Shown here: positions 1-51,129 of the stretch, piece after piece | How the letters are laid out: each line of letters begins with the position of its first letter | Position numbering within the stretch: position 1 is the first letter of the stretch | IMG/VR virus record: IMGVR_UViG_3300020045_014710 | Coordinates: 1 to 51,129 of that record | Strand: one strand, 5' to 3' | Source of the DNA: a virus | Lineage: Duplodnaviria; Caudoviricetes | DNA length: 51,129 bases | Translations under genes and position numbers: made by a program | The notes under the pieces: generated by a model | What the model saw: the letters and a program-made list of their open reading frames with translations, nothing else | Told to the model about the DNA's origin: nothing | Databases searched by the model: none

Positions 1-1
1 C

Positions 2-1699
2 AGTTAAGGTAACAGTCAAATCTGAAACGGCAGCAGCCAAAGTTGACGGAAAATCTAAAGTTGCCGACCCTTTTAAAATCGCGCCTATTTGATTTGTTCC
101 AATCATTGAGCTTGCCTGTAAAGTCGCCGTACTACTCACGGACATTGTGCCAGTAACGTCTAGAGTTGCACTTGGAGCCGTTGAACTTCCTATTCTTGTA
201 GGCTTAGTGAAATAGTTTGTGTTTGCATTTACGTTTACTAAGTTCGCTCCGTTCGCTACCGACATAAAAATGTTACTAACCGGGGCATTCAAAACAAGGT
301 TTGTTCCATTAGAAGCCATTGCGTAATTTGTTGTTGCTGGCGTATTAACACCAGCCCAAATAGTCCCATAACCAACTGTAAATTCTCCAATGTCAACTGT
401 GCCTGTTCCTTGGCTAATTCTCATTTGATGTAATAATGATGAGCCGAAAGTGGTAGTAGTATTTGTAAACATTGAATTACCTAACGAGTGTATTGTTGTT
501 GTCGGAGCGCTTGTGCCAAATCCTGTTTTAGCCGTTAAGAAAAAGTCGTTTTGCCCGCTCGCTCCACTTCCAACTAATTGTACATTGTTTGTTGTTCCAG
601 TGTTATACATTCTAATAATTGAACCGTGAGCCGAATTATCTCCATAAAATTCCATTGCCTTATGCGTACTATTATCGTCAAATTCAGCTATAAAACCACT
701 TGCTGATTTTTTCGCAAAAAATTGAGAACCAGATTGGGGAAGTAACGTTAATACTCCAGCGTTAGTTAATGACATACATACCGTACTTGCTGCCGCCGCC
801 GATACCGTTGGCGCTCTTGTGTTCCATGTAAACGCAGCGTTCCCAGCTCTCGAATCAACTTGAAAAACTGCACCTTGTTCCGCTTGCGTATATGAGCCGC
901 CAAAAAGATTGGATGAGCCTGTGTTTACGCCAAGTGATAAAACCGCACCATTAACCTGTGATAAAATACCGCCGTTTATTGTTTGAGTTCCACCATCATA
1001 AACATTTAAAATACCATTTAACTTTACATTGTTTAAAAAAGTACTTGTCGAATTAGCTAAAAAAGCTCCAGCCACCGTTGCCGAGCTACTTATCCCAACA
1101 TCACCCGAAACGCTAAACGTCGCCAAAGGGTCAACCGTTGAATTTATTCCAACATTGCCGCTCGTTGCGATTCTTATTTTTGGCGTACCTCCGTTAACAA
1201 ACATTCCAATTGCTTCGTTTGAAGTTGAGCCTACTTGTACTTTTGTACCGCCCGCATTGGCTAAATAAACACCAAAACCAGTTGATGCGTTTTTCCATTG
1301 CGTGTGATAGCCTGTATTTGTTGCATCATTTAGATACCAATTCCAACCGTTTGTTGTTTCTGAATTTAACCACCAAGAACCATTGTCGGTACTCGTTGCA
1401 GTTGTCGAATTTTGTTTTGCAATTCCATTTGTAGAAAAAGAAATCGCACTTGTTGAAAGCGTATTCGCCCCCAAGTTAACCGAGCTTGTCGCCCCCGAAT
1501 AAGGAACGTAGCCCGTAAAAGAAGGCGTGCCAGTTATTTTTGAATAGTCAATGTTTGGTGTGTACGTTAAAATTCCAGCTGTGCCAGTTGTTATAACCAA
1601 GCTACCATCCGAGGCAGAACGTTCTAATTGTTTGAATTTTAAAAGTGTTTGACTTTGTAAGCCAAAAGAAATTAAGAGTAAAAAGATTATTTTTTTCAT
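2..1699 (-). CDS. Fibre/adhesin-like protein with N-terminal signal-peptide-like sequence (partial, runs off left edge; not in ORF track)
   Basis: ATG at 1699 gives MKKIIFLLLISFGLQSQTLLKFKQLER; G/T/S/N-rich with GIGT-like repeats; the same frame reads ...GSATLDFPSTLAAAVSDLTVTLT at the window edge, a motif typical of Bacteroidota phage fibre C-termini. Only both ends were translated by hand. Confidence 0.7.
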   Translation of the reverse strand, partial: MKKIIFLLLISFGLQSQTLLKFKQLERSASDGSLVITTGTAGILTYTPNIDYSKITGTPSFTGYVPYSGATSSVNLGANTLSTSAISFSTNGIAKQNSTTATSTDNGSWWLNSETTNGWNWYLNDATNTGYHTQWKNASTGFGVYLANAGGTKVQVGSTSNEAIGMFVNGGTPKIRIATSGNVGINSTVDPLATFSVSGDVGISSSATVAGAFLANSTSTFLNNVKLNGILNVYDGGTQTINGGILSQVNGAVLSLGVNTGSSNLFGGSYTQAEQGAVFQVDSRAGNAAFTWNTRAPTVSAAAASTVCMSLTNAGVLTLLPQSGSQFFAKKSASGFIAEFDDNSTHKAMEFYGDNSAHGSIIRMYNTGTTNNVQLVGSGASGQNDFFLTAKTGFGTSAPTTTIHSLGNSMFTNTTTTFGSSLLHQMRISQGTGTVDIGEFTVGYGTIWAGVNTPATTNYAMASNGTNLVLNAPVSNIFMSVANGANLVNVNANTNYFTKPTRIGSSTAPSATLDVTGTMSVSSTATLQASSMIGTNQIGAILKGSATLDFPSTLAAAVSDLTVTLT

Positions 1700-1721
1700 G
1701 GGGTACGATTTAGAATGAACC

Positions 1722-1729
1722 CAAATGTA
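1722..1729 (-). promoter_or_regulatory. Bacteroidota sigma70 -7 element (TACATTTG)
   Basis: Matches TAnnTTTG, just upstream of the 1699 start and just downstream of a terminator. Confidence 0.55.
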
Positions 1730-1732
1730 ACA

Positions 1733-1764
1733 AAAAAACCTTACTAATTTAGTAAGGTTTTTTA
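1733..1764 (-). terminator. Intrinsic terminator after HU gene
   Basis: AAAAAACCTTACTAA-T-TTAGTAAGGTTTTTT inverted repeat with T tails. Confidence 0.75.
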
Positions 1765-1767
1765 ATT

Positions 1768-2019
1768 TTAGAAATAAGGTTTAAATTTCACCACTGTTTT
1801 CTCTGGGAGTTCTAGCGGTTGTCCAGTAGAAGGATTCCGACCAACCCTTGCTTTTCTGATTACGTTTTTAAAGGTTCCAAAGCCTAAAACTTTTGTTTCT
1901 CCATCTGTAGATAATCCCGTTTTAATAGCTGTTAAAACAGCTTCTACTGATCCGGTTGCTTCTGTAATTGTTTGTCCTGTTGCCGTAGCAACTTCTTTTA
2001 CTAATTGTGCTTTATTCAT
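1768..2019 (-). CDS. hup: HU family DNA-binding protein
   Basis: MNKAQLV...GFGTF...ARVGRNPSTG...VKFKP HU/IHF signature. Confidence 0.95.
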   Translation of the reverse strand: MNKAQLVKEVATATGQTITEATGSVEAVLTAIKTGLSTDGETKVLGFGTFKNVIRKARVGRNPSTGQPLELPEKTVVKFKPYF

Positions 2020-2096
2020 ACTATATATTAGCGATTGCCTTTACTTCGCGAGGTTTAAGTTTATTTTAAAGTGGTCAAATTCGACCACTTTAGATT

Positions 2097-2342
2097 TTAC
2101 AAATTTTGTTCTACGATTTTAAATAAATCTTTGATTGTTCTCGCATTCTCATAGTCTTCATCCGGAATGGTGCATTTGAACATTTCTTCTAAATCCATTA
2201 CTATTTCAACAATGTCAAGACTATCTATTCCTAGTTCATCTTTCAGGACTGAATCCTCCGTGATTTTATCCAGATCAATATTCGTTTTGTCTGAAATGAT
2301 TTTTTTAATTGCTGTTTTTTCTAATTCTTCTAATTGTCTCAT
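2097..2342 (-). CDS. acpP: Acyl carrier protein
   Basis: LGIDSLDIVEIVMDLEE phosphopantetheine attachment motif; acidic 81 aa protein. Confidence 0.92.
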   Translation of the reverse strand: MRQLEELEKTAIKKIISDKTNIDLDKITEDSVLKDELGIDSLDIVEIVMDLEEMFKCTIPDEDYENARTIKDLFKIVEQNL

Positions 2343-2360
2343 TTTTTTATTGATTTTTGA

Positions 2361-2594
2361 TTACTGTTTAAAATTAAAATACCTTCTTACGGCATATCCT
2401 CGAATGATGCTCACTACAAAAAACACAATCGTAATGATGATATTTTGATATAATGATACTGGAATACCCATTATAGGATACAATATCAATTGAATGATAA
2501 TAGAGGTTAGTAATCCAAGCAATGTTTGCGCTATGCTTTCTATTACGGATTGTTTCTTGCTTTGTGCTTTCATCTTATTTTCCGCTTGATCCAT
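2361..2594 (-). CDS. Small two-TM phage membrane protein
   Basis: QSKKQSVIES...two hydrophobic helices...RGYAVRRYFN, a pattern common in phage nucleotide-metabolism regions. Confidence 0.7.
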   Translation of the reverse strand: MDQAENKMKAQSKKQSVIESIAQTLLGLLTSIIIQLILYPIMGIPVSLYQNIIITIVFFVVSIIRGYAVRRYFNFKQ

Positions 2595-2991
2595 AGCCTG
2601 CGGAACCTCGTTCTGTTTCGCTTAATTCTTCTGACAGTTCAAATTCTACTTCTGGATAAGGAAGTATTAAAATTTGGGCTACTCTGTCTCCTTTACCATA
2701 ACCTCCAACAGAAGTACCAATCATCACGGCTGAAATTTCGCCACGATAACCAGAATCAATTACTCCTACGGAATTAGACAATATTTGTCTTTGTCTAAAG
2801 CAACTGGAACGTGGAAATACTAAACCAACAAAACCTTTTGGAATTTCTATTGCAATACCAAAACTGTACTTTACATGCTCGTTATCTAAATATTCCATGC
2901 TCACTGCAGTAAGATCCATTCCGGCATCACCATCTTTTGCGTAAGCCGGAATAACTGCGTCTTGGTGTACTTTTTTAATTTTGATTTTCAT
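2575..2991 (-). CDS. dut: Trimeric dUTPase
   Basis: Motifs AGMDL, PRSS, GVIDSGYRGEI, RVAQ, ERGSAGYGSSG. Confidence 0.95.
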   Translation of the reverse strand: MKIKIKKVHQDAVIPAYAKDGDAGMDLTAVSMEYLDNEHVKYSFGIAIEIPKGFVGLVFPRSSCFRQRQILSNSVGVIDSGYRGEISAVMIGTSVGGYGKGDRVAQILILPYPEVEFELSEELSETERGSAGYGSSGK

Positions 2992-3175
2992 TTGTCTTTT
3001 TTTTATCGATTTTGTAAACGTGATTTATTTTGTACAGATACGTCCTGTATGACATGTAATTTCCTTTGGGAACATTTAAACGATACGCTTTTGTAACATT
3101 TCCGTTGGTTTTTAATAAAGCCTTCTCAATCAATCTTTTTTCATGGAAGGCTAGGTTGAGGTTTTCTGGGGCCAT
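2975..3175 (-). CDS. Fis-like HTH protein
   Basis: EKRLIEKALLKTNGNVTKA resembles Fis/HTH_8. Confidence 0.6.
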   Translation of the reverse strand: MAPENLNLAFHEKRLIEKALLKTNGNVTKAYRLNVPKGNYMSYRTYLYKINHVYKIDKKKTNENQN

Positions 3176-3810
3176 TATTTAATTTTTGATTGTGGAATGT
3201 TTCTATTTTGGTTCCTGCTTTTCATTTTCCAATTATAATCCAAAAGGTAATTATGTGAATTTCCAACCAAATCATATTTGTCTTTGCTAAATGAAATTTT
3301 TACAAACGTTCTGATTCCTTCCTCTTGATTATCGGCTACTTTATGAATATTGAACTGATTCAGTTTAAGCATCGTATTGTTTGGAAAACTGAATTCGTTT
3401 TCTTTTAAGGCTTGTTCTTCCATTTCTTGCAATGAAATAACATCGTCTAAAGTTAAATTGAATTCAGAATTATTAAATACTGTAGGACTTTTGTCGGACC
3501 AGATATAATTAATATCATCTGTCAAAAAACCGTCTGAATGATAACCAGGTCTATTGAATTTTATATCTCCTTTTTGATACTGATTTTTGGCTGTGAGATA
3601 AACATAAGATTCATTGAAAGCATCAGGGCCAAATTCTCTATAAAAGTCAACGCAAGCCATACTGATTAGTTTTTTGAAAACATTTAGCCTTGCTTCTACA
3701 TCACAAACTGGATTGTCTTTAAGTTTAATAGGAAGGTACTGGTAGAACATCATTTCCTGACATTCTACCGCTAACGTACCTACAACTATTGGTTCATCAC
3801 CGTACTTCAT
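3175..3810 (-). CDS. Putative 2OG-Fe(II) oxygenase-like phage protein
   Basis: NRPGYHSDG (HxD), distal H in NIHKV and RTFVKIS. Confidence 0.55.
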   Translation of the reverse strand: MKYGDEPIVVGTLAVECQEMMFYQYLPIKLKDNPVCDVEARLNVFKKLISMACVDFYREFGPDAFNESYVYLTAKNQYQKGDIKFNRPGYHSDGFLTDDINYIWSDKSPTVFNNSEFNLTLDDVISLQEMEEQALKENEFSFPNNTMLKLNQFNIHKVADNQEEGIRTFVKISFSKDKYDLVGNSHNYLLDYNWKMKSRNQNRNIPQSKIK

Positions 3811-3811
3811 A

Positions 3812-4867
3812 TTATTTAACCTCTTTATTGAAATAGCATAAGTAATAGTACATTTGTTTCTCTTCGTCCCATCCTTTTTCTATGAACTTCTCGGCACTTT
3901 CCGGATTGATAAAATCTAACTTAATGCTGATATTTGTATCCAGATTAATTACGTTTTTAAACTTTTTTCTGGCCTCGGAAACAGCGGAGTTTGATATTGG
4001 GAAAGAAGAAACATCTTCAATGCTGTATTTTTCGCCTTTGTCCGCTTTGAAGTTTTTGAATTCTGGAATAAGATCTGGATTGCTTATTACTTGATTTAAA
4101 AATGCGGTTTCTTCAAATTCATCATTTTTAGCAAAATAATTCATGGATCGGTTTATGAACATGACTTCTTCTTTTTTGTCCTCAGCTGGTGCGATAACTT
4201 CTTTACCAAAATCCTGACAAAATTTAAGGTACTTTTTAGTCAAAAAGTTTTCGTCGTGAAATGCATCTACGCCAAGGAAGTGTTCTAACCAATAACGGCT
4301 ATCGTAGCGGTTGCTGTCCACAGTAAGGATTTTGTAACCTTCTTCTTTTTTGTAGTTAAAAATGATACAACCTTTATCAAGTTTATCCAAGGAAATTCCT
4401 TGTTTCAAAATCATATCTAAATGGCTTTCGTTTTCATTCAATTCAATGAAATCGTTTTTCATTTCTGATTTGAAAATCCCAATAGCATCAACAACATTGT
4501 TGTCAATAGAAAGGTTTGTCAAGTATGTTACATAAACTTCCCCGTTTTTAATGTGCGGGTGGTTTGACTGTTCGAATAAATGTTTAGTGATTAACTTTGA
4601 AGCTCCATGAATGTATTCTGGATTATTAAAAATTTGTGAAGCAAAAACAAACATATCGTTATACTCCAAGTCAACTTCATGAGCGAACTGATAATAGTTT
4701 TCTTCTTTTTCACGGAACGGTTTAAAGAAAAATTCTTTGATCAGTGGCGTAATTTCGTCATTAAGGCGATACGACTCGTTTGATAAAAAGATTGGTTCGT
4801 TACGGCTTTTGTTCCCTACTTTGTGGAGTGATAAGCTTTCGATTTGCGTGTTGAATAAATTGATCAT
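3812..4867 (-). CDS. Nucleoid-associated protein (NdpA/YejK-like, Bacteroidota type)
   Basis: 351 aa; LHKVGNK, HPHIKNGE, GIFKSE and LDKGCIIFN motifs. Confidence 0.8.
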   Translation of the reverse strand: MINLFNTQIESLSLHKVGNKSRNEPIFLSNESYRLNDEITPLIKEFFFKPFREKEENYYQFAHEVDLEYNDMFVFASQIFNNPEYIHGASKLITKHLFEQSNHPHIKNGEVYVTYLTNLSIDNNVVDAIGIFKSEMKNDFIELNENESHLDMILKQGISLDKLDKGCIIFNYKKEEGYKILTVDSNRYDSRYWLEHFLGVDAFHDENFLTKKYLKFCQDFGKEVIAPAEDKKEEVMFINRSMNYFAKNDEFEETAFLNQVISNPDLIPEFKNFKADKGEKYSIEDVSSFPISNSAVSEARKKFKNVINLDTNISIKLDFINPESAEKFIEKGWDEEKQMYYYLCYFNKEVK

Positions 4868-4868
4868 A

Positions 4869-5123
4869 TTAAATTTCTTTATAAGTTATTTTCATTTCTA
4901 CAGAATACCTTTTATTGTTAAAAGTTGCTTCTGTTGTTTGGGTTGCTGATTCAGCTTTAGTGTTTATTGCCATTTCAGCAAGTTTAAGAATTGCAACGTG
5001 GCATAAAGTTTCAATTGGTTCTTTACGAAACTCTTCAATAGCTATTTGTTGCCTTTCTTCATCGGTTAAATTATTCATGGTTGTGTTTGGATTAATATTC
5101 GCCTCTATACCAAGTATTTTCAA
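4869..5123 (-). CDS. Hypothetical protein
   Basis: Tightly packed in the leftward operon; real start may be an internal Met. Confidence 0.55.
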   Translation of the reverse strand: MKILGIEANINPNTTMNNLTDEERQQIAIEEFRKEPIETLCHVAILKLAEMAINTKAESATQTTEATFNNKRYSVEMKITYKEI

Positions 5124-5775
5124 AATCTACTTCATCAACTACAACTTCAACTTGTGCAGAATAAAGTCTAAATATTTTATGTTCCAAAGTTGATAATTGA
5201 GTTATTTTACTTGGAGTTACATTCCCTAAAGCAGACTGATAAGAAGATGAATTAAAAGAGAATATTTTCTTTCTACTGTCAGAAATAATAAATTTAATTC
5301 CGCACTTGTGTTTTTCTGTATCTGCATCCAGATCTAGCCAAACCTCTGTCCAATTGTGTTTTTCGTTAACTTCAATAATTACTGTAATTTCTCCTTCATA
5401 TTCAGAGTTGTCTTCCATTGCAGCATTTTTAAACATTTCAACTATATCTGAAAGTTTAATATTTTTTTGCTTAACAAAACCAATAGCGTCTTGGCATAAA
5501 TCCATAATTGGTTGCACATTTACCAACTGCATCAAATTATCATTTATAGCTTTAGATACTAAATGATTGTAATCTAACAAATCAAATTCTTGAAGGTTTA
5601 CATCAAGCTTTTGTTCAATTTTAGATTTTATTGCTTTGGCTGTTTCACTGTAGCTTCTGAATACATCATCTAAAACATCGTTAACCATTTTAGATACTTT
5701 TTCTTCTACTAATTGTGGTAATTTTTCGGCAACGAATTTGTCTGTTGCTAATTGAATTTCTTCGTTTAAGTTCAT
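5092..5775 (-). CDS. Hypothetical phage protein
   Basis: 227 aa ORF in operon. Confidence 0.75.
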   Translation of the reverse strand: MNLNEEIQLATDKFVAEKLPQLVEEKVSKMVNDVLDDVFRSYSETAKAIKSKIEQKLDVNLQEFDLLDYNHLVSKAINDNLMQLVNVQPIMDLCQDAIGFVKQKNIKLSDIVEMFKNAAMEDNSEYEGEITVIIEVNEKHNWTEVWLDLDADTEKHKCGIKFIISDSRKKIFSFNSSSYQSALGNVTPSKITQLSTLEHKIFRLYSAQVEVVVDEVDFENTWYRGEY

Positions 5776-5806
5776 CGTTTCGTTTTTATTTGATTTCCCA
5801 ATCGGT

Positions 5807-6034
5807 TTAAAATAATGCTAATTGTTCGTTAGCTTCTGGTTGTTTTGGTGGAAACATTTCGAGATAACTGTTCAGATAATCCACCATCATATCTGTTAGT
5901 ATTTTGTGGTTTGGGTAATAGCAATCCAGTATTAAAACCACTGCATCACGAAAACCTTCATTTATTTGAACGGTTTCAAAAACCATGCAATCCTGCGTAT
6001 AAAAATGATCGTGATGCGGTGATTTAGTAAGCAT
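5807..6034 (-). CDS. Hypothetical protein with C-terminal QLALF (clamp-binding-like motif)
   Basis: Operon packing; ends QLALF. Confidence 0.6.
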   Translation of the reverse strand: MLTKSPHHDHFYTQDCMVFETVQINEGFRDAVVLILDCYYPNHKILTDMMVDYLNSYLEMFPPKQPEANEQLALF

Positions 6035-6036
6035 GG

Positions 6037-6684
6037 TTATTCAGTGAAAGTTATTAGTTTAACTACCGCCATTTGTGCATCTAAACACTTCACTAAAGCA
6101 TTGGTTTTAATTACAGCTCCAAGCCTTGTTTGCATAAGAGGTGCTTCTGAAATATCAATTAAATTAGCAAAAGCAGTTTTTACAACATCAACATTAGTAA
6201 GGTTTGATAGATTGAAATTAACTCCTACAGCCTTTTCACCAAAAGTCTTTTCTCGATTATCGGCAATATCCATTTTTACTGAACAACCTTTTTTAAGGTT
6301 ATCTTTCCAAGTTTTACCGGAAAGTAAATCCACTACTTGACAAAACATTCTGTCTTTGTCTTTTTGAAATTCTGGAAGCTGATCATAAGGAACCATGCAA
6401 GGATGTTCTTTTGTTTCTGGATTTTTAACTTCACCATAAATCCATCCTTCTTTTTCTTTTTCAGATAACCAACTATCGTGTGAAGCGCTTGCTGGACCAT
6501 CAGGGTTATTCAACCTATGTGTAACTCCTAAAATTGCGCTATCACGCTGCCATTGTGGGCTATCATTCCATCCAACTTGACTATAATCTCCATTAGCTTC
6601 ACAAATCAATTTATTAGCATAATGACAAGCAATAGCAATACTTTTAATGTAATCTTCATTGTAATTTGTTTCTTGTGTACTCAT
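6037..6684 (-). CDS. RyR-domain protein fused to a putative Acb2/Tad1-like helical hairpin
   Basis: N-half HDSW...EGWIYGEVKN...KEHPCMVPYDQLPEFQKDKD (RyR); C-half TFGEKAVGVNFN...AQMAVVKLITF. Confidence 0.65.
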   Translation of the reverse strand: MSTQETNYNEDYIKSIAIACHYANKLICEANGDYSQVGWNDSPQWQRDSAILGVTHRLNNPDGPASASHDSWLSEKEKEGWIYGEVKNPETKEHPCMVPYDQLPEFQKDKDRMFCQVVDLLSGKTWKDNLKKGCSVKMDIADNREKTFGEKAVGVNFNLSNLTNVDVVKTAFANLIDISEAPLMQTRLGAVIKTNALVKCLDAQMAVVKLITFTE

Positions 6685-6725
6685 AATCGTTTTAGCACTT
6701 TACCTTGCCATCGGGTTTTTAAATT

Positions 6726-7274
6726 TTATTTTTTAGTGTAGAAACAAACCAAAACGATTCTTTTTCCTTCGGTTATTTCTTTTGGGTATTTGCTGTGAAA
6801 ATTTTGTGCATTGTATTTTAGCAATCGGTTGGGGTAACTGGTGATTACATCTGTCTTTTCCCAAATCGTTTCATCGTTTGCATCTTCATGAATTAATCTG
6901 TCAAACTCTTCATTGCTTACTAATGCGGTAAGCTCCGGGCCATGTGTTTTGTGGTTGTAAAAACAAGTTCCGTTTTTTGTAGTTCCTAACTGCTCATTGA
7001 TGTATAAAACCGAAGCTTTTGCTATTTTGTGGCCGTTTACGATATTATCAGCATGAATATTAAGATCAGTATCAAAACCGGCATAAGCACTTCTAATAAA
7101 TGTTAGCACCAATTCATATCCGGGAATTTTAAAAAACTCCAATAGTGATTTTGGGGTGTCCAGTACTGAAAATTCTTTGTCTGCTGCTTTTACAATCTGG
7201 AATTCATTTGCTGCACAGTATTCCTGTAAATCTTTGAAGGCTTGTTTTGGTAAAAAGTTGTTTATTACGGTCAT
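6726..7274 (-). CDS. 2OG-Fe(II) oxygenase (DUF6445-like)
   Basis: IHAD, VLYIN, GTCFY, NRLLKY..FHS, RIVLVCF. Confidence 0.75.
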   Translation of the reverse strand: MTVINNFLPKQAFKDLQEYCAANEFQIVKAADKEFSVLDTPKSLLEFFKIPGYELVLTFIRSAYAGFDTDLNIHADNIVNGHKIAKASVLYINEQLGTTKNGTCFYNHKTHGPELTALVSNEEFDRLIHEDANDETIWEKTDVITSYPNRLLKYNAQNFHSKYPKEITEGKRIVLVCFYTKK

Positions 7275-7277
7275 GGC

Positions 7278-8363
7278 TTATTTTCTAAATGATTTTCCTT
7301 TAAATTCGATGATGTTGAATAATTCTAAAACACGATCATACATGTGTGGTTCGTATTTTACTCCTAAGCTTTGAATGGCAAATTTTACATTACCAGGATA
7401 ATCTTTGTGATAATTTAAAGTGCCATGCGTTTTATTGATTCTTTTTCTTTCTCTTATTTTTACAAAAATGTCGTCATAACGATTTTCTAAAATAATCTGA
7501 ATTACATTTTTAAGTCCGTAATTGCTGGCAATTTGCTCTTTGGTTATATCATCAAAGCAGTAATTAAAAAGGCTGTACTTACTTAAAAAATCCTGCTTGC
7601 TGTCTTCTTTTTTTAAGAATTCATATTCAGAAGCAATAGTTCTGCAGGCTTTAACTTTGAATCTTAAATTTTTCCAATCCCTGAGATTATTCCATTTTTC
7701 TTCTAAAGCTATTTTGTAATTATGCTCAATCAGATGTTCGAAAGTTTGCATTATGGTAGATTTTCCGTTACCAAAATCGCCTACAATGAGGATTCCTTTT
7801 TTAAAACTTGGGATTAAATCTCTATTGTCAATATTTTTTATTAATCGTTCGCATTCAAAAAAGCTTGGGTCATTTGCAAAATATTTAACAATAGCTTTTA
7901 TGTTTAAAATGGAATCCTCAGTTAATTCATAATCTTTGTGATGCAATGTTTTGAATGCTTGGATAAATCCGTGATATAGATTTGATGTGTTTGGTATGAT
8001 TCCATCTTTTGCTTCAAATGTTCTTTTCTTCCCTTCACGAACATATTTCATGTATTCTATTTGGTTTTCTTTGGTTGTATCGTCTAAAAACAATTTATCG
8101 GCCTCATAGGTTTCAATTTCATTTTTTTCTTCATCAGTCAGCGTCATTGGGGTTGCATTAGGATTTAGAGCGTTGTAGTTGTTGAATGTTCTTACTTTTT
8201 CTATTAGGTGGTTGTATTTTTTTATACCAATTTTGTTTTCATCTGAGAGCATTTTATTTTTTGGAATAATAAAATCAATATCTTCTTTAGATAAATTTGG
8301 AAATTTTTCTTTTAAAGTTTCCGGAGTTACATATACAAACTCTTGCTCGTTTACTTTTTTCAT
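7278..8363 (-). CDS. Replication ATPase / helicase-loader-like P-loop protein
   Basis: Walker A GDFGNGKS, Walker B YCFDD, C-terminal DR..E.FNIIEFKGKSFRK; follows the initiator. Confidence 0.8.
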   Translation of the reverse strand: MKKVNEQEFVYVTPETLKEKFPNLSKEDIDFIIPKNKMLSDENKIGIKKYNHLIEKVRTFNNYNALNPNATPMTLTDEEKNEIETYEADKLFLDDTTKENQIEYMKYVREGKKRTFEAKDGIIPNTSNLYHGFIQAFKTLHHKDYELTEDSILNIKAIVKYFANDPSFFECERLIKNIDNRDLIPSFKKGILIVGDFGNGKSTIMQTFEHLIEHNYKIALEEKWNNLRDWKNLRFKVKACRTIASEYEFLKKEDSKQDFLSKYSLFNYCFDDITKEQIASNYGLKNVIQIILENRYDDIFVKIRERKRINKTHGTLNYHKDYPGNVKFAIQSLGVKYEPHMYDRVLELFNIIEFKGKSFRK

Positions 8364-8368
8364 GTTTT

Positions 8369-9079
8369 TTAGTTTGTATGGATTAAATTTCCGGGTTTTA
8401 CTTTTTCAGTACTATTTCCTTCCCATGTTCTTACGCAGGCTTTCCAGTCTTTCATTTTTGATTTTCCAACCATCCATCCCTTGCTTTCATAAAAATTAAA
8501 GAACTTATCTGCATCAACAGTGTTGTTTCTTTCTAAGCAATATTCTTTGATTTCTGGAATATTTGGAATTTTAAATATTTTTTTTGAATTTGAAACTTCA
8601 TTACCATCTGTAATTACACTTTCATTTTCAATTCCATTTACAGTTTCAATTCCAGTGTTTGCTTTTACTTTTGCTAAAGCAAAATTTTTGATTTTTATTT
8701 GAGTGCTTTTACCTCCATTTTTGCCTACTGAGGATCTTATTTTACTAAGCTTCGCATCATTAACCATTCTAATACAAATAAGTTCTTCACCATCAATTTT
8801 TAATACACTTTCGTCTATCAATTCATAAAAATTCAATTCAATTTCAAGCAAATCAAAAGAAGAAAGTTTAGCAATTTGTAAAGCAAAATTTAATCTTTGG
8901 TTATCTGTTTGCTTGAATTTTTGCTTTAGCAAAATAATACCGTATGATTCTGATTTATGCATCAGGCACATTATAGAAATCATTAAACCATGAGCGCCTG
9001 GACTACATAATTTAAGTTTATTGTTATTCATCCAATCATCTACATAAAGAGGAAGGTATGGTTGATCTGTTAATGCCAT
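8369..9079 (-). CDS. Phage replication initiator (YdaU/DUF1376-like N-terminus)
   Basis: PYLPLYVDDW N-terminus; C-terminal FFNFYESKGWMVGKSKMKDWKACVRTWE. Confidence 0.8.
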   Translation of the reverse strand: MALTDQPYLPLYVDDWMNNNKLKLCSPGAHGLMISIMCLMHKSESYGIILLKQKFKQTDNQRLNFALQIAKLSSFDLLEIELNFYELIDESVLKIDGEELICIRMVNDAKLSKIRSSVGKNGGKSTQIKIKNFALAKVKANTGIETVNGIENESVITDGNEVSNSKKIFKIPNIPEIKEYCLERNNTVDADKFFNFYESKGWMVGKSKMKDWKACVRTWEGNSTEKVKPGNLIHTN

Positions 9080-9081
9080 AA

Positions 9082-9351
9082 TTACTTATTTATGCTATTA
9101 TAAATTCCTATTGCGGTGTCAATATGTTTTTCGTTTAAATGATGCTCTATGTAAGTTACTTTTCTCCCAAACTTATTTCTTAGATACATTTGTTTAGGTT
9201 GTAAAATCAATCCGTAAGTAAGTTTTAATTCAGATATTCTAGTTCTAAAACCTGATAAGTGTGGGTAGTCAATAATTGATACTTTACCGTTTTTTATCAA
9301 CGTTAATAAAACTTCTTGGCGGTTATCTTTTGGTAGCGGTAGTTTACTCAT
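9082..9351 (-). CDS. Winged-helix protein (start re-called to ATG 9351)
   Basis: GFRTRISELK motif; the longer track start lies inside a structured leader. Confidence 0.65.
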   Translation of the reverse strand: MSKLPLPKDNRQEVLLTLIKNGKVSIIDYPHLSGFRTRISELKLTYGLILQPKQMYLRNKFGRKVTYIEHHLNEKHIDTAIGIYNSINK

Positions 9352-9359
9352 ATCATTAA

Positions 9360-9471
9360 AAAACAAAACCTTTAAAATCAACCGGCATCCACTCCGTTTC
9401 ATTTAAAGGTTGTTTTGGTTTAAAAAACCAGTAGCTCTTAATGTAGGTGGATGATCTACAGAGCAAACATA
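9360..9471 (-). promoter_or_regulatory. Promoter (TATGTTTG, 9464-9471) plus two-hairpin leader with complementary loops
   Basis: Hairpin GCTCTGTAG..CTACA..GAGC with loop CATCCAC; hairpin AACCTTTAAA..TTTAAAGGTT with loop containing GTGGATG. Confidence 0.55.
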
Positions 9472-9513
9472 GAATATTTATACTATTAATACAAATTAAT
9501 TATACTAAAAATA

Positions 9514-9687
9514 TCATACAAAATTCTCATAAATGAATTTTACTTCATCAGGAACTAAATATCCTTTACCGATGATTGTTATTTTTCCTGTAATGATTTT
9601 GAACTTAATTTCAATCGCATAATCTCTAAACAGAAAGTAAGTATTACTTTCATAAAGCGCAGGAATAATAAAAAAATCAGTTGTCAT
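9514..9687 (-). CDS. Small hypothetical protein (57 aa, not in track)
   Basis: MTTDFFIIPALYESNTYFLF...YENFV*, 5 bp after the SSB stop. Confidence 0.55.
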   Translation of the reverse strand: MTTDFFIIPALYESNTYFLFRDYAIEIKFKIITGKITIIGKGYLVPDEVKFIYENFV

Positions 9688-9692
9688 TTATT

Positions 9693-10067
9693 TTAAAATG
9701 GCAAATCGTCATCTTCCTCTTCCTCCATGTTTGTTGCTGGAGCAAAAGCTTGTGCAGCCGGAATGGGTGCTGCAGGTTGTGGGTGCTGAGACGTATCAGG
9801 TCTTTTTATTCTCCAACCTAAAATTGTATTGAAATAAACCGATTCTCCTTGTGGATTTACCCATTCTCTACCTCGAAGGTTTATAGAGATTACTACAGCA
9901 TCGCCTACTTTGTAAGGATCTGCTAAATCGCATTTATCCTGGTGGAATTCCACTTTAATATCTTGTGGAAATTGTTCATCTGTAGTCACTACGACTTCGG
10001 TTTTCTTGAAACTTGGCGAGACTTGAATATCTACATTTTTTACTTTAATTTTTCCTGTTACTTCCAT
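9693..10067 (-). CDS. ssb: Single-stranded DNA-binding protein (DUF3127)
   Basis: MEVTGKIK...INLRGREW...YFNTILGWRI; acidic tail DDDLPF. Confidence 0.9.
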   Translation of the reverse strand: MEVTGKIKVKNVDIQVSPSFKKTEVVVTTDEQFPQDIKVEFHQDKCDLADPYKVGDAVVISINLRGREWVNPQGESVYFNTILGWRIKRPDTSQHPQPAAPIPAAQAFAPATNMEEEEDDDLPF

Positions 10068-10086
10068 TTTTATTTTATTGTTTTAA

Positions 10087-10587
10087 TTAACTAATAAGGG
10101 TTTCCATGAATTTATACATGCCTATTTTTTTTGAATTTTTCCATTCTTCTTTGACATTCTGTTCGTACATTTGATTCAGTTTGTCCCAATTTTCAGCTAA
10201 ATTTTTCCACGGAGCGGATAGTTTTGAAAGTTCTGATATTCTTTCTTTCCATTCAGGAACTGCTTCTAATAATTTATAACATCTACTAAAATCATCTGGA
10301 TCGTAAGGATGGTTAATTCTTGGGTTTGGTTGATTCATAAAACAAAGCCACATTGTTTTTGAACTTAAACCTACATGACCATTAGTGATCCACCATAAAG
10401 CTTTTGATTCAATATCTTTTGATTGATCTGCTTTTGGTTCTACATAGGTTTTTTTACAATCGCTGTGTAAATAATCAAAGGCTTTTATTTTTTTATTCAT
10501 TTCTGTAATACCAATAGGCATTTTTAAAGGATGCTCTGCTCCGCAATTAGTACAAAACAGTTTTTCGTTTTTTATTGTTGTTGACAT
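10087..10587 (-). CDS. Hypothetical phage protein with CxxC
   Basis: CTNC; HPYDPDDFSRC..LLEAVPEW. Confidence 0.75.
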   Translation of the reverse strand: MSTTIKNEKLFCTNCGAEHPLKMPIGITEMNKKIKAFDYLHSDCKKTYVEPKADQSKDIESKALWWITNGHVGLSSKTMWLCFMNQPNPRINHPYDPDDFSRCYKLLEAVPEWKERISELSKLSAPWKNLAENWDKLNQMYEQNVKEEWKNSKKIGMYKFMETLIS

Positions 10588-10598
10588 GTTTTTATTTA

Positions 10599-11567
10599 TT
10601 ATTCAATACCATCAGGATCTGTTGAAAATCCTTTTAGGTATTTTGGTTTAAAAAGTGTACGTTGTGTATGGTCGAAGAAATTATAACTTTCGTCCCAGCG
10701 GTCTTCAGCTGCACATTTTTCGAGCATAGCTAAAAGATATTTGTATTCTCGTTTCCCATATTCGATAAAAGAGCGATCAATAACAATGTCGCAAAAATTC
10801 CCTTTGGCATCAAAAGCAATAATGACGTATTTGTCAATTTGATTTGGAGTAGCATCATCATACATTCCGGCCTGCATGTAATATTTCATTTTGACAATAT
10901 CACGCTCAAAAGCATCTGGATTAGCATTTTTAGTGTATTTCAAATCAAACTTTAAACCAGTAATTTGTCCATCAATATACCCTAAGAAACTCCAACCATT
11001 TACAGTCCATTTTACTTCAATTTCGACATCAGATAAAACTTCTAAATATTTAAGGAATAAAGGAGTACTAATAAGATAATCCGTCAGTTTTTTAGCTTTG
11101 TCGTACACATCATCAGTAATAATTTCTTTACCTGATTGTACTGCTGTAAAATAATCCTTCAGTTCGGCATAAATTTTTTCATAAGTTCCTGTTTTATAAT
11201 TATTATTGTATGCTGTTTCTACAGGAATACCATCTAAATAATCACGAGCAAAACCAGTTTGATTTCCTTCTGAAGGTGATTTTTTTACAACTGCAAATTT
11301 ATCTTCGAATAAATGAGGTTGTAAAATAAGAACGTGGCATAACGAGCCAAATATCATTTCTGGAGTTGCTTTGAATTTTTTAAGTTTGTATTCTAAAAAT
11401 TCCTTTGGAGAAGTAAAAGATTTAATAGAAGAAAAAGACAATCTTAACTGCTTGTTTCTAATTTTTTCGATTAAAATTTCTCTTGGTGTTGGTTGCTGTT
11501 CTGCCACCGGAATTGCTTGTTCTTCTTGCTGATTCATATCTTCAAATATTTGTTTGGAATGGCCCAT
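10599..11567 (-). CDS. PD-(D/E)XK exonuclease (RecE/DUF3799-like)
   Basis: LSFSSIK, FGSLCH, GYIDG..FDLKYT, YYMQAGMY; adjacent to ERF. Confidence 0.85.
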   Translation of the reverse strand: MGHSKQIFEDMNQQEEQAIPVAEQQPTPREILIEKIRNKQLRLSFSSIKSFTSPKEFLEYKLKKFKATPEMIFGSLCHVLILQPHLFEDKFAVVKKSPSEGNQTGFARDYLDGIPVETAYNNNYKTGTYEKIYAELKDYFTAVQSGKEIITDDVYDKAKKLTDYLISTPLFLKYLEVLSDVEIEVKWTVNGWSFLGYIDGQITGLKFDLKYTKNANPDAFERDIVKMKYYMQAGMYDDATPNQIDKYVIIAFDAKGNFCDIVIDRSFIEYGKREYKYLLAMLEKCAAEDRWDESYNFFDHTQRTLFKPKYLKGFSTDPDGIE

Positions 11568-11569
11568 TA

Positions 11570-12484
11570 CTACACTGCTTTTTCTAATTCAAGAACTTTA
11601 TCTTCTAAGAGTTTTAAATCACCTGCTCTGGCTTTCATTTTGCCTTTTTTAATCACATTAATAGTTGATTTTAATTGCTTGATAGGACTTAATAATGCAG
11701 CATTTACTTGATCCGCTGTAATCCATGGTGCTTCTTCTCCTTCTGAAGTTGTGACTTTTTTAGGCTCTGGATCTGGTGCTGGTGCTGGAGTCAGTTCAAT
11801 AATTTTATTTTGAATTTGCAAAATTTGTTCTGTTGTAGCGATTACTCTTTTTGCGGTTATTCCAGCCAAAGCTTTATTTAAAACCTCTAAAGTTCCGGCT
11901 AAAACCAATTTCAAACCTTCTGCATCAAGAACCTTTGGTGGCTTTAGCGCTTTAGGAGCTGGAGGCACCGGAGCTGCTGGAAGTGGTGTTTTAGCTTCAT
12001 CTGAATGATGATTGTCGGCATCGTCTATATGTCCTGTAGGCACCATAAAAGCATAAAGTAAAGCATATTTTAAAGCATAAGTTGTAGCTTTTCCTGCGCC
12101 TTTGTCTTGTGAATCTATTCCTTGTCCAAAACCTTTCAAAACGATGCTTTCGCCACTTTCATGTAATAATAAATATTCCGTTTCAATTTCAGTAAAAACA
12201 GATTGTTTGCGTTTTAGTCCTTTTGGTGTTGATTTACTGTATGGATCCTCTTCATCCCATGTTTGGATGGTAGTTTCTTTTTTAACTCCTGTAGGCAACA
12301 TACATAAGCCATTTTCCTTCATGGCTTTACCAATGATGATTTTTACATCTTTATCAGCAATTCCTTTATAGGAATTTCCTCCGGAACCAATAGTCATTCC
12401 TTTGTCGATTCCTTTCACGGATTCCATAACTGCTAGAATTGCTAAAGCTATTTTTGATTTGCTTTCTGTGGTTACTACTTCCAT
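11570..12484 (-). CDS. erf: ERF family ssDNA annealing protein
   Basis: HESGE...DKGAGKATTYALKYAL...DDAD ERF signature. Confidence 0.88.
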   Translation of the reverse strand: MEVVTTESKSKIALAILAVMESVKGIDKGMTIGSGGNSYKGIADKDVKIIIGKAMKENGLCMLPTGVKKETTIQTWDEEDPYSKSTPKGLKRKQSVFTEIETEYLLLHESGESIVLKGFGQGIDSQDKGAGKATTYALKYALLYAFMVPTGHIDDADNHHSDEAKTPLPAAPVPPAPKALKPPKVLDAEGLKLVLAGTLEVLNKALAGITAKRVIATTEQILQIQNKIIELTPAPAPDPEPKKVTTSEGEEAPWITADQVNAALLSPIKQLKSTINVIKKGKMKARAGDLKLLEDKVLELEKAV

Positions 12485-12729
12485 TCTTTTATTTTTTTAA
12501 TATTAGTTCCTTGATAAGAGCATTTGTGTTTTTCAACGATAATGTCATTCGCTTCTTTTACACATTGTTCATCTGTGAAATAGAATGTTTTTTTTTCGGT
12601 GTCGATAAATAGCCTGTCGGCTAATTCATCTGGAGAAACGCATTCGTCTAATTCTTCGTAACCTTTTTCTATAAGTTCGGCAGCTATTTCATGTAATTTT
12701 TCTGAGGCAACGTAAAATCTATTCTTCAT
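12475..12729 (-). CDS. Hypothetical protein
   Basis: Overlapping operon packing. Confidence 0.65.
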   Translation of the reverse strand: MKNRFYVASEKLHEIAAELIEKGYEELDECVSPDELADRLFIDTEKKTFYFTDEQCVKEANDIIVEKHKCSYQGTNIKKIKEWK

Positions 12730-12985
12730 TGTTAATGTATTTATTAAAATTTTCTTCAGTTATTAGCCAGCTTTTACCCACTTTATCCGCTTTTAGGATT
12801 TTATCTCTAATGTGTCTGGCGATTGTGTTTTCTGTTTTTTTAGTCCATGCAGCAACTTGTTTTACGGTAAACAGATTAGATTTTGATTCTGTTGCTGGTT
12901 TATTATTTTCTTTATTTTGAATTTCGACGACTCGTACCGCAATAGCGTTAATGTTTTCATCAGAAAGTTTAATAGTGACGTCCAT
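12719..12985 (-). CDS. Excisionase-like HTH_17 protein
   Basis: FTVKQVA...TIARHIRDKILKADKVGKSWLI. Confidence 0.8.
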   Translation of the reverse strand: MDVTIKLSDENINAIAVRVVEIQNKENNKPATESKSNLFTVKQVAAWTKKTENTIARHIRDKILKADKVGKSWLITEENFNKYINNEE

Positions 12986-12987
12986 AG

Positions 12988-14400
12988 TTATAGTGGCATT
13001 GGTGGGTTATAATTTTCTTCTAGAAAATCAATAAAACTTTGTATTGTTGGTGCTTCCATTGTAGTTTTGAAAAATTCAACAACAATTGGGGACCAACCTT
13101 CTTTTTTGGTTTCAGTATCGGTAGGTATTGGTTTCCGGGTTAATACTACTTTTTCTTTTACTGGTTCAGTAGGAGTTACAGATCCAGTAACTACTTTTGC
13201 ACCGGTAACGACTATGTTTTCTGCAGGGATTTTAACAACAGGAATTTCAGTTTGATTTAAGATTCCTTTACCAGAAATATTAGGACTTGAAAACATAACT
13301 GTTTTTGTTATTGGATCTTCTTCTTTTGCTTCAGGAAGCGGTTCGTTGTCTTTTTTAATTACTTCAACCCAATTTTTAATAAGGTCATCCCAATGTGATT
13401 CGTTAGCAGATTTAATATGACTAAAAAAGCATTCAATTTTTGATTTATCTGTTAGTTTGAAATCATAACTTTCGTTTTCTTTGTTTATAGTAAATGACAA
13501 TTCCTTGATTTGTTTTATTCTTGCTTTCGAACGATCTTCTAATTTTTTAGCTTCGTTAGCACTATATACTTTACGGAACGATTTATGAACAAGGTACCAA
13601 GCATCATCATTCATGGATTTTAGATTTTCCTTAGAAACAAATTCAGAAGGGGTTTCTGTAGCTGTATTAACTAATGTAATTCCAAGTTCAGATAAGGTAG
13701 ATCCAAGTGAAAGAAGGATTTCTAGTCTTTCGCTATACGCAGTTAATCTTTCATTTTCCAGCCTTGTTTCTTCGTTTTGAGTAAGAAGTATTACTGACGA
13801 CTTTAAACGGTCTAAAATTGCTTGATGCTTCACTGAAAATTCAATTTGAAACTCTTGAAATTCTTCTAAAACTAAATTTTCTGTAAATTTTGTAAATTCA
13901 GTTTCTACAGCTTCGATACTGCTATAATCCAGCTTGGTAAGTTTATCATTCCAAGAGTCTTGAAAATCACTAATCGCATCCTTGATAGTTGATTTCCTTA
14001 GTTCTTCGGCTTCTGCTTCGGCTTTCTCTTTTGCAGCAACTTTTACTTTCCAAGCTTCACAATTAGCATTGTGAAGATCTTCTAGAGGTTGTGTCATTGT
14101 GGCTATTTCATCATAAGTTTTAACTAATGGATCAAATAACTTTTCTTTTAATGCATCAATGTCAATTTTTTTTGAAGCATTGGTGGTTGTTCTTCCTTTT
14201 TTTAAGGCTTTTCGGCTAGTATCTGAAATTTTAAAAGTAGCTTCATCAATAATCTCAACAACTGGATTATTATCCATTAGTTTTTGTTGATTGCTTTTAA
14301 ATAAATCAACATTTAAAAAATGAGAAGGAGTTAAGTCTTTTATACTTACTAATCCTGTTTCGGTAACTGGTAATTTTGCTTCTTCGTTTTCGGCTGACAT
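12988..14400 (-). CDS. Coiled-coil phage protein
   Basis: 470 aa, helical and E/K-rich; first large gene of the leftward operon. Confidence 0.75.
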   Translation of the reverse strand: MSAENEEAKLPVTETGLVSIKDLTPSHFLNVDLFKSNQQKLMDNNPVVEIIDEATFKISDTSRKALKKGRTTTNASKKIDIDALKEKLFDPLVKTYDEIATMTQPLEDLHNANCEAWKVKVAAKEKAEAEAEELRKSTIKDAISDFQDSWNDKLTKLDYSSIEAVETEFTKFTENLVLEEFQEFQIEFSVKHQAILDRLKSSVILLTQNEETRLENERLTAYSERLEILLSLGSTLSELGITLVNTATETPSEFVSKENLKSMNDDAWYLVHKSFRKVYSANEAKKLEDRSKARIKQIKELSFTINKENESYDFKLTDKSKIECFFSHIKSANESHWDDLIKNWVEVIKKDNEPLPEAKEEDPITKTVMFSSPNISGKGILNQTEIPVVKIPAENIVVTGAKVVTGSVTPTEPVKEKVVLTRKPIPTDTETKKEGWSPIVVEFFKTTMEAPTIQSFIDFLEENYNPPMPL

Positions 14401-14447
14401 AAAAATAATTTATTTATAATATTGGTACAATTAATTTACACTTGTTC

Positions 14448-14657
14448 TTACAAAAAAATAGCTTCGGATTTGTTTACTTCTGAACTACACAACTCTTTAA
14501 ATGAAGTGTGAAAAACCGGATCTAAAGGATCGGTTATAGAATACGTCTCAATTGATTCATTTCCTATAGGAATGCGTTCCTTGATTAATTCTAAGTTGTA
14601 GTTTTTAAATATTTCACTCGTATTCATAAGTTTGTTTTTCCCTAGTTGCAAAAGCAT
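14448..14657 (-). CDS. Small hypothetical protein (likely start MNTSEIF)
   Basis: First ORF divergent from the repressor. Confidence 0.45.
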   Translation of the reverse strand: MLLQLGKNKLMNTSEIFKNYNLELIKERIPIGNESIETYSITDPLDPVFHTSFKELCSSEVNKSEAIFL

Positions 14658-14704
14658 AAAAACAGATATTTTTGTAATTTAATTATTACTGTTAATTAAA
14701 TATT

Positions 14705-14742
14705 TATATTTGTTTGTATTTGTTTTCGTTGAAGCAAATATA
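14705..14742. promoter_or_regulatory. Face-to-face promoter pair (TATATTTG on + at 14705-14712; TATATTTG on - at 14735-14742)
   Basis: Two TAnnTTTG elements between the lytic operon and the repressor. Confidence 0.55.
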
Positions 14743-14772
14743 TACAAGTATTTCTGAAATAAAAAACTATAA

Positions 14773-15288
14773 ATGGAAAATAATACAACTATTTCTGAAA
14801 GAATATCCCAACTTATTGATTGTCTTGGAGTTAACCCAAATTCATTCGCTAAAAAACTAGGATATGATAGGTCTCAAGCATTATATGACATTATAAACGG
14901 GAAATCAAAACCTAGCTTTGATTTTTTCCAGAAGCTTTACAGTTCAGAATATTCTGAATTAGTAAATATGAATTGGCTTGTTACTGGTAAAGGAGAAAAG
15001 TTTGTACAAAATAAAAACAACGATAGGCTTGTATTAAACGAACCGGAAGAGGTTTATGGTTTGAATAACAGTGATTATGTTACTAATTTAATAAAATCAC
15101 TGGCAATGAAGGATGAAATAATTGCTCTATATAGAGAGAAGTTACAGGCGTACGAATCTAAAGGAAGTACGGAATCACGTTTGAGTGAATTAGAAGAGTT
15201 TACAGAAGTTATAAAGTTTAAACTGAAATTAGATTTAGAAATTAAAAATACTAAAAAAAGAATCGTTACAAAAAAGAAAATGCCGTAG
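14773..15288 (+). CDS. CI-like XRE repressor
   Basis: ISERISQLI...FAKKLGY..SQALYDIINGKSKPS...NWLVTGKGE; divergent from the lytic operon. Confidence 0.85.
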   Translation: MENNTTISERISQLIDCLGVNPNSFAKKLGYDRSQALYDIINGKSKPSFDFFQKLYSSEYSELVNMNWLVTGKGEKFVQNKNNDRLVLNEPEEVYGLNNSDYVTNLIKSLAMKDEIIALYREKLQAYESKGSTESRLSELEEFTEVIKFKLKLDLEIKNTKKRIVTKKKMP

Positions 15289-15510
15289 CTAATTGTCTAA
15301 CAAAGGAATTGAAAGAAGGAATGTTTTTGCCTCTTTTCTTTCTTGATGTGAATAACTGTTATCTATGATAAGCATTATTAGTTTTTTTCTAATTTTTTTT
15401 AAATTACGTAATTTCTCTCGTGTGTTGTGTTCTTTTTGAGCTAACAAGAATTCTTTTTTAATTTCTTTAATCATTGATTTCTTTTTCAATTTTTTCAATT
15501 TCTCTATCAA
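15289..15510 (-). CDS. Basic small hypothetical protein
   Basis: Coupled to the stop of the upstream membrane protein (internal MIKEIKK start). Confidence 0.45.
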   Translation of the reverse strand: MIEKLKKLKKKSMIKEIKKEFLLAQKEHNTREKLRNLKKIRKKLIMLIIDNSYSHQERKEAKTFLLSIPLLDN

Positions 15511-15976
15511 TTGTATCCATTAAATCGAGAGCTGAAATTTTGGAAGCAATTTTGTTTCTTAGAATTATTAAAAATAAACATACTATTAAAGACAGCGGAA
15601 TTACTATAAAAAAATCTAATGACTCATCTTTGAATTTCATTTCGTCATTAAGTAGGTTTATAGTTTGGTACAGCAGCATTCCAATAGGAACCAGTATAGC
15701 TTTGTTCCACCAATTTTGACAAGTAAAATACCAAATAACCAATAAGTATAGGAATATGAATTTCTGTAGAAAAACCCACATAAATGTAGATACATTTTCG
15801 TAGTATTTACTTGTGTAGGTAAACAAAGATGTTTCCCAAGTTTTTACGCAAGGGAAACATTGATAAGAGTAAAAAATAATTGGAGTTATTATAATAAGTA
15901 CTGCAATAGTGCTATCCGTGCGTAGGAGGTTTAACCGTGGCTGGATCGACGTCTTCCGAATATTGTTCTTTATCAT
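15467..15976 (-). CDS. Multi-pass membrane protein of a Flavobacteriaceae-type family
   Basis: Four hydrophobic segments, IWYFTC.NWW..AILVP motif, C-terminal coiled coil. Confidence 0.75.
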   Translation of the reverse strand: MIKNNIRKTSIQPRLNLLRTDSTIAVLIIITPIIFYSYQCFPCVKTWETSLFTYTSKYYENVSTFMWVFLQKFIFLYLLVIWYFTCQNWWNKAILVPIGMLLYQTINLLNDEMKFKDESLDFFIVIPLSLIVCLFLIILRNKIASKISALDLMDTIDREIEKIEKEIND

Positions 15977-16082
15977 ATTTTTTTATAGATGAATTTTCTT
16001 TTTTTGTTACAATTTCTTCTGTCGTACATGACGAAAACAACAGTACAGAAATTCCGATTAAAAACAAACTTACTTTTTTCAT
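15912..16082 (-). CDS. Small lipopeptide precursor (56 aa, not in track)
   Basis: MKKVSLFLIGISVLLFSSC|TTEE...YSEDVDPATVKPPTHG*; lipobox; overlaps the membrane-protein start. Confidence 0.75.
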   Translation of the reverse strand: MKKVSLFLIGISVLLFSSCTTEEIVTKKENSSIKKYDKEQYSEDVDPATVKPPTHG

Positions 16083-16290
16083 GATTATATATTTTTAAGA
16101 TTAATCTTCAAAATTACGCAACATGAAAAACTATATTTAAATTGATTAAGTTACTTATACATAACATATCAACTGTTTGTTTGAACTAATTTTACAAAAA
16201 TAAGTGTATGGAAAATATATATTTTACGGGAAACCTCATTTAAACAAAATAATTTTATTTATTTGTTTTTATTTGTTTGTGTGTTTTATT

Positions 16291-16525
16291 TGTCGGTATA
16301 TGGTCGGGATATTAAAAGGTATAAAAAAACGCAATACCTTTGTTTAATGGGTGTTGCGTTAGTTTTTTATTTTAAAAAGTGACCACGGTGGGATTACGAA
16401 TTTGTACCATTAATACACATAAATAAATAAAAACACATATATTTTATATTTATAGTGTAAATTTAATTATATTTGTAGTGCAATATATTTGTATTGGTCC
16501 GAACTTGTCGGGATATTGCAGGGAT
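16291..16525. mobile_element. attP: tRNA 3'-end core at 16379-16395 with flanking arm-type repeats
   Basis: Reverse complement AATCCCACCGTGGTCAC resembles a tRNA T-arm/acceptor 3' end; GTCGG(T/G)ATA repeats at ~16292, ~16303 and ~16507; directly upstream of the integrase. Confidence 0.75.
16323..16368. terminator. Terminator-like hairpin next to att core
   Basis: AACGCAATACC..GGGTGTTGCGTT flanked by A and T runs; lies downstream of the tRNA fragment on the minus strand. Confidence 0.6.
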
Positions 16526-16572
16526 GGGATGCTTTGGGAAGAGTATTCTTTTTATAAAATTCAAACGAAATT

Positions 16573-17868
16573 ATGGCTACTTTAAAATATTCTATTGTAG
16601 GTAAAAAATCTCCTTCTGAGATCAGAATCCGTTACATAAACGGAAGGCTTACCGATACTGCTACAGGTATAAATATCTTTATTGATCCTAAGTATTGGGA
16701 TCAGGAAAACCAACGTATAAGAAACGTTATTGCGGTACCGAATAGAGATAAAATGAATTCTAAATTATCCGAATTAAAGATTCATGTTTTTAATGCAGCT
16801 AATGACGATTTTATGAACGGTGAAATTTTAAACAAAATTTGGCTTGAAAAAAGTGTAGCTAAATTTTTTAATCGTCCCTCTAATGAACTTAAAAAAGCGC
16901 CAGAATACCATAAAATTTATTTGACTGATTTTGCTGAATGGTGGTTTAAAGAAAAAGCGCCAAAATTTAAAGTTAGTGCCGATCAGTATATGGATAGTAC
17001 CACTATTGGACATTATAAAATTTTAAATTCCCAGATTCAAGAATTTGAAGGTAAGGATAAGATAAAATTCAGTTCTATAGATGATGTTTTATTAGATAAA
17101 TTTTCAGAATTTCTTACTGAAAAAGAATATGCCGAGAAAACAACCAAACGAATGTTGGGACGATTTAAATTCTTTTGTTTAAGAGCCGAAGCCGAAAATA
17201 TAGTAATTAATCAATCTTATAAAAACAGAATTTTTGTAGCAAAATCTAAAGAAGATTATAAAGAACCTTACTTTGATGAAGTAGAAATAAATAAAATTTA
17301 CAACCATGATTTTTCTGATAACACAACGCTGGATAATGTAAGAGACAATTTGATTATTGGATTATGGACCGGTTTAAGAATTTCTGATTTTTTATCAAAA
17401 CTTAAATTAGATAATTTTCATGATGATTTTATTGAAATTCAAACGGAGAAAACAAAGACTTGGGTGTCAATTCCGGTGCATTGGATGATACATGATATTT
17501 TGAAGAAAAGAAACGGTGCGCTTCCTGAAAAAATAAGTGATCAAAAATTCAATAAGCACATAAAAACGATAGCTGCAATTTTGAAATTTGATACCCAGAT
17601 GATAGGTGGTATTTCAAAGGTTGATCCAAAGACTAAAATTAAAAGAAAAGTAGTAAGTTTATACCCAAAACACAAATTGATTACCAGCCATATTTGCCGT
17701 AGAAGTTTTGCTACAAATATATATGGGACTGTAAGCAATAGTACATTAATGGCGATTTGTGGATGGAAGAGTGAAGAACAAATGCTGGACTATATCAAGA
17801 AAACAAATAGGGAACACGCTGAGAGCTTGAAAAAAGTTTGGGATATAAATTATAATAAAGTGAATTAA
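16573..17868 (+). CDS. int: Phage integrase (tyrosine recombinase, Bacteroidota type)
   Basis: Arm-binding N-terminus; TGLRISD, KT, SHICRRSFATN and catalytic Y in DYIK. Confidence 0.93.
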   Translation: MATLKYSIVGKKSPSEIRIRYINGRLTDTATGINIFIDPKYWDQENQRIRNVIAVPNRDKMNSKLSELKIHVFNAANDDFMNGEILNKIWLEKSVAKFFNRPSNELKKAPEYHKIYLTDFAEWWFKEKAPKFKVSADQYMDSTTIGHYKILNSQIQEFEGKDKIKFSSIDDVLLDKFSEFLTEKEYAEKTTKRMLGRFKFFCLRAEAENIVINQSYKNRIFVAKSKEDYKEPYFDEVEINKIYNHDFSDNTTLDNVRDNLIIGLWTGLRISDFLSKLKLDNFHDDFIEIQTEKTKTWVSIPVHWMIHDILKKRNGALPEKISDQKFNKHIKTIAAILKFDTQMIGGISKVDPKTKIKRKVVSLYPKHKLITSHICRRSFATNIYGTVSNSTLMAICGWKSEEQMLDYIKKTNREHAESLKKVWDINYNKVN

Positions 17869-17869
17869 A

Positions 17870-18352
17870 ATGGAAAATAAATATTACACCCCTAAATTAA
17901 ATGAATTTTTTGACGGATTTGAATATGAAAGTTTGGATGATATTATTTGGAAAAAATCTGTTTTTGATTTTAGAGATTTAGAAGTTGTTGATGATGAAAT
18001 AAGAGAGGAAATTATTAGAGTAAAATACCTTAACAGAGAAGACATAGAAAGTTTTGGGTTTAAGTATGATAGCGATAATTTTTTCGAAGGTTTTTTTAAT
18101 GGATTAATTTACAAGATTCTATTAGTAAATGAAAATGTTTGGATCTATTTTAGACAGAATGTTGGAAATGAAAAAATAATAGATAAAACATCTTTTTTCG
18201 GTAAAATTAAAAACAAATCTGAACTTAAAAAATTAATGGTTCAATTAGGAATAGAAAATAAATTGTGGTTTGATACTCCAAAAGGAAAGGTTTATCTGGA
18301 TTTAGAAGAGTATAAAAAACAAATTGAATGGGAAAACAAAAAAGGGAAATAA
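17870..18352 (+). CDS. Hypothetical phage protein
   Basis: MENKYYTP...RVKYL.REDIESFGF...GKIKNKSELKKLM. Confidence 0.75.
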   Translation: MENKYYTPKLNEFFDGFEYESLDDIIWKKSVFDFRDLEVVDDEIREEIIRVKYLNREDIESFGFKYDSDNFFEGFFNGLIYKILLVNENVWIYFRQNVGNEKIIDKTSFFGKIKNKSELKKLMVQLGIENKLWFDTPKGKVYLDLEEYKKQIEWENKKGK

Positions 18353-18372
18353 TAACATAAAAATAAACGAAA

Positions 18373-18768
18373 ATGTCAGAAGAAAACAACAATCAAATTC
18401 CTGATTCAGAAATAATGAAAAAGGTTTTAGCGGAGTTACGCTATTCGGCTTTGGCTTTTGCAAATGAATTAGGATACAAGAGTCATTCTACTATTCATCA
18501 TATTTTATCCAGTAAAAATAAAATCAGTGATGATTTAGTAGATAAAATTATAAAAAAGTTTCCAGAGGTGCATTATTGGTTCCTTAAAAAAGGACAGCTA
18601 CCAGTTATTTTAAATGACAAATTAAAAAGAAATCAAGCTAATTTATTTGGCAAACCAATAGGGATTGATTCACCAGATTACAGCCTTGAAACTTTTACTA
18701 CCTTAAAAAACATTGAAACTATTCTGTTGCGAATCGAAGCGACTTTAAACCAAAAAAGCGACCACTAA
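18373..18768 (+). CDS. XRE family HTH regulator
   Basis: FANELGYKSHSTIHHIL...FPEVHYWFL..G. Confidence 0.8.
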   Translation: MSEENNNQIPDSEIMKKVLAELRYSALAFANELGYKSHSTIHHILSSKNKISDDLVDKIIKKFPEVHYWFLKKGQLPVILNDKLKRNQANLFGKPIGIDSPDYSLETFTTLKNIETILLRIEATLNQKSDH

Positions 18769-18783
18769 GGGTCGCTTTTTTTT
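18752..18783 (+). terminator. Intrinsic terminator
   Basis: AAAAAAGCGACC-ACTAAG-GGTCGCTTTTTT. Confidence 0.85.
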
Positions 18784-18785
18784 AT

Positions 18786-18866
18786 TATCTTTGTAAAGAG
18801 TTCATCGTACCATTTGGACGAAGGAAATATTAAAACGCAAGCCTTGATGCTCTGCGTTTTTTTTGC
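18786..18866 (+). ncRNA. Candidate ~70 nt small RNA
   Basis: TATCTTTG promoter element followed by a short ORF-less stretch ending in the hairpin AAAACGCA..TGCGTTTTTTTT. Confidence 0.4.
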
Positions 18867-18868
18867 TT

Positions 18869-19087
18869 TTACAATTCTTTATAACTGATTTCTGATTTTA
18901 GTGCTTTTAATATTTTAGCCATTACATCAATGGTTATTCCTTTTCGTCTGCCGTTTTCCAGATCACTAATGTACCTGTTTTTTCTATCTTCAAAAACTTC
19001 TTCTGAAATGTCCGCAATTGATTTCCCTAGTGCTGTCCTTTTTTCTTTTACAAATTTGGCGAAAATCTCTATTTCTGTATCTGGCAT
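18869..19087 (-). CDS. XRE family HTH regulator
   Basis: FVKEKR...YISDLENGRR..ITIDVMAKILKAL. Confidence 0.88.
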   Translation of the reverse strand: MPDTEIEIFAKFVKEKRTALGKSIADISEEVFEDRKNRYISDLENGRRKGITIDVMAKILKALKSEISYKEL

Positions 19088-19309
19088 TTAATATTTATTT
19101 TTGAATTTATAATTATGTTTTTGTTTAATAATTTCAGCTTGATGCTTTAAATTATTAGTTGTCAAAGGTATTAAATTTAAGTTTTCGTGAATGTTTACAT
19201 TTTTGTAAGAAACAACATTTCCACCTAAAGTAATAAACCATTCGTAAAAATTTTGAGTTTTTGCTATTGCTGACATATTTTTTTTGATGTTAGTAAATAC
19301 TTGCTGCAA
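19088..19309 (-). CDS. Hypothetical protein
   Basis: Abuts the XRE gene; likely internal start MSAIAK. Confidence 0.5.
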   Translation of the reverse strand: MQQVFTNIKKNMSAIAKTQNFYEWFITLGGNVVSYKNVNIHENLNLIPLTTNNLKHQAEIIKQKHNYKFKNKY

Positions 19310-19369
19310 TTGCTACAGCAAGTAAAAAAATGATTAAAATTATAGATTGTTTTTTGCTCATGGTGCTTT

Positions 19370-19531
19370 TTATTCGTGATAAAAAATAGCTGCTTTAAAA
19401 TGTTCATCCACATGATCGTAAAAAGTTGAGGTATGAATAATAACAAATTGAGCATTAAGTTTTTGAAGTTCTTCAATTAAATTAGTTCCCAGTGCTTCGG
19501 AATCTATGTTTTTTAAAATTGTCTGTTTCAT
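19370..19531 (-). CDS. Small hypothetical protein (53 aa, not in track)
   Basis: MKQTILKNIDSEALG...AAIFYHE*. Confidence 0.55.
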   Translation of the reverse strand: MKQTILKNIDSEALGTNLIEELQKLNAQFVIIHTSTFYDHVDEHFKAAIFYHE

Positions 19532-19597
19532 TTAAAAAGTAAATTAGTGAGGTGTATTATAAAAGTTTCGATTTGATCTCTAAATTGATTCATGGCT

Positions 19598-19960
19598 TTA
19601 GTTTTTTATTATTTCTTTTACGTTCAATGGGTAGTAGTTGCCTTCGTGTTTAAAGCATTTTTGATTTTTTAGCTTTTGTTCTACTGCTTCCCTTGTTTTT
19701 ATTAGTTCGTCCAGCATACCAGCCATTATAGGCTTGGCAAGTCCAGGAGAAAGTCCCAATAATCCCAATTTTGCCTTAACAATTAAATAGATGGTTCTAT
19801 CTTTTTGTTGGGGCGTTAGGCTTGAAAAATATCTAAAGCCTTGTAGCTTCATTGCTTTTGCTGTTGTCATTTTTTCCATTTTATAAAGGTTTTTGTTTAT
19901 AATTTTACCTGTGCCGTTGTCGGTATCGCTACGAATAATTCTCCATTTCAAAGAATTCAA
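19598..19960 (-). CDS. Hypothetical protein (likely start MEKMTT)
   Basis: ORF in early cluster. Confidence 0.6.
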   Translation of the reverse strand: MNSLKWRIIRSDTDNGTGKIINKNLYKMEKMTTAKAMKLQGFRYFSSLTPQQKDRTIYLIVKAKLGLLGLSPGLAKPIMAGMLDELIKTREAVEQKLKNQKCFKHEGNYYPLNVKEIIKN

Positions 19961-20106
19961 CGGCTGTTATGCTACATTATCGGGGAGTAATGAGCAACTA
20001 AATAAGTGCAGGACGCTACGAATAAATAAAATAAAATAGCTCCTATAATCTCTTTTGTTCTTTCTGATAAATTCATAATTTGTGTTTTTGGTATTAATAA
20101 TTTGTA

Positions 20107-21603
20107 CTAAAATAATTCTGGGTTTAATGTAAATGTTTTTAAAACAGTAGGTTTTATTTTTGGGCTGTATGCCGTTGGTCTTGGCTGTTGTGCTGCTTTT
20201 GCTTTTTGGCGTTCGGTTCGTTTGTCTGGTGCTTTTTCATAAAGCGGAAAACCTTTTATTTTTGCTACTCTTTGGTTGAATCTTCCCCAGATTTCTTTGT
20301 CTTTAAATTCAAAGTGAGCAGTACCAACTTTAAAACATTTTACTCTAAAATAAGCCCATTCAAACCATTGTCCGTACTCGTTTATCGGTTTTCTTCCAGT
20401 TGTGTAAAGTGTGTCAAATTCATCGTAATTATCGCCCGTGATATAACAAATTGCTTTTAACATATCTTCTAAGGTATTAGAAGAGTTCATTTGAATTTTA
20501 GTTTCTCCTTTATACCATCTTTGATCTTGATAACAAATACTTGGAACAATAAATTTTTGATTTAAAACATAATTTTCATTAGTTTTCCAACCTTTTAGGC
20601 CAAATCTGTTTTCGTGATGGTGTGAAGTAACTTTATCAAAAACTACCTCAATAGCTTTATCCATTCTCTGCTCGGTTGTTCCTATTACAATTTCAAGCAT
20701 TTTATAAATGTTACGCATCGTAAAAGGAATGTGTGTTTGGTCTTCTACAAATTTGTTTATATCGTCTCTCATACTTTGGGTAGAATACTTTTGCATATTC
20801 ATTTTATTAAAAATGAAGTTCCAACCGCTTTTTTGCATTTCCTTTTTAAAATCAGCTCTTTGTATTGGTTTTTCTTTATCAGTTACCTGAAAACCTATTT
20901 TTACAGAAAAATAACCGCTTGTTAAATTATTCATCCTGTTAGCCTCTTCTAGTTGCTTATCAAAAATTTTGATGCTTTCAACATATCGGTTAACTAAATC
21001 CCTAACAACATCATAACTCATTATTCCTTCGCCTTCTGGCTCTTCTTCATCATCTAAAAAGAAACCTTCAAACTCTGTAGAATACTTTGCACCGCTTTTT
21101 TGTAATATTACTAAACCAATTTCAACGCCTGTTGTTCTTTCGGAATTTTCAAAACAATTGCCTAAACTGGTATAATTCCCGTATAAATTAATATTGTTTT
21201 TTAGTTCTTTTCTGCTTTGGCTGTATGGGTTTACAATAGTTTGAGCGTTACAAAGTGAAATGATTTTACAACCTGCTGGCGCAATATTAAAAGCGTGTAA
21301 AATGTGTTTTTCGTCTCCGCTAAATGGTGGATTCATTACAATTAAATCAACGTGCGAAATGTCCGAACTCTCCAACTCTAAAAAATCAGCTTTTAAAAAT
21401 CTGGCTTTTTGGCTGGAAATGTGCGCCAAATCTTCGTTTAACTCACAAAAAAGAACTTCTTTCGCTCCGTTGTCATTCAAATAATCAATAATATTTCCTT
21501 TTCCTGCGCTAGGCTCTAGAATTACTTTATCAGTTATATTAATGCCTTCTAGCATTAAAAAAATAACATCGTTTGGCGTTGGATAAAAATCAGGATTAAA
21601 CAT
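20107..21603 (-). CDS. SAM-dependent amino-DNA methyltransferase with DUF4942-like C-terminus
   Basis: DFYPTP, ILEPSAGKG and VMNPPF motifs; C-terminal YFRVKCFK.GTAHFEF. Confidence 0.85.
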   Translation of the reverse strand: MFNPDFYPTPNDVIFLMLEGINITDKVILEPSAGKGNIIDYLNDNGAKEVLFCELNEDLAHISSQKARFLKADFLELESSDISHVDLIVMNPPFSGDEKHILHAFNIAPAGCKIISLCNAQTIVNPYSQSRKELKNNINLYGNYTSLGNCFENSERTTGVEIGLVILQKSGAKYSTEFEGFFLDDEEEPEGEGIMSYDVVRDLVNRYVESIKIFDKQLEEANRMNNLTSGYFSVKIGFQVTDKEKPIQRADFKKEMQKSGWNFIFNKMNMQKYSTQSMRDDINKFVEDQTHIPFTMRNIYKMLEIVIGTTEQRMDKAIEVVFDKVTSHHHENRFGLKGWKTNENYVLNQKFIVPSICYQDQRWYKGETKIQMNSSNTLEDMLKAICYITGDNYDEFDTLYTTGRKPINEYGQWFEWAYFRVKCFKVGTAHFEFKDKEIWGRFNQRVAKIKGFPLYEKAPDKRTERQKAKAAQQPRPTAYSPKIKPTVLKTFTLNPELF

Positions 21604-21608
21604 ATTTT

Positions 21609-21776
21609 TTAGTTTTTAAATTCATTATATCCAACCTCAAAAGCAATAGGATCGTTTTTATAAATCCAGTTCCCGTACTTTGCGCGGTCTGGTATTCTTC
21701 CGCCGTTGCTTTTTTTGTCGTCTTCTGGAGTGCTTATTTCGTTTAAATAATCTGTGTACTGTTTTTTAGTTTTCAT
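21609..21776 (-). CDS. Small hypothetical protein (55 aa, not in track)
   Basis: MKTKKQYTDYLNE...DPIAFEVGYNEFKN*. Confidence 0.65.
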   Translation of the reverse strand: MKTKKQYTDYLNEISTPEDDKKSNGGRIPDRAKYGNWIYKNDPIAFEVGYNEFKN

Positions 21777-21820
21777 TTTTAAAAGCCTTTTTTAAACGTG
21801 CTTAGGTTTATATTAAATTA

Positions 21821-23182
21821 TTATTGATTTACTAATTTTGATAAATTAAATAGGCTTATAACTTTGCCACTTTCGGCGGCTTCGTTTATATCTTCTAAAT
21901 TGCTGTAAATTTCAACCTCTTGAACTCTGGCGCATTCCTTGACGCTCTCTGAAACTTGGCCCGTATTTTTTAAATCCAATTCAGCTAAAAAATTAACTGT
22001 TTCTTGAATTTCATCTTTTAACGTGGGTACTTCTTTTTTAAATGTGTTTGTTATATCTCTGCCAGAATGATCGTAAACGGTTAAATGTCCAGGAATGTTA
22101 AAGGCTCCGTTTTCGTTTTTTGAACCGTCGAAAATCTTTTCTTCTTCTTGCTCTGGTTCTTCCGCTTCTTCTGGAATAGCTCCGCCGCTTAAAAGTTTTT
22201 CAACTTCTGGAAGTTGTTTTTTTGAGAAGATCCAACCAGGACCGCATGACAAACGAAAGTTAAATTTTCCGCCTATTTCCTTTAATTGGTCTTTGATTGG
22301 TTTTGTATCACCTATAACCGCTATAGATTTTTCGCTGTAGTCAATTATTTGAACTTCTCCGGCTGGAACTTCCACCGCTTCAAAATTTGCGCTTTCTTTT
22401 ACTTCTGTTTGTGCTGCTTCTGTAACTTCAAAACTTAATTTAAAAAACTCGTTTGAATGTGGGTCGCTTTCGGTTCTTGGTATTAGTCCAAGAAAAACGG
22501 CGTTTAATGGAATTTCATTTTCTCTTAAAATTCTATAAAAATGATCATTTACATTATCGTATCCGTGATGATCCAATTCTGGGCGAAGTCTTAATAAATC
22601 ATTTTTTACGGCTTCTTTTAGTTCTTCGTTAAATTCTCTGTAAGTGGTCACATATTTGGCTTGCGGCAAATTTTCTGTGTGTTCGCTGTAGCTGTAATCT
22701 GTCATGCTGTCAAATCGTCCGTATGCGTATTTATTTGTAATTTCTTCAACCTGTCCGACTGTCGGCCCGTTTTCCCAAGAAATACGAACGGCGTCACCTC
22801 CGGAGAAACTCTCCGACCTTACAGAAAATTTAAATTGTGGCATTACTTTTTTAAGTTCTTCACGAATAGCGGCGGCGCAATTTGAATGACTGCTTTTTAA
22901 TGGGTTGGCTTTTAATTCTGCTTTATATGCTTTGCTTCTGTCGTGGCTTGCTTTAGCGTTTTTTATTGCTTCCGTTGCTTGTTCTTCGGTTCTGTATCTT
23001 TTATAGATACTTTCTTTTGCTGCTGTTCCTTTATAGATTTTTAACCAGGTGCTAGTTTCGTCAATCATTACAAATATTTTTAAATCTCCGTAATTTTCGC
23101 GGCTGTAACCTTTTTTTATTAAAGTTTCGAATTCAATATTTTGAATATTTAATCTACCTGCTTTTGTTGCTGTTGCTCTCAT
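21821..23182 (-). CDS. Polyvalent-protein-associated (LPD29-like) multidomain protein
   Basis: IREELKK...KFSVRS..FSGGDAVRISW.NGPT...G.FDSMTD; plus a DYSEKSIAVIGDTKPIKDQLK.IGGKFN..L..GPGWIF module. Confidence 0.75.
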   Translation of the reverse strand: MRATATKAGRLNIQNIEFETLIKKGYSRENYGDLKIFVMIDETSTWLKIYKGTAAKESIYKRYRTEEQATEAIKNAKASHDRSKAYKAELKANPLKSSHSNCAAAIREELKKVMPQFKFSVRSESFSGGDAVRISWENGPTVGQVEEITNKYAYGRFDSMTDYSYSEHTENLPQAKYVTTYREFNEELKEAVKNDLLRLRPELDHHGYDNVNDHFYRILRENEIPLNAVFLGLIPRTESDPHSNEFFKLSFEVTEAAQTEVKESANFEAVEVPAGEVQIIDYSEKSIAVIGDTKPIKDQLKEIGGKFNFRLSCGPGWIFSKKQLPEVEKLLSGGAIPEEAEEPEQEEEKIFDGSKNENGAFNIPGHLTVYDHSGRDITNTFKKEVPTLKDEIQETVNFLAELDLKNTGQVSESVKECARVQEVEIYSNLEDINEAAESGKVISLFNLSKLVNQ

Positions 23183-23205
23183 TTTGATATATTTTTAAAT
23201 TGTTT

Positions 23206-23421
23206 TTAGTCTTCTTTGTATGCTTTGTATTCTTCATCAATTGGCAGGATCTTAAACTCTACCTTTGCAATGTGTTCCGATGCTTTAACGCTCCAGCCTT
23301 CAGATTGCAATTCAATAGCGTATTTTTGCCAGTTGTTTGTTTCTCTTGGTAAACAACCGTTAAACATAAAATAAGAAGCTGTAAGCATTAATATTATATA
23401 GTGGGTTCTAATCTTTTTCAT
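23206..23421 (-). CDS. Small lipoprotein-like protein
   Basis: Hydrophobic N-terminus followed by NGC. Confidence 0.55.
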   Translation of the reverse strand: MKKIRTHYIILMLTASYFMFNGCLPRETNNWQKYAIELQSEGWSVKASEHIAKVEFKILPIDEEYKAYKED

Positions 23422-23527
23422 GCTATCGGGTTTTAAATTTGTATAACAATTGAAACAATAAAAAGAAAGAAAACCGACAAAATTAATTTACATCGGTTTT
23501 CTGTTTGGTTGGGTTTCCTCTTCATAT

Positions 23528-24025
23528 TTAATTAAGTTTTAAAGATTTTGTATTTTTGAATGTCTTACACCCGTAGGTACTTTTTATTTGCTCCAGGCTT
23601 TTAGTTCCTTTGCTTTTTTGTTGGTAGTCTTCAGGAGAGTAATACCAGGATTTTTTGACGCTGGCGAACCTTGCACCGTTGTAGCCTATTAACTTGATCC
23701 CTTTTATTACTTCCTTTTGTTCAAACGTTGCGCCTTTCTTTTCATCTTCTAACCAAATGAAGGAACCGACAAAAGAAATATTAATTTCCTCCAGCCTATC
23801 AAAGTTTTTGATCATATCGTAAAACTCTGAAGGATCAAAATTTGTATAATCTTCTTTTTGTTGGTCTGTCTGGTTCGTTGGTTTAAACTTTTTGAACTCT
23901 GCAAACATTTGAATAAATTCTGTTTGTGAATCTCTTCCGCTTGTGTCTGGGTGCAGATCTTTACATAATTGACGAAATAAGTTTTTAGCCTCGTCTATCG
24001 TACTGCAATTATTAAAGTAATTCAT
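23528..24025 (-). CDS. J-domain (DnaJ-like) protein
   Basis: MNYFNNC.TIDEAKNLFRQLCKDLHPD, HPD motif; first gene of the early cluster. Confidence 0.82.
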   Translation of the reverse strand: MNYFNNCSTIDEAKNLFRQLCKDLHPDTSGRDSQTEFIQMFAEFKKFKPTNQTDQQKEDYTNFDPSEFYDMIKNFDRLEEINISFVGSFIWLEDEKKGATFEQKEVIKGIKLIGYNGARFASVKKSWYYSPEDYQQKSKGTKSLEQIKSTYGCKTFKNTKSLKLN

Positions 24026-24050
24026 AGTTATAAAGTATTTATTGTTTTGT

Positions 24051-24102
24051 CTTGTTTCGCTGTCTTTCAGCTCGTCAGTAAGGAAATAAATCCTTATACA
24101 AG
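24051..24102 (-). ncRNA. Type III hammerhead ribozyme
   Basis: CUUG-UA-UAAGGA(uuuauu)UCCUUA-CUGACGA-GCUG(aaaga)CAGC-GAAA-CAAG: complete core and three paired stems; GUA cleavage triplet. Confidence 0.9.
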
Positions 24103-24226
24103 TTCAGCGTATCATTATTTACAATACTGCTGGATTTCGGTTTATTTAGCCTGAGTAATCACACCCGCCATTATAGTCTGGTCCACTTGTAAAAGCTTTG
24201 ATTTAATCAACTGCTTTAGTACCCCA

Positions 24227-24256
24227 CAAATATAGGTCTTTATATCATTGGTATAA
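24227..24256 (-). promoter_or_regulatory. Early promoter (TATATTTG, 24227-24234) with adjacent operator-like palindrome
   Basis: TAnnTTTG match plus TTATATCATTGGTATAA at 24240-24256. Confidence 0.55.
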
Positions 24257-25193
24257 CAAATTGATACCACTAAATTGATACTAATTATTTATACTAATAA
24301 TATAAACAATAGTTTTTATTTATAATTCGTTTATTTTATTCAATGCCTTGTTATCATTGGTTTTACTACTGTTATTCGTTCGTTTTATTATCATTGTTTT
24401 GTTATGCTTTTTATTCGTTTTCCTGCTGGATTGTTTTGTTATTGATTGATTTGGTTTGATTTTATTATTTACTTGCTATTTTGATTTATTGACTGTTAAT
24501 GTAAGGACAGTTAAACCGCTTGTAATTGCGTTTAAAGCTGGTTTTATGGCTTAATATTCCGGAATGATGCAGAATGATTTTAATATATTGAAACGTCAGG
24601 CGGTTGAGTTTGTAATTCGCTGGATAATTGACTGGTTTTTTGTAGTTGTCGTGTTGATTGTCGGGATAATTAGTATAAAATATTATAATTTCCTTTATTA
24701 GTAAGGCTTGGCAGTGGCTTAACGTGACCTAAATAGGATTAAGTTTGTAGTAGTATAAACGAAATCAGTCACAACGGGAGGAATAAAAAAGTCAAAAAAA
24801 TAGCAGGATCAACAGAAATTAAAGACCCCATACCCCAAAATAATCGAGTTTCCTTTTTCGTCGGAACGTCCGGATACCCCTATACCCTCCCTACAAAGCA
24901 ATCATGTAGTAAGTTTTTATAATAACAATAAAAAGTAAGTAAAATAGTAAAATTATAAAGTATTAATAATCAATAAGTTAATAAAACATTTATAAATTAA
25001 AACTGTTAAAATTGATTTATTATTTGTTTATTCCAATTATACTAAGTTACTCAAAGTAATTACTATAGAGTTTATTTGCTTGTTTTATGCTTTAACTTAT
25101 TTGTTTTCAATTTGTTACATTTTTTTTTATGTTTTGAAATTACCACTGGGTGATAGTTTAATTACCAACCACTGGTAATTTCATGTCAAATAA

Positions 25194-25224
25194 TTATACT
25201 ATTAGTATAAAATAATTATATTTG
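25194..25224 (+). promoter_or_regulatory. Palindromic operator TTATACTA-T-TAGTATAA and promoter TATATTTG
   Basis: 17 bp palindrome at 25194-25210, then the -7 element at 25217-25224 before the rightward operon. Confidence 0.6.
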
Positions 25225-25247
25225 TAAAAGCTTAAACGAAAACACAA

Positions 25248-25553
25248 ATGGGAATGATTACAAAAAAAATGTTTGTTCATACGATTTTAACATTAAGACT
25301 TCAGTTTCAATATGATATTGAACAAGCTCAGGCTTTGTCTGTTGCTTTAAAAGTAGTCGAAGAAAACATTCCTACGTACAACAACAATCCATTGATTAAA
25401 GCTATTATTTCGTTGCTTCAGTTGCATTTCCCTAAAGACTCTAATGGTTTTTGCAGGATAGAGCACTATTGCTTTGAATTAAACTTTGGCAAAGTAGGTG
25501 ATCAGGAATTAATAACTACTGATGATTTATGGTTTGAATTAAATAAAAAATAA
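25248..25553 (+). CDS. Hypothetical protein
   Basis: First ORF of rightward operon; IEHYCFELNFG. Confidence 0.7.
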   Translation: MGMITKKMFVHTILTLRLQFQYDIEQAQALSVALKVVEENIPTYNNNPLIKAIISLLQLHFPKDSNGFCRIEHYCFELNFGKVGDQELITTDDLWFELNKK

Positions 25554-25559
25554 AAAACA

Positions 25560-25805
25560 ATGGCTTGTACTAATGACTTTATGAAAGGTTGCGCTGGAAA
25601 GATGCAGCATAAGACAAGGTTATCAGCCAATTACTTTTTACAAAACGAACATTCTAACACTACTGCTAAAGTTTACAAATGTAAAATATGTGGCAAATTT
25701 CATATCGGTAGTGATAATAAAACAAGGGAAAATAAAACAGTTAAACCAAAAAAACGAGTAAATGAAGAACAACACAAACGAAAGCACAAAAGATTCAAGT
25801 ACTAA
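25560..25805 (+). CDS. Zn-finger-like small protein
   Basis: C..K.....YKCKICGKFHIG. Confidence 0.65.
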   Translation: MACTNDFMKGCAGKMQHKTRLSANYFLQNEHSNTTAKVYKCKICGKFHIGSDNKTRENKTVKPKKRVNEEQHKRKHKRFKY

Positions 25806-26448
25806 CAATGTACTTGCTTTTATTCCGGAAAAACCAACATATACTGTTGAAGAAATGTACCAAGGCGTAGTGGGCCACCCAAACGGTAATTACTACAAAA
25901 TAACCAGAAAAGATTTAACCAATGTTTATCTTTCATTGATTGAAGGAAACCAATTGACGAGTTGTCCTGCAGCAATGTTGCTATACGAAATCAGCAAAGG
26001 GTCATGGTTTTTTTATGCTCCTGGCGATAATTCATGGAAAGAAAAAGTTTATACCGAAGAAGTGATGGCGTATAAAAACAACGTCTTGAAATCGCTTATC
26101 TATAACCAGCTTTGTGTAGAGGCTAATGATAATCTTATTGGTACAGTAGAACACGATCCTTATCTAAACAACTTACTGAAGAAAGCAAACAAAGGATTAG
26201 AACGTAAGGCCAATAAACATTTGAACCAAGTGTACGGTGCCGATCCTCAAATGTTAACAAATCTATTCAACGCGATTGATGGTTTTGTTTCCAGAATGGC
26301 AAAGTCATTACCGCATGAATTTTTATACCTCAACTCCATTTATGACGAGTACAATGCGGATCCTACAAAATACATTGGCAGAGAAATATTGCTTGACGAT
26401 GTGAATACGAAGGATACGTACGATGCGGATAAAGATAAAGAATACTAG
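25762..26448 (+). CDS. Hypothetical protein
   Basis: 228 aa ORF in operon. Confidence 0.7.
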   Translation: MKNNTNESTKDSSTNNVLAFIPEKPTYTVEEMYQGVVGHPNGNYYKITRKDLTNVYLSLIEGNQLTSCPAAMLLYEISKGSWFFYAPGDNSWKEKVYTEEVMAYKNNVLKSLIYNQLCVEANDNLIGTVEHDPYLNNLLKKANKGLERKANKHLNQVYGADPQMLTNLFNAIDGFVSRMAKSLPHEFLYLNSIYDEYNADPTKYIGREILLDDVNTKDTYDADKDKEY

Positions 26449-26450
26449 CT

Positions 26451-26903
26451 ATGAACAGCCTACAAAATTTAGTTATAGGAATTGATCCTGATGTGAGTAA
26501 ATCAGGAGTCGCCAGTATCGATAAGAAAACTAAAATTTTCGAATTGAAAACATTAACTTTTTTTGAACTATTCGACTACCTAGAGTTCAACAAAGAATTC
26601 ATTAAGGAAGTTCGAATAGAGGCTTCATGGTTGATTAAAAAAACCAATTGGCACGAAAACAAAAAAGGTACCGGTGTCGCTTCTAGAATCGGTTCAAAAA
26701 CAGGAGCCAATCACGAAGTAGGAAGAAAGATTGTCGAAATGTGTATTCATAAAGAAATTCCTTTTGTCCAAGTTAAACCACTCAAAAAACATTGGAAAGG
26801 AACTGATGGAAAAATAACCCATAAAGAAATCGAAAAGTTAGTCGCCAATTTTCCTAAAAAATCAAACCAAGAACAGCGCGATGCTTTGTTACTAATTCTA
26901 TAA
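26451..26903 (+). CDS. RuvC-like Holliday junction resolvase
   Basis: VIGIDPDVSKSG, acidic E in VRIEA, C-terminal EQRDA. Confidence 0.8.
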   Translation: MNSLQNLVIGIDPDVSKSGVASIDKKTKIFELKTLTFFELFDYLEFNKEFIKEVRIEASWLIKKTNWHENKKGTGVASRIGSKTGANHEVGRKIVEMCIHKEIPFVQVKPLKKHWKGTDGKITHKEIEKLVANFPKKSNQEQRDALLLIL

Positions 26904-26931
26904 TCAATGAAAGATAAAGCTAAAGAGAAAT

Positions 26932-27159
26932 GTGAATGCAAAATTCCAGAGCCAAGATCTAAATGTAGCGAAAATGGAATTTCAGCTTATTGTGTTAAAT
27001 GTAAAAAAACGATATAAAATGATAATAAAAACAACAATCATTGCTATTGTCATAATAGCTTTTCTAGTAGTAATCTGGTTCAAACCAAGAATAGATAAAG
27101 CTAATGGGAAGTACATCCTTTGGTATGGCATTAAAAATAGAAAATTTATATTCCTATGA
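26932..27159 (+). CDS. Small membrane protein (likely start MIIKTT)
   Basis: Single TM segment. Confidence 0.5.
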   Translation: MNAKFQSQDLNVAKMEFQLIVLNVKKRYKMIIKTTIIAIVIIAFLVVIWFKPRIDKANGKYILWYGIKNRKFIFL

Positions 27160-27431
27160 AAAAACCAAATCTTCAAGCAGTAAAGAAATATTTTTCTAAT
27201 ACTAAAACAGTAACCTGCTTAACTAACGCAATGAATGTTGACGTTACCGGCATTAATTCTTTTGAATACGATGATGAAGCAGAAATATGGACTTCCGTAG
27301 GTGGGGCCATTACCTTTTGGAAAAATGGAGTATATGCTACAATTGTAAACTCAGTTTCAAAAAAACCATGCAAATGCGAAAACTGTGACTGCAATAAGTT
27401 AAAAACGGTTAAACGTAATCTTAAAAAGTAA
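27156..27431 (+). CDS. Hypothetical protein
   Basis: ATGA overlap coupling. Confidence 0.65.
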   Translation: MKKPNLQAVKKYFSNTKTVTCLTNAMNVDVTGINSFEYDDEAEIWTSVGGAITFWKNGVYATIVNSVSKKPCKCENCDCNKLKTVKRNLKK

Positions 27432-27715
27432 TGGATCATTTAATCATTGAAAACTTAGCAGTATGCTTTAAGGAGTCAAAAGAACCAATTATAATATTTT
27501 GTGATTGGAAAGATGCTGTAAAAATAAAATTAGACATTGAATCTAAAATGTTAAATGTAATGAATGGTGATTTTACAGATACAAGTAAATTTCCTTTATT
27601 ACGATATTTTTCATGTATCATGGAAGGTAAAACATTTGTTTTTATTGACACACTACAGATGGATTTGTTTTTAAAATTAAAGAATAAATATATCGATGAA
27701 AAAAACAACAATTGA
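27431..27715 (+). CDS. Hypothetical protein
   Basis: TAATG coupling. Confidence 0.6.
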   Translation: MDHLIIENLAVCFKESKEPIIIFCDWKDAVKIKLDIESKMLNVMNGDFTDTSKFPLLRYFSCIMEGKTFVFIDTLQMDLFLKLKNKYIDEKNNN

Positions 27716-28025
27716 TATTGCAATCTATTGCGCTAAACTAACAATTGTTATTGACAAGGATTTATCATGGCTTGAAAGAAAATACAAAACAATTTCATTA
27801 GATAGTTTTGGTGCCGTAACCATGAAAGACGAATCAAAATACAGGCATTACATAGTAGCGTTTACAGATGTAAATCACCTCAGCAATATAGCTCATGAAG
27901 TTGTACACATCAAAAATCATATTTTTTTAGATTGTGCCATGGAGCTTGACAGACACAAGGACGAACCAGAAGCTTATTTAACCGGTTGGTTATTTGATGA
28001 AATTTACAAATTTTTAAAAAAATGA
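27696..28025 (+). CDS. HExxH metallopeptidase-like protein
   Basis: IAHEVVH...DEPEAYLTGW. Confidence 0.7.
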   Translation: MKKTTIDIAIYCAKLTIVIDKDLSWLERKYKTISLDSFGAVTMKDESKYRHYIVAFTDVNHLSNIAHEVVHIKNHIFLDCAMELDRHKDEPEAYLTGWLFDEIYKFLKK

Positions 28026-28285
28026 AAATAAAACAATTAATCCGCAGCAAAGTTCTGGTTGAGATTTCGGGTGCAGTTACGCAAACTGCTTCCGGAATAT
28101 TCCTTCCAGGTGAAGCAATAAAAAAACCACTAGAAGGGAAAGTAATCTTGGTAGGTTCAGATGTACAAACCGTAAAAGTAGGCGATACCGTTCGCTATTA
28201 CGATCATTGTGGAATCCCCATGGAATACGAAGGTAAAAACTGCATCTTTCTTAAAGAAAAAGATGAAATAGAACTGATACTATGA
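28022..28285 (+). CDS. groS: Co-chaperonin GroES
   Basis: TASGIFLP..A..KP.EGKVILVG...VKVGDTV. Confidence 0.88.
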   Translation: MKIKQLIRSKVLVEISGAVTQTASGIFLPGEAIKKPLEGKVILVGSDVQTVKVGDTVRYYDHCGIPMEYEGKNCIFLKEKDEIELIL

Positions 28286-28533
28286 TCGAAATAGACTTAG
28301 AAGTGCTTTGGATTCCAGACGAATTAAAGCCAATTCAGGAATCCGGTATGGAAGTGCCAATGAAAGATTGTACTACAAGGATACATACATTTTATTTGAT
28401 AGCTGGCATACGACCTCATGACGAAAAAGGATATTGTGAAGTATTGTCTAATAATGATGTTTACATAATAAAAGAATCCTACGAATCCGTAAAGCAAAAA
28501 ATAAAAAACCAAATGAATTTCAAATGGAATTAA
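28282..28533 (+). CDS. Hypothetical protein
   Basis: Operon packing. Confidence 0.65.
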   Translation: MIEIDLEVLWIPDELKPIQESGMEVPMKDCTTRIHTFYLIAGIRPHDEKGYCEVLSNNDVYIIKESYESVKQKIKNQMNFKWN

Positions 28534-28736
28534 ACAACATAAAAAGAGCGAAAATTAAGCGCATCATTAAACAGCAAAAGAAGAATGTTCATCATTTAAT
28601 TTTGTTAGATTTAGATGCACTTCCGAATACAATAGATTGTAAAAAAGCTTTTAGTTTTTTTAATCAACAAGGAGTTTTTTTAACAAGCTCTAAGCCTAAA
28701 ATAGATAAAGGATATAGATTTAGTAAGAGAATTTAA
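28524..28736 (+). CDS. Hypothetical protein
   Basis: Operon packing. Confidence 0.55.
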   Translation: MELNNIKRAKIKRIIKQQKKNVHHLILLDLDALPNTIDCKKAFSFFNQQGVFLTSSKPKIDKGYRFSKRI

Positions 28737-28743
28737 TTTAGCA

Positions 28744-29264
28744 ATGAAAAAAAAAAAGTAATATCCTACCTCGCCAAAGACGTTTCCCGAAGCTACAATG
28801 AACAATTGGAGTTGCTTCGTTTTGCGTCCGTGGCCGTAGAATCTGCTTTTACAAAACGATACTTCAATTCCTTATTGCTATTAATGAAATTATCCAAATC
28901 CGAAAGAATTTTTTTGGACTTTATCACTGAGGAAATGGATGATAATAATTTTATAACCAATAGTTCTCAGGTCCGCGACAAATTCAATTCATTACTGATA
29001 AAAATTGGTCAAGATATTTATTCAGATACTACCATTCACCGTTGCTTTGCAAACCTTACCAAGTCACATTTAATTTCCAAAATGAAAGGAAGAGGATTGT
29101 ATCAGGTAAGTCCAGTCTTCTTTTTCCGTGGTTCCGAAGAGCAGCGCGCCAAAGTATTGCGACATATACTGGAAGCCATTAACAAAGAACCTATCAATAA
29201 GTTACGACACAAACTGCTTACCGGTACAAAGGTTTCTTCTTTTCAGGAGCCGGAGCCTGATTGA
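28744..29264 (+). CDS. RepL-like winged-helix protein; ATG 28744 is out of frame because of an A11 tract
   Basis: Body ..GRGLYQVSPVFFFRG resembles RepL-type HTH; track start is TTG 28806; one extra A or a -1 shift joins ATG 28744 to it. Confidence 0.65.
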
Positions 29265-29793
29265 TTTTCAAAATCAAATCCATTTTCTTTTTGTCAAATG
29301 CCGTTCTGGTTTTCTTTCTCGCTAATGGATTGCTATAATCCTCTAAGAATTTCTTTTCTCCAGACAACAATTCATAAAAATCTTTTATTATTACGGTAGC
29401 ACTGGCATTCAATCGGTACACATGTTTCCCTAAATTATCCCCGTTCTGTACAATCCCCAAATAACCGGTATTCATCAAGTTTTTTATAGAACGGTACTTG
29501 AACTGCTTCGGAATTTCAGCATAATCTTTTTGAGTAAAGAATTTCTTTCCATGCAAGTATAACAGTAATTCAAATAATCCAAGATCAATTTTATATTTTT
29601 TCTGGATATAAGGCCTTACAACAATTAAATTTTCCAAAAAATCATAACCCTCAAACAGTTTTAAATTAAACTGTTTTGAGTATTTATTTTTCTTCGCTTC
29701 AGCATTATAATCATAAACCAATTTTATATTACTTTCCTTCAAAGCATCAAGAACATTTTCAGATACCATTTCTTTTACCGGTTTTTTCTTCAT
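29218..29793 (-). CDS. Winged-helix-like hypothetical protein
   Basis: 191 aa; ELLLYL...FFT..DY; own TATATTTG element at 29821-29828. Confidence 0.7.
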   Translation of the reverse strand: MKKKPVKEMVSENVLDALKESNIKLVYDYNAEAKKNKYSKQFNLKLFEGYDFLENLIVVRPYIQKKYKIDLGLFELLLYLHGKKFFTQKDYAEIPKQFKYRSIKNLMNTGYLGIVQNGDNLGKHVYRLNASATVIIKDFYELLSGEKKFLEDYSNPLARKKTRTAFDKKKMDLILKINQAPAPEKKKPLYR

Positions 29794-29904
29794 AATAGGT
29801 AGTACAAATAAATTATACTACAAATATAAATAGATTGCACTATAATAAATAAAAACTATTATCTTTGTTTTTTAAATAGTTTTTAATTATCAAATTTTAA
29901 AGTA

Positions 29905-32900
29905 ATGCCAAAAGCAAACGACACTGATATTTACAAATACAATGAGTATCCTAGTTTATTGGATTACTTGTTTGGTGCCGATTTTGAAGACTATAAAAAA
30001 AACAAAAGTTTTCGTTTAAATTCTATTATCCAGTTAATCAATAATGTAAACGGAATCAATAATCTACAGTTTATTTTTTCGGACGGTAGCGATCCTGATG
30101 TTGATTATTTTGATAAAGGATACTTTTTTACAGATAATAACGAAACCAATCCTTACAGTTTTACAAAGCTTATTCTAAACAAAGAATCGCTGCAGCCTAT
30201 AAATTTGACTTTATTGTTCGAAAGGTTGGCAAGCATTGAAAACCTAGTCATAAAATTAGAAAATCCAGCTAATCCAAATAACTTCTTCAATTTTAGAATA
30301 ACAGGGATCACGGATGAAACAGATTTTTTTGTTTTTGACGTAGTAGTTTTTGAAGATTTTTTCTTTGGAGAATTATTAAACGAAACAATCTACAGCGTTT
30401 ATTTTGACATAAAAACCGATGGAATTGTACAGGACAATATCAAAAAAGAAATTTTAATAAATTGTCCTGCTGAAATTACACTAGCTAATTTTGCCACGAT
30501 TATTAATGCACTTGCTTCATTCAGTATTTCACAAACAGAAATACCAACTTTTAAAGCAGTTTCAAGTGATGCTATTCCAATTACGCATTATGTTGAATTA
30601 CTCAATATAGGAAAAGGGAATTATGGAGTTGGTGGTACCGTATTAAACACTTCAAATATAAAAGTTACTTCTTTTGGAGCGACCGCTACAGATATTGAAG
30701 ATTTACCAACCACTCAAACAATAGATTTAGGTTATGAAGGTGATGATGTTGTAACAGCATTAAACCGACAATTACCTAATATAGTTATTCAGGATCAAAA
30801 CGAAGGCTATGTTATTATAAAAGGAATATTTGCTTTAGGCGCTTTTAGTGAATACTTATGGATAGGCACTGGAGGTTCTTATGGGGGATCAGGGGGATTA
30901 CAATCTTCGTTCTTAGACTTCAAAGAATTATCAAATCCAGTAGTTTACACAAAAGAAGAGACAGATGCTTTATTAAACGAAAAACTACCAAAAGGCACTT
31001 ATGATGGCGATGCAGGAATATTAGACGAAAGAATAACAACTTTAGAAGGTGTCCAAGCTTATGGTAATAGATTCACAGGAAAATCTTATGCTTTGTGGTC
31101 TGGATCCGGATTAACCTATGATGTAATTTATACCAGTTATTATATTGACAATATTTTATATCCAGGAGCTACGGTACAAAGAACATTAAGTGCTGCTGAT
31201 GCAACAAATCCAAGATTTGATTTAATAGCAGTTGACGCTACAGGAGCAATAGTAATTACAGGAACCGCAAGTGCAAGTCCTGAGATACCTACTGTTGATC
31301 CAAACACGCAATTGTCTATTACTCCCGCATTAGTTGGAGCAGGAGCATTAACGCCTACAGGAGTAAGTAATGAAAACATATACATAGAAAATTCAGAGTG
31401 GACGCCAACAACAAATAACGGAACTATAAATTTCAATGCTTCAGCAAATCCATTTCAAGGAACAAAACATATCGATTGCGGTGCTTTCACTAATGGTCAG
31501 TATTTAAAATTTGTAGATAATATAACTAATCAAATCGCTGATTTTGGCCAAATAGGACTTGCAATTAACTTAAAAAACACTTTCAGCAATTCGACGAAGT
31601 TTTCAATTAGATTGTACAATGGTGTTACCGGAATAAGCTCTACCGTTGTCATAAATTCTGGCACGTATAATTTTGATAGAACAGTAGTAAACGCATATCA
31701 GCTTATTGTTATTCCAATATCTGCATTCACTTTTTCAAGCTCTGATTTTGATAGAGTGGATATTGTAATGGTTGGTGCAAATCCAACAGGGTTTAAATTA
31801 GACAACATTATTTTATACAAAGGTTCAAGTAGTAATTCCCCAGAACAAAACGCAATAACATCTATAATTACCGATAGTGGTATTGCCAATGCTACAACTA
31901 AAGATGATACTTTTCAATTTAAAGGCGCTAATGGATTATTAGTAAGCGCCATAGGAAAAATAATCACGTTCACTTCAAACTTCACAACCGCTTTAAAGTC
32001 GAATTACGATAGTGCTTATGCTTGGGTACAATCACATCAAAACGTGGATAATACCTCTGATGTGTCAAAACCAGTTTCTACAGCGCAAGCCGCTGCTGAT
32101 GCTGCAACTTTAGCAAGTGCTCAAACGTATGCTTCTAATTTAATTACCCAATTAATTAATGGTGCTCCTGCTGACGGAAATACGCTAAAAGAACTCAGCG
32201 ATAAGATACTTGCAGTTCAGGCAATAATTGGCGGTTCTACCGCTGATGGGGACGCTCTGGTTAATACCGTTGCTGAACTATTGGCTGTGATGGCTACTTT
32301 CCCAGAAGGAGTTGATCTAGTTACTTTATTAGCAGGAAAAGTAAATACAACTGATATTTATAATGCGCTTGATTGCATTGTTGCTGGTAAAGTTGCCGAT
32401 GCAAGACAGGTGAAGGTGTTGAATGATTTGATTACGACTTTACGAGCTGATGTAAACGCCAATACAACTGCAATTGGTTTACGTGAGCTTTCATCAAATA
32501 AATCACAAGACATTGAAACGGACAAAGCCTCTACAACTAAGTTTTCGAGCATTAAGGCTTTTTATGATTGGTGCGTTGGTAGATTTCAACCAAAATTAGT
32601 AGCAGGAGCTAATATCGCTATTGATAATACAAATTCATTGGCTCCTGTTATTAGTGCAAGTTCATCGGGTAATGTAATAAATGCAGTACTTCAAATATCT
32701 GGAACAAAACTTTTATCGAGTACTGATAATGGGTTGGTTTTAATTTTAACAGCAAATTGCACGGTAACTATTCCAAATGGATTGCCGGCGAATTTCGAAT
32801 GCACATTGGTAACGTTAGCGGGTGCAACTCTTACAATTGCGCAAGGTGGCTCAGTTGCTTTATTGAATAACGCCGGAACTACAATGGCTGAAAAATTAAG

Positions 32901-32958
32901 TTGCACGATTAAAAACACCTTGACAACTAACCAATATTTAACCGTAGGAAATTTATAA
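29905..32958 (+). CDS. Tail fibre / structural protein
   Basis: 1017 aa; fibre motifs NVDNTSDVSKPVSTAQ, LINGAP..NTLKEL and ADATNPRFD. Confidence 0.78.
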   Translation: MPKANDTDIYKYNEYPSLLDYLFGADFEDYKKNKSFRLNSIIQLINNVNGINNLQFIFSDGSDPDVDYFDKGYFFTDNNETNPYSFTKLILNKESLQPINLTLLFERLASIENLVIKLENPANPNNFFNFRITGITDETDFFVFDVVVFEDFFFGELLNETIYSVYFDIKTDGIVQDNIKKEILINCPAEITLANFATIINALASFSISQTEIPTFKAVSSDAIPITHYVELLNIGKGNYGVGGTVLNTSNIKVTSFGATATDIEDLPTTQTIDLGYEGDDVVTALNRQLPNIVIQDQNEGYVIIKGIFALGAFSEYLWIGTGGSYGGSGGLQSSFLDFKELSNPVVYTKEETDALLNEKLPKGTYDGDAGILDERITTLEGVQAYGNRFTGKSYALWSGSGLTYDVIYTSYYIDNILYPGATVQRTLSAADATNPRFDLIAVDATGAIVITGTASASPEIPTVDPNTQLSITPALVGAGALTPTGVSNENIYIENSEWTPTTNNGTINFNASANPFQGTKHIDCGAFTNGQYLKFVDNITNQIADFGQIGLAINLKNTFSNSTKFSIRLYNGVTGISSTVVINSGTYNFDRTVVNAYQLIVIPISAFTFSSSDFDRVDIVMVGANPTGFKLDNIILYKGSSSNSPEQNAITSIITDSGIANATTKDDTFQFKGANGLLVSAIGKIITFTSNFTTALKSNYDSAYAWVQSHQNVDNTSDVSKPVSTAQAAADAATLASAQTYASNLITQLINGAPADGNTLKELSDKILAVQAIIGGSTADGDALVNTVAELLAVMATFPEGVDLVTLLAGKVNTTDIYNALDCIVAGKVADARQVKVLNDLITTLRADVNANTTAIGLRELSSNKSQDIETDKASTTKFSSIKAFYDWCVGRFQPKLVAGANIAIDNTNSLAPVISASSSGNVINAVLQISGTKLLSSTDNGLVLILTANCTVTIPNGLPANFECTLVTLAGATLTIAQGGSVALLNNAGTTMAEKLSCTIKNTLTTNQYLTVGNL

Positions 32959-32961
32959 ATT

Positions 32962-34635
32962 ATGAATTTAGTAGCGAGACAAGTTTACGGAAATAAAAAA
33001 AACACTGTTTGGAATACTTCAATCGGAGGGGTTTCGGCAACTATTACAACGGCTTCCGCATTGGCCACAAAGTTAGCGATTTCAGTTGGTGCAATATCAA
33101 ATTTTACTATTATAGGAAGCGACATTAATTGTATGATTACGGGGAGTTATGTGATTCAGGCGGATTGCTTTTTTGCTAATAATGCTATAAAATTTTATTA
33201 TGATAATGACAATTTAATTTCAGACATCAAAGACAGGGCCTTTCAAAATGCTCTTAATTTTAAAAAAGGCATTTTTAACGGAATTACAACCATAACGGGA
33301 AATTTTGTTTTCGGTGGCGGGGTAAATAACAAACGTCTAACTTTGATAATGAGTAATTTAGTAACAGCAAATGCAGTTCCTTTTTATTATTGCGGAGATT
33401 GTGATTTTACGCTTTACGCACCTAATTTTAGAACAATAGCAAGTTCAACGGGAGACAACACCTCTTTTTATACTATTTTAAGCACTTCAATTTTATATGT
33501 TCACCCTTCTTTAGCTACAAGCAATTCCGGCGGTGTCGAGGGCGATATTGCCTATGCAATTGGCAGAGGTGCAACGGTTAGATATGTAACTAATTTAACA
33601 AATCCAAACCCGGCCACATCAATAACCACGGGTTCAATCTATAATTCCGCAGTACAGTTAAATTTTACCTCACCGACAGGCAGTACAAACGCAATAGATT
33701 ATTATGAAGTTTATATAAATGGCGTTTTAAGTAATAATATTTATAGGTCGGGTGATTGTGTTGTTGGGTTGTCTAAAAATACTAATTATAATATAAATAT
33801 CATTGCGGTAGATATTTTTTATAATAAATCATTAGTTAGTAATACAGTAAACGCAACAACGTCTAATTATAGTTATACAGATACAGAAGCAAACACCTAT
33901 ATCTCAGCTTCGGGTTTAACAAGTAGCGATGAAGAAAGTGCTTATAGTTTAATTTCCAACCTAAAATCTAATTCTTTATGGGTTAAAACGCAGGCTTTGT
34001 GGATGTTTAAAGGGGAAACGGAAGCGAGCCAAAAACTTAACGCTAAAAACCCAATAGATAGCGATTCTGCATTTAGATTAGTATTCACAGGGGTTGGGAT
34101 TTTCAGTTCTTTAGGTTATCAAACAAAAGGAACCGCTTACGCTAATACTAAATTTACACCGAGCGTGAGCCAATCTTTAAACAGTAACGGAATGACCGTG
34201 GTAATTGGAACCAACAATACACCGCCTACAAGCGACACGATAGAAATGGGGAGTTATAATAGTGGCCCACAGGAATCGGCCTTGCTTATTAAACGAAATT
34301 CTGCGGGCCAAGTAGCGGTGACGTTGAATGGTACGTTATTGACCGACAATAGTTTGAACAACGCAAAAGGAATATGGATAGGCACGAAACAATCCGCAAC
34401 AGTTACTAAATTATTCCGAAATGGAGGAGTTAGGATAAACGGAAATAGTAGTGGTTCGTTGCCAAACGTACCTTTCTTTATAGGGGCATTGAATTTGAAC
34501 GGTAACCCTTATGGACATTCAAATCAGAGAATACAAATGGCAATCATTCACGAGGGTTTAACAGATGCGGAAGTGACTACGTTAAATTCAATAATAGATT
34601 TAAGCGAAGCAATAGCGGGCAGAAAAACGTGGTAA
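32962..34635 (+). CDS. Fibre-associated protein with FN3-like domain and beta-sandwich C-terminus
   Basis: LNFTSP..YYEVYING..GL..NTNYNI.I.AVD (FN3-like); ends LTDAEV..L...AGR. Confidence 0.7.
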   Translation: MNLVARQVYGNKKNTVWNTSIGGVSATITTASALATKLAISVGAISNFTIIGSDINCMITGSYVIQADCFFANNAIKFYYDNDNLISDIKDRAFQNALNFKKGIFNGITTITGNFVFGGGVNNKRLTLIMSNLVTANAVPFYYCGDCDFTLYAPNFRTIASSTGDNTSFYTILSTSILYVHPSLATSNSGGVEGDIAYAIGRGATVRYVTNLTNPNPATSITTGSIYNSAVQLNFTSPTGSTNAIDYYEVYINGVLSNNIYRSGDCVVGLSKNTNYNINIIAVDIFYNKSLVSNTVNATTSNYSYTDTEANTYISASGLTSSDEESAYSLISNLKSNSLWVKTQALWMFKGETEASQKLNAKNPIDSDSAFRLVFTGVGIFSSLGYQTKGTAYANTKFTPSVSQSLNSNGMTVVIGTNNTPPTSDTIEMGSYNSGPQESALLIKRNSAGQVAVTLNGTLLTDNSLNNAKGIWIGTKQSATVTKLFRNGGVRINGNSSGSLPNVPFFIGALNLNGNPYGHSNQRIQMAIIHEGLTDAEVTTLNSIIDLSEAIAGRKTW

Positions 34636-34656
34636 AACAATATAAAAAACAAAAAT

Positions 34657-35028
34657 ATGATACAAACAATTCAGCCCTTCTTTTACGAGGACAGAGGTGA
34701 TAAAATCGCAAAAATTAAAATAGAAATTGAATCTTTTGCCACTACAAAAATAGGTGTAGTTTATAAAGTAAATGATTGGGCTGTTCAAGAAGATGGAACG
34801 AGAACGCTTTATAAAACAAAAGAAGTCAGTTATTCAAATGAAACCATTAATCAGTTAGACGCTTACATTTCTGCAAATAATGATTTTACCGGGATGACTA
34901 AAATAGAGCGTGAATGGGCAAAAATGAAAATTGCTTTAATGCTAGACACGCAAACTAATTTGTTGGGTAGTGGTACCACGATTTACAGGTTAAATCCAAG
35001 TGATTGGGAATTTACACCGGAAGTATAA
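34657..35028 (+). CDS. Hypothetical (tail assembly-like) protein
   Basis: Follows the fibre genes. Confidence 0.65.
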   Translation: MIQTIQPFFYEDRGDKIAKIKIEIESFATTKIGVVYKVNDWAVQEDGTRTLYKTKEVSYSNETINQLDAYISANNDFTGMTKIEREWAKMKIALMLDTQTNLLGSGTTIYRLNPSDWEFTPEV

Positions 35029-35495
35029 TGCTAGGATCTAAATCAACATATTTCATACAACCAAAAGAAGTGCTTTTTGACTCCAGAGACAAAGTATTCA
35101 GGCTTTTGGATTTGAAAGGTTATAGTGCCAATGAAATAGCTATTTACTTGAAAGCGTTTGATTATTTCTGTGAAAATACAATTGCATTTGATGGAGCTAC
35201 AATTGTAAAAGATTTAATGGATATTCCAGATTTAGACCTTGATGCGATGCTACACGATTTTCATTATTTGAAATATAATGTAGGGGTTAATTTCATTACA
35301 AAATGGCAGGCTGATTGGATTTATGCCAAAGGAAACGAGCGAAAGGGTAAAGGTTCTTACAGTTCTTTTTCAAGATTCATCGGATTGACTTTTATAGGAA
35401 TTGGATTTGTTCCTTATGTGTATTTCAAACGAGGTAAAATAACCCCAGAACAAAAAACAGAATTTAAAAAAGAATATCAAATTTTAATAAAATAA
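35028..35495 (+). CDS. DUF1353-like protein
   Basis: FDGAT...AMLHDFHY...AD motif; ATG 35028 coupled to the upstream stop. Confidence 0.6.
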   Translation: MLGSKSTYFIQPKEVLFDSRDKVFRLLDLKGYSANEIAIYLKAFDYFCENTIAFDGATIVKDLMDIPDLDLDAMLHDFHYLKYNVGVNFITKWQADWIYAKGNERKGKGSYSSFSRFIGLTFIGIGFVPYVYFKRGKITPEQKTEFKKEYQILIK

Positions 35496-35498
35496 CGC

Positions 35499-36038
35499 AT
35501 GGAAAAACTACTGGCTTTTGCCTTACCAAAATTTACATTACTATTCCTTTTTATAAAAAAACCAACCTTAATACTAGTGAGTGCTCCTGCTGTTGTAGCT
35601 GTTTCTAGGGTAGTAAGTTATGGAGGTGTTTGGGTGATTTTTTCATTCTTTATTATTGGTGATCTATTATCAGGTTTAGGAGCTTCTTATTGTGAATGGA
35701 TAGCAAAACCTGATCGTAAGGATCGTTGGTTTTTTGGAAAAGGTGAAGGATTTTCAAGTGATAAAGCTAAAAAAATGGGAATCAAATTAGTGATTTATCT
35801 ACTAGTGCCTCAATTAATAGTGAGTATTCAGAATACATTACTGCTTAAAAACTTTAAATATTCAACAATTTCAGATGCTGAATTTGAATTAGCAACAATT
35901 GTTGTCTTGTTCTTTTGCTTGATCGAAGGCTTTTCCATATTCCATGAAAACCTACCAAAGTGCGGTTTTGATTTATGGGGTTCAATAAAAAAAATGATAG
36001 GGTTTTACAAAGAAGCTAAAAAAGATATAACAGAGTAA
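35499..36038 (+). CDS. Holin-like membrane protein
   Basis: Several TM segments, D.LSG, FSSDK..K, IEGFSI.EN; directly upstream of the lysin. Confidence 0.75.
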   Translation: MEKLLAFALPKFTLLFLFIKKPTLILVSAPAVVAVSRVVSYGGVWVIFSFFIIGDLLSGLGASYCEWIAKPDRKDRWFFGKGEGFSSDKAKKMGIKLVIYLLVPQLIVSIQNTLLLKNFKYSTISDAEFELATIVVLFFCLIEGFSIFHENLPKCGFDLWGSIKKMIGFYKEAKKDITE

Positions 36039-36040
36039 TT

Positions 36041-36454
36041 ATGGCAAATTTTAAAATAGCAAATAAGTTAACAAGAATATCAGAAGGTGGATACTCTGAT
36101 GTTTATGAAGATAACGGAAACTGGACAGGCGGAAAAATTGGTAACGGTGTTTTGATTGGTACTCGATACGGGATTAGTGCGCCTGTACTGATGGCTTATT
36201 TAGGACGTGTCCCAAAGGTGGATGAAATGAAAAATCTTTCGGAAGAAACGGCTTCTAAAATTTATAAGAAAAATTATTGGGATGTTGTTTGTGGTGATGA
36301 AATCATAAATCAAGATATAGCAAATCAAATTTATGATATGGCTGTTACTTCAGGACCAGGAACAGCAATCAAAATGGCAAAAAGAGCAAGAAATTATCCA
36401 GAAAGCACAAAAATGGATGATGAATTTTTAAATTATTTAAATCAAGTAAAATGA
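36041..36454 (+). CDS. Endolysin, glycoside hydrolase family 108 catalytic domain only
   Basis: EGGY..D.G..T.YGIS, IYKKNYW and DMAVTSG. Confidence 0.88.
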   Translation: MANFKIANKLTRISEGGYSDVYEDNGNWTGGKIGNGVLIGTRYGISAPVLMAYLGRVPKVDEMKNLSEETASKIYKKNYWDVVCGDEIINQDIANQIYDMAVTSGPGTAIKMAKRARNYPESTKMDDEFLNYLNQVK

Positions 36455-36753
36455 AGTATTTAATATTATTACTATTTTTTAGCTGCAATACTCAAATTAG
36501 CAAAGTTACTCCCGTAATTCCCGACGAACCTATTGTGGAATTGCATAAATGCCCGGAGCCAATAATTATAAAGGATACTGTTTTTTTGAGCAGAGAATAT
36601 GACAGTTTGCAAATTGTCATTAAGAAAAAGAACGACAGCCTTTTTGTAGAAAGATTCCGTTTAGAAAGAGTAAAGTATTATAACAAAATCGCTCAAAATA
36701 ATTCCTCCCAAAGAAAGTTTCTTGTAGGTTGGATTAATAGAGCCGTAAAATAA
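36451..36753 (+). CDS. Lipoprotein carrying a GH108-type C-terminal peptidoglycan-binding segment
   Basis: MKYLILLLFFSC lipobox; ends ERVKYYNKIAQNNSSQRKFLVGWINRA. Confidence 0.65.
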   Translation: MKYLILLLFFSCNTQISKVTPVIPDEPIVELHKCPEPIIIKDTVFLSREYDSLQIVIKKKNDSLFVERFRLERVKYYNKIAQNNSSQRKFLVGWINRAVK

Positions 36754-36761
36754 AAAAAATC

Positions 36762-37361
36762 ATGAAAGCATTTTTAACTAAAGCCATATTTATACTTGTT
36801 CTTATCATGTTAGTTTCATGTAGCGCAAGAAAAGCTGAAAAATCTAAAACTATTGAAACTTCAAAATCAGTTGCAACAGAGAATGTAACAACAGATAAAA
36901 AAGAAGAATTGAAAGCTATCGAAGATTCAAATATCAAAGAAACTTCCACTACTATAATTGACGATAAAAACAATACAGTAGTAGAAGAAAATGTTATTGA
37001 ACCTATAAATCCTGATAAGCCTGCTGATTATGTAGATCCTTCTGGTAAGAAACATACACTGAATAACACTAAGATAAAAACTACCAAAACAACAACTAAA
37101 AACGACACTAAAACAGAATCTAAAAAAGATGTTGAAACAGTCAATAAAAAAGAGTTGCAATACCAAAAATATCTAAAACAAAAGCAAGAATTAGAAAATG
37201 AATTGTTACAAAAAAAGCTTGCATTAGACAAAATATCAGAAAGAAAAGGATTTAATTTTTTATTGTTGCTGCTTTTAATTCCATTTATTTTTATAATGTA
37301 TTTAGTTATTAAAAATAAAACAAAAATCAAGTCATTAATATCTTGGCCGTGGTGGATTTAA
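36762..37361 (+). CDS. Putative unimolecular spanin
   Basis: Lipobox LVSC, T/K/E-rich linker, C-terminal TM helix; in the lysis cassette. Confidence 0.65.
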   Translation: MKAFLTKAIFILVLIMLVSCSARKAEKSKTIETSKSVATENVTTDKKEELKAIEDSNIKETSTTIIDDKNNTVVEENVIEPINPDKPADYVDPSGKKHTLNNTKIKTTKTTTKNDTKTESKKDVETVNKKELQYQKYLKQKQELENELLQKKLALDKISERKGFNFLLLLLLIPFIFIMYLVIKNKTKIKSLISWPWWI

Positions 37362-37412
37362 TTTGTCTATTTTAGTACAAATAAATTATACTATTAATAT
37401 AAATAAAAAAAG

Positions 37413-37997
37413 ATGAAGGGAATAAGTCATTTTATTATTGAAGTAAAAAATCCTTTTAAGGATACAATCGAAGTGGGAGAGGCAAAACTATTCATTGATA
37501 AAAAAATATCAAGGGATCGCTCTTCAAATCGTTTTGGGAAGATTGTTAATCTACCGGTATTCGGTGATGAAACGATTCTGAAAGAAGGGTACGAAATCAT
37601 TTTTGATGCTACCATTTTGTACCAACAAATTTACAAAGAAGGCGTGCAGGAAAGCATCCATTTGGTAAACAAAGAAAAGTCCTGGTACAAAATAGAATCC
37701 GATTTAATAATCCTGTACAGAGAAAACGAAAGTTCAGCATGGAAAGGATACAAGGATAATTTGATGGTTTCTTTTATCAAAGAAGAAGCAAAAGTTTTCT
37801 CAGGAATACTTACCGGTCCAGCCAAAGAAAAATTCGTAAAAGGTAAAGCAATTGTAAAATACAACAATGATTTTCTGAAAGAGCAAGGAGTCATTAACGG
37901 ACAAGAAATATTTATAAACCCATCGTGCGGAATACCTTTTTTCTTTAAAAAAGAAACAATGTATTGGATACGATCTAAAGATGTATTAGCGGTATGA
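37413..37997 (+). CDS. GroES-like-fold phage protein upstream of terminase
   Basis: Two divergent GroES-like repeats (GKIVNLP..GYEIIF; SGIL..GKAIVKY). Confidence 0.5.
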   Translation: MKGISHFIIEVKNPFKDTIEVGEAKLFIDKKISRDRSSNRFGKIVNLPVFGDETILKEGYEIIFDATILYQQIYKEGVQESIHLVNKEKSWYKIESDLIILYRENESSAWKGYKDNLMVSFIKEEAKVFSGILTGPAKEKFVKGKAIVKYNNDFLKEQGVINGQEIFINPSCGIPFFFKKETMYWIRSKDVLAV

Positions 37998-38371
37998 GTA
38001 TCGAATTAAAATTACAAGAAAGTCGAAGAAAATCTATTCCTGATTTAGTGGCGAAGTATCAAAAATTAGTAGATAATATTTTTGATGCAGTTACAAAAGA
38101 CTTGCCTGAATTTAAAGATTTTCAAAGAGGCGATGAAGATAGTGGTGATGCTATAATGATTACTGCAGAACAGCAAATGTTTGCTTTTATCAATGTTAGA
38201 AATAACGCTTTGGATAATGCAAATAACATGCTGATCAAAATAAACCTACTCGAAATGGAATTAAATGCTCCGGAAATGTTTGAAGCAATTTCAAAAGCAA
38301 CTACAGAACCAGAAGCCGAAAAAACAGGAACTAATCCAGCCAAAAGACAAGCTCAAAAGAGACAAATATAA
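37994..38371 (+). CDS. Putative terminase small subunit
   Basis: Helical 125 aa protein immediately before terL. Confidence 0.5.
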   Translation: MSIELKLQESRRKSIPDLVAKYQKLVDNIFDAVTKDLPEFKDFQRGDEDSGDAIMITAEQQMFAFINVRNNALDNANNMLIKINLLEMELNAPEMFEAISKATTEPEAEKTGTNPAKRQAQKRQI

Positions 38372-40576
38372 ATGATATTTTACCTAGGAGATAAAGTCGA
38401 TAACGTAACGGACAATAAAGTTCGTCTAGCCAAAAACAAGGCCAAGTCTTGGGAATATGGTTATGACGCTTCTATTGACACCGTTATTATATCTAAAGAT
38501 GGAACTCTTGGGGAAATTTACAGCGTTAGCGGAATCAACATTGGTTTTCCGGAAGTTCCTACAAAGGACAATATTTTAAATCACGATAAAACGGCAGCCA
38601 ATCAAAAGTTCAAACGGGAAGAAATGCCTGCAGGACTTACGGAAGCTACCATGCATAATACTAAATATTCGGATTATATAGATCGCGAATACGAGCGTAG
38701 AGAAAAAGGAGTTTGGGCCTACATAAAAGGAATTCCAGTTTACATTACCGGTACGTATTATTACGGTATCCAATGGATTCGTGAAGAAAAAGAGTTTCCT
38801 GATTTCAGGGTGATCCAAAACGAATTAATGATTTTCTGGGAAGCCTGCAAAGCAGATAACAGATGCTACGGAATGCAGTACGTAAAAAACAGACGTATTG
38901 GCGCTTCGTACTTGGCCGTGGTAGAATTGCTGGAAGCAGGAACCATTAACGAAGATAAATTGTTAGGAATTGTTTCTAAAAAAGGAGACGATTCCAAGAA
39001 AATTTTCAATCGATTAATCAAAGGATTTAAGCGTTTACCTTGTTTCTTTCAGCCGTTGTGGGATGGTACCAATACGCCTAAAAAAGAATTGGTTCTTGAC
39101 GTTCCTACCAAAAGAAGAGCCAAAAACGAAGTCATTAATGAAGACGGTTTAGGATCTGTAATCTCTTGGCACAACACAGAGATCAACGCGATGGATGGGG
39201 ATGCAATCTTTCGTTCGTTGCTGGATGAATCAGGTAAATATCCTAAAGACGTTCCTTTTGATAAATACTGGTATATCGTAAAAACTTCTCATACGAAAGG
39301 GGTAAACATTACAGGAAAATCAATGGTAGTTTCTACGGTAAATGCCAAAAGCAAAGGTGGTGCCGAATATGAAAAAATATGGAAAGACAGCGATGTAAAC
39401 GAACGAAACGCCAACGGACAAACAAAATCTGGATTGTATCGCATTTTTATTGCTGCTAAATATTGCTTAGAAGGAAAGTTTGATGAATACGGTTTTACTA
39501 TAGTCGAAGATCAAGAACATGAAGTAATGACTGACATTGGAGTAAAAACCCGTGTTGGATCCGTAACGCACTTAAAAAACGTTGAGGAAGCTTTAAAAAA
39601 TGATCCTGAAGAACTCAATGAACAAAAACGCCAGTTCCCGGATACCGTTCGCGATGCATTCCGTGATGAAGCTACGGACTGTTCATTCAATTTAATAAAA
39701 ATTACCGAAGGAATCGATCACAATGAATTCGATATGCTTCCGGATGAAGTGGAGCGAGGAAATTTTTCTTGGGTAGATGGGAAACAAGATACGGAAGTAA
39801 AATGGAATGAAGATCCAAACGGCAGGTTTTGGATTGCCAAAGGTTGTCACCCAGCTCCAGAATACCGTAACAAAAAAGAAATGAAATTCATAAACGGAGT
39901 TTCAGCTTGGGCACCTACGGCTTTAAATATAGGTTGTTTTGGAGTCGATCCATACAATACCACAAAATCAGCAGATGGCAGGGGTTCCCGTGGAGCAGTG
40001 CATTTAAGCACAAAACTCAACACGAGCAACCTTCCCAACAATGCTTTTATCTTAGAATACTTAGACCGCGCACCAAAAATAGAAATGTTTTTTGAAGATG
40101 TTTTAATGGCTATGGTGTATTTCTCTATGCCAATGCTTTGCGAGTTATCAAACTACCAGTTTCTTACAATGATTCGGGATCGTGGGTACCGTCACTTCAG
40201 TATGAATAATCCATTCAAAAACTTTGTTGATTTAGGTCCTAACGAAAAAGAATTTGGTGGTTGTCCGGCACAAAACGTAAAAATTGGCGATGCTCAGTTT
40301 TACGCAATCCAAACCTATATCGAAGATTATGTAGGCGTTGCCAGAGAAGACATAAACAGACTCAAAGGAACCATAGGATTTATGCCGTTCACCAGAACTT
40401 TAATGCAATGGAAAGAAGTCGATCCTAACCAAAGAACAAAATTTGATGCATATATCAGCTCTTCTTTATCGCTTTTGGGAAATCAAAAAATAGAAGTGGC
40501 GGCACCCAAAACCAGACGAAGAGGAAATCCTTTTCAGAAATACAACAACACAGGCAATTTATCAACAGCAAAATAG
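38372..40576 (+). CDS. terL: Terminase large subunit
   Basis: KNRRIGAS (Walker A variant), LLDESGK (Walker B), VVST, FGVDPY nuclease, TKFDA. Confidence 0.92.
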   Translation: MIFYLGDKVDNVTDNKVRLAKNKAKSWEYGYDASIDTVIISKDGTLGEIYSVSGINIGFPEVPTKDNILNHDKTAANQKFKREEMPAGLTEATMHNTKYSDYIDREYERREKGVWAYIKGIPVYITGTYYYGIQWIREEKEFPDFRVIQNELMIFWEACKADNRCYGMQYVKNRRIGASYLAVVELLEAGTINEDKLLGIVSKKGDDSKKIFNRLIKGFKRLPCFFQPLWDGTNTPKKELVLDVPTKRRAKNEVINEDGLGSVISWHNTEINAMDGDAIFRSLLDESGKYPKDVPFDKYWYIVKTSHTKGVNITGKSMVVSTVNAKSKGGAEYEKIWKDSDVNERNANGQTKSGLYRIFIAAKYCLEGKFDEYGFTIVEDQEHEVMTDIGVKTRVGSVTHLKNVEEALKNDPEELNEQKRQFPDTVRDAFRDEATDCSFNLIKITEGIDHNEFDMLPDEVERGNFSWVDGKQDTEVKWNEDPNGRFWIAKGCHPAPEYRNKKEMKFINGVSAWAPTALNIGCFGVDPYNTTKSADGRGSRGAVHLSTKLNTSNLPNNAFILEYLDRAPKIEMFFEDVLMAMVYFSMPMLCELSNYQFLTMIRDRGYRHFSMNNPFKNFVDLGPNEKEFGGCPAQNVKIGDAQFYAIQTYIEDYVGVAREDINRLKGTIGFMPFTRTLMQWKEVDPNQRTKFDAYISSSLSLLGNQKIEVAAPKTRRRGNPFQKYNNTGNLSTAK

Positions 40577-40582
40577 TAAACC

Positions 40583-42994
40583 ATGAGTACAAAAAACACA
40601 CACAAAATCCCTGATCCGTTAGCTCCTGATGCTATAAAAGAAGATCCTTCTTATGGTTTACAAATGGCCCACTTTATAGAAAGTGAATGGTTCAATGGCG
40701 GTATTGAGTCCAAAGGAAGCCAATTTATGACGCGTGGAAAATGGATCGAAGAAAAACGACTGTTTGTTCGTGCCGAATCGGATTCCAGCGATGATAAAAA
40801 TTTGTTGTCCAGGAATACCGGTGATTTAGATTATATCAATCTGGATTGGTCGCAATTGAATATTTCACAAAAATTCTGCCGAATCGTTTCTAACGGTATT
40901 CAGGACAAATATTACAATCTGGACATTAGAGCTTTTGACGCAATTTCTGTAAAATTAAAACAAGATCGCGTTAATTTATTCAAAACAGCAATGTACGCTA
41001 AACCGATGCTTGAAAAAGCAAAAGAAGTTTTGGGTATTGATTTGGTACCAAAAGGTTTTGTTCCTGAAGATGAAGACGAATTGAATTTGTATATGGAAAT
41101 CAAAGACCGTCCACGAATTGAAATTGCCGAAGAAATAATGATTGATTACGTCAAGAAAACAAATGACTGGAATACAATCGAAAGAGAAAAAAACAAAGAT
41201 TTAGTCGAAATAGGAATTGCAGTTGCCCGCGTTTATACCGATAAAAATGACGGTGTAAAAGTGCAAATTGTAGATCCAGAAAGCTACGGACATAGCTACA
41301 TTAAGAAAAACAATTTTGATGATGCTTTTTATCATTTTTATGTAGATACCATAAGTATTAATGATATCAAGCGAGAAAGTGGTTTTGAAGATACTGTTTT
41401 AAGGCGTATTGCCAAGAAACAATCGGCTGCCAATAATATGCTTTTCAACGAAAATTTTGAAGAGTGTTCTATGGAAAGTTTGCTGGACATGAGAATTCAC
41501 GTCATGCGTTTTACATTCAAATCAGCCAAAAGAATCACCTATAAAAAAACCATCAATAAAAAAGGCCAAGTTACTAAAGTCAGCAAAAGAGACGATAGTT
41601 TCAATCCTCCAATGACAGAATTAAAATCCTCAAAAATTTTGGATACTTGGTACGAAGGAAATTATGTGGTAGGAGCCGATGAAATTTACGGATACCAAGA
41701 ATGTGAAAACTTAGTTCGTGACGACATGAATAAAGCAAAATCACCTTTTGTAGTGATTGCCACCAATATTTATAAAAATAGATTGCATTCGTTCTTGGGT
41801 GATATTCAGCCAATGTGTAAACAATTGCAACGCGAACACTTGAAAATTCAACAATTAGTTGCCGAGTTAAAACCAGATTTAACCCAAATCGACTTGGACA
41901 GCCTTGCTGATTTAGGCCCTGAAGGAGAAGAAGGAGGCGACAAAAAAGAGAATTGGCAAATGGCGTTGAATCTCTTGAATACCAAAGGGGTTGTTATCAC
42001 CCAGCGAACGGATATGGGTGAACTTGGAATGAAAGAAGGCGCAGGCGCAAGACCTATTTCTAGTCAGCAAGGTAGCGCATTGGCACCGCTATTGAATACT
42101 TGGGCGCATTACTATAACCTGATCCGTGATGTAACCGGTGTAAATCCTGCCCGTGATGGTTCACTTCCTGCAGATGCATTGTTAGGCGTAAACGAAATGG
42201 CACAATTAGCCAGCAATACCGCTACGCAACATATTGTAGATGCCGCCACTGATTTTAATAAAAGAGTCGCTGAACTGATCTCTTCCAGAATTCATTCTAT
42301 TTTCAAGCATGATAAATCAGGCTATTTAAAAAGAATTTACGAAAATGCCGTAGGAAAACACAATATCGAAGCGCTGGAAGCATTAGCAGATCGTAGCTTG
42401 CATGAATTTGGTTTTTCTGTAGAAATGGTTCCGGCACAAAAAGAAATGCAGGAATTCGCAGCAGATCTAGGGATTGCTATGCAAGAAGGGACTATTGATG
42501 TAGAAGACAAAATTGAAGCGCAACGCATCGCAAGAACTAATATCAAGTTGGCACACGAATACTTAAAATACCGAAGAAGAAAACGCATCAAGCAACGCAT
42601 GGAAGAGCAGTCTATTATGGCGCAAGAGAAAAGCCAAAACGATATGGCTTCCGCAAAAGCAGCAGTTGAAGCAAAAACGCAATCTTACGGAATGCAAAGA
42701 CAAATTGATATTGATGCCGAAGCTAAACTATCAGCAATCCGTTTGAATGAATTGCAACAAAAGAAGATCATTGAAGCGCCAGGAGAGCAAAAAGAATTTG
42801 AACAAGAAGTGTATCTGGAGCAAATGAAAATTGCCAATACCATGAATTTGAATAAATACAAGGAAGATGCCAAAGATAAAAGGCAAGATGTGGCCGCTTC
42901 TCAAAATTCTGAAATGATTACGCAAAGGAAAGACGGTTCCGCGCCAATAGATTTCAAGGAAGAGTTTGATATTACTAAATTATTTTCTAATTAG
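40583..42994 (+). CDS. Portal protein
   Basis: 803 aa after terL; YINLDW..ISQKF and IRDVTGVN.ARDGS motifs of Bacteroidota podovirus-like portals. Confidence 0.85.
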   Translation: MSTKNTHKIPDPLAPDAIKEDPSYGLQMAHFIESEWFNGGIESKGSQFMTRGKWIEEKRLFVRAESDSSDDKNLLSRNTGDLDYINLDWSQLNISQKFCRIVSNGIQDKYYNLDIRAFDAISVKLKQDRVNLFKTAMYAKPMLEKAKEVLGIDLVPKGFVPEDEDELNLYMEIKDRPRIEIAEEIMIDYVKKTNDWNTIEREKNKDLVEIGIAVARVYTDKNDGVKVQIVDPESYGHSYIKKNNFDDAFYHFYVDTISINDIKRESGFEDTVLRRIAKKQSAANNMLFNENFEECSMESLLDMRIHVMRFTFKSAKRITYKKTINKKGQVTKVSKRDDSFNPPMTELKSSKILDTWYEGNYVVGADEIYGYQECENLVRDDMNKAKSPFVVIATNIYKNRLHSFLGDIQPMCKQLQREHLKIQQLVAELKPDLTQIDLDSLADLGPEGEEGGDKKENWQMALNLLNTKGVVITQRTDMGELGMKEGAGARPISSQQGSALAPLLNTWAHYYNLIRDVTGVNPARDGSLPADALLGVNEMAQLASNTATQHIVDAATDFNKRVAELISSRIHSIFKHDKSGYLKRIYENAVGKHNIEALEALADRSLHEFGFSVEMVPAQKEMQEFAADLGIAMQEGTIDVEDKIEAQRIARTNIKLAHEYLKYRRRKRIKQRMEEQSIMAQEKSQNDMASAKAAVEAKTQSYGMQRQIDIDAEAKLSAIRLNELQQKKIIEAPGEQKEFEQEVYLEQMKIANTMNLNKYKEDAKDKRQDVAASQNSEMITQRKDGSAPIDFKEEFDITKLFSN

Positions 42995-43070
42995 TATAAA
43001 TTATTTGTATCAATAATATAAATTTTGATTATGTTTGTATTCACTAAATGTTTAACCAAATATTAAAACA

Positions 43071-43388
43071 ATGAAAAAATTATTTTTAATGACGTTTTTA
43101 CTTTGTTTTGTGTTTTCATCTTTTGCGGCCTTAGCGGTCCCCAAGGTGTATCCAGAAAAGCATAAAACAGAAAAGATTTCCTTTGAAGCTACGGCTCCTG
43201 TAGAAATCAAAAAAGTATTGTTTAATGAAACTGTAGTTGCTGTTTATCAGGAACATCGAAAGCAGGAAAAATTAAACACTACTTTAGTTGCTGATTTTAT
43301 AATCACCCATCGGTTTACGTATAATTATAGTTATCCCTGGTGCCGAAATCAAAAAGATGTGGTTTGGCTTATCGATATTTATAAATAA
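43071..43388 (+). CDS. Secreted hypothetical protein (moron-like)
   Basis: Signal peptide; own promoter TATGTTTG at 43030-43037 and own terminator. Confidence 0.6.
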   Translation: MKKLFLMTFLLCFVFSSFAALAVPKVYPEKHKTEKISFEATAPVEIKKVLFNETVVAVYQEHRKQEKLNTTLVADFIITHRFTYNYSYPWCRNQKDVVWLIDIYK

Positions 43389-43410
43389 AACACATCAAGA
43401 AACACTATAT

Positions 43411-43446
43411 AAAAAAGAGCTGGACTTAAAATCCGGCTCTTTTTTT
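43411..43446 (+). terminator. Intrinsic terminator
   Basis: AAAAAAGAGCTGGA..TCCGGCTCTTTTTT. Confidence 0.8.
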
Positions 43447-43555
43447 GTTTAATAGAATTATTTTTAGTATAAATAAATTATATTATTAGTAAAATATTTG
43501 TATATTATAAATTTTATCTATTACTTTGCTGTAATCATAACGAAAAACTATTATT

Positions 43556-44698
43556 ATGGCATTTGGTATCAACAAAGAAATGGAATCAGCATTAGAGAAT
43601 ACTGCTACTGAAGAAGCTACAGCAACTCAAACGGCTACTGCCGAAACAACTGCTACAACTACTGAGGAATCCACAGAAACAACTACCGAAGCCACAACCG
43701 CTGCTACTGAAACAGCAACAGAACAAAACACAGCTACCGAAACACAAGAAGTAGCCTTGAATGATGATCAAGTCCGTTCTTATTTTAAAGCAAAAGGAAG
43801 AGAAGTAGAAAATCTTGATGAATTGTTTACTGAAAAAGTAAAAGAAGTAAATCCGTACGAAGGAATCAACCCGGAGCTTAAAGCGATTTTAGATTATAAT
43901 AAAGAAACCGGTAGAGGTTTATCAGACTACCAAAAATTACAACAAAATATAGATGAAATTCCTGTTCTGGATTTGGCCGTAGCCAAAGCAAAAGAAGAAA
44001 CCGGAATGGATTTATCTGCTGAGGATGCACAAGCTTACATTGAAGATGTACTTGGAATTGATTTATCTGACATTGATGATTTAAGTTCAGTCGATAAAAT
44101 AAAACTGAACAAGTTTGTAAAAGAATACAAAGCGGAACTTAAAATTGCGCAAGAAAAATACAAAGCGCCATTAGCTGCAGATAATGTTTCCGGAAAGGAA
44201 ATGATTACGCTAGCCGATGGACAACAAGTTGAAAAAACAATCTTTGACGAACATCAAAGAACAAGACAAGCTTATATTGAAGAAATGAAAGTAGCGGTGG
44301 ACAGTGTCGCCAAAACCTCTTTAAGTATGGAGTTTGATAATAACGGTAAGAAAGAAGTTTCTACCTACGATTACGAGCATGACAAAGACGACAAGAAAAA
44401 CATGTTGGCATTATCAGAAGACGTAGATCAGACCGTAGCTAAATTATTTCGTACCGAAAAAGGATTTAACCACGAAGGCTTCGCAAAAGCTGTTTGGCGT
44501 TTAGATCCTAAAAACTGGGAAAAAGAAGTAAGTGCAATCGTGAATAAGGCTGTTGCCGAAAACACAGAGCGTTTGCTACAAAATGAAAACAATATCGATT
44601 ACAGTAGAAACCAAATTGCCACGGGTAATACCGGTTCTGCTAAGAAAGATATTTTTCAAAAACCAAGGGGATTTGGAGTACAATTCGATATTAAATAA
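43556..44698 (+). CDS. Putative capsid scaffolding protein
   Basis: Acidic, T/E/A low-complexity N-terminus; between portal and capsid. Confidence 0.7.
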   Translation: MAFGINKEMESALENTATEEATATQTATAETTATTTEESTETTTEATTAATETATEQNTATETQEVALNDDQVRSYFKAKGREVENLDELFTEKVKEVNPYEGINPELKAILDYNKETGRGLSDYQKLQQNIDEIPVLDLAVAKAKEETGMDLSAEDAQAYIEDVLGIDLSDIDDLSSVDKIKLNKFVKEYKAELKIAQEKYKAPLAADNVSGKEMITLADGQQVEKTIFDEHQRTRQAYIEEMKVAVDSVAKTSLSMEFDNNGKKEVSTYDYEHDKDDKKNMLALSEDVDQTVAKLFRTEKGFNHEGFAKAVWRLDPKNWEKEVSAIVNKAVAENTERLLQNENNIDYSRNQIATGNTGSAKKDIFQKPRGFGVQFDIK

Positions 44699-44718
44699 AC
44701 TCTTAATCTAAAAAAATC

Positions 44719-46068
44719 ATGGCTTTCGAATTAACCGACAACAATTTATTGGGTGCGGCTGTCATTGACAGACCTGCTAACGCCATTAAATCTTCCGCTA
44801 CTTTCATTGATCCTTACGATTACGCAATGGTGTACCAACCAGAATTAGTTTCAAAATTTCACATGAGATTTGGAAAAGGTTCTATCCTTGGTTTCACTCG
44901 TATGACAGGTTCAGAAGGTACTTATGCATCTGACCAAATCCAACACGGAGAACAAAACAGATTGCATACTATTTCTAAAAACGTTGCCGTTGCCGGAAAT
45001 GTTTTTACAAGTCCAACCGATCACCAATTGCGTATTGATGATGTAATCCGTATTTCTGACGGTACTAATGAAGATCAGGCAATTGTTACGGCAGTTTCTA
45101 CTTCTAAAATCTTTACCGCATTGAGTGATACTGCTGCATCGTTTGCGTTTGCAGGAAATGTTACTTTGTTTAGCTCTTCTAACCGTTTTGCTAAAGGAAC
45201 AGAGAACTTTACACAAGGTTTCCATTGGGATCCAACTATCTACAAAAACTACACGCATATCCTTAAAGGATTTTATGACATCAATGACTCTGACAGAGCG
45301 CATGATACGTGGTTGCAAACTCCGGATGGTCCAATGTGGTATAACTACGAAATGGCAAATAACTCTCGTTATTTTGACAACTTGGCTGAGTTAACACACT
45401 TGTTCCACAATAGAGCTGCTGATGGAGCCGCATCTACTACTGCAGGTAAAACGCGTGGTATGAAAGGTATCATCCAGCAAATTGAGGAAAGAGGTAATGT
45501 TGCAAACGAATACATCGAGACAATCGAGGATTTGGCTGACATTGCTTACAGAATCAAACAGCAAGGTGGTTGTACTAGTTATACAATCTATGCGGATCAC
45601 ATGCAAATGTTCAAGTTCAACACAATGTTGGGTGGCGTGAATGCAGGATTTGTAAACGGTGCTAACTACGGTGTTTTCAATAACAGTAAAGAAATGGCGC
45701 TTGCGTTAGATTTTCAAAGTGTTTCTATCTTAGGAATTACTTTCTTTATTACTGCATTGAGAGTATTGGATGATCCACAGTTCTTAGGTGCTGAACACTT
45801 TAAAACAACTGCTCCAGCATTCATCATGGTGCCTGCAGGATTTAAATCAGTAGTTGAAGATGGTGCAACAATGGACAAGGCATACCTTTCTATTCGTTAC
45901 AGAAAATCTCAGGCTACTGATAGAAAAAAACAAGTAAAACTTTTTGGTCCTGGATTCACAGAACACAAGAAAGATACTATGGAAGCGCACTTTACACAAG
46001 AGCAATTGAACCAAATAGTTAGTGCAAATGAATACTTTGTAGGAAGACGTAACATTGCTTACGCCTAA
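44719..46068 (+). CDS. Major capsid protein
   Basis: 449 aa; EQNRLH, G..G.IQQIEERGN and ALALDF; followed by a terminator. Confidence 0.85.
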   Translation: MAFELTDNNLLGAAVIDRPANAIKSSATFIDPYDYAMVYQPELVSKFHMRFGKGSILGFTRMTGSEGTYASDQIQHGEQNRLHTISKNVAVAGNVFTSPTDHQLRIDDVIRISDGTNEDQAIVTAVSTSKIFTALSDTAASFAFAGNVTLFSSSNRFAKGTENFTQGFHWDPTIYKNYTHILKGFYDINDSDRAHDTWLQTPDGPMWYNYEMANNSRYFDNLAELTHLFHNRAADGAASTTAGKTRGMKGIIQQIEERGNVANEYIETIEDLADIAYRIKQQGGCTSYTIYADHMQMFKFNTMLGGVNAGFVNGANYGVFNNSKEMALALDFQSVSILGITFFITALRVLDDPQFLGAEHFKTTAPAFIMVPAGFKSVVEDGATMDKAYLSIRYRKSQATDRKKQVKLFGPGFTEHKKDTMEAHFTQEQLNQIVSANEYFVGRRNIAYA

Positions 46069-46077
46069 AAATTAATA

Positions 46078-46112
46078 ACAGGAGTGTTGTAATGACACTC
46101 CTGTATTTTTTT
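46078..46112 (+). terminator. Terminator after capsid gene
   Basis: ACAGGAGTGTT..GACACTCCTGT followed by a T run. Confidence 0.75.
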
Positions 46113-46130
46113 AACTTAATTTTAAAAATT

Positions 46131-47162
46131 ATGAATGTTTACAAATTAAAAAATGGGAAAACTTCCGGATCGTATCAATTGCCAATCAGAACTGAAATGG
46201 TTGCAAAGTTGGTTGAAGGAGAGAAAAGATTAAAAAAGATACAATATATCAAAGGATCAAACAGTATTTTTGTAGAAGATTACCAAGGAGACGAAAAGCC
46301 AGAACCAGTTTGGTTTGAAGATGGCGAAATCAGAGTTTCGGAAGAAAACTGGGTGCTAAACGAATTATTACAAAAACACTCTTGGTTTAACAAACATTAC
46401 GTTTTAGTAAACGAAGAAGCAACTGCAGAAGCTGAGGTAAATGAATTTGAAATTCTTACTAAAGCATCAAACTCTATCATCACTGAGCAAGATGAATACA
46501 AATTGCAAGCAATGGCTATGATCGTTGTTTCTATGGATGCTGCTAACTGGGGTGCTTTCAAATGTAAAACAGAGCTGTTGAAATATGCCAAGAACCACAG
46601 CAAAATATTATTAGCTGAAATGGCAAAACCAGATTACGAAAGTCGTCTTATTGCTGCTTTATCTTTTAATAAAGAAATTGTAAAATACAATGCTCATAGA
46701 ACGGCTGTTGTATGGAACGATGGTAAAGAGGGTAAAATTGTAATCGTTGCTGAAGGAGAAAACGGAATTGATAAATTAGGAGAATTTTTATCAAAACAAA
46801 ATGAAACTTCAACCGCAGTATTGCAAAGAATAGGCGAAAAAACGGAAACTGCCGGATCAATTGTTAAAGAAGCTCCAGTTGTTGTTAATACAAAAACAGA
46901 AGCGGAAATTCGCGAAGAGATCAGAGCTGAAATGGAGTTGAAATACGCGCCAAAAACAGGAGAAAAAACAGAAGGCAATATTGATGTTGCAAAACAAGAA
47001 ACTCCTGCTGTAGAAGTTAAAAAAGAAGGCGCTACTGAATTATCTGACTTAGAAAAACTAAGAGAAGAATATGTAGCCGTTACCGGAAAAGAATTATCTC
47101 CAAGATTCATGAACGATGAAGAATGGATCAAGAAAAAAATAGCAGAGCATAAAGCTCTATAA
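46131..47162 (+). CDS. Hypothetical capsid-adjacent protein (start re-called to ATG 46131)
   Basis: IQYIKG.NSIFVED...WFEDG; the track start lies inside the terminator. Confidence 0.75.
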   Translation: MNVYKLKNGKTSGSYQLPIRTEMVAKLVEGEKRLKKIQYIKGSNSIFVEDYQGDEKPEPVWFEDGEIRVSEENWVLNELLQKHSWFNKHYVLVNEEATAEAEVNEFEILTKASNSIITEQDEYKLQAMAMIVVSMDAANWGAFKCKTELLKYAKNHSKILLAEMAKPDYESRLIAALSFNKEIVKYNAHRTAVVWNDGKEGKIVIVAEGENGIDKLGEFLSKQNETSTAVLQRIGEKTETAGSIVKEAPVVVNTKTEAEIREEIRAEMELKYAPKTGEKTEGNIDVAKQETPAVEVKKEGATELSDLEKLREEYVAVTGKELSPRFMNDEEWIKKKIAEHKAL

Positions 47163-47200
47163 AATACCATTTTCGTTTGGTTTGACTTTTCCCAGTCATG

Positions 47201-47229
47201 AAGAAGCCTGCTGTTGAGCAGGCTTTTTC
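47201..47229. terminator. Bidirectional terminator between the capsid module and the integron-like operon
   Basis: AAGCCTGCT-GTTG-AGCAGGCTTTTT. Confidence 0.8.
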
Positions 47230-47232
47230 TAT

Positions 47233-47394
47233 TTAATAAACTGTTTTATCAGTGGTTTTAAAAATATGTTTGTGTAAGGATTTTAATATCGCTACTGCCG
47301 CTTCGTAGGTTGTTGCAGTTATTGTTTCTTGATCGAAGTCTTTTTGATTCGCTCCGTTGTAATAATACCAGTATTCTATTGTGAATTGTTGCAT
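47233..47394 (-). CDS. Small hypothetical protein (53 aa, not in track)
   Basis: MQQFTIEYWYYYNG...DKTVY*; abuts the upstream stop. Confidence 0.6.
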   Translation of the reverse strand: MQQFTIEYWYYYNGANQKDFDQETITATTYEAAVAILKSLHKHIFKTTDKTVY

Positions 47395-47922
47395 CTATTG
47401 TAGCTGTCTTAAAAATTCACCTTTTTTAATTTTGTTAGCCATATCACGCACTCTGATTAATTTCTTATAATCTTCTCTAGAAAGTTCTGGAGCTTCTTTA
47501 CCTGGACGATCTACTTCCAGATCATTAGCCTGAATAAATGCCGAACTAAAAAAATCTAATTCCTCATTGAACAAACGTTGATAAAAATCATTTTTGGCTT
47601 CAATTTCAATGTAATTTGAAACTGAACAAGAAATCATATAGTTCCCATTTAAACCATTTTGTTTTTGCATCTTATTAGGAAATGGACCATATACTTTTAT
47701 TTCATAGTTTACTTTTTTTACAATTTGGTACCATAATTTCCAATCATTTTCTGAAATAGTAAAAAAATAATCCTCTTGTTTTTCTCCTTCAATTTCTTCA
47801 ATAGTCAAATTATGTTTTTTTAGTAAATCAGTAAGCATTTTTTCAGCGTTGATTTTCTCTCCACCAATTCCTTTGTCAGAGAGTGCTTTTAATTTTTTGG
47901 CTAATTCTATATGTTTACTCAT
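47395..47922 (-). CDS. DUF2786-like protein
   Basis: KKLKALS..G.GGEK.NA..ML..LLKKHNL N-terminus. Confidence 0.65.
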   Translation of the reverse strand: MSKHIELAKKLKALSDKGIGGEKINAEKMLTDLLKKHNLTIEEIEGEKQEDYFFTISENDWKLWYQIVKKVNYEIKVYGPFPNKMQKQNGLNGNYMISCSVSNYIEIEAKNDFYQRLFNEELDFFSSAFIQANDLEVDRPGKEAPELSREDYKKLIRVRDMANKIKKGEFLRQLQ

Positions 47923-47925
47923 GGG

Positions 47926-48759
47926 TTACATTTTAATATTATTTAAAGGAGATTTTATTTTACTTATTAAGCTATCCGAAGTATGAACATAAACCATCGT
48001 AGTTGATACTTTTTTATGTCCCGCTAATTTTTGTACTAAATTAATATCTGTCCCGTTTTCAACCATGTGAGTAAAGCAGTTATGACGCATTTGATGTGTC
48101 CACACTCTTTTTTTTACTCCTGCTTTATTACCTAATTGTTTTATTACTTGCCCTACACTTCCCTTGCTGTATTTATCTGAGAATTGTCCAGACAAAATAT
48201 AATCTTTAGTTTTATAACAATTCCAGTATTTTTCTAAAAGAGGAATTAAAGAAGGGTCTAACATAACCTGTCTGTCTCTTTTTCCTTTTCCTTGTATTAC
48301 ATTTATGATGTTCCTGCTCCGGTCTATATTTTGCCATCTTAAATTTATTAACTCCGTAACGCGCAATCCACAAGAATATAATAAAGCCAAAATAGTTTTG
48401 TGTTTTAAATTTTCGCATACGTCAAACATTTTTTGCACTTCATCTTGACTTAAAACGATTGGCAATTTTTGTTCTGATCTGGGATATTCAATGTGTTTAA
48501 ATTTTAACGGTTGTTTTCCAGTGAATTTATAAAACAACTTAACGGCAGAAATTCTATGCTTTCTACCATTAATTGAATTGGCTAATAGCAGCCATTCTTT
48601 AATTTGTTTTTCTGAAATCTCCGAAGGTTTAGTAGCTACTTTATTAAAGTGTTCCAAAAAACATTTCACCTGACTACAATAATTCAAAATAGTATTTTCA
48701 GCGTAGTTTTTTAGCTTTAAATCTTCGGAATACAATTCCACATACTTTCCGATGTTCAT
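47926..48759 (-). CDS. IntI-like tyrosine recombinase (277 aa) lacking the IntI-specific insertion
   Basis: KLPIVLSQDEV, LLYSCGLRVTE, GKGKRDRQVML, HQMRH, LAGH...TTMVY; all catalytic residues R-K-H-R-H-Y present. Confidence 0.9.
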   Translation of the reverse strand: MNIGKYVELYSEDLKLKNYAENTILNYCSQVKCFLEHFNKVATKPSEISEKQIKEWLLLANSINGRKHRISAVKLFYKFTGKQPLKFKHIEYPRSEQKLPIVLSQDEVQKMFDVCENLKHKTILALLYSCGLRVTELINLRWQNIDRSRNIINVIQGKGKRDRQVMLDPSLIPLLEKYWNCYKTKDYILSGQFSDKYSKGSVGQVIKQLGNKAGVKKRVWTHQMRHNCFTHMVENGTDINLVQKLAGHKKVSTTMVYVHTSDSLISKIKSPLNNIKM

Positions 48760-48789
48760 AGTGTGAGGTGTTAGTTTTATTAGTATTTA

Positions 48790-48821
48790 CAGATTATGTT
48801 TACATATAGTAGTTAGCAGGC
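48790..48821 (+). mobile_element. attI-like site (crossover G48812/TT)
   Basis: First GTT box (GTTAGCAGGC) has no upstream hairpin and lies ~50 bp from the integrase start. Confidence 0.7.
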
Positions 48822-48825
48822 ATTG

Positions 48826-49164
48826 CTACATTATGTATTTCAAATCAAATATCTCCCCAACTTGGTTTTTATATTTGAAGTCAAATTCATTTGATATTGA
48901 ATTTCTTAAACGGCTATTTAAGAATACATTTCCAGAACTAATGCAGGATTTTAAATCTTCAATTTTAGCCATTCCGAAATCGTGACTATCACCGTGTAAT
49001 GTGAATACTGAATTATCACGGTCTAATATCCACCATCCACCTCCTTTTACTTTTTCAATATCGGTAGCTAATTGCTTGTGATAAGTACATTTTGCAATAA
49101 TTAGAACATCGCCTAATTCATTGTTTGTTTCAATTATAAATTTTGGGAATACATCCATTTTCAA
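48826..49164 (-). CDS. Cassette 1 hypothetical protein
   Basis: HKQLA...GGGWW...LHGDSHDFG; stop 4 bp from the GTT box. Confidence 0.75.
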   Translation of the reverse strand: MKMDVFPKFIIETNNELGDVLIIAKCTYHKQLATDIEKVKGGGWWILDRDNSVFTLHGDSHDFGMAKIEDLKSCISSGNVFLNSRLRNSISNEFDFKYKNQVGEIFDLKYIM

Positions 49165-49191
49165 GATATTTATTAGTTAACAATCCACAAC

Positions 49192-49288
49192 GCCTGCTAA
49201 CATATGCTACAAGCTATATGCAGACGTTTTGTGCTTTGATTCAACTTTTATTTTGGCATACAGCGTGTAGCATCAGCCGTTGTAGTGC
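49192..49288 (+). repeat. attC-like site 1
   Basis: ...AAC-AT-ATGCTACAAGCTATATGC...GCATACAGCGTGTAGCAT-CAGCC-GTT. Confidence 0.85.
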
Positions 49289-49290
49289 AT

Positions 49291-49518
49291 TTAAGAAAGA
49301 ACCTCTGCACCAATTAGTTCATACTGTTCAAAATCACCATCGTGGTTATATCCGCCCGAAGAAAGCATCCTTTTCAATTCATCATAGTCAGTTGTAGTTT
49401 TCATCTGCTCAAAATACTGTCCGTACCTTCGGGCTTTGTATTTGAGAATAAAACGCACTACAACATTAGCTATACGTAATGCCTTTTCCTTTTCTATTTG
49501 CTCATAAATTTCATCCAT
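49291..49518 (-). CDS. Cassette 2 hypothetical protein (starts inside the attC2 loop)
   Basis: 75 aa; N-terminal KALRIANVVVR is encoded by the attC arm. Confidence 0.7.
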   Translation of the reverse strand: MDEIYEQIEKEKALRIANVVVRFILKYKARRYGQYFEQMKTTTDYDELKRMLSSGGYNHDGDFEQYELIGAEVLS

Positions 49519-49590
49519 TGTTATTGCTGTTTAATTATGTTGTTCGTAGTTTCAAAAAGGCACTACGCATAGCCTTGTACGTTACAAGAC
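49455..49590 (+). repeat. attC-like site 2
   Basis: ...AAC-ATTA-GCTATACGTAATGCCTTTT...AAAAGGCACTACGCATAGC-CTTGTAC-GTT. Confidence 0.85.
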
Positions 49591-49591
49591 A

Positions 49592-49912
49592 TTACAAATC
49601 ACGCACACCTACAACATTTCCGTTAATAGGAGTTCCATCTTCATAAAGTCCTTCGTGTTCAATTTCAGCAATCATTTGCATTGGTTTATTTCCTTTAAAA
49701 TAATCCCATAAAGCATCAAATCTGTCTTGAGTTAATCCCACTTTGGGCCAGAAGATATTTTGGTTATTTAATGGCTCGCAAGTCATTGATTTTTTTCTGC
49801 CTAATCCAGTAAGTTTAAAATCTGTTTTCACAAGAGTAACGTCTTGTAACATAGGTTTTGTGCTATTGCCTGATTGGTCATTAATCGAAACATTGTTTTT
49901 TTCTTGATTCAT
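49592..49912 (-). CDS. Cassette 3 hypothetical protein (starts inside the attC3 loop)
   Basis: 106 aa; N-terminal GNSTKPMLQDV is encoded by the attC arm. Confidence 0.7.
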   Translation of the reverse strand: MNQEKNNVSINDQSGNSTKPMLQDVTLVKTDFKLTGLGRKKSMTCEPLNNQNIFWPKVGLTQDRFDALWDYFKGNKPMQMIAEIEHEGLYEDGTPINGNVVGVRDL

Positions 49913-49979
49913 TTGTTTTTAATTTAGAGTTTAGGTGTGTTTTAAAGGCAACATCACAAAGCCTCCGCCGTTACTGGCT
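49841..49979 (+). repeat. attC-like site 3
   Basis: ...AAC-AT-AGGTTTTGTGCTATTGCCT...AGGCAACATCACAAAGCCT-CCGCC-GTT. Confidence 0.85.
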
Positions 49980-49985
49980 ATACTA

Positions 49986-50291
49986 CTATTTCGGTTTTTC
50001 ATCAACTTTCATAGCAGTAATTACATTATTTAACGCTACCGCCATTTGTTCGTATTGTTGCAATTCTGATAAAGCTAATTGTAGATTTGCAATAGTTTGA
50101 TTTAATCCTGCTGTACTTAAAATTAATCTTGTTTCGTCTAAAGCTCTTTTTTGTAGAATTTGGCTTTTCGCTCCAAACGAATATTCCGGTTTATAAGTCA
50201 ATAAGACTATTTCTATTAAAGGAGTTAATTCTGTTTTTCCGTTTTCTACCGTAAAACTTATATTTGTTCTAACTGATGCTAATTGTTTCAT
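49986..50291 (-). CDS. Cassette 4 hypothetical protein
   Basis: 101 aa ORF filling the cassette. Confidence 0.75.
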   Translation of the reverse strand: MKQLASVRTNISFTVENGKTELTPLIEIVLLTYKPEYSFGAKSQILQKRALDETRLILSTAGLNQTIANLQLALSELQQYEQMAVALNNVITAMKVDEKPK

Positions 50292-50334
50292 TTATTTAGT
50301 TTTTATAATTAATATTTGTTTTCTCTACCCGTAC

Positions 50335-50473
50335 AGCCAGTAACAGCGTGTTGTTTTCAGGCTTGGATTAGTGATTAGGTTGTTATTGTTTTTTATTTGT
50401 TACCATTTTGTTGACTCCAACAATTTGGTCTTATCTGTCACGCCCGAAAAGCAACACGCAAGCGTTAGTGGCA
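50335..50473 (+). repeat. attC-like site 4
   Basis: ...AAC-A-GCGTGTTGTTTTCAGGC...GCCCGAAAAGCAACACGC-AAGC-GTT. Confidence 0.85.
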
Positions 50474-50478
50474 ACCGC

Positions 50479-50856
50479 CTAATATATCGGTAAATCAGTT
50501 GTTGAAATAATTTTATAGTGAGTTGCGTTTTTCATTATAAATTCAATACTACCATCTAAAAGGAATTTACCTAAAATCAGACCTTCTTTTTTATCCATCC
50601 ACCAACAGTTGCAATCGAATTGAGGTAAATCATTTTCACGATAAATTTTAACCCATCCATTATTATTATCAATTCCTTTTAATGATTTTGGTCTTGACAA
50701 GTGTCCGTTAAATTCAATTTCTGAAACATCAAAAAAAGGAATAAGACTAATTTTTTTATTTTTAACACAATCAACAAATCCGTTTTCGTTGATATAACCT
50801 TTCAACGCATCATAACTTTTTCCGTATGCTTTTTGAATAACTTCTTGCTTTTCCAT
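50479..50856 (-). CDS. Cassette 5 hypothetical phage protein
   Basis: KQEVIQKAYG...RPKSLKGIDNNNGWVKI..E.DLP...THY, typical of Flavobacteria phage hypotheticals. Confidence 0.78.
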   Translation of the reverse strand: MEKQEVIQKAYGKSYDALKGYINENGFVDCVKNKKISLIPFFDVSEIEFNGHLSRPKSLKGIDNNNGWVKIYRENDLPQFDCNCWWMDKKEGLILGKFLLDGSIEFIMKNATHYKIISTTDLPIY

Positions 50857-50878
50857 AATTAATATGTTTTACGTGGTA

Positions 50879-51019
50879 TGCCACTAACACTCGTTTTGTG
50901 CTATTACGGCAATTTTAGTTAATATTAAATTTTGTTGTTACGTTCATGTTTTTCGTTAACCGAAAAACCTCGTTTCGCTTAGTGCCGTAACATCACAAAG
51001 CGAGGTAACGTTATAGCAC
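50879..51019 (+). repeat. attC-like site 5
   Basis: ...AAC-A-CTCGTTTTGTGCTATTACGGCA...TGCCGTAACATCACAAAGCGAG-GTAAC-GTT. Confidence 0.85.
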
Positions 51020-51044
51020 ATTGCTACATTTACGTTTTTATAAG

Positions 51045-51128
51045 TTAATTTTTCAACTCTATTTCTGGTTTTTTATTACCTAAGTAATTACATTTAAGAT
51101 ATTTTAATTCTAACGCTTTACCTTTTCT
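51045..51128 (-). CDS. Cassette 6 ORF, 3' end only
   Basis: Open frame ...RKGKALELKYLKCNYLGNKKPEIELKN* entering from the right edge. Confidence 0.45.
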   Translation of the reverse strand, partial: RKGKALELKYLKCNYLGNKKPEIELKN

Positions 51129-51129
51129 T

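Follow-up and report, generated by a model that had tools for sequence, protein, structure and literature searches.

Results

The end of a 51,129-nt viral DNA (Caudoviricetes), the whole of which was analyzed and is called the window here, carries an integron-like cassette array of a kind that is reordered at GTT, and the short tyrosine recombinase encoded beside it likely excises and re-inserts the cassettes, probably by way of folded single-stranded hairpins. The locus works like an integron, but it falls outside the integrons proper, as its recombinase lacks the IntI insertion and its cassette genes face backward.

Cassette array in the window

The layout described in an earlier note on this DNA, a recombinase gene followed by an attI-like site, five units, and a partial sixth, was borne out (Table 1). 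The GTT 10-mer that opens each unit is the exact reverse complement of the box at the far end of the same unit in all five cases (48812/49192-49201, 49279/49455-64, 49581/49841-50, 49970/50335-44, and 50464/50879-88). The reported mismatch between adjacent boxes was also confirmed; each box matches its own GTT 10-mer at 10/10 positions, versus 5, 5, 6, 8, and 5 of 10 for the next one. Positions 48760-51129 contain 77 GTT and 41 AAC triplets, among which these five are the only exact 10-nt reverse-complement pairs. Across the 51-kb window, eight exact pairs lie 60-1000 nt apart; five are chained in the array, and three are scattered elsewhere.

Table 1. Features of the recombinase locus and cassette array, in window coordinates.
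Feature	Position	Strand	Remarks
Tyrosine recombinase, 277 aa	47926..48759	-	Phage_int_SAM_4 + Phage_integrase
attI-like insertion site	48786..48815	+	Hairpin-less; conserved TACATATAGTA followed by GTT (G at 48812)
Cassette 1, 467 bp	48812..49278	+	ORF 48826-49164 (-), 112 aa; no Pfam/PHROG/NCBIfam/PADLOC family
attC-like hairpin site 1, 91 bp	49195..49285	+	TAAC-A...C-GTT; E 2.9e-4, outside training set
Cassette 2, 302 bp	49279..49580	+	ORF 49291-49518 (-), 75 aa
attC-like hairpin site 2, 130 bp	49458..49587	+	
Cassette 3, 389 bp	49581..49969	+	ORF 49592-49912 (-), 106 aa; starts in site 3 loop
attC-like hairpin site 3, 133 bp	49844..49976	+	
Cassette 4, 494 bp	49970..50463	+	ORF 49986-50291 (-), 101 aa; no family
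attC-like hairpin site 4, 133 bp	50338..50470	+	
Cassette 5, 546 bp	50464..51009	+	ORF 50479-50856 (-), 125 aa; phrog_27445 (function unknown)
attC-like hairpin site 5, 135 bp	50882..51016	+	
Cassette 6, cut by contig end	51010..51129	+	120/120 nt identical to L041:2510-2629

Each box opens a hairpin that closes at the next GTT, and the window hairpin sites share 43-58% mutual identity, with a longest common run of 13 nt. The G of the attI-like site lies 53 nt upstream of the recombinase start, and the conserved sequence at this site was seen over 54 distinct sites. Every cassette ORF in the window is encoded on the minus strand, the reverse of the polarity in canonical integrons, a feature absent from the earlier note; because GTT/AAC pairing is strand-symmetric, the polarity had to be taken from rearrangements in relatives. 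In units 2 and 3 the ORF begins within the hairpin; the cassette 2 ORF has its start in the site 2 loop and passes through one of the arms.

Cassette 6 had been predicted to end with a complementary box followed by a hairpin. Its copy in viral contig L041, a 410-bp unit with a 71-aa reversed ORF, closes with a box complementary at 9/10 bases and then a hairpin. The first 121 nt of cassette 3 are likewise identical in L041, where they stand behind a different neighbor; L041 seems rearranged, and its truncated recombinase faces the array. An exact-pattern scan of viral contigs for the start of cassette 3 matched only L041's contig, and in the same kind of scan the first bases of cassettes 4 and 5 had no match in any other viral contig.

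The five cassette proteins had no match in Pfam, NCBIfam, or PADLOC, and PHROGs returned one family of unknown function. An Atlas match for cassette 1 (0.91) was set aside, as it gave no informative family. The cassette 3 protein is a look-alike of stand-alone DNA-ligase OB-fold proteins, which we offer as a lead only. Among 150 scanned phage cassette ORFs, 15 encode DNA methyltransferases; neither these 150 nor the window's five matched Pfam families of interbacterial immunity.

Structure of the hairpin sites

The attC-type boxes enclose an imperfect stem that is kept by structure rather than by sequence. Fifty-two sites were selected because their proximal arms paired well (48 of the 174 phage sites and 4 from the window); in this set, 88.5% of cells were paired versus 60.4% in shuffled controls, with 304 compensatory cells versus 91. 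Beside the R/GTT box there is a conserved uneven loop (~2 versus 4-6 unpaired bases), and a mismatch is fixed at +15; the sites showed no single extrahelical base that stays constant. Folding is more stable for the bottom strand in 158/174 sites; proximal-arm mismatches on the top strand comprise 48 G-T and 38 A-C, which makes the bottom-strand bias mixed.

A covariance model of the hairpin sites (R1) found no match in class 1 and Shewanella integron regions. A blank from R1 does not show that sites are absent, since the model also missed a copy 91% identical to site 5 (in L180) and the units of Polaribacter phage Leef_1, which has the recombinase. Neither the window sites nor the bacterial and phage arrays had a meaningful Rfam match.

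Reordering among related viral contigs

When relatives were compared for cassette order and content, as the earlier note had proposed, the changes fell at GTT. Eight contigs (L020-L027) have 100% identical recombinase genes yet four different first cassettes. The four cassettes common to L022 and L024 (99.7-100% identity) run A, D, C, B in the former and B, C, A, D in the latter, and the arrays of L021, L022, and L024 reach the same flank after at least 3, at least 7, and at least 10 units, respectively. Where the neighbor differs, identity ends 0-1 nt before the G (6/6) and 4-5 nt into the next GTT (6/7), counts that represent four distinct events. The rearrangements therefore end at GTT, as expected from the G/TT crossover that had been proposed, but their ends map within GTTA and not to a single G|TT bond. 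The evidence for reordering comes entirely from metagenome assemblies, and three of the four cassette orders were each found in 2-3 separate contigs. Only 3/16 and 3/22 of the loose ends listed lay within 3 nt of a unit GTT. The sequencing runs contained only 5-9% of the words, so we claim no habitat.

Viral loci that extended 1 kb or more upstream of a related recombinase numbered 71; of these, 61 had a chained unit, 45 had at least two, and 10 had none; in the downstream control, one unit was present in 10/91 loci and at least two in 1/91 (loci were not de-replicated in either count). The first GTT lies 52-56 nt from the recombinase start in 52/61 chained loci, and a YAACA box precedes it in only 1/64 loci, which indicates that the attI-like site is hairpin-less. 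Of 174 phage cassettes, 161 have a reversed ORF, 2 have the canonical orientation, and 11 are without a long ORF; in 55 of these 161, the reversed ORF begins within the hairpin. Proximity to the capsid module did not hold up as a shared feature, since homologues of this phage's capsid, portal, or terminase genes were detected near 0/95 related viral loci in the fetched flanks.

Recombinase

The recombinase ORF is intact, as had been noted, and residues R133, K158, H222, R225, H248, and Y257 are invariant in 17/17 aligned relatives. Alignment to IntI1 and Shewanella IntI leaves gaps of 29 and 13 residues, and the IntI-specific insertion with the I2 helix is absent. The TIGR02249 score was 163 bits against a cutoff of 265, with the match split into two stretches, and the best NCBIfam score (NF040815, 198 bits) was under its cutoff of 220. 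In quick trees, the phage recombinases form their own clade (support 97-100) and three IntIs form a separate clade (support 100); in one such tree, where XerC/XerD split off, the window recombinase falls on the same side as IntI. The nearest solved sequences are those of archaeal XerA (4A8E and 5HXY), and Foldseek gave nearly equal ranks to VchIntIA (1.0e-15) and XerA (2.4e-15). The proposed likeness to integrons stands for the hairpin-less first site, the box pairing and stems, and the reordering, but not for the IntI insertion and clade or for gene polarity.

A search of 3/64 parts of the genome contigs gave relatives that were 26-38% identical among the matches listed, a result that does not bear on close prophage relatives, and a search of 201 genomes of the class of genome G001 found none above 43%. 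The window encodes a second tyrosine recombinase (431 aa, SAM_5 domain, 16573-17868), which could serve prophage integration instead of the 277-aa enzyme.

Bacterial arrays and cultured phages

R1, run over Flavobacteriaceae genomes, identified matching sites in 52/61. In the one bacterial array examined, which was selected by covariance model and not by box pairing, the box matched its own unit's GTT in 19/21 units, the next box was equally good in only 1/21, and genes face forward (canonical) in 21/21. Bacterial arrays are headed by related, longer recombinases. The same sites occur in isolate chromosomes and in the genomes of phages in culture; among the latter, 11b and Flavobacterium phage filifjonk9-1 have 4 and 10 sites, respectively, and no recombinase, so arrays can exist without one. 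The site/cassette system is thus shared with Bacteroidota chromosomes and not phage-specific. The idea that the phage carries its own capture and shuffling platform is favored by the fixed insertion site and by the order changes at GTT in relatives, but it must accommodate these chromosomal sites.

Promoters

In a canonical integron, cassette ORFs are read from attI toward attC under the Pc promoter. Here the polarity is reversed, and the array therefore cannot be read from an attI-side promoter; because cassette genes and recombinase are co-directional, a promoter is expected beyond the far end of the array. A sigma-70 promoter scan gave 8 sites, fewer than the 18 in shuffled sequences, and TAnnTTTG, which we take to be the Bacteroidota -7 promoter motif, was absent from the coding strand of 47200-51129.

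Discussion

Proposed mechanism and alternatives

We propose that the folded substrate is the strand opposite GTT, which in phages is the coding one, that it would be cut at AAC, and that a cassette would leave as a circle with its two boxes re-pairing. The uneven loop by the GTT box and the fixed mismatches may replace the extrahelical bases docked by the IntI I2 helix. New cassettes, presumably drawn from a site family common to phages and their Bacteroidota hosts, would enter at the attI-like site, in which case the newest gene adjoins the recombinase. The A-rich hairpin loop may be used as a leader on the array transcript. Because the cargo of relatives is rich in DNA-modifying enzymes, the likely use is fast turnover of counter-defense and other early genes. 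Several results count against this explanation: no excised circles or back-joints were found in the contigs of 8 runs, and no duplicated or tandemly duplicated cassettes among 174; the enzyme is without an insertion that is reported to be necessary for cassette capture (PMC7790495); and there are the 10/71 unchained loci, the cultured-phage arrays without a recombinase, the mixed strand bias, the selection of the sites used for covariation, the small share of loose ends near a unit GTT, and the reliance of the reordering evidence on metagenome assemblies.

The same recombinase might instead shuffle cassettes on double-stranded DNA by two strand exchanges, as Xer enzymes do, the inverted repeats being binding arms or relics. 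The missing I2 insertion and the closeness to XerA in sequence and in Foldseek ranking agree with this, but partner sites have unlike bases following GTT, which leaves no matching overlap for a second exchange; arm sequences are free to vary while pairing is retained, and all arrays have one polarity. We consider such an exchange unlikely. A genuine cassette array could also be served in trans by a host chromosomal recombinase or a co-infecting phage, the phage's own gene being a passenger or having another job, as the Flavobacteriaceae sites, the longer recombinases heading bacterial arrays, and the recombinase-less arrays of 11b and filifjonk9-1 would allow. The nearly fixed distance of 52-56 nt between the first GTT and the phage recombinase, the invariant catalytic residues, and the separate clade of the phage proteins make service in trans quite unlikely.

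We regard it as very improbable that the hairpins are RNA elements (leader, processing, or stability stems of an early transcript) exchanged by homologous or illegitimate recombination at repeats. Such elements would fit two features of the phage arrays, where the coding strand folds more stably and about a third of reversed ORFs begin inside a hairpin; however, the bacterial array has the same site asymmetry with its genes opposite, so the asymmetry tracks crossover polarity and not transcription, the sites are too dissimilar for homology, the break points fall at GTT outside the shared arms, and Rfam holds no matching family. That chance inverted repeats in AT-rich DNA and chimeric metagenome assembly produced the pattern is scarcely credible and largely refuted by the present results: the array does lie at a contig end and L041 looks rearranged, but five chained exact pairs stand against three scattered ones, most of the cassette orders recur in separate contigs, and cultured phages and isolate chromosomes carry the same sites.

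Under the preferred reading, cassettes bounded by hairpins are reordered by an enzyme of only 277 aa that has no I2, so that a small protein could be used to test directly how integron chemistry arose; phages, if the reading is true, gain a device of their own with which to exchange methyltransferases and further genes likely to act in counter-defense. It is further possible, though short of probable, that I2-less recombinases form a second widespread integron lineage acting on folded single-stranded sites, sister or ancestral to IntI, that covers the phage platforms with their reversed genes, the large chromosomal arrays of Flavobacteriaceae, the Bacillota arrays, and rAID-1. If so, a single cassette economy, overlooked by standard integron searches, would be common to Bacteroidota and their phages, and hairpin recombination would be older than I2.

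Comparison with known systems

Our literature search found no description of this phage cassette platform; phage integrons (Qi et al. 2023) and integron-reminiscent XerD-like arrays of Bacteroidales (rAID-1) are already in print. Like classical integrons (IntI, attI, and attC; class 1, Vibrio, and Shewanella), the locus has single-ORF units with R'/R''-type pairing inside each, a tyrosine recombinase gene that points away from a GTT site lacking a hairpin, structure without sequence conservation, and reordering at GTT. Unlike them, it has no IntI insertion, its genes are reversed relative to the site, box pairing extends over 9-10 nt, the loop after the box is uneven (~2 versus 4-6), and sites are mostly 130-140 bp. 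The recombinase resembles archaeal XerA and bacterial XerC/XerD in size, domain order, and catalytic residues, whereas it occupies a separate branch in both trees, lies beside a cassette array, and presumably does not act at a dif site.

The earlier note regarded integrons as essentially bacterial, plasmid, or transposon elements and cited none in a Bacteroidota phage. That view needs correcting in light of the portion of Qi et al. available (PMC9892861), which reports that phage genomes can contain cassette arrays, among them an attC cluster in Polaribacter phage P12002L that has methyltransferases but no integrase; the three complete phage integrons there differ from the present locus in having a true IntI, with Vibrio, Shewanella, or class 1 sources. 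Searching P12002L with R1 and the recombinase profile found nothing. In Riemerella anatipestifer, a Bacteroidota host, the available text (PMC13148043) describes homology-independent gene insertion with a 140-bp attC-like 3' stem-loop, a site of about the same length that lies downstream of the gene; the authors leave the mechanism open, and that text identifies no recombinase or crossover.

The accessible part of the rAID-1 paper (10.1101/471110) describes, as here, a recombinase (XerD-like) heading a co-directional array, whose recurring intergenic motifs are likened there to integrons; its criterion is >44% identity to the B. fragilis 9343 reference, and that part contains no hairpin, crossover, or shuffling analysis. 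rAID-1 differs in being bacterial, with a longer recombinase, an array downstream (here upstream), and toxin immunity cargo. The present system is a candidate mechanism for rAID-1 gene acquisition and for the unexplained Riemerella attC-like insertions. Sites at a rAID-like plasmid locus (L217) open with TAACA, end with CCATTA and not CGTTA, and had no R1 match; the L217 recombinase is 32% identical to the phage enzyme and falls in the same Bacteroidota tree group (support 93).

The cassette array

An earlier note had described five cassettes beside a tyrosine recombinase, each opening with a GTT 10-mer complementary to the AAC-ending 10-mer (the box) that opens the hairpin at its own far end; the coordinates, unit lengths and pairings it gave are all exact. 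Positions 48760-51129 contain 77 GTT and 41 AAC triplets, and the only exact 10-nt pairs among them are these five; in the entire window, eight exact pairs lie 60-1000 nt apart, five of them chained in the array. Each box matches its own unit start at 10 of 10 positions, versus 5, 5, 6, 8 and 5 of 10 for the next unit start. The hairpins (91-135 bp) run from each box to the next GTT, with pairwise identities of 43-58% and identical runs of at most 13 nt, and the ORFs of units 2 and 3 begin within the hairpin. A search of the 51 kb with R1, a covariance model of the hairpin sites, identified exactly the five array sites and nothing more, including site 1, which was outside the training set. Family profile searches assigned no informative family to the five cassette proteins; the resemblance of the cassette 3 protein to ligase OB-fold proteins is a lead only.

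The window is an entire virus record. Its capsid protein resembles that of Cellulophaga phages phi46:3 and phi18:3 (47.5% identity), and of 85 matching records, 84 carry the names Flavobacterium, Cellulophaga or Maribacter, from which we infer a Flavobacteriaceae host.

Features of the window and of related recombinase or array loci from other contigs (L-numbers)
Feature	Location	Strand	Description
Array recombinase ORF	window 47926-48759	-	Phage_int_SAM_4 and Phage_integrase domains
attI-like site	window 48812		first GTT
Units 1-5	window, from 48812, 49279, 49581, 49970, 50464		partial unit 6 from 51010
Second tyrosine recombinase	window 16573-17868	+	431 aa; SAM_5 domain, weak arm-binding domain match; likely prophage integrase
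Terminator-like strong hairpin	window 47200-47229	+	between capsid module and convergent recombinase region
GroES-like co-chaperonin gene	window 37413-37997	+	ahead of terminase
DNA methyltransferase gene	window 20107-21603	-	outside array
Phage recombinases (267 aa)	L014:6547-7347; L016:10001-10801; L038:10001-10804		first 100 residues almost identical to window's; catalytic half of a different subtype; still head arrays
Truncated recombinase and attI	L041:1441-2135		point toward array, not away
Bacterial relatives	L056:9491-10855; L067:9389-10630; L053:4132-5226		N-terminal extension of ~80-170 aa, absent from phage enzymes
Desulfitobacterium (Bacillota) array	L055:10951-19557		nine chained units, short sites, forward ORFs, I2-less recombinase ahead
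Second same-family recombinase gene	L163:4561-5538		within a 2066-bp array unit
Klebsiella plasmid locus	L215:7136-8757		blaVEB-3 after GTT site, directly behind truncated recombinase (46% identity to Bacteroidota array recombinase)
Chryseobacterium plasmid array	L216:10134-17779		R1 sites; short ORF-less unit repeated four times

Related phage loci and site structure

Two scans of viral contigs identified 95 loci, counted without de-replication, the second scan contributing the best 80 of 449 confirmed. In 71 loci, the window included, the available upstream sequence reaches 1 kb or more; a paired unit starts near the recombinase in 61 of them, with at least two units in 45 and at least three in 33; in the downstream control, a paired unit occurs in 10 of 91 loci and at least two in 1. 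The first GTT falls 52-56 nt from the recombinase start in 52 of 61 loci, preceded by a conserved TACATATAGTA and lacking a hairpin.

Site statistics are based on 174 distinct phage cassettes, with attC features taken from PMC5027507. The inner part of the site most often measures 110-129 nt (112 of 174); the base after AAC is A in 96%, and the base before GTT is C in 95%. The stem, which has a fixed mismatch at +15, begins beyond an uneven loop, at offset 4 in 72 sites, 3 in 56 and 2 in 33. Across 52 aligned sites, picked for good proximal pairing, 88.5% of cells are paired and 304 are compensatory, versus 91 in shuffles; the distal helix, outside that selection, likewise compensates. The ORF is reversed in 161 cassettes, forward in 2 and absent in 11, and 55 of the 161 reversed ORFs start within the hairpin. 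Pfam matches were obtained for 32 of 150 scanned ORFs (156 in all), 15 of the 150 being DNA methyltransferases; other cargo includes Mom, two TAGT glycosyltransferases, three PAPS-reductase-like proteins, one dATP/dGTP pyrophosphohydrolase and one Acb2/Tad1 domain.

Cassette reordering

Cassettes are reordered at GTT in related phages, as the earlier note had anticipated. Loci L020-L027 have recombinase genes identical across 825 nt and first cassettes of four kinds. L022 and L024 have four cassettes in common (99.7-100% identity), ordered A,D,C,B versus B,C,A,D, and a common end flank occurs in L021, L022 and L024 after at least 3, 7 and 10 units, respectively. Among 29 full-length cassette matches between loci, the left neighbor differs in 6, where identity stops 0-1 nt ahead of the G, and the right neighbor in 7, of which 6 diverge 4-5 nt into GTT; these rows represent four distinct events, one continuing with GTA. 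The identity end points beside changed neighbors place the crossover within GTTA. Of its two neighboring units, a hairpin moves with the one nearer the recombinase, which establishes the polarity.

Window cassettes 3 and 6 recur in L041 with other neighbors and with identity from GTT onward. The end predicted for cassette 6 is found there, as a box with 9 of 10 bases as predicted and then a hairpin. L041 looks rearranged, and the orientation of its recombinase reflects either an inversion or misassembly. In contigs from 8 runs, some loose ends fall at unit borders (50467, 49579, 51009, 49281 and 51007), but most of the listed ends lie elsewhere (3 of 16 and 3 of 22 are at borders), and no circle joint was seen.

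The recombinase and classification

Residues R133, K158, H222, R225, H248 and Y257 are unchanged in 17 of 17 relatives of the array recombinase. The window protein scores 163 bits, below the IntI cutoff of 265 bits, and lacks the 29 and 13 residues found at the specific insertion of IntI1 and Shewanella IntI; passages of PMC7790495, PMC4889954, PMC8138268 and PMC9668308 hold this insertion to be defining or essential. The predicted structure of the window protein (mean pLDDT 84) matches VchIntIA and XerA about equally. Phage recombinases form a single clade in two quick trees (support 100 with 39 rows, 97 with 14 rows), and in both this clade is distinct from XerC/XerD as well as from three IntIs. 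The 14-row tree places it inside a group of Bacteroidota recombinases (support 93) that falls on the same side of the split as IntI (96); because the base of both trees is open, no order of events can be read from them. The 267-aa recombinases suggest, by their sequences, domain swapping. HARP binds single/double-strand junctions, and two of the three bacterial N-terminal extensions have weak HARP matches (E 0.036 and 5.6e-4, below cutoff).

The array is real, mobile and integron-like, and to that extent the earlier reading of an integron-like cassette system stands; because the defining protein test and the polarity test failed, it is not an integron proper.

Mechanism

We infer that the phage recombinase would probably excise cassettes as circles, which would be inserted at the attI-like site, with the enzyme cutting the folded bottom strand of the hairpin site. 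The bottom strand gives the more stable fold in 158 of 174 sites. A double-strand, Xer-like reaction appears unlikely. That a host enzyme serves the array in trans seems quite improbable. Two cultured phages carry sites with reversed genes (4 in 11b, 10 in filifjonk9-1), and no recombinase was found in either; passages of Qi et al. 2023 (PMC9892861) describe a cluster without integrase in Polaribacter phage P12002L.

The hairpins might instead be RNA elements, with exchange driven by homology, but the site asymmetry is identical whichever direction the genes face, which favors a role in DNA, and we consider this alternative very unlikely. An artefact is scarcely credible.

Distribution and prior descriptions

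R1 sites occur in 52 of 61 genomes of the family of Flavobacterium chuncheonense. The genome under that name, which contains locus L097, has 76, including 22 on a single 18-kb contig and, on another contig, five downstream of a related recombinase. The 22-site array has forward ORFs in 21 of 21 units and own-box matches of 9-10 of 10 in 19 of 21. Comparable downstream arrays lie behind longer related recombinases in Algoriphagus, a Bacteroidetes MAG, Desulfitobacterium and Fusibacter; in passages of Cury et al. (PMC4889954), no complete integron was detected in Firmicutes.

Bacteroidota are among the integron-bearing phyla (PMC8618304), and passages of Qi et al. 2023 report IntI integrons in phages. 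Passages of Ross et al. (10.1101/471110) describe rAID-1, present in 226 of 423 Bacteroidales genomes, as XerD-like recombinases accompanied by repeats that recall integrons; a putative rAID-like locus has related sites and an enzyme 32% identical to that of the window. In Riemerella, part of PMC13148043 describes an insertion that does not depend on homology and is accompanied by an attC-like stem-loop of 140 bp. The literature searched, mostly without subscription papers, did not yield any account of a phage platform combining an I2-less recombinase (I2 being a helix within the IntI-specific insertion) with reversed cassettes. Phage Leef_1 has a recombinase and paired units that R1 misses.

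Follow-up and report, generated by a model that had tools for sequence, protein, structure and literature searches.

At the right end of the phage genome considered here, a row of small genes separated by hairpin-forming DNA precedes the gene of a tyrosine recombinase, and two of the reading frames begin inside the hairpins. This raises the question of whether a recombination site can provide a start codon and an N-terminus to the gene attached to it, and of what kind of DNA lies behind such a start. The window, i.e. the whole stretch of DNA that was analysed, comprises an entire virus record of 51,129 bases and carries terminase, portal and virion genes (PHROGs). A Bacteroidota host is deduced from the relatives of the sites in cultured Flavobacterium phages and from the relatives of the recombinase in Flavobacterium assemblies; the host is likely a Flavobacterium-type bacterium. 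Five small genes precede the recombinase of 277 residues, and all of them are encoded on the minus strand. Each array gene lies inside a segment with a perfect 10-nt inverted repeat at its ends, and the sequence of this repeat is unique to each segment. Hairpin-forming sites of 80–124 nt separate the segments; the first core stands alone, without an adjoining hairpin. The array runs on past the contig end, beyond attC5. Its features are:

47926–48759, minus strand: tyrosine recombinase, 277 residues; R133, K158, H222, R225, H248 and Y257; PF00589 and PF13495
48760–48821: attI-like site; first core (48812–48821) and conserved spacer up to the ATG of the recombinase
48812–49201, 49279–49464, 49581–49850, 49970–50344 and 50464–50888: the five inverted-repeat segments
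48826–49158, minus strand: cassette 1 gene; start in the body, at +43 from the core
49199–49281: attC1, short type with 80 nt between the cores; gene without a fused leader
49291–49518, minus strand: cassette 2 gene, 75 residues; residues 1–18 from attC2 loop and arm, V19–V21 from the core
49462–49583: attC2; core 49462–49464, arms 49469–49487 and 49555–49573, loop 49488–49554, core 49581–49583
49592–49912, minus strand: cassette 3 gene, 106 residues; residues 1–20 from attC3 loop and arm, body from residue 28
49848–49972: attC3; core 49848–49850, arms 49853–49871 and 49946–49964, loop 49872–49945, core 49970–49972
49986–50291, minus strand: cassette 4 gene; start in the body (+53)
50342–50466: attC4, long type; the loop ATG at 50406 opens a frame of only 7 codons
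50479–50856, minus strand: cassette 5 gene (phrog_27445); start in the body (+32)
50886–51012: attC5, long type; the frame from the loop ATG at 50947 stops after 10 codons

A sixth cassette (51010–51129) is cut by the contig end and matches the loci L041/L059 at 97%; its 3' end resembles that of cassette 1 (48812–48832) over about 20 nt. No Rfam family was found anywhere in the window.

Judged from its sequence, the recombinase is likely the integrase of these cassettes. Its catalytic residues are invariant across 16 homologues. The insertion specific for IntI is missing (27 residues versus 70 in VchIntI4), and the score for TIGR02249 is 163 bits at a cut-off of 265. An attI-like motif is located upstream of the recombinase in most of 44 sequences (the window and 43 loci), and the cassette end joined to it at AAC varies. 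A constant spacer next to a variable cassette end would be the pattern expected of attI. Three Flavobacterium assemblies contain close relatives of this phage-type recombinase (L049, L050, L051), each with one stop within the match; L049 and L050 have sites of phage polarity upstream of the recombinase.

In several respects the system is like an integron. A tyrosine recombinase with intact catalytic residues is encoded next to the array and, by sequence, next to an attI-like site; the cassettes are arranged head to tail with complementary GTT/AAC cores and folded sites of about 120 nt or 65–90 nt; near-identical sites occur on unrelated genes, and cassettes change neighbours as units. In other respects it differs. 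The activity of the phage recombinase on folded sites is putative, as it lacks the IntI-specific insertion. The GTTRRRY consensus fits none of the six window cores. The genes face the integrase, so that attC lies 5' of the gene and often holds its start codon, and the arms pair without gaps, while on one side 2–4 additional bases separate the core from the stem. The two strands of the sites differ by about 1 kcal in folding, the coding strand being the better one in 31 of 39, 36 of 49 and 27 of 38 cases.

The association of each site with a gene follows from cassettes that occur in other surroundings. In one locus (L055), cassette 3 is found at 95.7% identity over 49579–49973, which is exactly attC3 plus body, and has other neighbours; L059 contains it among yet other neighbours. 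Furthermore, the 5' attC is retained (94–100%) in each of 12 pairs whose bodies are alike and whose contexts differ. Two of these pairs reflect truncated loci and the other 10 represent roughly three independent sets; the 108 pairs with a common context were excluded. The attC thus belongs to the gene that lies downstream of it on the coding strand. Contigs of four public runs break at or beside the cores (48816, 49281, 49579, 50467, 51009), which is a weak indication of movement. One locus (L070) contains a cassette in three identical copies within a single array. Another locus (L060) was rejected as a recaptured cassette because no matching 3' core was found; its upstream flank of only 35 nt is uninformative with respect to the left arm.

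The polarity is not peculiar to the window. A set of 119 loci with the 5' end of the recombinase (some contigs are duplicated and a few are bacterial) was compiled, 85 of which yielded 245 cassettes with 149 distinct bodies. In 143 of these 149 cassettes, the longest frame points toward the recombinase, so that attC is located at the 5' end of each gene. Of 61 genomes of the genus of L050 (Flavobacterium urumqiense), 35 contain a related recombinase, and 27 chromosomal regions around related recombinases contain the same attC family according to a profile of the phage sites (E down to 3e-20). These chromosomal sites are mostly 113–124 nt long, have the same core offset and show cassette ends that match in 8–10 of 10 positions. 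In contrast to the phage arrays, they lie downstream of a longer recombinase, and the gene is on the other strand and ends at attC in 19 of 26 cassettes; the remaining seven are four copies of one 404-bp cassette that looks geneless and three with short or ambiguous frames. The phage arrays are therefore inverted relative to the host type, and the A-rich strand of the loop comes to lie in front of each gene. One chromosomal array (L154, 11600–19200) has 12 sites, and four 404-bp cassettes in it are without a clear gene.

These findings bear on whether the hairpins are recombinase substrates at all. They could be repeats for translation control or homologous recombination, with the recombinase acting elsewhere. 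This would agree with the missing IntI insertion and the deviating cores, and no circle joint was found in the contigs of 4 of 23 public runs; moreover, cultured phages contain such sites, yet no close relative of the recombinase was found in that collection. However, the cassette-specific 10-nt inverted ends and the units that change neighbours exactly at the cores are difficult to reconcile with such a role, and the attI-like site adjoins the recombinase in phages just as arrays adjoin its homologues in chromosomes. We consider it highly improbable that the hairpins are not substrates, and continue with integron-like cassettes.

In the window, the arms of attC2 pair in 17 of 19 positions and those of attC3 in 16 of 19. 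The attC2 loop (67 nt) holds the ATG at 49518–49516 and the attC3 loop (74 nt) the ATG at 49912–49910, which are situated 54 and 62 nt before the core. The frame of cassette 2, MDEIYEQIEKEKALRIANVVVR... (75 residues), and that of cassette 3, MNQEKNNVSINDQSGNSTKPMLQDV... (106 residues), are free of stops through the gene-proximal arm and the core. The sequence-only reading had placed both ATGs inside attC loops and had taken arm and AAC box as part of the coding sequence; arm pairing and reading frames confirm the positions and the peptides. Folding compared to shuffled sequences is strong for attC2 (z −3.8) and modest for attC3 (z −1.9), and the site profile matches them with E values of 1e-3 and 5e-16, respectively, both sites being members of its training set. 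Five consecutive pairs of 10-nt inverted ends, the profile matches and the movement of cassette 3 as a unit identify attC2 and attC3 as real sites on the level of sequence.

The loops had also been described as A-rich on the coding strand, in the manner of Bacteroidota initiation regions. The composition is as claimed, with 52% A in the attC2 loop and 53% in the attC3 loop versus 40% on the array strand; what it does not do is single out these two. The other three loops of the window are A-rich as well (63%, 54% and 46%), and the frames of their ATGs stop before or just after the core. A-richness alone is therefore no mark of a start.

Alternative starts are GTG 49458 and ATG 49404 for cassette 2, and ATG 49852, GTG 49831 and ATG 49786 for cassette 3. 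The start-context score is 4.1 and 4.7 for the two loop ATGs and −3.0 and −6.9 for the GTGs; cassette 3 has a C at −3 and thus no A at this position. The two loop ATGs have higher unpaired values in predicted mRNA folds (0.65 and 0.74) than the starts in arm or core (0.27–0.52), and loop ATGs are exposed where the core region is paired (0.69 versus 0.26). This predicted difference may be the reason why only long loops host starts.

In order to assess how frequent such starts are, the 119 of the 149 bodies with one main gene were kept and 30 were dropped. Among the 88 cassettes with a long attC, the main frame is open to a loop ATG in 39 and starts at or after the core in 49. The loop ATGs of the 39 are at positions −39 to −93, mostly −42 to −66. 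Cassettes with a short attC have no loop start (0 of 31). A loop ATG that is open to the core was found in 46 of the 88 long sites, and 39 of these 46 are in the frame of the gene; a random frame would give at most 16 fusions and 500 shuffles of the loops gave 5.5 ± 2.2 on average with a maximum of 14, although P-values overstate independence as the cassettes share attC lineages. The starts in loop and body complement each other: an in-frame ATG in the body (+1 to +75) is present in 12 of the 39 loop-start cassettes versus 48 of the 49 others. If GTG and TTG are counted as well, 26 of the 39 have a possible start in this range and 13 have none.

Loop ATGs reach a median start-context score of 4.1; body starts have a median of 2.7 and internal Met codons one of −3.7. 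The matrix was trained on 46 starts of the window, and the score largely reflects A content. Loop ATGs carry an A at −3, −6, −12 and −13 in 67–85% of cases, and an A at those upstream positions promotes initiation in F. johnsoniae, as reported in the accessible part of PMC6847099. The A fraction of the loop is 0.53 for loop-start and 0.47 for body-start cassettes. The loops of the chromosomal sites are less A-rich (0.36); an open leader was found in 6 of 38 and a well-placed, well-scoring one in 0 of 38, compared to 36 of 88 in the phage-type set.

Promoters in the loops were considered as another function and found no support. The Bacteroidota −7 motif was found on the coding strand in one of the 39 attC with a loop start, and its occurrence in the window is at chance level (89 versus 86.7). 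A scan for sigma-70 promoters stayed below chance.

Of the 39 loop-start proteins, 37 were scanned against Pfam; six were matched and 31 were not. Three cytosine methylases have a Pfam domain that begins at residue 21–25; one of them has no further in-frame ATG, and in the other two the next one is at residues 63 and 75. In two further proteins, the domain starts at or after an internal Met, and the last match is C-terminal only. Methylases and a PAPS reductase make up the matched bodies. Among the cassette cargo, DNA methyltransferases are found repeatedly (L064, L081, L012, L011, L010, L284), and in several of these cassettes the attC leader is joined directly to the first motif. The cultured phages 11b and filifjonk9-1 share the layout, which also occurs on methyltransferase genes there. 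Annotated genes start inside one of three long profile matches in the 11b region and inside four of six full-length ones in the filifjonk9-1 region, and two filifjonk genes have one common leader and unrelated bodies.

The sequence-only reading had further predicted that recurrent N-terminal motifs in phage proteins are tied to hairpins. For the KP(M/L)L..V motif this proved correct. The KP(M/L)L arm pattern, which is biased toward one arm family, gave 116 viral matches, 107 of them usable. The partner arm is present in 95 of the 107 sites (background 2 of 107), and 79 of the 95 are fused to a gene. Seven of the 12 sites without partner arm still bear a fused leader. For the AL.IA.V-type pattern, no viral contig was matched, and viral scans with cassette 2, its alignment and its arm pattern gave no match. 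The ATG of the 107 KP-arm sites is found at −62 in 49 cases, at −59 in 46, at −61 in five and never at −60, whereas its distance to the left arm is variable, with all values between 50 and 57 represented. For the leader codons, pN/pS is 1.15 (38 pairs). Thus, purifying selection on the amino acids of the leader was not found by pN/pS, and they look unconstrained at this level.

The proteins of cassettes 2 and 3 have no match in Pfam, NCBIfam or PHROGs. The conserved body of cassette 2 begins at R22. In a structure model the leader is a helix (residues 2–17) and a strand follows from residue 21; a fold search gave nothing clear and no usable Atlas match. All 11 close homologues are full length and contain the leader. 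A deeper search, however, yielded three distant leaderless homologues, which start just before the invariant R22-F23 and thus next to GTG 49458, as well as one with a shortened leader and two with extensions of equal length (P0071, P0073). The latter may be attC-derived or ancestral, as P0070–P0076 were compared as proteins. In one locus (L061), the cassette 2 gene directly follows another gene and lacks the left arm, but leader and frame are intact and a nearly matching 3' box is present.

For cassette 3, 57 homologues were found. GTG 49831, the codon of V28, aligns with the Met position of the family, and 35 homologues start at most six residues from this Met, where starts are automatic gene calls that favour the longest frame. 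Seven have a KP-type leader, and the residues of these seven at the Met position are V, V, I, I, V, M and A; four were unparsed and 11 have other extensions. Members of the family occur behind another attC with their own ATG (L058); in L056 the leader is present but the left arm is not, and L057 shares the 3' box but lacks attC. In the structure model, the leader is predicted to be disordered (pLDDT <50 for residues 1–20) and the body likely adopts an OB fold, with weak fold matches to the OB domains of DNA ligases and to eIF5A (best E 1e-3). A domain search across the alignment gave weak single matches only.

Accordingly placed GTGs could mean that the real starts are in or after the core, and that the loop ATGs are by-products of a purine or A skew in the recombined strand. 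The two GTG positions, the A-richness of loops of all classes and the lack of conservation of the leader residues would be compatible with this. In contrast, a skew does not account for fusions far above the expectations from random frames and shuffles, for an ATG spacing that shifts in threes (−59/−62, with five at −61), or for the 13 loop-start cassettes without any ATG, GTG or TTG in +1 to +75. Nor does it agree with homologues that have an I or A at the Met position and with chromosomal sites of the same family that are without such leaders. Starts in or after the core are therefore unlikely to be the rule. That attC supplies start and N-terminal leader, the central claim of the sequence-only reading, is very likely in view of the frame statistics, the complementarity of body starts, the methylase domains, the spacing and the predicted mRNA folds.

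The same reading had gone further and proposed that the leader is given to whatever DNA is captured, as a route to gene birth. This part is not supported. The leaderless relatives of both window genes indicate that the bodies are older than the leaders or exist without them. A gene born de novo should be without body homologues outside its new context, and both window bodies have such homologues. Moreover, 49 of the 88 cassettes with a long attC use their own start, and attC normally stays with its own gene while arrays are shuffled. An attC that caps arbitrary DNA with a start codon and creates proteins from non-coding sequence might explain why the 86 fused leaders are distributed over 55 unrelated body families, of which 41 are singletons in the set, and why most loop-start proteins (31 of 37) are without Pfam match. 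The leaderless relatives of both window bodies and their confidently predicted folds argue against this; the Pfam-matched bodies are known enzymes, and no body of the set was traced to non-coding DNA. Capping of arbitrary DNA is thus very unlikely, and an N-terminus added to an existing gene is the reading retained here.

The occurrence of one leader on unrelated proteins follows a pattern of re-assortment at a defined point. Among 289 full-length sites, 168 pairs are at least 93% identical over the last 60 nt, and 158 of these are on unrelated bodies; without the loci from the pattern search, 17 unrelated pairs compare to one related pair. Between near-identical attC, identity is complete through GTTA and drops at the next base. 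Conversely, in 14 of 33 close body pairs the attC are less than 65% alike, mostly with the same 10-nt core. For example, the bodies of L084 and L086 are 97% identical and have unrelated in-frame leaders. The join at GTTA may have been made when the cassette was created or by exchange among cassettes; the bodies already carry matched ends. The idea of a right arm that was native coding sequence and was copied into the left arm was rejected, because arm families recur on unrelated bodies. In two of nine short leaders (L172 and L174), the attC leader stops in an ATGA overlap with the main start, which suggests translational coupling as a second mode.

The layout is real and recurrent, and we take it as a variant of integron-like cassettes in which a recombination site would re-head existing genes. 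We regard it as probable that the cassettes are swappable units in which the A-rich hairpin loop is the translation start and adds a leader to an older body. Ribosomes would load on the unpaired loop, with the help of the upstream adenines that Bacteroidota use in place of a Shine-Dalgarno sequence, and would then read through arm and core into the body. Translation from the loop is likely in this sense. The recombinase likely moves hairpin and body as a unit through exchange at the gene-distal core. In rarer cases, a hairpin would be joined to a different body just after GTTA, which would give one leader on unrelated proteins and one body with different leaders. Selection likely keeps ATG, spacing and frame, but not the leader residues. 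After that, the body could lose its own start by decay or truncation, and the leader could outlast the hairpin. A more far-reaching version, which we consider conceivable but somewhat doubtful, is that cassettes originate by repeated grafting of a start-bearing hairpin after GTTA onto genes or 5'-truncated pieces, that these grafts become expressed mobile cassettes, and that attC-derived N-termini persist in Bacteroidota phage proteomes after the hairpin has decayed.

To our knowledge, the origin of integron cassettes is still an open question, and a link of the phage arrays to it is plausible. In the arrays analysed here, the boundary of attC and body is located after GTTA with a precision of one or two bases. 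An attC-coded leader would tag the history of a cassette: it would record the site that each body acquired, the loss of native starts and the later departure of genes from the system. Recombination substrate, start signal and coding sequence would be united in a single stretch of DNA. This offers an explanation for recurrent N-terminal motifs in hypothetical phage proteins and matters for the annotation of starts. Direct tests are possible because cultured phages carry the layout.

Related observations have been made in other systems. Sedentary chromosomal integrons, which have homogeneous attC, carry similar sites on unrelated genes, and this has been linked to cassette genesis (PMC8352920, available part). 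In class 1 integrons, ORF-11, ORF-17 and ORF-18 in attI1 and short ORFs in attC are translated, according to the accessible part of PMC8876359. There, as here, the site carries a start, is translated across or up to the crossover and aids cassettes with a poor start. As far as the same part of that paper describes, most of those short ORFs terminate and are coupled to the following gene, and ORF-11/17/18 belong to attI, which is fixed; the phage cassettes have the start in their own mobile attC, in frame with the gene, where it would provide a permanent N-terminus. Clusters of attC (CALINs) have been found in virulent phages including Polaribacter phage P12002L, with DNA methyltransferases among the cargo (PMC9892861). 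The available text of that paper describes no small dedicated recombinase, inverted polarity or attC-coded leaders and does not mention 'start codon', 'Bacteroid' or 'Flavobacter'. It reports that P12002L_attC1 failed with IntI1; by eye, this site resembles those of the window. In the filifjonk phage group, methyltransferase content has been linked to plating efficiency; the accessible text of this paper (PMC7077304) does not mention integron, cassette or attC. A full-text search, with subscription papers and bioRxiv supplements outside its scope, returned no published description of starts inside attC loops or of this Bacteroidota system.

Some further genes lie outside the array. A second, longer tyrosine recombinase of 431 residues is encoded at 16573–17868 on the plus strand (phrog_216, E 4e-9); it is possibly the phage's own integrase and distinct from the cassette recombinase. 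A DNA methyltransferase-like gene with several PHROG matches is located at 20107–21603 on the minus strand. Two minus-strand genes (47233–47922, one of them phrog_421) are directly downstream of the cassette recombinase, and a hairpin at 47200–47229, which faces the capsid module, ends this gene pair.
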